A stretch of 64,000 nucleotides of DNA. It comes from Lama glama. Taxonomy: Eukaryota. The notes below the pieces were generated by a model that did not search any database, was not told the DNA's origin, and was given only the letters and a program-made list of their open reading frames with translations. Every line of letters starts with the position of its first letter. The stretch's first letter is position 1. A program made the translations under genes and the position numbers. Below are positions 1 to 64,000 of this stretch, in pieces. The DNA is taken from contig CM052839.1 of assembly GCA_028534125.1 (NCBI GenBank), positions 8,556,001 to 8,620,000 on the forward strand, given 5' to 3'.

Positions 1-2893
1 GAGCGGACCCCGTCCACTCGTATACAATCAGAGGAAGAACTGTTTACTTCGGTCCACCCTTGGGGCCAGGGACAGAACCTGGTTCTTCCCTGTGACCCCA
101 CCTCACAGCACTGACCAGGCATCCTTCAGGGGTTGGTAAATGTAGAACTGAATTGCTCTTTGCTTCAGAGACCCAGATCAAGGGCCCCGTGACCTGAACC
201 AGCTAGACGCCTCAGCCACCAGGCTGAAAACCACCAAGGACTGGCATGCCAGGGTTGTTTGCTGAGGAAGGGAACACTGAAATAAATCCTAACTTTAAAA
301 AAGAAATATATCCAATCGGTGTCCTATTTATATGAAAATCAGCTCTGTTTTTAGGTAACTGCCCTCCCGCCTCACCTCCCCAAGATGGGCCCTGCCCTCC
401 CGCAGGTCCCCTCCACACCCTACCCGGTAATCATGGCCCTACCTGTTCCCATCCCCTCTCCTATTTGCTCTCTGGGGTTTCCCTCGATTGCAGGGTGAGA
501 GCTTCCAGACGCCCCAGCAGCCTGTCTCATGCCTGGCCCCAGACTCCCTCCCTCTCTCCCTGACCTGCCCTTCTAATCAAGGAGTCCAGAGGAGCAGGCC
601 AGAGTCAGGTCTGATGGCCTGTGGGGTGGGGAGGGGCAGGGCAGGGCAGGGAGTTGGTCTGTAACTGGGTGCCCCCTTAACTGAGCCAGAGCAGGGCAGA
701 TCCACAGCTCGGGGCATAGGAACCAGGCCCTGCTCCTGCCGATCTCTGTAAGGTCAGCAGGACCCCACTCCCTAGTGCAGACAAAACTCAAAGTTTACAT
801 GGCTCAGTGATGAGAACAGGACTTTGGAGTCAGGCTCTCAGTCCTGGTCCTGGCTCCACTGCGGCTGCCAGCATCTAGACAACTCGCTTACCTCCCATCC
901 TCTCGCAGCCTGAGACCCCTCCCTGGCCAAACGGAGCCGCACCTGCTGCACTGGTCTGCTGAGGGCCACGCTGTGAGGCCGCTGGGCCACGTGTGAAACC
1001 CAGTAGGTCGAGAAATTCAGATTGGAGAGCAGCAGCTCCATGCATCCCATGTGCTCATCAAGCCTTGGTCCTGTGAGCCTCCTCCTCTGGTCCCCCGACT
1101 CACCCTCACCTCCTTCATCAGCTCCCTTGTTCCAGAGTCCCACAGGGGCCTTAGGGAGCACCCCACCCCCACCCCGCTCTCTGGCAAGTTTCCAGCTCCT
1201 CATGGAGGACCAATCGGGAGAAGGGTACCAGGGGACCCTCAGTATCCTGACAGCTCCTTCCAGCCTCCAGCCAGGTTCTACGAAGAGGTCACGGCGAGCC
1301 TGAGGTGGGGGCTGGAGCTGGGGCTCACCGTCCTGGGAAACTTCTGAGCCTCCCTCACAGCTCAGCACTCAGGCAGGCACCCAGCTACCCACAGCTGCGG
1401 TTTCCAGAGAGCCAGGCCTTCCACCGCAGAGACAGTAAACTGAGAAGCACTGGAGCTATAAATGTGAAGTGGTGAACCACGGGACACTGCCACAGCCCCA
1501 CAGCGGGCAGGAGCCTGCCTCCCCTGCCTCCCCACCGCCCTGCAAGCTGTGGGTCCCCCCCCCCGCCACCCCCCACCCCAAGCCTCTGAAACAGCCCAGG
1601 CCTGCCTGCCAGCCTCCCAGCTCTGGGCTCTGAGCAGGCTTGTTGCCCCACCCCCACCCCCAGGAGGTCCCAGGCACAGGGTAAGTCCCTGCTGGGGGCA
1701 GGGCAAGCAGGACGCCACACAGCACTTTGCAAGCCAACAGTCAGGGCCACTGGCCTCACCTCACAAGCACTGTCTTGTTTTATGTTGACTTACGCAAAAG
1801 GAGGGGGACCCGTAATCTTTCTGGAGCTTACTCTTAGTCGTGCCCGGGGTGGTGCCAGGTCACAGCTTCAGATCCATTTGGAGGCTACCTCCAGAAAAGT
1901 CAGGGTGACCTTGGGGTGGACCTGGGGCTCATGTGGGCATGACGGACATCCTCATAGGCACTGCTGAAAAGGAGACCTAGGAGTGGCTGTGATGGCTGAT
2001 GACACAAGAGCAGCCCCCTTCACCAAGTGCCCGCCGTGTGCCCAGCCCAAAGCGCTCAGACCATGGAAGGGTTATTGTTTCACAGGTGAGGGACCACACC
2101 CAGGGAGGAGGTCCAGAGCTCAGCTCTCACACTCAGGCCTGGGCAGGAGTGCAGTGCAAGGTGGGGAACCAGGGCCCATCGGGAGGAGTCTGGGGAAACA
2201 GAGCAAGGGAAGGGAGGCCCCTCTTTCTCTGTCCTCTCAAAGCCTGCCAAGGAAGGGCCTGTCCTCCCACATCCCTACTCTGCTGGACAGTCCGTTCCCT
2301 AGCAAAGGCCCCTTCAATTGGGCTAGGGAGCTGGCCGGGAAAGGTAAGGTCACCCTCAGTGTGTCTGCCACCTGCCCCACAGGGGAGCCTGGAGATGAGC
2401 CCTTGGTCTCTGGGGAGGCCCCATGCAGTGGGATTCTCCTGAGCAATGTTCCTTAGCTGCAGCCCCTTGAGGGAGGTGGACAAAGATGGATGCCTGGGAA
2501 GGGCCATCAGCCAAGGTAGAGGTCCTCCTGGGAGCCTGCGAGGAAGAGCTCTGGGCTGGGTGATGGAGAAGAGAGACAGTGAGGGGCCTCTAGACATGAC
2601 CACAGCCCAAGGGTCACCGATCAGGGAAGTCCCTGGAGCCTGGTAGCCCGTCCACACTCTTTGTGAGTCAGGTAGTTTAGTTTCCCAAGCCTGCTAATAG
2701 GAAAAATAAAAAATAGACTGGACAAATGTTTACTGCAAAAGATATTTAGTATTGCTTACTTGTAAGAAACTTCAAAAGTTTACAAGGGGTCATAAAAGAA
2801 AGGTTTAACATATGGAAAAACACCATTTTGTGTAGGATGGGTCAATGTTGTAAAGATGTCATTTCTCATCTAACCTTGTCTACAAACCTATTC

Positions 2894-2929
2894 TGGCAGG
2901 CGAGAATTCTACCACTGAACCACCAATAC
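2894..2929 (-). pseudogene. Tailless retropseudogene of the 5' half of tRNA-Gly(GCC)
   Basis: Minus strand reads GTATTGGTGGTTCAGTGGTAGAATTCTCGCCTGCCA, 35/36 identical to nt 1-36 of mammalian tRNA-Gly-GCC. Flanked by direct repeat ctacaaacctattctg at 2880-2895 and 2929-2944. Confidence 0.9.
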
Positions 2930-2944
2930 TACAAACCTATTCTG

Positions 2945-3300
2945 ATTCATTCATTCATCCAACACTTATTGAGCACCTACTGTGTACCAGGCATGTTCTA
3001 GGCACAGGGGATACAAGAGTGAACAGAACAGAGAAAAATCCCTGTCCCCGTGGGGCTTACATACTTAAAGATGGGAGAGAGGCAGACAAACAAAAGAGAG
3101 AACTAAAGAAGTAAATTATCTAGTATACTAGATGAAAAATGCAATTGAGGAAAATCAAGGACAGTGTAGGGAGTGTGGGGCAGGTGGGGAGTTATTTAAA
3201 ATAGGCTGAGGAGTAGTAACGTTTGAGCGGAGTTTAGGAAGGTGATGAGGCAGGAGTGTACTTTGCTTGCTCTAGGAGCAGCAAGGAGGCCCGTGTAGCT
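2945..3300 (-). mobile_element. L2 LINE 3' fragment
   Basis: attcattcattca...ttattgagcacctactgtgtaccaggc signature of the L2 3' end; boundaries approximate. Confidence 0.7.
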
Positions 3301-3314
3301 TCCTATCAGAGTGA

Positions 3315-3515
3315 GTCAGCGGTTCTCAGACATTTGGCAATGCCTGGAGACATTTTTCATTGCCACAACTGGGGGAGGGGGGTGCAGGGTTGCTGCTGGC
3401 ATCTGATGAATAGAAGCCAGGATGCTGCTGGACATCCTGCAGTGCACAGACAGCTTCCTGCAGCAAAGATTGATTTGGTCTGAAATGCCAATTGTGCTGA
3501 GGTCAAGAAACCCTG
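3315..3515. mobile_element. MER20-like hAT-Charlie DNA transposon
   Basis: gacatttggcaatgcctggagacatttt...tgctggcatct...gctgaggtcaagaaaccctg matches the MER20 pattern. Confidence 0.7.
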
Positions 3516-3559
3516 GAGAGCGAGGTAGAGTTAGGGGGTGAGGTAGCCAGAGACATAAC

Positions 3560-4750
3560 TACCAGCCAGATTTTTGGGGAACTAGAGAAGCTGATTCAGA
3601 AATTCTTATGGAAAAATATTTGAGAATTGCTGGGGGCAGGAGGTGGAGAGGATTAAAAAGAAGAATAAACAGTAACTAGCTTCGCTAGATCTTAACATAC
3701 ACTATGAAATGACTAGTCTCCTTAATATATAGAAAGTTCTTATAAGTGAATAAGAAAATATCTTTTTAAAAAACTCCTGAAAAATGGGGAAAAGACAGGG
3801 AGTTTACAAAAGAAAGATATACAAATGGATTATAAATATATGAAAAGTGCTCAAAATTACTTGGAATTTAAGGAAATGAGAATGAAAATCATGAGAGCAT
3901 TTTGCAACTATCAGAGTAGCAAAGATTGAGAAGTTTGATTACACACAGAGTTGCTTAGGCTGTGGAAGAATATGGTCTCATCCACAGTTCTTCAGAATAT
4001 ATATTGGCATAGCCTTTTTGAAAAGCAAATTGGTAACAGCTGTCCCAGATTTAAATACATATACCTTTTCATCCATCATGCCCTTCTAGGAGAGTACGCT
4101 CACCGGTTTACTAAGTACAGCTGTGTTTATTTCAATATTAGCAAAAGATTGGCAACCATCCAAATGCCCATCAACAGGAGACTTGTTTATTATGTGGTAT
4201 GCACTTACAGTGGAATACTATGCAGCTTTTAAAAAGATTGTGGCTTACTCCTAGGCACATAGCCAAGAGAAATGAAAACATGTGTCCAAAAAAAGACTTC
4301 TGCAGAGAATTTTCTAACAGCTTTATTCAGAGAGCCCTCAACTGGAGCAACCCAAATGTCCATCAAAGGGGAATAAACAAATTGTGGCATATTCACACAG
4401 TGAAACACTACTTAACAACAATGATAAAAAGAATAAATGGTTACACAACAAGAATGAATTTCAGAAACATTTTGTTAAGCAGAATAAATCAGACACAAGA
4501 GTGTGTACTATATGATGCCATTTACATGAATTTCAACAGGCAAAACCAGCTCATGGTGACAGAAATCAGAAGAGTGGTTGCCTCAAGAAGGTGCAGATTC
4601 CTGGGAAGGGCAAGAGAACCTTCAGAGGGTAAGGAGATGGAAATGGGGTGTTGCTTACACAGTATACACAGTTGTCTAAATCGTTGAATTGTACACTTAA
4701 GGTCTGCAGTTCACTGAAATTAATTTCACTTCAATTTAAAAACAAAATTA
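3560..4750 (+). mobile_element. Old L1M LINE fragments (ORF2 end / 3' UTR)
   Basis: A-rich decayed L1 motifs such as caaatgcccatcaacagg and aacaaattgtggcatattcacacagtgaaacacta. Confidence 0.65.
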
Positions 4751-4906
4751 ACTATTAAATGGGGGGGGAGTCAAACTTAATATGTCCTGAAATAGAATGA
4801 TCTCCCAGTGAATTAAGGGAGAGGGGTAGAAACAAGGACAGAAAATGTGCATAGTATGCTCCCAGATGTAATAAAATGCTAAATATCTGTTACATACACA
4901 TGTATG

Positions 4907-5084
4907 CAGTCTGCCCTCTGTGTGCACAAGTTCCGCCTCTGTGGATTCAACCAACTGCCACGCGGGATCCACAGATACCGAGGGCAGACCCTCCTAGGCT
5001 GTTTTATATAAGGGACTTGAGCATCCGTGGGTTTTGGTTCCGGAGAGGGTACTGGAACCATCCCCTGCGTTACAGGACCAACTG
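4907..5084. mobile_element. MER2-like TcMar-Tigger element, internally deleted
   Basis: Ends cagtctgccctc...ggattcaaccaa and ...ggaaccatcccc...accaactg|ta resemble MER2 termini. Confidence 0.65.
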
Positions 5085-5755
5085 TACCTGTAGCATTTCT
5101 AGAAGGACACATAAGAAACTGTCGGACAGTGGTTGCCTTTCTGGTGGGGCATGGAGGCCTCAAGGTCTGAAGTGGAGAAACATGTCTCAATACTTTTTTG
5201 CATGGTTGAAATTTCTTCCGCTGTGTTCATGGTAACTTTTTAGTTATAAAAACTGTTAAAATTTCTTGATTGGACAGCAGTGTTCTAAGACTGTAGTATT
5301 TCTCTACCTTTGATAGCTGGAGGCAGGGACATAAATGCTGCTCTGAGACTGCCAGCCATGGGCGGCCTGTATTTCTGAGGGTGGAAGTGTGAGTCTGCCC
5401 GGCATAGCAGGGAACCGCCTGGAAGGTGTTCCTGGGGCAGGGGCGTGAGAACCTGAATCAGGGAAGTAAACTGAATATCTATCTGAAATCAGGGACTTCC
5501 ACCAGAAATGATAAGCTTTCTGTTGAAGAATGTAAAAACTCATCCAATGGTATGGGAGATTTATTTTGATGGATTTTTTTTTTTTATGTTAAAAGAAGTT
5601 TCCTCGGGTTGGAGCACAAGGCTTTTAAGAGGATGTGGGAGTAGGGGAGAGAAGGCTAGATAGGTAGGCTAGATAGAGTAGGCTAGAAGAAGGAGTTCCT
5701 AGCTAAGAAGAAGACTGCTGGGTGTAGTTTTTAACCAGACAATCCAGCATTTGTC

Positions 5756-5761
5756 TTTATT
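5756..5761 (-). terminator. Candidate SLC13A5 polyadenylation signal (AATAAA)
   Basis: tttatt on the plus strand about 2.4 kb past the stop; another copy at 6248-6253. The site actually used cannot be determined from sequence alone. Confidence 0.3.
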
Positions 5762-8204
5762 TCCACAAACAAGAACATGCCATCAAGGGTCCTACCTGAG
5801 AAAATCTGCATTCATTTTGAGAATTGGACTCTGCTAATGGGCTGACTCGCTGCTTGGAGTCCAGAGCAAACTACCGTTATTTTTGTGTGTGAGAGATGGT
5901 GGGGAGGGGAAAAGGCCTTACCTGTTCCAGGGCATGCCCTGCTCACTGGCCCTGCCAGAGGAGGTGGCCCAGGTCTTTCCCTAAGGAGGTTCTCAGCTCA
6001 GAGGGACAGGAAAGGATCCCAACTGGTCAACCTCCTCAACCTTGATATCCACTCTCCCAAAACCCCGCCCAGCTTTCTTGTCACCCCTCAACCTGATGCA
6101 GTCCCCCTGCCCTTCCATCAACCCCACCACTTCCTCCCCCATCAGTCTGGCCAGTCCCACTCAGCCTTCAGTGCCCACCAGATGACCTTCACTGACCTTG
6201 CTCACTACCACCAGGCATGCATCTAATTGACCACACTGAACTAATCATTTATTTACCGATCACACTTGTGGTGGCCTGCTGTGGCTCAGCCATAGGGCCG
6301 GCACAGGACCCAAAGGGCAGTGTGAGTCCCGGGGGCCCTCACAGTGTAGGGAGCACTGATAGAGGGGTGGCTCAGTTTTATCTTGTGGGGGAGCAGGGAG
6401 CCATGTTCATATTGCTCTCTCCAACCAAAGGCTTGGCTTCTGCAGGCAAAGACCAGCCTTGTCTGCTCCAGGACTGACTTGAGTCCATCTCAGAGGAGGC
6501 AGCAGAAGGGGGCTCTTGTTGATGATCCCTGAGCAGGCAGGGCCTTGGGGTGGATTTGCACTTGGCCACCACCTTTCCCCACAGGCCCTACAAGGCCAAG
6601 GTCCTTAATAGCTAGAGGAAGCAGCAGCGGACATGGCAGTGAAGATCTGGATTGGAACCTCAACTGCCACTAACTTGATGCGTGACTGTGGACATGACTT
6701 GGCCTGTCTTAGCCCCAGTATTAATGAAAGCCAGATGAGGTTAATAATGCCTGCCTATCTCACAGGCTACGGCAAAGGTCAAGTGATAACTAGCAGACAG
6801 ACACACCAGGGCCGGGGAGGCCCGGCACACAGGAGGTGAGCAGTGAGTGCTCTTCATCCACTCACCCCGCCCACCCCCGACAGCTCAGTGCACCTTCCAT
6901 GGGAGACAGATGGGATGGTCAGGAATCATCCCACCCAAGGAATAAGGTGGAACCAGGTGGTACATGCTTGGTCCTTTGCAGGGGGGTGGGGGGCAGTCCC
7001 TTGGGTTCCCATACCTTCTCCTGCTCTGAAAAATACCACCAATGGAGCAGTGCAAGAGAAAAATAAAACTGAGTTGTGGGCAAGAGTGTGGGAGTCTCCC
7101 ATGTATCTCTCACAGGGGATCTGAGGGTTCCCAGCCACTCTGGAGTCTTTGCCCAGCAACTTCAGGTAGATTCACTCATGGACAAGGACTATCTGCTCCG
7201 GGACCACCAGGCGTTGCTTGTTCTCAGCGCTGCTCTGTCACCACCAGTCTTGGCTGTCGGCAAGGGGAGTCTTTCCCCAGAGGAAACCAAACTCCAGCAT
7301 GACAGACAAACTCTGAAGGAACCCTGCTCTTGGTAATTAACAAGTGTCCCCTCTGGACCTGCAGGTGAGGGAGCACCTGGACCCCCAATTGTGGCCCCAA
7401 AGGAGCCATCACTGCCCGTAGTGGAGCGTGATCCCAGCCATCAGGGTTGGGGTGGGGGGCAGGAAAAGCATCTCCTGGAAGAGCCAAATTGACCTGCCGA
7501 GGAGAAGAAGGGCAGATTCTAACAAACGTCAGCAGGACGACAGAGGGGCCTAGGGACTGAAGGAGATGTCCCGCAGAGCTGCGAAGGGGGTCCAAACTGT
7601 CCGTTAAAGTGGAGCCGGTAGCCGTGGGGTGCTGTGGGTGGCATGGCCCAGAAGTTATCGACTCAGATCCACCATACTCCTGCTGGTTCCCACTCTCACT
7701 GCAGCAGCGGGAAGCCGCCCAGGACCAGGCGTTCTGTCCCTGGGCTGGGTTGTCCTTTCCGAGTGACAGGGGTGATCTGAGGCAGCCCAGGGTAAGCTGG
7801 GAGAGGCACAGGCTCTGGAAGGTTGTTTGCTCACCTCTCAAACTAGGATCTGAGTCCTATTTAGATGATGAGTAGACACCAGAGCCCAGCGTGGGGCTAG
7901 CTCTAGACTGAGTTGGGGAGGACCCTGCCCATCCCAGAGATGATGGCAGGACCCAGGAGAGATGGACACCAGCAGCCCCTTGGGAGGCACCCTTCACTTC
8001 CAAGACTACCCTCCAGGCACCTGTCCCCAGCTGTGACCCTGGGCGTGGAGGAAGATGTGGCCCATTGGCTGGGTCTCTGTAGGGTGTGGTCATCATGGGA
8101 TCACCATGGGGGTGGCCAAAGCTCTGCTGCAAGGTGTACTGGAAGTTTCGGGAGTTCTCCGGAGTGTGGGGTCGTGGTCGTGGTCTCATGGCTTTTCCTA
8201 AGTC

Positions 8205-30740
<22,536 letters not shown>

Positions 30741-32307
30741 CACGCAAGAGGGAGACTGGCAGGAGAAGCTAGAGGGGGGCAGCCAGTTGCTTCGCGGGCT
30801 TAAAAAGGGGCCGCAGTCCAGGGCGTCGGAGGGGGCGGTAGCAACTCCGCCCCCCCACGTGGGGCCTCCCCTCGGCCCCGGGGCGGGGCCATCCCGCGGG
30901 GTCGGTGGGACAAGCCTGCCCCCAACTCTGCCTCCAGCCGGCGGCTGATGACGCCTGCGGACTCCAGCGCTTCGGGCGGGCCCTCCAGGAACAGCCTGAG
31001 TCCTGGCACCTCCTGGCTCTCCAAGCCTTTCCCGCGGCGTCCTCGTCAGTCAAGCGCGCCCGAGGACGGCCAGGCAGGAGCAATCATTCATTCAGTCTGC
31101 CTGCTTGGACGTGCTGCCCCTCTTCGGTATCCGCACCTGGCCTTCCCGGGTCCTGCCGGGGTCCCAAGTGAAAGTCCCCACCGGCTTCTGGGTCTTTCAG
31201 ATCCATCTCCCCAACCTCTCCCTCCTTTTCAACTGGTTACTCCCGCTCCTCCCACCCCCATCCTGGAGGGGTCTCCCGCAGAGGCGATGACCCGCCGGGC
31301 ACCCAGCGCCCTCTGCTCCGCAGGCTTCCCCTGCCCCCGTCACCCTCTGCTTCCTCGCTGCGTCCGCGATGCTCTGGGCGCAGGACGCTTCCCCCTGCGT
31401 CCAGAGCATCGCGCGCGCCCTCTCCCACCCGGCGCATCTCGGGCGCTCTCCTCGCGGAGGAGGCGAGACGGCCGTCCTCCGCAGGCCGGGCGGCTTTCGC
31501 CCTCCAGCGGACACCCGCGCAGCCCTCAGACGTCCGGCTGGCACTGCGTGCGCCTCCCGGGGCGCGGGCGGACTGAGCCCCGGTCGCCGGTGCTGCCCGC
31601 CTGACCGAGGCAGCTACTGCCATTCTACAGGGGAAAGGCGGGTCCAGAGAGGAAGGCACTTAACCACGGCTACACTGTTCATTCAGCCCGCCGCCTGCGA
31701 ACAAGAGCTGAGCACCCATTCTGTGCTAAGCCCTGCTTTGTGTGCTCGAAGTACAAGGATGCAGGCACCACCACTCTGTCACTTTCTTCTTTCCTCCCTT
31801 CTCCTCTGCCTGCCTGTCTTCTCATTCTGCAGCTTTCTTTCGGGGTCTTACCCCTGTTTGTGGTTTAACCACAGCCTGCTCCTGAGTGATTACCACCCTC
31901 TGTCTTCAACCCAGCCCTGGTGCCAGAGTCTCAGATCTCCCTATTCCCAACCTTTTCCCGCCTAGATGTGCCTCAGGCCCTAAAACTCAACACACGCTCA
32001 ATCAAGTTCACAAATCTCTTTCTGTGACCTCCACCTAAGGACACATATTCCCCCAGACCCTTCCTGCATCTGCCTTCCTTCTGTCCTCCCTCTTTGTAAT
32101 TCTCATTCATCTAACCCTGAGTTTCCGGCCCCCTCTCCCCCATTCCAGGGCACTTAGCACGCTTTGAACCTATGTATTTATTAGTGTGATTTTTATTTAA
32201 TGTCTGTTCTATTCATCACCACATGTCCAACCGGCACCTTTTTCAGTGCCCGATCCAGTGTTTGCATTCGAAATGTTTTTCTCTGGGATGTGTGAATGAG
32301 TGCAAAT

Positions 32308-32784
32308 TGACAATGAAAAATCAATCAGTAGTCAATCTAGAAAGAAATAGAACTTTTATTTGAGCCAACCTGAGGATTGAAACCCAGGACCGTCTTGTAG
32401 AAAGCTCTGAAGACTGTTCTGCCTGCTAGAGGGCAAGCATACGTAAGTTTTTGAGACAAAGGGTTATACATCAAAGTAACATGTTGACGGTTTACACAGT
32501 CCAACAAGGCGAGTAGTGGGTTATTGTGACCTCTTACAGGATTGAGAAAGGAATGTTATCTTCTAAGGAGTCACCTTGCTGGCGTCAGGAGTTTTTGGCG
32601 CGGGGCGGGGGCGGGGGGGCGCGGCGGTTAGTAGGCGTCCCTGTGTCTTCTAAGGCGATCTAGTCAATGTATGACGCAGGTGCACAATGCACACTGCAGG
32701 GGAGGGAGGAGTGCCTCAAACTGGCAGAGAATTTTATATTTAAAATTTTTCTTGTCCTGCCTTAAAAGCAATTTTTTTCATTCA
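32308..32784 (-). mobile_element. ERV-type solo LTR (family not identified)
   Basis: Inverted termini tgacaatgaaaaa...ttttttcattca; AATAAA on the minus strand at 32355-32360, about 50 nt from the 3' end. Confidence 0.55.
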
Positions 32785-32837
32785 AGTAAGCCATTTCCCT
32801 ACAATAATACAATTCCCTACAAGAATACAATAATTCT

Positions 32838-33605
32838 TTTACCAAACTGAACTGAACTTGGATCCCCTTGTCCCGTCCAAGGCGCAGCAAAGCCAGTCTG
32901 ATGGTGGGTTGCAGTGAGGGCAAGTACTGCGTCTATTGCAGGCGCCAAGCAAGGAGAACAGGCAGCTCATGCTCAAAACACCCAAATTCCCCCGTGGTTT
33001 GCAGGGAAGTTGTTTCTTTTTAAGGCAACATTTGGGGTGAGGATTGCAGGTGGCATGACTTTCTTCTGATTAGTTAGTAGTGGTGAGGTAACACGGTGGC
33101 GTTTGGCACTCTTCATTATCAAGTCTCTGGTTCCAGCCAGTCTGGGGTCTATGCACTGTGGTCAGCATGTATCACCCTCCTCCTCCTCCTCGATGGGGGT
33201 CGTAGTTCTTGCCCAACAACTCAAAGATACGTGTCAGATTGTATGCGCATCCCATGAGGAGAAACAAGTACTCTGTTTTATCGCTGAACTAGTGTTTCTT
33301 GACTGCTTTTCCTTTGTTTCTGCATTCCTTCATTAGTAACTGCTTGAGTCTGCTCTTTGGAACTCAAGGAAGGCATAGAAGACCAAAGCCTTTTTCTGTA
33401 AACAAGAAATGGACACAGAAGGCTTTTTTATTTTTTTACCCAGGAGGGCCCCAAGGGGTCCTGCTTGGTTTCAATACCCCTTTTCTTTGCTCCTCCTCAA
33501 TTCTGAGGGGAACAGGGGGAGGATAAGAAAGAAAATAGAGTTTTGGAGAGAAAGATTAATCATAAACTCCGCAGGGGAACTCAGTTTTAGGGGAACTCGA
33601 TTTCA
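32838..33605 (-). mobile_element. Second ERV1-like LTR
   Basis: gcaaagcca...gcaggcgccaagcaaggagaacaggcagctcatgctcaaaa motif typical of laurasiatherian ERV1 LTRs; ends ...tttca. Confidence 0.55.
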
Positions 33606-33784
33606 CTTTGAAGAGGGTTTACATGGTTGGAGCACAGGCTCTGGATCTAGACTGCCTGGATGCCTGTCCTGGTACTGTCTCATCCTGGCTGGGCGCCCTG
33701 TCAACTTGTCCTCTCTAAGCTTATTTTTTTTAACAAATAACACCAACTTTGATTTCAGAAGTTTGCTTTGAAGATTATATAAGT

Positions 33785-34284
33785 NNNNNNNNNNNNNNNN
33801 NNNNNNNNNNNNNNNNNNNNNNNNNNNNNNNNNNNNNNNNNNNNNNNNNNNNNNNNNNNNNNNNNNNNNNNNNNNNNNNNNNNNNNNNNNNNNNNNNNNN
33901 NNNNNNNNNNNNNNNNNNNNNNNNNNNNNNNNNNNNNNNNNNNNNNNNNNNNNNNNNNNNNNNNNNNNNNNNNNNNNNNNNNNNNNNNNNNNNNNNNNNN
34001 NNNNNNNNNNNNNNNNNNNNNNNNNNNNNNNNNNNNNNNNNNNNNNNNNNNNNNNNNNNNNNNNNNNNNNNNNNNNNNNNNNNNNNNNNNNNNNNNNNNN
34101 NNNNNNNNNNNNNNNNNNNNNNNNNNNNNNNNNNNNNNNNNNNNNNNNNNNNNNNNNNNNNNNNNNNNNNNNNNNNNNNNNNNNNNNNNNNNNNNNNNNN
34201 NNNNNNNNNNNNNNNNNNNNNNNNNNNNNNNNNNNNNNNNNNNNNNNNNNNNNNNNNNNNNNNNNNNNNNNNNNNNNNNNNNNN
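33785..34284. other. Assembly gap, exactly 500 N
   Basis: Run of N with a round, fixed length typical of scaffolding joins. Confidence 0.99.
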
Positions 34285-36279
34285 TGTGGGCATGTAGAGG
34301 TGGGAGCGCTCAGCAGAGCGTTTTCCTGAAGGACATCTCTCTTCTCTGAAATCACTGCCAAGAGCACCTGCTGAGGGTCAGAAAGGAGGTGGACGTGGGC
34401 TCAGGGGCTTAAGAGAACTGCAGAAGTCTGGGGCAGCCGCTGGGGCAGGGGTAGCCGAGAGGACAGTTGGTGGGTTCCCAGGACCCAGTCAGCCAACAGA
34501 CGATGGCTGCACGTGTGCCGCGGGGTTACCTGTCCGAGGACACTCAATGCCTGTTCTTAGATGCTTTTCTAACTTCTCATCAAGAAGGCTGTGAGAGAGA
34601 ACATGAAAATTGTTACTAATTCCTCATCCACGCACCCCAACAGTCTTATTCCAGCCGGGGGTTCGGCGGGTTGGTTCATACTGGTTTAATTTCCCTACAC
34701 AGGACCACGAGGGGTTAGTCAGTGGACAGCAGGGCAGCCTTCACGCAACTGTGGAGAAGTTAATCTGCTCTCAGACAAAAGATGATTCCTAATCCACACA
34801 CAGGTCATTCCTGTCCGTCTGGAGTCTGTGAATCCTGCGAGGTTTAGCAGCTAGAGTGGACGTGTGTTCCTCTTACCTCTCTCCCTCCTCCAGTTTTGTT
34901 TTTGTTTTAGCAAAAACCAGGTTCTGTAAGAGTGACAGAGAGGTCTGTGAGCTCAGAAAACTCAGTCTTCCCAGTGGGGGTGTGAGTGGCTCTTTCATTT
35001 CAGGGTGAGACCTGAGGCCGTGGCCTGTTTACAGCCCAGCAACCAACTCTCTGGCAGCAGAACGGTTTCTGGTACCCAGCGTGTGCAGCCCTGGCGTTCT
35101 TGGACAGAGCGTCCTGATCCTGGAACCTGTTTGTTATCCCTGTTGCTGCTGGAATTCAACTTTCTACTTTCCTCCTGTGAATGATCTCAGCTGATGCCAC
35201 ATATTTCCTGGAATCCGTGGTGCACCCCCCTTATTAAAAAGGTGATCAATTATGAATAAGCTTTTGGAAAGTAAGACAGACCCTGTTAGCACTCAAGACA
35301 ATTCTCAGTGAAAACATTTCCCCATTTTCCAGAAAACTGAGAAGAAGGTGGTAAAAGAGCCAGCTCCTAGGAGGAAATAGTTTGTTGTGTTTTATTTCTT
35401 AAATAAATCCTCTTGGCTTTGTCTTCCCTGGTATAGCTCTAGAACCGTCTCCTGATGGAGATTTGTCCTATGCTTTCTTTTTTTTAGTACCTCATTTTTC
35501 TTTAGAATAATTTGTAGTATTGACTCAATTCTTAGAACTCGCTGAAAAAGTTTTCGCTACTTCGTGGAGGAATGGTCAGTTTGATCCACTATGCTGTGAA
35601 AACTATTTTTCCTTTTCCAAATAAATTCTTTATTTAAAAGATAGATTTTTCTCTCTGGGGGAAAAAAGAGAGTATCTCCATTCAGATTGCTGTTTTAGAT
35701 TCTGCAGCCATAGCTAATAAACTTTGATTTAGTGTAAAAAAAATGCAAAGAGCCATGATAGCTGTCACAGGAGGTGAAAAGAAGTGTCTGATGCTGTTAT
35801 TTCTATCAAGAAACCTTAGTGCAGCAAGGGATTTGGGGTTAGATTGAGGGCTCCTACCTGAAAAGGAACGTGTAATCAGCCATACGTGCTGAGCTCCTGC
35901 TGTGTGCCTCATGGTGTAGTTGACAGCGGGGGTGTTGGAGAGAATTATCAGTCAGGGTCTGAAGCTTCCAAAAGGAAGCATTACGGTCAGGGAGGGAGGA
36001 CTAGTACACACATTAAAAAAAGCAGCGCATGATGCAGGACTGTATGATTAAGCACGAAATCGCATTGGTACCTTAAGTTAAAACAAGGTTGCTGTGGCTA
36101 GGCAGCCAAGATCATGGATTAGAGCGAAGACCTTACGCGGAGTGAAAGGTGAGTGCATAGGTACCCACGTTATCTGGGTCCGTGATTCTCAATTTTTGCT
36201 GCATACTAGCATCTCCTGGGGAGCTTTTAGAATCCTGGTGTCCAGGCTGCACCCAATACCAACAAGAGGTTTTTCCTTC

Positions 36280-37070
36280 TGACACCAAATAGGCGGAGTT
36301 CTCAAATTCTCTAACCCGACACCCAGTGGCTGTCCTCCACAGTTCACTTCTAACACTCATGAACATCAGACCCCACGGGTTTAAGGGATCAGTCCCACAA
36401 GACTCCTCACTTAAGACGCTAATTACAAGTATCAGGTCCCCAGGTGACCAGCACTTCTGTCCAGCTTGACTTCCAGTTTGGGGGTCCCTGTAACGCCTAC
36501 CCACTCACGTTTGATGATTTGCTGGAAGAACGCACCGAACTCAGGAAGATGCTGTTGCTATTAGAGTTTATTGTCAGGATGCAGGTGGAGAGCCAGGTGA
36601 AGTGGTTCACAGGGTGAGGTTTGGCGGGGTCCCGAGCACAGGAGCCTCTGTCCCCATGGAGTCGGAGTTGGCGGTACATCTCCCTCCCGGCGTGTGGCTG
36701 TATCTGCCAGTCTGGAATCTCTCCGAGCCCCGCTGTTCAGGGGTTTTTATGGAGGCTCCGTTATGTAAGCTTGATTGACGAAATCACTGGTGATTCAGCT
36801 TAATCTCCCACCCCGCCTCCCACTTCCTAGAGTAGGACTGAAAGTTCCAGTCCTCTAATCACAAGGTTCCTGCTGGCGACCAGCCCCCATCCTGAAGCTG
36901 TCCAGGGGCCACCCAGAGTCACCGCTTTCGCAGAAACTCACGTGTGGTTGAAAGAAGCTTGTTACGAATAACAGAAGACACTCCTATCACTAAGGAAATC
37001 CCAAGGGTTTTAGGAACTCTGTGCCAGAGACCGGGGACAGAAACCAAATGTATTCTTTATTATACTACAG
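36280..37070. mobile_element. MER21-like LTR nested inside a MER5A-like element
   Basis: tctgacacca...cccacaagact...gaactcaggaa...ttattatactaca. MER5A halves flank it at about 36183-36260 and 37071-37170. Confidence 0.7.
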
Positions 37071-38654
37071 CTAATTCAGTCAGGATTTATGGAGTAGGCA
37101 CCAGGCATCTTTATTTTTAAAGCTCCCCCAGGTGACTCCAGCATGTGCAGCCAAGTTTGAGCAGCATTGTTCTCAGGCAGTGGTTTTAAATGCTGAGTGT
37201 CAAAGACAAAAAAGCCTTAGCCCTGCTTCCAGTCCAATAAAATCAGCCTCTGAGCATGAGGCCGGGGGACGGCGTACCTTCAAAGAGCCCCGGGTGCTTC
37301 TGCTGTGCACCCCGGCCTGGGAAGCCCGTCTAAGGCAGTGGTGACACTGGATGTGGCTCCAGAGAGACTGGGAGATAGGGAACCAGATCCCTAGGGAGAG
37401 GACCACCTAGAGTTGTGGGTCATAGTCAAGTGGTCAGTAAATCCAGGAGGGTCATTACTGTTGCCAACAAGAGGGGCCCAGGACAAGGACTGGGCAAACC
37501 CCAAGGGGAGGAAAGGGGCTGGCGTGGGAGTTAGAGGTCTAAGGCAGAGAGGCGGGTAGTAGGTTATCATGAGATTCACAGGGGAGAGGTGGGCGACGTG
37601 CTTGAGAAGCCATGGAGGGACGTGGACGGTGAGGAGGAAGAGACGCCACTGCTCTTGGAATGACTGTGTCTCAAGGTGGTTGACAAGGGACCTGTTTCAT
37701 GACAGTATGTTGAGGTAGAAGCCAGGTTTGGCTCCTTACCTGAAGAGGCCACTGATGCCCCAGGGGTGGACCCGGGGTGCCAGGAAGTCAGTGAAAGGTC
37801 AGTGAAAGGAAGGTGCCGATGGGACAGGGGAGAACTCAAATGAAGGGTCCTGAGGTTTCGTTTATCATGAGATTCAGACAGAAGGCGAGGAACCCAGACG
37901 GGTGAGCGTCTAAAGGCAGCAGGCGAGGTGCCTGGAGAGAGAGAAAGGAGGAGAAGGAAGATGGAGTTAGAGGCTGTGCCCCACCCAGCCTTGCCACAGG
38001 TCTGTGTGGAGGTCTCCGGTCCTTCCTCAGGCTGTGGGCCTGGGCAGCTGCAGAATCCAGGCATCAGGAGCTGTGTGCTGTGACGGCGAGGCCCGAACAC
38101 GACTGAACAGATTTGCGCCTCGCTGGTTGTCACGGCCGACCCTGGTTAGAGCTGTGACGCGCTGGGCGCGAACTGTAGTTCGGATCGAGCACTTCAGAAG
38201 TACCAATAGCATGTCTGCTGCGTAAACCCGGCTTCAAGCAGGCCACCTCACCTGAACTGTGGCTGCAGGACCAGAGCCTGCCCTTGAACCCTGTTACCCG
38301 TGCACAGAGGGGCAAGTACGGCCATCGATGTAGGAACATGGCATTTTGGCATCGCCACAACATCAAATGCTCTACTAGTGGGCTTGCATTTTGTGGATTT
38401 AAAAAAAACGTCATCTTACTTGTAATTCATTTTCTATTGTATTTGTAAAAGCATCGGTCTGTGACACACTGGAAATTAGAACATTTTTAAAAATCCTACA
38501 CCACAGGGAGTGTGAGAGGCAGAGTCCTGGCCCCTCGCCTCCAACCCCACTGATGCTGTCACGTCTCTTCTGTGGAAATGCTGTAGCTGCCACTTCATCT
38601 CTAGGAATCTGTGCTGGATTTTCATCACTTCTTGGGTGTTGGCATTTGCTTCCA

Positions 38655-38730
38655 TGGATGGATGGATGGATGGATGGAAAAGATAGGAGGAAGGAGGGAT
38701 AGGAGGAAGAGAGGGAGGAAAGGAAGGAAG
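38655..38730. repeat. (GGAT)n plus purine-rich simple repeat
   Basis: ggatggatggatggatggatgga followed by an aagg-rich tract. Confidence 0.85.
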
Positions 38731-39940
38731 CACGTCCTTGCAGTCCCTGCAGGCTCCTGCTGTCGGGGTGAACACAGGCACGGCCCTCTGTCCATGCGGG
38801 CAGCCCGGTCCCCACAGCCGCCCCCAGCCCTGCCTTCACGCAGGTGCTCTTGTCCTTGGGTGCTTTGTATTCATCTATTTCATTTCATTCAGCAAGTACT
38901 CCCTGGAGAGATGTGGTGCTGGGCTAGTTTGAAACACTGGAACTTGGTGGTGGTTCCCATAGGACTGAGGCTTGTGTTTTTGGGCCTGGGGAGTGCCGTG
39001 GCCAAGGCAGATGAGAACAGTAAAGAAGACAGTGGAGAGACAAAGGTTGCCTTTCGAAACCCACACATCAGGTCCGTGGGATTACAGTTCGATGTTCAGG
39101 AAGCCCCCTTCTGGGTGCTCGAATGTGAGGAACTTCCAGGTCTCCAGGAGCAGGTCCCCAGCCCAGGCCAGGCACAGCTGTACTCCCGAGATCACAGCTC
39201 CGCACCTCCCCGGCCTCCTGGCCACCCTGACCTTTGGACGGTGCTCACGGGTTTATTCACAGAAACAGCAGAGGGGTTTGCGCTGCCATTTTCTCTATCT
39301 CCAGGGAACAGATCCATGGAGCCCTGGTCAGTCTGCCCATGAACAGAGAGCTTCTCACTGTGCCATGTGGGGTGAGTTCCATTCCCCACGGTCCCTCCTC
39401 CCTGAGCTTACACCTCTGGCCCAGTTCAGCTCCCATTCCTTCCCGGAACTCGTGCACAGCCTGCTGTCTGCTCTGCTTTGTGTGGGCTAGACTGGACACT
39501 TCCTGAGGGCAGGGGTTGTGTCTGCCCTGTCATTCGGGTATTCCTGGACCTCTGTCCGGTGTCTGACGCATAGTGGGTGTCCAGCACTGTTTGTCCTCTT
39601 GTCATTTTCTCTTCCTAAAGCAAATGTCTGATCATGCCCGAAGCTCTCCACCTCGTCCACACCTGAGTCGGCGGGTCAGCTGCTCTCAGGTGGCTTCTGC
39701 CGGCTTCTGTCGAGTCAGGTTTGCATGCAGAGAGCTCTCTGAACAAATGTGTATTTTGACAAAGACTGTCAAAATGCTGCAGGAAAGTGGAGCTCTGAGA
39801 TAACACCTCATTGCCCCCGTGAAGCATGCATCGGTTACGGTGGTCAGCGGCATAGAGGAGAGAGCCTGGGTGTTAGGTGATGCGAGGAAGTGTGCCATTT
39901 CAGGGCTAACCTCCACTCTGCTTGATTTAAAATAATTTGT

Positions 39941-40040
39941 GGGTGGGGAGTGGGTATAGCTCAGTGGTAGAGCACGTGCTTAGCATGCATGAGGTCTTGG
40001 GTTCAACTCCCAGGACCTCCATTAAAAAATAAATAAAATG
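39941..40040 (+). mobile_element. tRNA-derived SINE (camelid Vic-1-like)
   Basis: gggtatagctcagtggtagagc A-box, gggttcaactccc B-box, A-rich tail; TSD aaataatttg at 39930-39939 and 40041-40050. Confidence 0.9.
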
Positions 40041-40083
40041 AAATAATTTGCAGAGTTTGGTGCTGTGATTAGTTACAGATCAC

Positions 40084-40236
40084 CTTTTTTTTAAATTTTG
40101 GGGTTTTTTGTTTGCAAAGGGAGGTAATTAGGTTGGTTGGTTTGGTTTTGAATGGAGGTACTAGGGATCAAATCCAGGACCTTGTGCATGATGCTAAGCA
40201 TGGACTCTACCACTGAGCTATATACCCTTCCCCGCG
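40084..40236 (-). mobile_element. tRNA-derived SINE (Vic-1-like), reverse orientation
   Basis: Reverse complement of the same consensus; TSD gttacagatcac at 40072-40083 and 40237-40248. Confidence 0.9.
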
Positions 40237-40248
40237 GTTACAGATCAC

Positions 40249-40655
40249 TTTTTTTTTTTTAATGAAAGTATTGTCAGTTTACAGTGGGTTAATTTCTGGT
40301 GCACAGCATAATGTTTGTCATACATATACACATATATATTCCTTTTCATATTCATTATGATTATAGGTTACTGCAAGATATTGGATATAGTTCCCTGTGC
40401 TATAAGGAAGAAATTTGTTTATCTGTTTTATATATGGTAGTTAGTGTTCGCAAATCTTGAATTCCCAATTTATTCCTTCCCACCCCTTCCCCTCCGGGGA
40501 CCATAAGTTTGTTTACTATGTCTGTGAGTCTGTTTCTATTTTATAGGTAAGTTCATATGTGTCGTCGTCTTTTTTTTCTTATCTCCAGAATCCACATATG
40601 AGTGATATCATATGGTATTTTTCTATTTCTTTCTGGCTTGCTTCACTTAGAATGG
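40249..40655 (-). mobile_element. 5'-truncated L1 3' end
   Basis: Poly-T then L1 3' UTR motifs (ttccctgtgctata, tccacatatgagtgatatcata, ttcacttagaatg). Confidence 0.8.
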
Positions 40656-43369
40656 CAGCAAGTCACTTTTATTTTAAGTGTTTTATTTTTGACTAATTTT
40701 CACTTTATAGAGTAGTTGTAAAAATAATACAATTTCCTTATATGCCTCACTCCATTTTCTCTAATATAACATCTTACCACTTTTTTCCTTAGACTGTATT
40801 TGTGCGATTTTTAACTCAGTCCTTAACTGAGGACTGAATCCTCTGTTATTACTGTTTGAACTTATTTAATGTTTTCTTGAATAAGACAAAGATGTTTTGC
40901 CTTTAGACTCTTGGGTTACATATACTTGTGTTCTTTTATAGATCATCCACGCCACTCTTAACACAGTGGCCGCCAGCATTTTTAAATCATGCATCATATT
41001 ACTAACAATTACGAGCATCTCTCTAAAATTTTTTTAATACTCACATTTATAAAATTATATATTCTTCTGTTCCCCATATGGCTCCAAAATATTAGAAATT
41101 AGAAAAAGTTGAGATTAAAAAAATAAATGCAGCATATTAATAGAAGTTTTAATGTTTCCTTTCTACATTCTGATGAATCTTGTTCACCCCCAATTTGTAG
41201 ATTATTGGCTTAAGTTACTGTCCTGGCTTAAATGTCTCCCTCCTTCCCTGACAGAAATTGGACCCAGCGAGGAAGCGATGCTGTTGTGTATATTGTTTTA
41301 ACGTTGATTATCTGGGACTGTGTAACGAAGGAATTTTCTTATGTGTGATTTGGAAATGGCTGAACTGTTTAACTTGAACAAGCTAAACCGAGTTCACTTG
41401 AGAACTTTGTGATTAATAAGGTAGAACTATTTTTCTTAAAGCAAAGCTACAGATTAAGCTTTTCTTAGGGTTAAGAGAACATTCATCTTACACCCAGGGA
41501 TTTCAGTGCCTTTATCCTGGAACAAATGCTTTTTTCAGCTCTAGACACAGTATGAAAAATAAGACTCTTTGCAAGGTGCTTGGGAAAGTTCTAAGTAGCT
41601 CCCAAGTGGGGAGGCCTTTGTTCTGGAGGAAGAGGCCTAACTTCAGGGGTTAATCGGAGAGACATTGGGACCATCATTCACTGCTGGTGTGGGTCAGTGA
41701 GAAGAGTTCACATCTGGGTGTTACTGACCACCAAGCCCTTTCTTGTGGTCCTTTCAGAAGTGATATATTGTTAAGCATCCCAAGAGCAAAACCTCTAGTG
41801 TGGATTTATTGGGGGGAAATGCTCCTTGTCCATATGATAAAGTTATATATTTATTTTCTTTGAAATTCAGGTAGGTAACAATTAAAGGCTTTGTGGTCAA
41901 TATTTGAAGAAATAACACCAGCAAGTAATGCTAGCTTAAAAGTGTTTAAGTTTGCACATAACACAGTGCCTGGCATATTATTTGCTGGCTGCCTGGTTGA
42001 GTGAATGAGCTTAGATTTTTACAAGGTTGAGTGGTATAGTATTGTAATACTGAGTTGGGCAAGCATGTGAACATCACACAGCTTTTGCTTTGTAAGTGTT
42101 TATTAAACTGTGCATACGAGTCAATTGCTTTTCTCTTCATGTGTTGCATTTCATGATAAAAATGTTTTTAAATGTTTGAGGGAAAAAATGTAATGAAGTA
42201 AATACCCTACATGGACTTTGTTTCCTTTAGAGGTTTCTGGTAATATGCTTAAATTTCCCTTGTCAAGTTGAAGCATAAACATTAAAGTGTTTGCTTGTCA
42301 ACACAAGGAATTTGGTAATTAATTTATATTTAGAAAACCCTTTCCAATTTCAAACGTTTTAGGGAACAAGGTTTCCAAGTGTATCTTGCTAACAGCCAGG
42401 AACAGCTGCATTTATGCATAGTTTTCAAACGGTTTCTCTGTGACATCTGTAAAAATAGACAACCTCAGTAACTAAGCGTGCCGTGATTGCAGGGCACGTA
42501 ACAGCATTTTATGATGCGTGGGAACCAGAGCCCCCCTGTCGCTGGACAGCGTGCCGATTTGTGCAGAAATCCTTTCTTGACTCACACCTGAATTCTAATT
42601 TGACATTTGTTAAATCAACGGTAAGGGTGGAAACTTCCATTTTAGCAAGAAGTGTAAAATATGTGACTTGATTTTTGTTTCCACATGCTTCAGCTAGACA
42701 GTAAAGCTGATTTCTTATCAGTAGACCTGATAGTTAACAAATCGGTAATAAACAGCGATGGCTTAGCTGGCAGTGTTGTTGTGACCATTAGTAGTCAGAA
42801 ATAAAAGAGAAGTTCAGAGCCTGTGCCGTCCGTGCAAGCGTGGACCAGAATCGGAGGTGTTTGGGTGGGATGGGGGGCGGGGAGCAACACCTGCACACCA
42901 ACCGCTTGGGTCTGTTCTCTTGCCAAAGGGTTTTTGGATTTCTTTCACTCCAGTTCCGTTTCTCCCTCCCCCTGCCCCAATCCTTTTCGTGTTTACGATT
43001 CACAGGAAAAGACAAGATCAGCCCTTTAAAAGTCAGCTAGTTAATTAGGAGTGATCACGGAACAGTTTCTCAGATGTTCTGATTAAATGTGGCAAAGGAG
43101 ATTTTCTTTGACTCTTACGCAGACTTTCTTAGTTTTTGCTAATAAAAAGCATTCACTGGAGAGAAACCACGGACCTGAGTCCCTCCCCTCGCCCCAGTAC
43201 TTCCAATTAGGGAATCTATTATCTCATTCTAGATAATTGGAAAAGGATATTCAAAATACTGCTTCGGGTAAATACGGCTTTTGCCTGCATTCTATTACGA
43301 GGAGTTTTGAACACATCTGGAGGGGAGGCGGCCCCAGGGACATTGAAGTGCGCTGTTTGGGTTGGCACG

Positions 43370-43517
43370 NNNNNNNNNNNNNNNNNNNNNNNNNNNNNNN
43401 NNNNNNNNNNNNNNNNNNNNNNNNNNNNNNNNNNNNNNNNNNNNNNNNNNNNNNNNNNNNNNNNNNNNNNNNNNNNNNNNNNNNNNNNNNNNNNNNNNNN
43501 NNNNNNNNNNNNNNNNN
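43370..43517. other. Assembly gap, 148 N
   Basis: Run of N. Confidence 0.99.
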
Positions 43518-43789
43518 TAAAGGGAAATCTGTGGTTCATGCTTGCGCTCTTGTTTGGGTCTGAAGTCAGGCTCCTAAGAAGTAACTGAATGTCCTGGATT
43601 CAGTGCGTTTTCTGGAAAAGACGTAGTTGCCGGCTCCTCCTTACCTCTTTCGCACCGTGCACTTGTCTCTGTGGCTGTCTCGGCGGTTTTAGACCCCAGG
43701 GTGGTTGTCTGGCCTCCACCCCTTCCAGCACCAGCTGGGGAGCCACGGGGAACACACAGCCGAAAGGACTCCTTTCTCCCTCTTCTTAG

Positions 43790-43936
43790 TCACTGCTTCT
43801 CCAGCTCTAAGTGGGCATAAGTATCACCTGTGGGGTTTGAGTCATTAGTTGTGAGGTGGGGCCTGAGATTCTGCATGTCTAACAAGCTCCCAGGGGACGC
43901 CCTGGCTGCTGGCCCGAGGACCACACTTGGAGTGGC
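43790..43936. mobile_element. MER5A-like DNA transposon
   Basis: ggggcctgagattctgcatgtctaacaagctcccagg...gaccacactt. Confidence 0.7.
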
Positions 43937-45536
43937 ATGTTCTGAGCGGGCGTGGGGTGTGTACTGGGGGTGGGGCACCTGGACTTGACTCTGGTTTCTG
44001 ATCTGTGGCTTGGCCCTGCGTGCCTCCAGGTAGGTGTGACTCTTTTCTTCGTGGTGTGTTTCTCAGAGTCCCTGATTCTCGTGGACCTTCCTCGGGCCCC
44101 GCCGTGGACTGTTCTGGGAGCTAGGACACACTTCCAGTTGTCTCATCACAGGGGTTAAGGGTTTCTGTTGTTTTGTCACGTTTCTCCCTGAACTCCAGAC
44201 ACATTGTCTACCTTGTTTTCTCCGGCCCGTCTTTCTGCAGCCATGTTATGAAGAAGAGGAAAAAGTTAACCTCATGTTCTTTAGTCTCTATTCTTAAACA
44301 TGCAGGCCAGAGCCCTGGTGAGTGAAGGGAGGTATGAGTGAATAAGTGTGGCTTTGTGGGTTTTAACCAAGTGTCATTACTTTCAGGGTTTGGCCCCTCA
44401 GCTTGGAGGTCCAAGACTTTGATGGTCAGCTTTCAAGGGTGGTCTGATTGGGACATGGTTAAAATCCATACCAGGTGAAATCTCCTGAAAGGCTGTTTCA
44501 TAAGCCAGAGTGGTTCTATATCCACACGAGAGGCTGTTCCAGAAAGACTACAGTATTTACGTCTCCTGGATGGACTGTTCCCTCCTTGGTACGGAGCTCT
44601 CTTTTATAGTGTGACCTGTGAAGTAGATAAGGACTGTGACATCCTGGGAGTGGCCGCCACTTCTATACCCTCCTGCTAGCCCTACCGCAGATGGAGTCCG
44701 GAGCGCCGTTTCCTCCGCTCTGTATGGTGTCCACGAGAAATTTCTCACTCTTTTTTAACCTTAAAGCTCTCCCTCTTTCAGTCCGCCCTTTGTTTCTATC
44801 TCAATAACTCTCTTTGTAGAACACAGCTCTGATCCTGTCCCTTGCCTGCTGAGACCATTAGGTGGTCCTTTATCGCCTAAGCCGTGTTTCTAAGACCTCC
44901 ATACATTTCGTCATATTCACCTGTAGTGTTTTTCACTTCAGGGTCTTCTTTGGACTTACCTTTTAAATTAAGTTTTTATTTTTATCAAAATAATACATTT
45001 TGATTAAAAAATCAGACAGAATGAGAAGACTTAGAAGAAGCAGGAGTTTTCCGCATCAGCCCTCCTCGCCCCAGTCCTGCGCCCCAGGACAAGTGCTTCT
45101 AACTCTCTTAGCGGTTTGTGTGTCGCTATCTCTGGTGCAGTGTCTGTATTTCAGAGTAACGCGCTCCTCTTTCTTAATGTTTTCAATCTTAGGCCCTGTG
45201 GACTTCCTCCTAAGGAAGCTATTAATCTAACCCACAGCAATCCTGTGCGCACGCTCCCCTGCTCCCCCACTGCACACGCATTTTAGTAAAGTCAGCATTT
45301 ATGGGATCATGACCACGTCAGTGTTGTTCATGGTCGAGCCACAGTGTGTGCTCGAATTAGATTTTATTTCGTTACACTCTTTTCCTCCAAAGTCAGCAAT
45401 AGGCTCTTTCTTATTTGTCAATTTGCTGAGTTATCCATATTGACACTTTCTCACCTCCCCCTCCCCCCTGCCCCCGCCCCATACCTCTAACAGAACTGTG
45501 AAATTCCTTTTAATACAGGCAAACTCTGTCAGTAGC

Positions 45537-45866
45537 TTTCTGAGTCTGTTCCAGCTGCTGTAACAAAACAGCACAGACGGGGAGGCTTACAAACAACAGA
45601 AATGTGCTTCTCAGCGTTTGGAGGCTGGAAGTCTGGGGTCAGGGTACCAGCCGCGGATTGCAGGCTTCTTGTCGTGTGCTCCTGTGCGGAAGGGCCTGGG
45701 GAGCTCTGTGGGGTCTGTTTTATGAGGCACTGATCCCTGCGTGTGAGGATCCACCCTCCCCGCTTGAACGTCTCCCGAAGGCCCTACCTCCTAACACCAT
45801 CCCCTTGGGGGTTAGGATTTCAGCCTGTGAATGGTGGGGGGGACACGGCCGTTCAGACCTGAGCAG
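45537..45866 (-). mobile_element. MLT1-type MaLR LTR
   Basis: gctgctgtaacaaaa...aaacaacagaaat...ggaggctggaagtct...ggggttaggatttca. Confidence 0.75.
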
Positions 45867-47373
45867 TGGCCTGCCTGTTGTGTCCTTGGATCCGAGTCCT
45901 GCATCTCCCTGCTCTACGTGGCTGGCTGCGCTCAGGAACTCGGTGCCCTTCTCTCTCTTTGACGTGTGTTCCGTGTTCCCTCCCTGCCCGCCGCTTTCTG
46001 TCGGAGCTCTTTCTCCAGGAACTTCCAAGAAAGGGTACACAAGGGGTTAAAAAAAATTAAGACCTTCTACATTTGAAAATCACTTTATTCTCCCTTCACG
46101 TCTGACTGAAAGAATGACTTCATCCTCCGTTGGAGTTTGTTCTCACAGAATTTTGAAGGCCTCCCTCCCGCAGCTTCCAGCCTTCAGCGTTGCTGTGGAA
46201 AGATCTGCCTGAGTTCCACTGTCTGTGGACTATTATTTCCTTCTCCCATCTGTCTGAAAGCTTTTAGAATCTTTTTGTCTACAGTGTTCCGAATTTTTTT
46301 CCCCAGTCGTTACTCTGAGCACTTGGTGCTGACTTTTCATCTGGGAACTTGTCCTTCAATTCTGGGAACCTTCCTTGTATTGTTTCGTCGTTTTTTCCTC
46401 CACATGAGTTTTCTTCTCTCTGTCTGTTGTTTCTCTTGTTGGTATGGGCCTCCAGAATTAATCCTCCATTGAATTAAAATGTTTTCTCTCTTATTTTTCA
46501 TTGCCTTATCTTCCTGCTTGATTACTTAAGTGATGTCCTCAGCCCTGTATTCCTTCCAACTTTACCCCTCTCTCGCTCTCTCACTGCCCTATCGTTTTTA
46601 AAAGTTTTCTTACCTTTTCGTTTTGAAATAATTACCAGTTCACAGGAAGTTGTAATAACAGGACAGAGGTCCCATGTCCCCTTCACCCAGTTTCTCTCAA
46701 CAGTTACAGCTTATGTGATGATGGGGCAATCACCAGTGTAAATTCGTGTAACCATTATCACAACCAAGAATCAAAACTATTATTGCTGTTCTAATTTCTG
46801 ACAATCCTTTCTTGTTATCTGAAAGTTCCGGTTTTACCTTGTTTGCTACCGTTTTGTGGGTGTACTGTCTTATCTCTCTAGGGTGTGTGCGTGTGTGTGT
46901 TTCTTTTGCTCCAAAAAAGACTTGTTTTAGAATCTTTTTTTCAAATGTCACTTCATTCTAAATGCTCATATTTAAAAGTGAGGCACCCAGAGTTGATCGG
47001 AAAGACTTTTTGTTGTCTGAAGTTTCACTGGTGGGCCTCACGCTAGAGCTGCGGCAGAGGGACCCAACCATTTCATTATCATCAAATAGCAGAGTATTTC
47101 CATCTTTTCTCTTGGGCTGGCCTGTTTCTAGAAAATGACCCTCCAGGCTCCTCTTAGGGGGCATCTGCAGCCAGAGCTCTGGATGCTGCCTGGAAAGAGA
47201 TTCAGGGAGGAGGGGGGTGAGCTGCGGCTCACATCTTAATAGGCACACTTTTATTTAGTACTCTCTTTACTGCACCACACCTACTTCCTCAGCAATGCCC
47301 TGTGTCCTGGGCACAGAGCTCTCCAAATGGGACTCCAACCTCCCTGGAGAAGGTGAGGGCTTCTCCACAGCCT

Positions 47374-47413
47374 GCTGGATGCAGAGGGAGCCCGCTGGAT
47401 GCAGAGGGAGCCC
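47374..47413. repeat. 20-bp perfect tandem duplication
   Basis: gctggatgcagagggagccc twice, followed by a degenerate third unit. Confidence 0.9.
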
Positions 47414-50282
47414 ACTGGTTGCAGGAGCTGGTCCACAGAAAGCACTGCTCTTGAGGCCAGTAGACCGAGGAACTACAATGAAGCTTGGAGAGCAGGAAAC
47501 ACCCCTTGGGCTGAAGGCAGACCGAGACTGGTGGGTGGACATTCGGGGGGAGTCTGGGCATTGGGAGTGGCTTGCTGGCAGGATGGTGTGTGGTGTCCAC
47601 GTCAGGAGGGCCAAGGCAAGGCGGTCACCAGGCTGGGGCTCTGAGCTCACTGAGGGGTCGTTGGCCCTGGGCTCACAGCTGGGACCCAGCATCACTGGAT
47701 GTGGTCCGTATCCATAGTCACGGGGACAGGTGCAGCAGGAGGGAAAAAATCACTAGCACGCCGGGTCCTAGAGTGGCCCTTTCCTCTGGCTTTGTCCCTC
47801 CAGCGCCCTCTACCTATAAGGCTTAACCTCAAGCTCTCAAGCTCACTGCAAAGGAGAGATGCTTAGAGTTCAGCCTGCCAGCGTGGAGTCCAGTGACTCT
47901 GGAACTGAGAGGCAGTGAATTGGTAACTGGCATAGAGGGATAAAATATAATGCAAAGTATCAATCTGTTGATATGCTTTATAAAATTGGGATGCTTTCAA
48001 GTCAACAGTTCTTTAATTAATGGGACCCTCCCCACCCCACCCCCATTTTTATTGTACTGTGCTTCATATAGTGCTTTGCATTTGGATTTCTTTTCTATAC
48101 TTGGAGAGTTTAAAAATCCATATACTCAGATAGCCTTTGCTCCACAGCAAAGATTCATGAGTGGACTGTGGCTTCAGGAGACCTGTCTGTAGATACCTGC
48201 CTTGGGCCTCTGCACCCCCTTTTAAGACTGGAGAAGCACCCCTCAGATATGTCTGAAGTGTGAAAGCTGCTTGGAATAAAGAAAGCTAGCTTTTCTGCAG
48301 AGGAAGAATGCTCTCTTCTGAAATGGAGAAATGTTTCTTCTCCAAGTATTTGGGCTTTTTGTTTTTTTGTTTTTGTGCAAGAGTGCATGGTTAGCGTCAA
48401 CTTTCTGACTGATAGATGTCATGGTGCTGACTCTCTCAGAACCTGTGTCTCAACCGGCTCTCTGGGCTTCATCAGACGTCTTCTGTAAGGAGGGAAAATC
48501 CCGAGAAATCAAGGTGATGTTCCTCTGGAATGGGAAAAATGCAGACTGTGTTTAGTCTGGATGTCTACGTAGACCTGAAATTCGAGACATCAGAGGCACG
48601 GGCTACCAAGGAAAGCCTTGGAACTGAAATCCCGAGACCCATCTTTGTGCCCTAGTACTTACTCGTGGGGTAACTTGGACAAGTTACATAATCTGAGTGG
48701 GCCTGCTTTGACATCTGTTAAATACTCTGGAGTTCCCCTGTCTACCTTGCAGGATTGTCAGGCGGGCCAGATGAGATAGTAGATGGTTATAGTGCTTTGA
48801 GACTGTATTACCACAGTTGTAAGTATTTTTAAAGCTCTTCATTTGTATGAAATCAGATTGAAACACGGAATGTAAACCCTGACTTAGAAATAATGCCATT
48901 TTACGGATTTCATAAAAAGCTAGTCTGTTTGGTTGAGTTCTTAGAGTCAGAACTCAGAAATAATGTCCAAGATGTTCTCCATTCTGAATGTTTTCTCTTT
49001 GGATTTATATATTAATGTTTTGTTTTAACTATGTTATAAGAATATGAAGATGCTCTAAATATTCAGTGGCTGGGGCAGATACGGAAATGCAAGGCTGTGT
49101 TCTGTTAGCATTTTTGAGCCCCAGAGGAAAAGTAATTCCTCAGGCAGATCCTGTTGGATTTGAGATGGAGGCTGTTTCTCAAAAGGAGCAAAAATCTAAT
49201 CATTTGTGTCCAGATATTTCATGCAAGACTGTCTAGAAGCTTAGGTGATAAAATGGAGGTCTATAAAAATTGTCCAGGATTTTCTGTGATCACTTGTGAG
49301 AGGGGCAGTGTTGACAGTGCCCTTGGCTCACAATGGGAGGTGATATTCTTGACCAGAGTCGTGGCATTTGATGATCATGATTATGAGCAAGATACAGCAT
49401 CACAACAAGTAACACCCGTGCGTTTCTGTAACAATTACAAATAAGATTACATTTTTAGTTTTATGGCATTTAAATAATGTCACTGACTATGCCAAAAGCC
49501 GTATTACTACAATGTCCGTACACAGCATATAAATTAAAACACTCAACTGGATCATGGATTCAGCGTAATAAGCTAATATGTTCATTGTATTGAATAATAA
49601 GCATTGACTTAATAATTTAGAAGATATTTATAGGGGAAACTTGAATGATCTCATCTTCAAAGAAAGCAAAACAGAACAGATACGGCAGTCTCAGAATATT
49701 GGGTCTGACGTCCCCCTTTGCCTTTCTGAATGTTATGATGGAAAAGCCCCTGGAATCGGACGGATTGCAGTTCAGACCAGCTTTGCCGCTTACCAGCTGT
49801 GTAGCTTTGAACAAACCACTTAACCTCTTTGAGCTTTGCCTCTAGGAACACTTGCCTCATGAGGTTGTCCTACGGATTTACAGAAATAGTACTTTGTTCT
49901 CAGGAGCCACTCGAGAATTCGTACCTTCCCTTAATGTGTTCTCACTCTTGCATGTAAGTAAGGATCCTACGAAAATGGAAAAGGAAAAAAAAGACCTGCT
50001 GACACTCTTATGGGACCTGAGGTCCGTGTGGATATGCTTGGTGGAGACTCAGCTGGCCACATGTGTGCATCTGTTTCTGGACTCTGTTCTGTTCCATTGT
50101 TCTTGTGTCCATGCCAGACTCTCTTGATTGCTTGAAATCAGATCTCCTGACTTTTCCAACTCTGGATTCCCCCTACCCTAAACACTGATTAAACGTGGTG
50201 GGACTAATGACATCTCTGCCTTGTTCCTGATCTTAGGGGAAAGTATTTAATGTGTCCTCTTTAAATATGATGCTAGCTGCTG

Positions 50283-50410
50283 GTTTTGTTTTGTTTTTAA
50301 TTTTTTTTTTGCCCCCCCTCTTTTTTTTTTTTTAACGGAGGTGCTGGGGATTGAACCCAGGACCTCGTGCATGCTAAGCATGTGCTCTACTGCTGAGCTG
50401 TACCCTCCCC
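50283..50410 (-). mobile_element. tRNA-derived SINE (Vic-1-like)
   Basis: Poly-T then ggaggtgctggggattgaacccaggacctcgtgcatgctaagca...tgagctgtaccctcccc. Confidence 0.9.
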
Positions 50411-50429
50411 ACCATTGTTTTTTTTTTTT

Positions 50430-52300
50430 AATACTAGACTTTAGAACAGTTACAGATTTACCAGAAAGTGAAAAAGGGTTCCCATATACCCCACACCTAG
50501 TTTCACCTACATCTTACATTAGCATGGTATTTTTTTTACATTTAATAAACCTGTATTGATATGTACTTGAGTCCACAGTTTATTCTGATTTCTTAGTTTT
50601 TGCGTGACGTCCTTTCTCTGTTCTAGAATATCACCCAGGATACCCCGATACATTTAACTGTCCTGTCTCCACGCTCCTCTCGGCTGTGGCAGTCCCTCAG
50701 ACTCCTTGCTTTTGATGATGATAGCAGTTCGGAGGGATACTGGCCAGGTGTTTTGTAAGATACTACACAGCTAGACCTTGTCTGATGCTTTTCTCGCGAT
50801 AAGACTAGAATTACAAGTTATTAGGAGGAAGAACACAGAGGAAAAGTGCCATTTTTATCGTTTCATATCAAAAGTACATTCTGTCCATGTGATTTCTGAC
50901 CATTAATGTTAACCTTGATCACCTGGCAGAGGTGGTGTCTGTTGGGCTTCTCCCCTGGGAAGTTACTCCTTCCCCTTCCTTTATTTCCCCAGTCTCCTCC
51001 TCGGAAGGGGGTCAGTACATGCTGCCCACACCTGAGGAGCGAGGGGTTCTAGTCTCCCCCCGCCCCCGGCTTTGAAGACGGAGTATCTCCATGAACTATT
51101 TGGAATTTCTCGTGGGAGACTGGCTCTTCCCCCTCATTTAGGAACTTACTCCATCTTCTATTCAGTGTTCATATCAGTCTAAACTGATGCTTACACGTGA
51201 TGTTGCAAAGCACATGGAGATTTATCGTGCGTATTGTTTCACACTTTTGGCTACTTTATTTCTTCTGTTGCTCAAATTTTTCCAGCTTTGGCCTCAGGAC
51301 TTCTGTCGGCTGGCTCCTGCTCTCCCTTGGCGTGGCCCCACGGATGAGGTTTTTGTTATTTGTTTGTTTCAAGTACTTCCTTAGTTTCTGGTACTGCCAG
51401 GTACTTCAGATACACAAGATGAGTATTTCCTGCCCCATTCTGAGAGTCATCTGTTTGTTTTTACTGGAGAACAGTGTTAGAACCAAGATTGGGGTGCTGA
51501 GCGTGCTTGTCGCTACCAGGGTATTGCTTTTTTTTTTTTTAACGCCTTCTCAGTTGACAGCATGTAAATGCATGTGTGTTTGCTGATCTGTGTATATACA
51601 CGTGCCTGTGTGCAACCATTTTTATCTGTATTAAGGCAAACATGAGTTCACACTGACGTCTCTCACTCTCACTCGTTATCACATGGATTGTCCCAGCCTC
51701 TCCTTCTAGCTTGTCTGTAAGTGTCCACTCCCACAGCGAGACTCTGGCTCTCTCCATCCGTCATCCATGCCCTTAGTTGTTCGGGTCTGTGTATATATAG
51801 AAGCAATATTGGAATTAACTAGTACCTCCATGGAAAACCTCTTTATCAACTAGAATTCAATAGAATTTGCCTTTGATCTTCCACTCATTTCCAGGGTAAC
51901 TCAGGTCAGCACCTTGTCTTTCCACCCCTTTCAGTGGTGGGGTTTTACACATTGATGTACAGCTGGGTGCTCACATCACAGTCTGCGCTCCTTCCTGGAA
52001 TCCCCAGCTTCCTAAGTGATTTTTTTTTTAACATTTACATTCATTAAGATTCACTCTTTGGGCTGTAAAATTCTATGGATTTTGACAAAGCATAATGTCA
52101 CGTATCTGCCAGTACAGCATCATGCAGAATTTTTTTACTACCCACTCCCCCCGAAATCGCCTGTGCTTCACCTGATTCTGGGTTATCATCCCTCCCCTCT
52201 TCCTCCCAAACTCCTGGTAAACACTGATTAATGTATTCTCTCCATAGTTTTGCCTTTTCCAGAATTTCATATAATTGGATTCGTACAGTACGTGGCCTTT
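50430..52300 (-). mobile_element. Old L1M fragments
   Basis: T-rich L1 3' motifs (ttttgccttttccagaatttcatataattgga); boundaries approximate. Confidence 0.6.
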
Positions 52301-53559
52301 GTGTGCAGTGCGAGGTGCTAAGAAACATGTTGATTATCTTTAAATCATTCAGTCCGAGCGGAGCACATCGTCCCAGGGCTCCAGCTTTCTAAAACAACGG
52401 GCATCTTGGTCATCACCTTGTTTAGCGAGGGCTCTGATGTGGCTTACTTTTTTTTTTTTTAAGTCAGCTTTTCATTGAAGGGCTAGGAAAGCCAGTGAGG
52501 TGAGTGTTTTTGCACCTGTCGTAGGTTTGTTTCATGCATAAATTAAGGTGAAATATGTTATCCTTCTAGCGTTGTGTCTCCAGATCAGGGCTGATGGTGG
52601 CTGTTCTGTGTCCCTACAGTGATGATGATATTTAAAAATTAAAAGAATGTTCTGGATTAATCAGGGTGACCTCTGTATTGTGTCTTGCCCTGCGATTCCA
52701 GCCCACATTTGTACTTGCGTATGTCATTGTCTCGGATCCCAGTGGTCCTTGGCTGATGAGAAAAGAAGGTGTACTTAATAGGTAGTGATGTATTTGCTTC
52801 CAAGAGAAGGCCAAAGGCTGTCACTGTGTGCTGTATAAAGGATGTCTCACCACTGGAATAAAGAATAGCAGGCCAGCCCCAGAGGGCCGATACTTCAGTC
52901 TGTATCACATTCATGTTTGAAGCAGCAATTTACTGTTCACAAAACGAGCTTTATCTGTCAGCGTGAAATTATTGTTGTTAAATAGGATTTTAGTTTTTAT
53001 TTTAATATGAATGTGTGTTTGTAGGACTGTGGAATAAAGAGCTATAAACATAAAGAATATATACCTACTTTTTTGTTTATGTTTAAATAATTTAAGTGGA
53101 AAAATTTATTAATACTGAGGGGTGTAGAAGGATTTTTTTTAAATTCCTACCTATGTGCAACTCAAGATTAGAAAACAATGAGTTAGCAGATGGCAGGTTT
53201 TCAGTAGATACTAGTAACTGTTGTTTGGGTTTTGCATCCTATGAGCTGTCAGGAATACACTGGTGTAGTCTGGCCGTCTTCCCTTCCCCACACTTTGGGG
53301 TGCATTCGGGCCCGCAGCTTCCTCCCCTAGCCTCCCACGCCCAAAGCAGCTCTTGGCACAGGCCACACAGCTGGCGCGACTGCCAGCCCACAGACACCGT
53401 GTGTGCTGCCCTGGTTCTGCAGTGCTGCCCTCTGGGGCACCGTTCTCTTCGGGGTTTGGGATTTTTCCCCTCCTCCGTGGCTTTTAGTTTTTGCTCCTCT
53501 TCTTCTTTAAATGCTGCTGTTCTCTGACCTTCTCCCTTCACCCATGCCTCTTTTTGTTC

Positions 53560-55450
53560 ATTGTATCTTTTTTAACTTGAAGTTTTAAGTTAACACAGCA
53601 AAACTGACTGTGTGTGTGTGTAATGCTGTGAATTTTAACACATGTATGGATTTGTGTAACCATTGGCACAAACAGGACACAGGGCAGCTCCATCACCCCA
53701 AAGATCTCCCTTGTGTGGTGCTTTGTCCGTGTACCCTTCCCCCTCCGTAACCCTTGGTGACCACACACTGAGCTTTTCTCCATCAGCATGGTTTGGTCTT
53801 TTGCAGACTATCACATAAATGGAATCATACATATGAACTTATATAGTATTCCATTTTAACTGTTCTGTTGTGTTTTCTGCTATGTATCTTTGTACAAATT
53901 GTATTTGTGGTTACTAGGGATGGCAATATCTATCATAACAGACTACAGTCTACTTAGAATCAATATTTCATCACGTCAAATGGGGTATAGAAACTTCACC
54001 ACTCAGCAGACCCCTTTGCCCTTCCCTCATGTGAGTGTGATATGTTATACTTCTGTGCGTTGAAAACCAGACATGAAATGCTTGTTTTTAACGGTCAAAC
54101 AAATAATTAAAGAACTTAATGTGAGAAGAATCTATTGTTTTTACCCAAATATTTACCATTCTGCTGCTCTGCCTTCATTTCTGATGTTCCAGACTTTCTG
54201 CTGGTATGATTTCGATTCTGCCTGAAAAATCTCCTCAGTTTTTTGGTCTGCTGACTTCCAGTTCTCCTAGTGCTTCTTTGTCTGAGAATGTCTTTCTCTC
54301 ACCTTCATTCCTGAAGGATAGTTTTGCTGGATATAAAGTTCTGTGTTGGCATTGTTTCGCCAGCACGTTAAAAACATTGTTGCACTTTCTTCTGGTGTCC
54401 ATGGTTTCTGATGAGAAGTCCACAGTCTTCCAAGTCTTTGTTCCCCTGGAAGTAATGTGTCATGTGGGGGGATTACTTTCAAGATGTTTTTTCTTTCTTT
54501 ATAATGTTCAGCATTTGGGTATGATGTGTTCAGGCATGGATTTCTCTGTGTTTATCTTTTGAGGGTGTTTCTGAGCTTCTTGAATATATAGGTTTATGTT
54601 TTGTGCCAAAGTTACTTCAGATGTTTTTTGCTGGCCCCACACTCTTTTCCTCTCCTTCTGGGAGTCTGATGACATGAGTATTTGATCTTGAGCCGTTGTC
54701 CCATAGGTCCTGGAGGCCATGGTCATCCCCCTTCCTTTTCTCCTTATTCAGATTTGACCATTTCGATCGACCTGTCTTCCAGTTTATTTCCTCTTTCCTC
54801 TGTCATCTCCATATTGCTATTGAGCCCATCTGGTGAGTCTTTCTAATTTAGTTTTTGTATTTTTCAGTTCCACAGTTCACACTTGGTTCTTCTCTATATT
54901 TTGTTTCTTTGCTGAAACATTCAGTCTTTTCCTTTGTTTCAAGGGTGTTCACCTTTACTTGTTGGGGCTTTTTTATTATAGCTGCTTCAAAGTCTTGGTC
55001 AGAATTCCAACCCCTGTGTCATCTCAGCATTAGCATCTGTTGACTGTTTTTTCTCATGTTTCTTGAGATTTTCTGGTTCTTCATATGCTGAGTAATTTTG
55101 GATGAGATTTCGGATTTTTCTTAAACTTTTTTTATTGAGTTATAGTCATTTTACAATTTTGTGTCAAATTCCATTGTAGAACACAATTTTTCAGTTATAC
55201 ATGAACATGCATGTATTCATTGTCACAATTTTTTTTCACTGTGAGCTACCACAAGATCTTGTATATATTTCCCCAGATTTTTTTTTTAAATTGAAGTACG
55301 GTCAGTTACAATGTGTCAGTCTCTGGCATATGGCACAGTGTCCGAGTCATGCATATACATGCATAGAGTCGTTTTCATATTTTTCAGATGTTTTGATTAT
55401 TATGTTATGAGACTCTGGTTCTTGTTTAAGAGGAAAACTTTTTATTTGGT
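53560..55450 (-). mobile_element. L1M fragments with two younger nested L1 3' ends (about 55127-55390)
   Basis: ORF1-like remnant (tcaccttcattcctgaaggatagttttgctggatata; minus-strand ORF with LYPAKLSFRNEGE). Poly-T-headed younger L1 tails at about 55127 and 55279. Confidence 0.7.
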
Positions 55451-58400
55451 TACTATTTCTCCTTCTGTTTTCCTAGATCTTTATCCGTGCCTCCTATTTT
55501 TTTTTCCTCCCGCATTTTGTCCTCTTTAACCTTTTTTTGTGACTTCTGGGAGGTTATTCCAGCTTGTTTTCTCACTAAGTCTTATATTTAGATTACAATC
55601 TGTTGTTTAGATTACAAAGTGCCTTCACTGTGGCTTTTAATTTGACAAGTGTGTTTTTATCTTGTGCACTGTTTCCCGTGACGTAGGTCAGTCCTTCATT
55701 GCAGCTCTGTTCTGGTGTATTGGTTTAGTGTCCCCTTGAATCTTGTTTTCAAAAAAGAAACCAATTTCTCAGGTTTCTCCCTTTCTGGAAGGAGTTGTAT
55801 TTCCTAGGGCAGAAGGGGCAGGAGGAGAGGATGTCCCCTTAAATACTCTTCAGATGCTCCCTCTTTATATGCACCTGTTGGCTTATCTTCTCACATACAG
55901 GTCAGTATCTGTCTGAAGTTGGGAAGGGTTCTAACTCAGTGTACACCTCTGTTGCTCATGTTTTGGCCCAGATGAAGGAAGACTGGAAGGCCATGGGGTT
56001 GATCGTGGGGAGGAAGAAGGAGAGGAGCCTGTGTTTTCTGCCCAGCCTGGTCCACCTGTCCTTTCTTAAGATGTGAGCAGGTGTGGTCAAGGGGCTTTCT
56101 CCTAGGCCTTCAAAGTTGGAGTGCTTTCCAGAGGCTCTGCTTGGGTGTACAGCTGCCTGGCCATAGGGTGCCGTGGCTGAGGTGTGACTTTTCCTTTGCT
56201 GAGTCACCGACTGGCCTTTCCTTCTGTTCCTGGTTTCTGTAATATTTGACATCCTTTCCTAGAGTACAGAAAAGTTTATTATTAGAGGTTACCACCCACG
56301 CCATGTATAATTTCCATTGCAGAGAATAAAGGGAGTTAAACTAATGCCCTCAAGAAAAGCTCTTTTGTCACTCTTTTGTGTTTTCTAACATGTCTTCAAA
56401 TGTTATTAGTGATATAAGCAAAAGGCATAATAACATAATGACTTTGCAAGTGCCAGCATCCATTATGAGCACAAAAAGGCATCAAACTTATCTGAAAATA
56501 CACAGTACACTCTCTGCCTTTATGTGAAATTTACTGAGACTGTGATTGAGCATGGAAAAAAAATTAAACATAATTGGATTCGGATATGTTGGTACCATAT
56601 GATATTTCTTCCTGCTTTTGATTCTTTCAGTTTTGCGTCATCCTTCAGTGTCCATTTTTCCCATTCTGTGTTAGAATGGCCTTTGGTATCCAAGTTAACA
56701 CATGATAGAAACATAAGCTCCTTCTCAAAACCAAATGCAAAATACTTAGCAGGAAGCAAAGTATCAGTTGCTCTTTGGAGGGTGTACTGTCAGGAAGGGG
56801 TCTGAAAGGGTCAGCTGGTCGTTTCTCAACCTGTTCTCTGAAACCTGTGTTTCATTTGCTCATAATAGACTGCGGTCAGGGGGATTCCCACGGTAGAAAC
56901 TGCTAGGCTGCAGGGTGGGAATTCCCCCAGGGTCCCTGCCCTTGGAAATGGCCTTCTGAGGTCACAGTGACAAGTGGAGCGAGTTCTATCAAACCAACCA
57001 GCAGTGGCAGTGCGAACCTTTTAAACACTGATTGGGCAATATGTTTCAAAGTCCATGCAGCAGTGTAACCACACTTTGTTAACTTCAGGAAATGATACAA
57101 AAGAAGGAAGATGATAATGGAGGAAAGAGTTCATGGACTCATTAGGTGGCAATAGAAGGTTCTAAGGATCCCACAATGGGCTATTTTTAATGAATGTTTA
57201 TTTAATGGAATGAATATTTTGTAACCTTTAGAAATTATAACTGTGAAGACTGTGCAACAACATGAAAGAGGACAAATGATATGTTAACGGGGGCAAAAGG
57301 CTCATATATTGCAATTATATAAAAATATATATGTTTATGTCAGATCTTAGGAGGAAACCCATAGAAGTGCTTACTGGGGTGTTTGGGTAATCTTGTACTT
57401 TCCTCCCCCTCTCATTTATAAGCTGCTGTTAAATGATTTTTATCACTTAAAAATAGAGTTTTTTGGTTTTTGTTTTAACAAACAAACTAGTAATCAGATA
57501 AGGTTTACCAACCAAGATGAAAAACTGGTCTGAGATTAAAACATTAACCCCTTCAGTGTTGACTACTGATTTTCGCTTGGTTAATCTGCTACAATTTTTA
57601 AATTTAACCTCTAAGTTATGAATATTTACAAATGTAATGAGAACTTTGTCTAGAAACCCAGTTAACGTATAACAGCTGACGTATTTTATTTAACATCAGA
57701 CAAGGAATATTTTGCACTTGACTTTCTTACAGTGATACAAGCTTATCATATTGAATTTTGTATTACATGTGTGGCATTTAAAAATACCGTGCACTCCTGC
57801 TGTAATCATTTGCATGGGAACCATGTACCAAGCAACTCCAGGAAGCATAACCCTTACTGTGGAATATCCGAGCACGACATGAGGAATGGAACATAATACT
57901 CATTTTTATATCTACTGCTCTATATAAACTAGGCGTGCTGTGTGCTGACTAGACAAAACCTGAACCGTTGGATTCAAATCTTTGCATCACACTGTAGGAT
58001 GAATACTGTGTCCAGCGAATCAAGATGTCACAAGATCTAGAAATCACTTCCTCTAAGCATCAGTTAACATTTGGAGCTAATTGTCTTTAGCTGGGAAGAG
58101 AAGACTGAGGAGTTATGTGAGGAGAATTGTCTTGTGGGGGGAAGAACGCTAGAACAGTGCTGTTTTAGAAATGTAAGATGGAGTTTAAAAGTGGGCAGAG
58201 TTTCAGCTCAAAATACTGAAGCTTCTAATAATCAGAGTCACGCTCCAGCTCAGCCCTGGAACTGATTTTCCCCTGAGTTTCCCTCTGACTGGGAGTATTC
58301 AGCAAAAGGTTAAGTGTCCCACTGAGCTAGCCGATGATCTCCTAACTTCTTGCAGCTTGAAAATTTTTTCTTCTTAGTTGGTTATTTTGTCTTTCCAACA

Positions 58401-59401
58401 CGCACAAACGTAGGCCTCCCTGCCCGCCCTCTTTTCCTTCTTTCCTTGAAGATGCTATTCGCTCTGCTTATTTCTGTCTTTTGAGCTATACCTTGTGGTG
58501 CTGGTGGTCGTGGTGCTGGGTGTGTGTTTTGGTTTTCTTTATTTTTTAAAAAAGTGATGGCCTTAGAATTATGTTGTTTAATATAGTCACTAGTCACATA
58601 CGGCTGTTTGAATTTAAATTAACTGGAATATGAAAAAATACTGTTCCTTGCTTCCTGGCCACAGTGTGGGGAACAGATTGAAGGGTTCAGGAATAGAAAC
58701 ACGAAGTTAAGGTAGGACACTGCTGAGAAACACGGGAAAATTTTTGTGAGATAGTAGTAACAGAGTTTGAGAGAGAGGGTAGGATTGAGAGAGATACTGG
58801 GGAGACAGAATCGACTTAGAGTGACTGACAAATGGCAAGTCCAGTGAGGGAGAAAGGAGAGGGTGTGGGCCTGTGAGGCTTCTGTCTCAGGCGAGCAGGT
58901 GATGGTGGTGCCAGCAACCGAGGCAGGGAAGACAGGAGGGCAGTCAAATCTGGGGGAAGATGAAGCATTCAGTTTCAGAGACCTTGAGAGTCAATGTCCT
59001 TAGAAATTTCAAGGTAGAGATAAGTAGTAAGCCATTGGCTGTATGATTCAGCTATGTAGAGCAGAAAACATTCAGGTATCTTAATTTAAATATTGGTGAA
59101 CTAAAAGGCATACAAAATAGAGAAAATATGCAGAACTCTGGGAATTGCCAACATTTAAGAGGAGGAGGAGACTAGACAGGTGAAAGGAGAACCTGGAGAG
59201 TGTCCCTGAGTACAAGGAAACGGAGGCTTATGAGTGGATTGTTAAATAATAGTGAAAGATTTTCTAGGCAGGTGCTACATAGATAATATTTGACCAATCT
59301 GGCTTAGATCCACTTTTCTAGGAAGCAGCAAATTATTTGGTGCTTTGAAATTAACTCAGTGCTTTTATCTTTTACGCTCCATTCATTCACTGCCTTTCTC
59401 T

Positions 59402-59475
59402 CTTTTTTTTTTAATTTATTTTTTACATTTTTATTGATTCATAATCATTTTACAGTGTTGTGTCAAATTCCAGTG
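59402..59475 (-). mobile_element. Very short (~75 bp) 5'-truncated young L1 insertion
   Basis: TSD cactgcctttctct at 59388-59401 and 59476-59489; body matches the L1 tail at about 55127. Confidence 0.8.
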
Positions 59476-61015
59476 CACTGCCTTTCTCTTTTAAGTATTT
59501 ATCTTGCTGTGTATTAGGCACTCTCCTAGGAGTGGGAGATACAAAGATGAATACAAGTTAGTTTCTGTCATATTCTTTCTGCAAAAGAAAGGCATATAAA
59601 TAGGTAATTGGAATACAAAAATAAGGATCTCTAAGTAAAAAGAGGTTGTTGGAAGTACTGTAGGGGCTGGAAGAGAGCTCCCCCCACCCGCAACCCCTCC
59701 GTGCCTGTTAAATGCTGTGCTGTTTCACGAGTTGCCCTATTCCTGCTTCTTCACCCACATGGCCTTCAGAACTCAGCTCAGACATCATTCTGAAAGCTTT
59801 GTTTACCTTCCTCGTTTGTTCTATTTAATTCTTTAAGAAAAGTGGTAACGTATGGGACAACATATCTCTAAAGCAATCACTGCAAAAAGAGGAAGACTGG
59901 GAAGGAGGGAGGAAAGAGAACCAAAATTAAAAAAAAAAAAGAGTATGTAGAGTTTTTATATTATAAGAAATTATAAGAAATTCAAACAACACAGAAAATA
60001 CAAGGATGATCACCCAGGATCCTACCACGCAGAAATAATCATTATTGACATTAGGCCAACGTTGCCTGGATATATCCTTATAGGTTTGTGCCTATAAAAG
60101 GAGGGCTAGAAATTATTTTGCATAATTCGAATCATACTGTATATGCTATTTTAATGTTAAGTGCTTGATTTCACTTTTAAAAGATTAGCATGAAAAATGT
60201 AAACTTCACATAAAGGATTTTTTTTTTTTACAAGAGATCGTAATTCCTAAAGAGCCATCTAAGGTTAACAAAAAAATTACATAAAACTCTGAAGCTTTGG
60301 TGATTTTTATACAGCTGTAATTTCTCTGTATGTTCTACTTTTCAGCAGCTTGATAGGACTTGGCTGTGAGTGATGAAGAAATTAACAGCTCAGCTTCCTT
60401 TCACCTTTCCCCCCACCTCCCAACTCCCTTCTGATTTTTCACTTATAATTACATTGTCACTGTTTATCGCATCTGTCCACTCCTCTGTAACCTAATCCAT
60501 ATATTTGTTTATTCTCAGCTTCGTATTTAAATAGATTCAGTTTTCACCATCATCTCTTATGTCTTGGCCCCTGGCTTCTCCGTCCCAGAGTTCTGTATTT
60601 TTATTCACCTCTTGGTTGGCTCGATTTCATCATCAAATAGTTTTCTTTAGAAAGACCCCAGTGGTCCCTGAAGTCCTCTATACTGTCTGTCTGTCACCTT
60701 TACACTCAAGGGACAGCTTGGCCGGGCATAAATTTGCCAGGTCATGCTTTCTTTCCCCTGAACTTTTGACATTTCTCTTCTGTCTCCTGGAATTGATGTT
60801 GAACTAGTTTTTTTCTTTATTGCTTCTCCCCTCCTTCAACCGCCAACCTTTAAGGAATCACAGTTTTGAAAGAATATACATGAGTTCTCTAAAACCTTTT
60901 CACTCACTGTAGTTGAGAGAATTATTACTAGGAAGGACCACCACAGCTGCGATCCTCCGATGTGAGCCAGGGTATTTTTGGAGTATTAACCATGCATCTT
61001 TGTTTTCCTTTCCAG

Positions 61016-61117
61016 AGATAATTGATGACCTTGCCAACCTGGTGGAGAATACCGATGAGAAACTTCGCACTGAAACCAGGCGTGTGAATCTGGTGGACAG
61101 AAAGTCCACATCTTGTG
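61016..61117 (+). CDS. STX8: Syntaxin-8 internal exon (penultimate, exon 7 in human numbering), (E)IIDDLANLVENTDEKLRTETRRVNLVDRKSTSC(G), C-terminal half of the SNARE motif
   Basis: Polypyrimidine tract and tccag acceptor, branch-like attaac at 60985-60990, donor TG/gtaaga, 102 nt, phase 1-1. The peptide is near-identical to human STX8 as I recall it. Confidence 0.95.
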
Positions 61118-62619
61118 GTAAGAGATCGCCTCTCTAATCGCTTGCGGATCTAAGTTTCCCACGTTGGTCTAATTTTAACCTCAAGGATTTGGTTGCTCTT
61201 CAAATACGGGGAGTTTCATTTGATGAAGCATTGGAATTACTCGAAGATCCCTGAATCTTGTTACGATGAAATGAATCATTAGGAGTGCATGGGAAGTATA
61301 TGCATTGTTAGGAAATGTAAAAATCAGAAGCCTTTCTGTGTGCTTACAAGGAATAATTGTTTGGAGAATTGTATGACCTTATGCAGATGGGTGGTGGTAG
61401 ATTGTATGGGTTTTAAAGGCAGTCTTCCTTATTTTGTGCCTTTTTTTAGCCACAAGCGTAATTGTGGAAGCGTGAGCTGTAGAGCAGTTTTGAGCTCAGA
61501 ATCTAAGGTCCAGCCAAGTTCAAATCCTATATTGAGTGATGTTCTCTCTGGCGGTCACTTTACTTCTTAATACCTTGTACCTAATACGGGGATACACAGG
61601 CCACGCTAAGAATCACTTAGAGTGAGTCTTAAAATGCTGATTCCTTGGCCCTGCCCTAGAGATTCTGATTGACTGGGGCTAGGCTGGAGTTCAGCAGTGT
61701 TCATTATTTAACAAACACACCAGGCAGTCCTGATCTGGGCCCTTGTGATTCTGCAGAAGGTCTGATGTAGCTGTTGGTGAGGTTTCAGTGACCTGTGGCC
61801 TATGCACAGTGCCTTGCCTGCAGGTCAGGGATGGACAGTGGTGGAGACTGTAGTTATCACAGTGATGGTTGTTTGGTGCTTCCTCCCGCAAAGGTGCACC
61901 AAGTTTATAAAGCTAATACTTCTATTATAAATAGAAATGCATTAGTGCTAAAAACAAAAAAAACCTGGTGATCTCAGCACGTGCTTTGCTTGACTTTGAG
62001 CCCTTTCGATATGAAAAAATATAATGGATCCCTCTGATTATCTGGTTTTACGAGCACCGCTGTGCAAGGGTTACCTGGGGGACACAGCTTGAGAAGTGTT
62101 GCCTTCCTTGCCTGAGTCTGCAGTTAAACTCTAGAAGTCTAAAACAGCAGGGTGACGGAGGACCAGGCAAGTAAGGGCTCTGGAATCTCGGAGGAAGAGG
62201 AACTCGGGCGCCCGTCTCCTCCCCCTCCATCACTGCCTGCTCCCCCAGCCTGGCCCATTCTCCACTGCCGGAGGCCACGCCGCGCCCTGCGCCGCGGGCA
62301 TGTGCCTCTCTCTGCTTCCTGCCCCAGAGCAGAGCCTCCCTGATTTCGCTTGACCAGCCTTCTCATAACTGCTGACCACAGAGACTTCGTCCTTTGCGCT
62401 AGATCCTCAGACTCTGGCAACAGAGACAGATGGCTTCACTCCCACCTCCCTTATTGTCTTCAGTTCTTGTGTAAACCTTATCTTTCTGAGCCTTAGTTTT
62501 TCAGCTGTTAAAAAAAAGAAGATAAGCTGGTTATCAAAGTGAGCTTGTATAAAACATGTGATGTGTCCGACATTGTCTGTCTGCCCTGAACTTCCATATT
62601 TTAGGCAGAGAGGCTCTAA

Positions 62620-62900
62620 GGTGTAACAGTTAAGGGTGTGGGCGGGCTCTAGAACCTAGACTCACCTCCCAGCCCTGCCATTCACCGGCTGTGTGACCTT
62701 GGGAAAACCCACTGCCCTTTGCCTTGATTTCCCCATCTCTGAAATGGGAATCACAATACCACCTACCTGAGAGGGTTGTTGTAAGGAATAAAGGAGTTAA
62801 AATAAAGATACGGATATATAGATGACACAGAGGCAGACAGACAGACAGGTAGGTAGGGGTAGATATATATGGCGCTTAGTGTATAACACATAGTAAGCAG
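62620..62900 (+). mobile_element. MIR SINE
   Basis: ggctgtgtgaccttgggaaa...ccccatctctgaaatggga...cctacctgagagggttgttgtaagga core. Confidence 0.75.
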
Positions 62901-63716
62901 TATCTTTATGTCTAAAGTAGGAAGAATCTTCCCACTTATGTGACAGCTTTCCTGAGGTCGTTTTGATGTGCTGAACAATCATGTTGTTATTAATTTGGAA
63001 TGACCATATTCATAGACATGTCAGTAAGATTTTGTATCTGCAGTATTGCAGCCCTCAGCACGTGCCATTCATGAAGTCGTAATGAAGAATATTGGTCGTA
63101 CTGTTACCAATTTTTTGTTTTATAGTTTGACCTGGTATTGGTATTTATATCTAGAAATGTCCATAAAATCTTCCTAGCTGAGCTGTGTAATATTTTTTTT
63201 GAAAATAAGAGAAATGTAGAGAATCCTAGAATTACTAAAATGCATGTTTTTTTAAATGTCTCTTGGTATCTTAGAATGTGTTAAGTGTAAATTTATCTCA
63301 TGTCCTATTTTTATTTACTTATATATATATAAAATTGAGTTATTCAGAAGGGTGAAATACAATGGTATTAAATAGATGCTGAAAGAAGAAATTTCTTGAG
63401 ATTTTTCAGTGGAAATACTTGAGAAAGAATTCCTTCTGCTAGCCTTTCATTTTTTCCCTGTTATTTCTTAAGCAGTTCATCAATAGTATATCTCCACCAA
63501 ATAACTGTCCTTCCATGATTTCTGGTGCCTGGTAACTTTAAAGGAAAAGGTTTTGCGTTTCTATTTTTTAAGCGGACCTTTGCAGTTACATTGTGTTTGT
63601 TGACAAGCAGTGCTGGTTTTGCATGTTGGCCTGCAAAGCTCTAGTGAGGTTAGACTTATGTTTGTGGCACCCAGCAATTAACTTCTAGGTCTTTCACTGA
63701 TCAATATTCAGTCTTC

Positions 63717-63802
63717 GAGGGGGTGAGGGGTATAGCACAGTGGTGGGGCACATGCTTAGCATGCCTGAGATCCTGGGTTCAATCCCCAGTACCTCCATTA
63801 AC

Positions 63803-63842
<40 letters not shown>

Positions 63843-63854
63843 AATAAATTTAAA
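63717..63854 (+). mobile_element. tRNA-derived SINE (Vic-1-like) with (GAT)13 in its tail
   Basis: A/B boxes; degenerate TSD aatattcagtcttc (63703-63716) / aatattaagccttc (63855-63868). Confidence 0.88.
63804..63842. repeat. (GAT)13 microsatellite
   Basis: Perfect trinucleotide run. Confidence 0.95.
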
Positions 63855-64000
63855 AATATTAAGCCTTCAAACACAAGGTATATTGTGCAATTAGTGATTA
63901 GGTCTAGGCAGCCCTTGGCAAAATTAACCTGATCCTTTTGGTAAAAATGTGTTTTTATTTTGGTAAAGTATACCTAACATAAATTGTACCATTGTAACAG

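Follow-up and report, generated by a model that had tools for sequence, protein, structure and literature searches.

Tailless retrocopy of the 5′ part of tRNA-Gly(GCC) in the llama genome and its probable origin by priming inside an intact tRNA

Tailless retropseudogenes of tRNA were reportedly described by Schmitz et al. in 2004. The accessible text of Noll 2015 (PMC5322556) defines the class by a near-complete 5′ end, a 3′ truncation, flanking duplications (TSDs) of 8-35 nt and the lack of a tail; it describes targets complementary to the terminal 2-18 nt at sites unlike TT/AAAA, counts unprocessed tRNAs among the sources, and favours internal priming on the evidence of 5S and U2. The available part of its human supplement holds 13 GlyGCC, 16 GlyCCC and 67 GlyTCC rows, with a length of exactly 36 bp for the first of them, and 9 of the 13 GlyGCC rows measure 35-37 bp when counted inclusively. 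The class is mentioned only in passing in the available portion of a preprint from 2025 that deals with L1 chimeras. Our literature searches returned nothing on tRNA-half retrocopies with TSDs from tRNA-Gly and nothing on camelid tRNA pseudogenes and retrotransposition, which does not prove their absence from print.

The window, a stretch of 64,000 nt from Lama glama (assembly GCA_028534125.1, contig CM052839.1, positions 8,556,001 to 8,620,000), carries near its start a copy of this kind with the following features, given in window coordinates.

2880-2895, no strand: TSD copy flanking the insert on its 3′ side, positions 2894-2895 coinciding with tRNA nt 35-36
2896-2928, minus strand: part of the insert not shared with either repeat, corresponding to tRNA-Gly(GCC) nt 2-34 and carrying the C>T change at nt 2
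2894-2929, minus strand: full tRNA-matching span, nt 1-36, 35/36 identical to the tRNA-Gly(GCC) gene L003 of the same genome
2929-2944, no strand: TSD copy flanking the insert on its 5′ side, position 2929 coinciding with tRNA nt 1
2945-3080 (outer limit approximate), minus strand: flank with a short (GAAT)n run abutting the TSD, resembling, in our view, an old L2 3′ terminus

The direct repeats are identical at 16/16 positions and their extension fails on both sides, which bears out the perfect 16-bp TSD proposed in the first-pass annotation; the only other exact 16-mer repeat at a spacing of 16-100 in the 64-kb window is a tandem of 20-bp period at 47374. The annotation was also right about the 36-nt tRNA match with a single C>T change at nt 2 and no tail. 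Comparison with L003 placed this sole mismatch at window position 2928; nt 36, the base that follows the anticodon, is the last to match, and the TSD comes directly next to it, with no A tail. The CA shared by the insert and the repeat at its 3′ end was equally borne out, and the G of nt 1, previously unremarked, is shared with the repeat at the other end. Because nt 1 and nt 35-36 overlap the repeats, the template is demonstrable only for nt 3-34 (33 bases lie between the two repeats), and nt 1-36 would be its probable extent. No extra bases stand between the TSD and nt 1, giving the copy a mature 5′ start without a leader.

Placed beside the screen of Noll 2015, as its accessible text gives it, the copy falls within the class to which it had been assigned. 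It starts at nt 1, or at worst at nt 3 (complete or ≤5 nt from the RNA start in that screen); it lacks 35 of 71 nt (truncation ≥10 nt), measures 36 nt (≥30 nt) and is identical at 35/36 positions (>69%); its TSDs agree at 16/16 positions (8-35 nt, ≥70% identical) and follow the tRNA match directly, in place of an oligo(A) tail; and it ends in the loop, one base past the anticodon, with a 2-nt overlap (loop truncation, 2-18 nt complementarity). The window copy is thus a real, ordinary tailless tRNA-Gly(GCC) retrocopy, a member of a class catalogued since 2004. Like the examples in the available text, it is 5′-complete, loop-truncated and free of oligo(A), with a TSD within 8-35 nt and a target other than TT/AAAA; unlike them, it lies in another genome and locus, has an overlap at the low end of the range (2 nt) and carries the nt-2 change. 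Its target, AT/CAGAA, is less A-rich than the consensus TT/WAAAAWW, which the source offers as a description and not as a screening criterion, and fits it only loosely, but it equals the pattern of the sister copies in the same genome.

The tRNA-derived SINEs and tailed tRNA retrocopies are likewise tRNA-derived and presumably L1-mobilised, but they retain the tRNA in full, box A and box B included, and carry a tail, whereas the window copy has neither B box nor tail. Two ARAGORN calls of tRNA-Ala(AGC) in the window, at 39950-40021 and 63726-63797, look like such SINEs, one with an A-rich tail and the other followed by a (GAT)n run. Over the insert itself neither ARAGORN nor Rfam called a tRNA, as expected for half a tRNA, and the seven Rfam matches in the window (E 1.2-7) were all at chance level and lay elsewhere. 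The cloverleaf, B box, and terminator or tail of a functional tRNA gene or SINE were not found in the insert. A B-box motif, searched as a sequence pattern, was absent from the 243 bases downstream, so Pol III transcription of the copy would not be expected, and the copy is predicted to be inert.

The insert lies 6.6 kb beyond the last matched exon of an SLC13-type transporter gene on the minus strand, whose PF00939 exon matches run from window position 25963 down to 9504. PF00939 is the sodium:sulfate/citrate symporter family, and the cluster in the window (G000:C24:8565504-8581963) is one of five such gene-like clusters in the genome. A Pfam search of 23 of the 26 long frames in positions 1-20000 gave a single SLC13-type match and none near the insert. 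A tRNA cluster with a Gly-GCC gene is ~0.9 Mb from the insert on the same contig. At ~0.8 Mb from the window, ARAGORN also called a tRNA-Pro(CGG) (L032:154-225) in a cluster that includes Asp, Gly-TCC and Trp genes.

Sister copies were collected by genome-wide searches of the 2.35-Gb assembly. An exact search with nt 3-31 of tRNA-Gly(GCC), to which copies ending before nt 31 or mutated are invisible, gave 19 matches, namely 11 full-length Gly genes (9 GCC, 2 CCC) and eight 5′ pieces that include the window copy. Six of these eight pieces end at nt 36, with overlaps of 2-6 nt and repeats of 7-23 bp, and the ends of the other two are decayed. Extra 5′ bases on three Gly 5′ copies (L001, L002, L016) resemble Gly gene leaders, with GTT as in L012 and L027 and AA as in L003, L005 and L009, and are too short to assign.

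The Gly-TCC family offered a much larger set. The query covered nt 9-28 and would show copy ends from nt 28 on; it returned 71 matches, of which three known genes were left out and the remaining 68 were all truncated. After removal of six copies with a weak repeat and seven duplicates, 55 distinct copies with a TSD remained, as delimited by a simple best-score script that put a small number of starts wrongly, at nt 39 or 45. Perfect TSDs were present in 39/55, with a median length of 17 bp, and the tRNA and target overlapped by at least 2 bases in 52/55. The 3′ ends fell at nt 37-39 in 48/55 copies and at nt 34-35 in two, with none earlier. Clustering of 3′ ends, which the first-pass annotation had put forward as a check, was therefore found at the anticodon in both families. 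When the targets were aligned in register, C occupied the last anticodon base in 49/54 and A the next base in 50/54, and two bases further there was no excess (G in 10/54). None of the 55 had a TT/AAAA target, and two (L071 and L143) have targets starting CAGAA like that of the window copy; the earlier suggestion that the window target is special for departing from TT/AAAA thus fell away, this being the norm of the class. Taken across the class, a T/A-rich target logo of the ORF2p type is suggested. Tailless Gly-TCC copies in general (L070-L099, L133-L170) are very numerous and come from few genes.

The 5′ ends of the same copies carried information on the template. At least three extra bases preceded nt 1 in 37/55 Gly-TCC copies, and 13/55 had the mature 5′ start seen in the window copy. 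The commonest extra motif (17/55, ending TGCA) matched none of the four Gly-TCC genes found, so that its origin in a leader is only presumptive, hinting that the source gene of the TGCA type is missing from the assembly. The His-GTG search was more direct. Its 21 matches comprised seven genes, three identical further copies and 11 copies that were truncated, at nt 36 in 10 cases; four of 10 copies match the upstream sequence of a His gene at 17-18 of 20 bases, showing that unprocessed precursors served as templates. Tailless His-GTG copies L101, L104, L108, L113 and L109, set against genes L117, L118, L112 and L105, keep 15-20 leader bases, and such gene-specific leaders allow the source genes to be named. 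Three other His copies (L100, L111, L115) have a single extra G before nt 1, which we take as a possible G-1 of mature tRNA-His. With iMet, Asp-GTC and Lys queries, which were exact or near-exact and miss older copies, all seven iMet matches were genes, one of eight Asp matches was tailless, and one of 12 Lys matches was truncated and one was not scored.

We consider it probable, at about three chances in four, that the window copy is a tailless tRNA retropseudogene made by LINE-1 (L1) TPRT started inside an intact tRNA, the enzyme being assigned from the TSD length and the class. A nick by L1 ORF2p would have freed a DNA end finishing in TG; this end may have paired with the C-A of tRNA nt 35-36 on the 3′ side of the anticodon loop, where the overlap itself is seen; reverse transcription would then have run to the mature 5′ end; and a staggered second nick 16 bp away would have left the duplication that is observed as the product. 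With synthesis primed in the loop and run to the 5′ end, neither the tRNA 3′ of the loop nor any tail would be copied.

tRNA halves end in a cyclic phosphate and arise in the cytoplasm, and both properties speak against an unlikely rival in which the template of the same L1 insertion was mature tRNA-Gly(GCC) already cut to a 5′ fragment with its end at nt 34-37. The window copy does start at the mature 5′ end without a leader, as a cleaved half would, and this start means that nothing in the copy itself shows the template to have been uncut; the three His copies with the extra G likewise indicate that mature tRNA or its pieces can be used. The copy further resembles the Gly-GCC 5′ halves, tiRNAs and sperm tsRNAs, as described in the available sources, in its 5′ start, its nearly identical sequence and its end in the anticodon loop. 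Such 5′ fragments of tRNA-Gly(GCC) occur abundantly in serum and have been reported from sperm, and RNase A-family enzymes prefer C-A (10.1101/815803, accessible part), the dinucleotide at nt 35-36, so that cleavage just 3′ of nt 36 would lead to an identical product. The reported ends, in contrast, lie elsewhere: the available texts give 30-33 nt for Gly-GCC halves in mouse serum, with the cut lying 5′ of the GCC anticodon (PMC3654920), place the IRE1 cut in tRNA-Gly(GCC) after nt 33 (PMC11519470), find ends by cyclic-phosphate sequencing enriched at the first anticodon base and rare at 37-38 (10.1101/815803), and specify sperm fractions of 30-34 nt (PMC11740426). Against halves of 30-33(34) nt, the insert reaches nt 34 in unshared bases and nt 36 in matched ones; since it needs nt 34, and nt 35-36 for priming, the common halves would be too short barring a chance match, which for a 33-nt half means three more bases at ~1/64 by simple arithmetic. 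Among the Gly-TCC copies there is no peak at nt 28-34, many sister copies carry precursor leaders, and in the available human list Gly-TCC outnumbers Gly-GCC by 67 to 13 (Noll 2015, PMC5322556), so that the family with the famous half is not the one richer in copies. Of the two templates named in the first-pass annotation, internal priming on a full tRNA is thus favoured by the sister copies and their leaders, and the abundant cleaved 5′ half is opposed by its reported ends; the reading as a fossil of a stress or sperm tRNA half is disfavoured. The likeness of copy and half probably reflects the exposure of the loop to nucleases and primers alike.

Two further explanations depart from L1 endonuclease or from a truncated insertion altogether. 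RNA-templated patching of a staggered break, by L1 reverse transcriptase at a nick or by another polymerase and with microhomology at both junctions, would account for the target other than TT/AAAA and for the overlaps of 2 nt at the 3′ junction and 1 nt at the 5′ junction, and the accessible text of Noll 2015 (PMC5322556) states that ORF2p can use existing nicks. The perfect 16-bp TSD, however, sits at the class median and is typical of TPRT, targets of this kind are the rule of the class, and a shared nt-1 G occurs in 5 of the 13 Gly-TCC copies with a mature start, a frequency not clearly above chance, all of which makes patching highly improbable. Still harder to sustain is a longer or full tRNA copy that lost its 3′ half, or a chance likeness with a local duplication. 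The Gly-GCC-bearing tRNA cluster on the same contig lends it some plausibility, but the repeat abuts the truncation exactly, the end point recurs at dozens of independent loci, and no gene leader, trailer or B box lies nearby; the calculated chances are ~1e-7 for an exact 16-mer pair around a given insert and ~2e-11 for an exact 34-mer (nt 3-36) in the genome, and we regard this origin as nearly negligible. Priming inside an intact tRNA by L1 remains our preferred reading.

The T at nt 2 has no counterpart in any Gly-GCC gene among the matches, and all 11 full-length matches to nt 3-31 have C. The change is not at a CpG. It fits a point change acquired later, or an error made as copying neared the template end, and it also fits a stop at nt 3 followed by one untemplated base, with the G in the TSD there by chance. 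One full-length Gly-CCC locus with T at nt 2 (L027) was ruled out as the source, since it differs at nt 7 and 33. This tRNA-Gly(CCC) (L027:1456-1527, G000:C35) carries three changes (nt 2, 7 and 44), two of them in the 5′ strand of the acceptor stem, and is probably a decaying gene.

The insertion had been called recent on the strength of its unmutated TSD. The TSD is indeed unmutated, with one change in 65 site-branches (33 of the insert, 2 × 16 of the TSD) giving a divergence of 1.5% (95% range 0.04-8.6%). At assumed substitution rates of 1.2-2.2e-9 per site per year, the calculated age is 7-13 My, with a range of 0.2-71 My, and a 16-bp TSD would still be perfect after 20 My with a probability of 0.24-0.46. 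Given these survival odds and the wide range of ages, a recent origin holds only loosely. In 20 public DNA runs under four organism labels, five of which may be the source of the DNA in the window, the 901-bp region gave word shares of 0.84-0.98; nine of the runs stood at 0.93, a value that fits an empty allele (6.8% loss) and two SNPs (7.1%) equally. A young, still segregating insertion from a cleaved 36-nt 5′ fragment of mature germline tRNA-Gly(GCC) would agree with the mature 5′ start, the single change in 65 sites and the share of 0.93, and we hold this reading to be very unlikely; if true, it would preserve in the genome, with a date, the writing of a sperm-type tRNA fragment into DNA.

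By itself the window copy is one neutral insertion of little significance, with a possible use as a presence/absence marker among close relatives. The warning that the locus could attract mis-mapped tRF reads was justified, as nt 3-36 map to it exactly and nt 1-33 at the cost of one mismatch; that tRF reads map to such loci is a general problem already in print, as far as the available sources go. The more useful outcome is the census of sister copies, in which the priming register is fixed on the last anticodon base and the one after it. Together with the frequent use of precursors as templates, this fixed register argues against such copies being fossils of stress or sperm tRNA halves.
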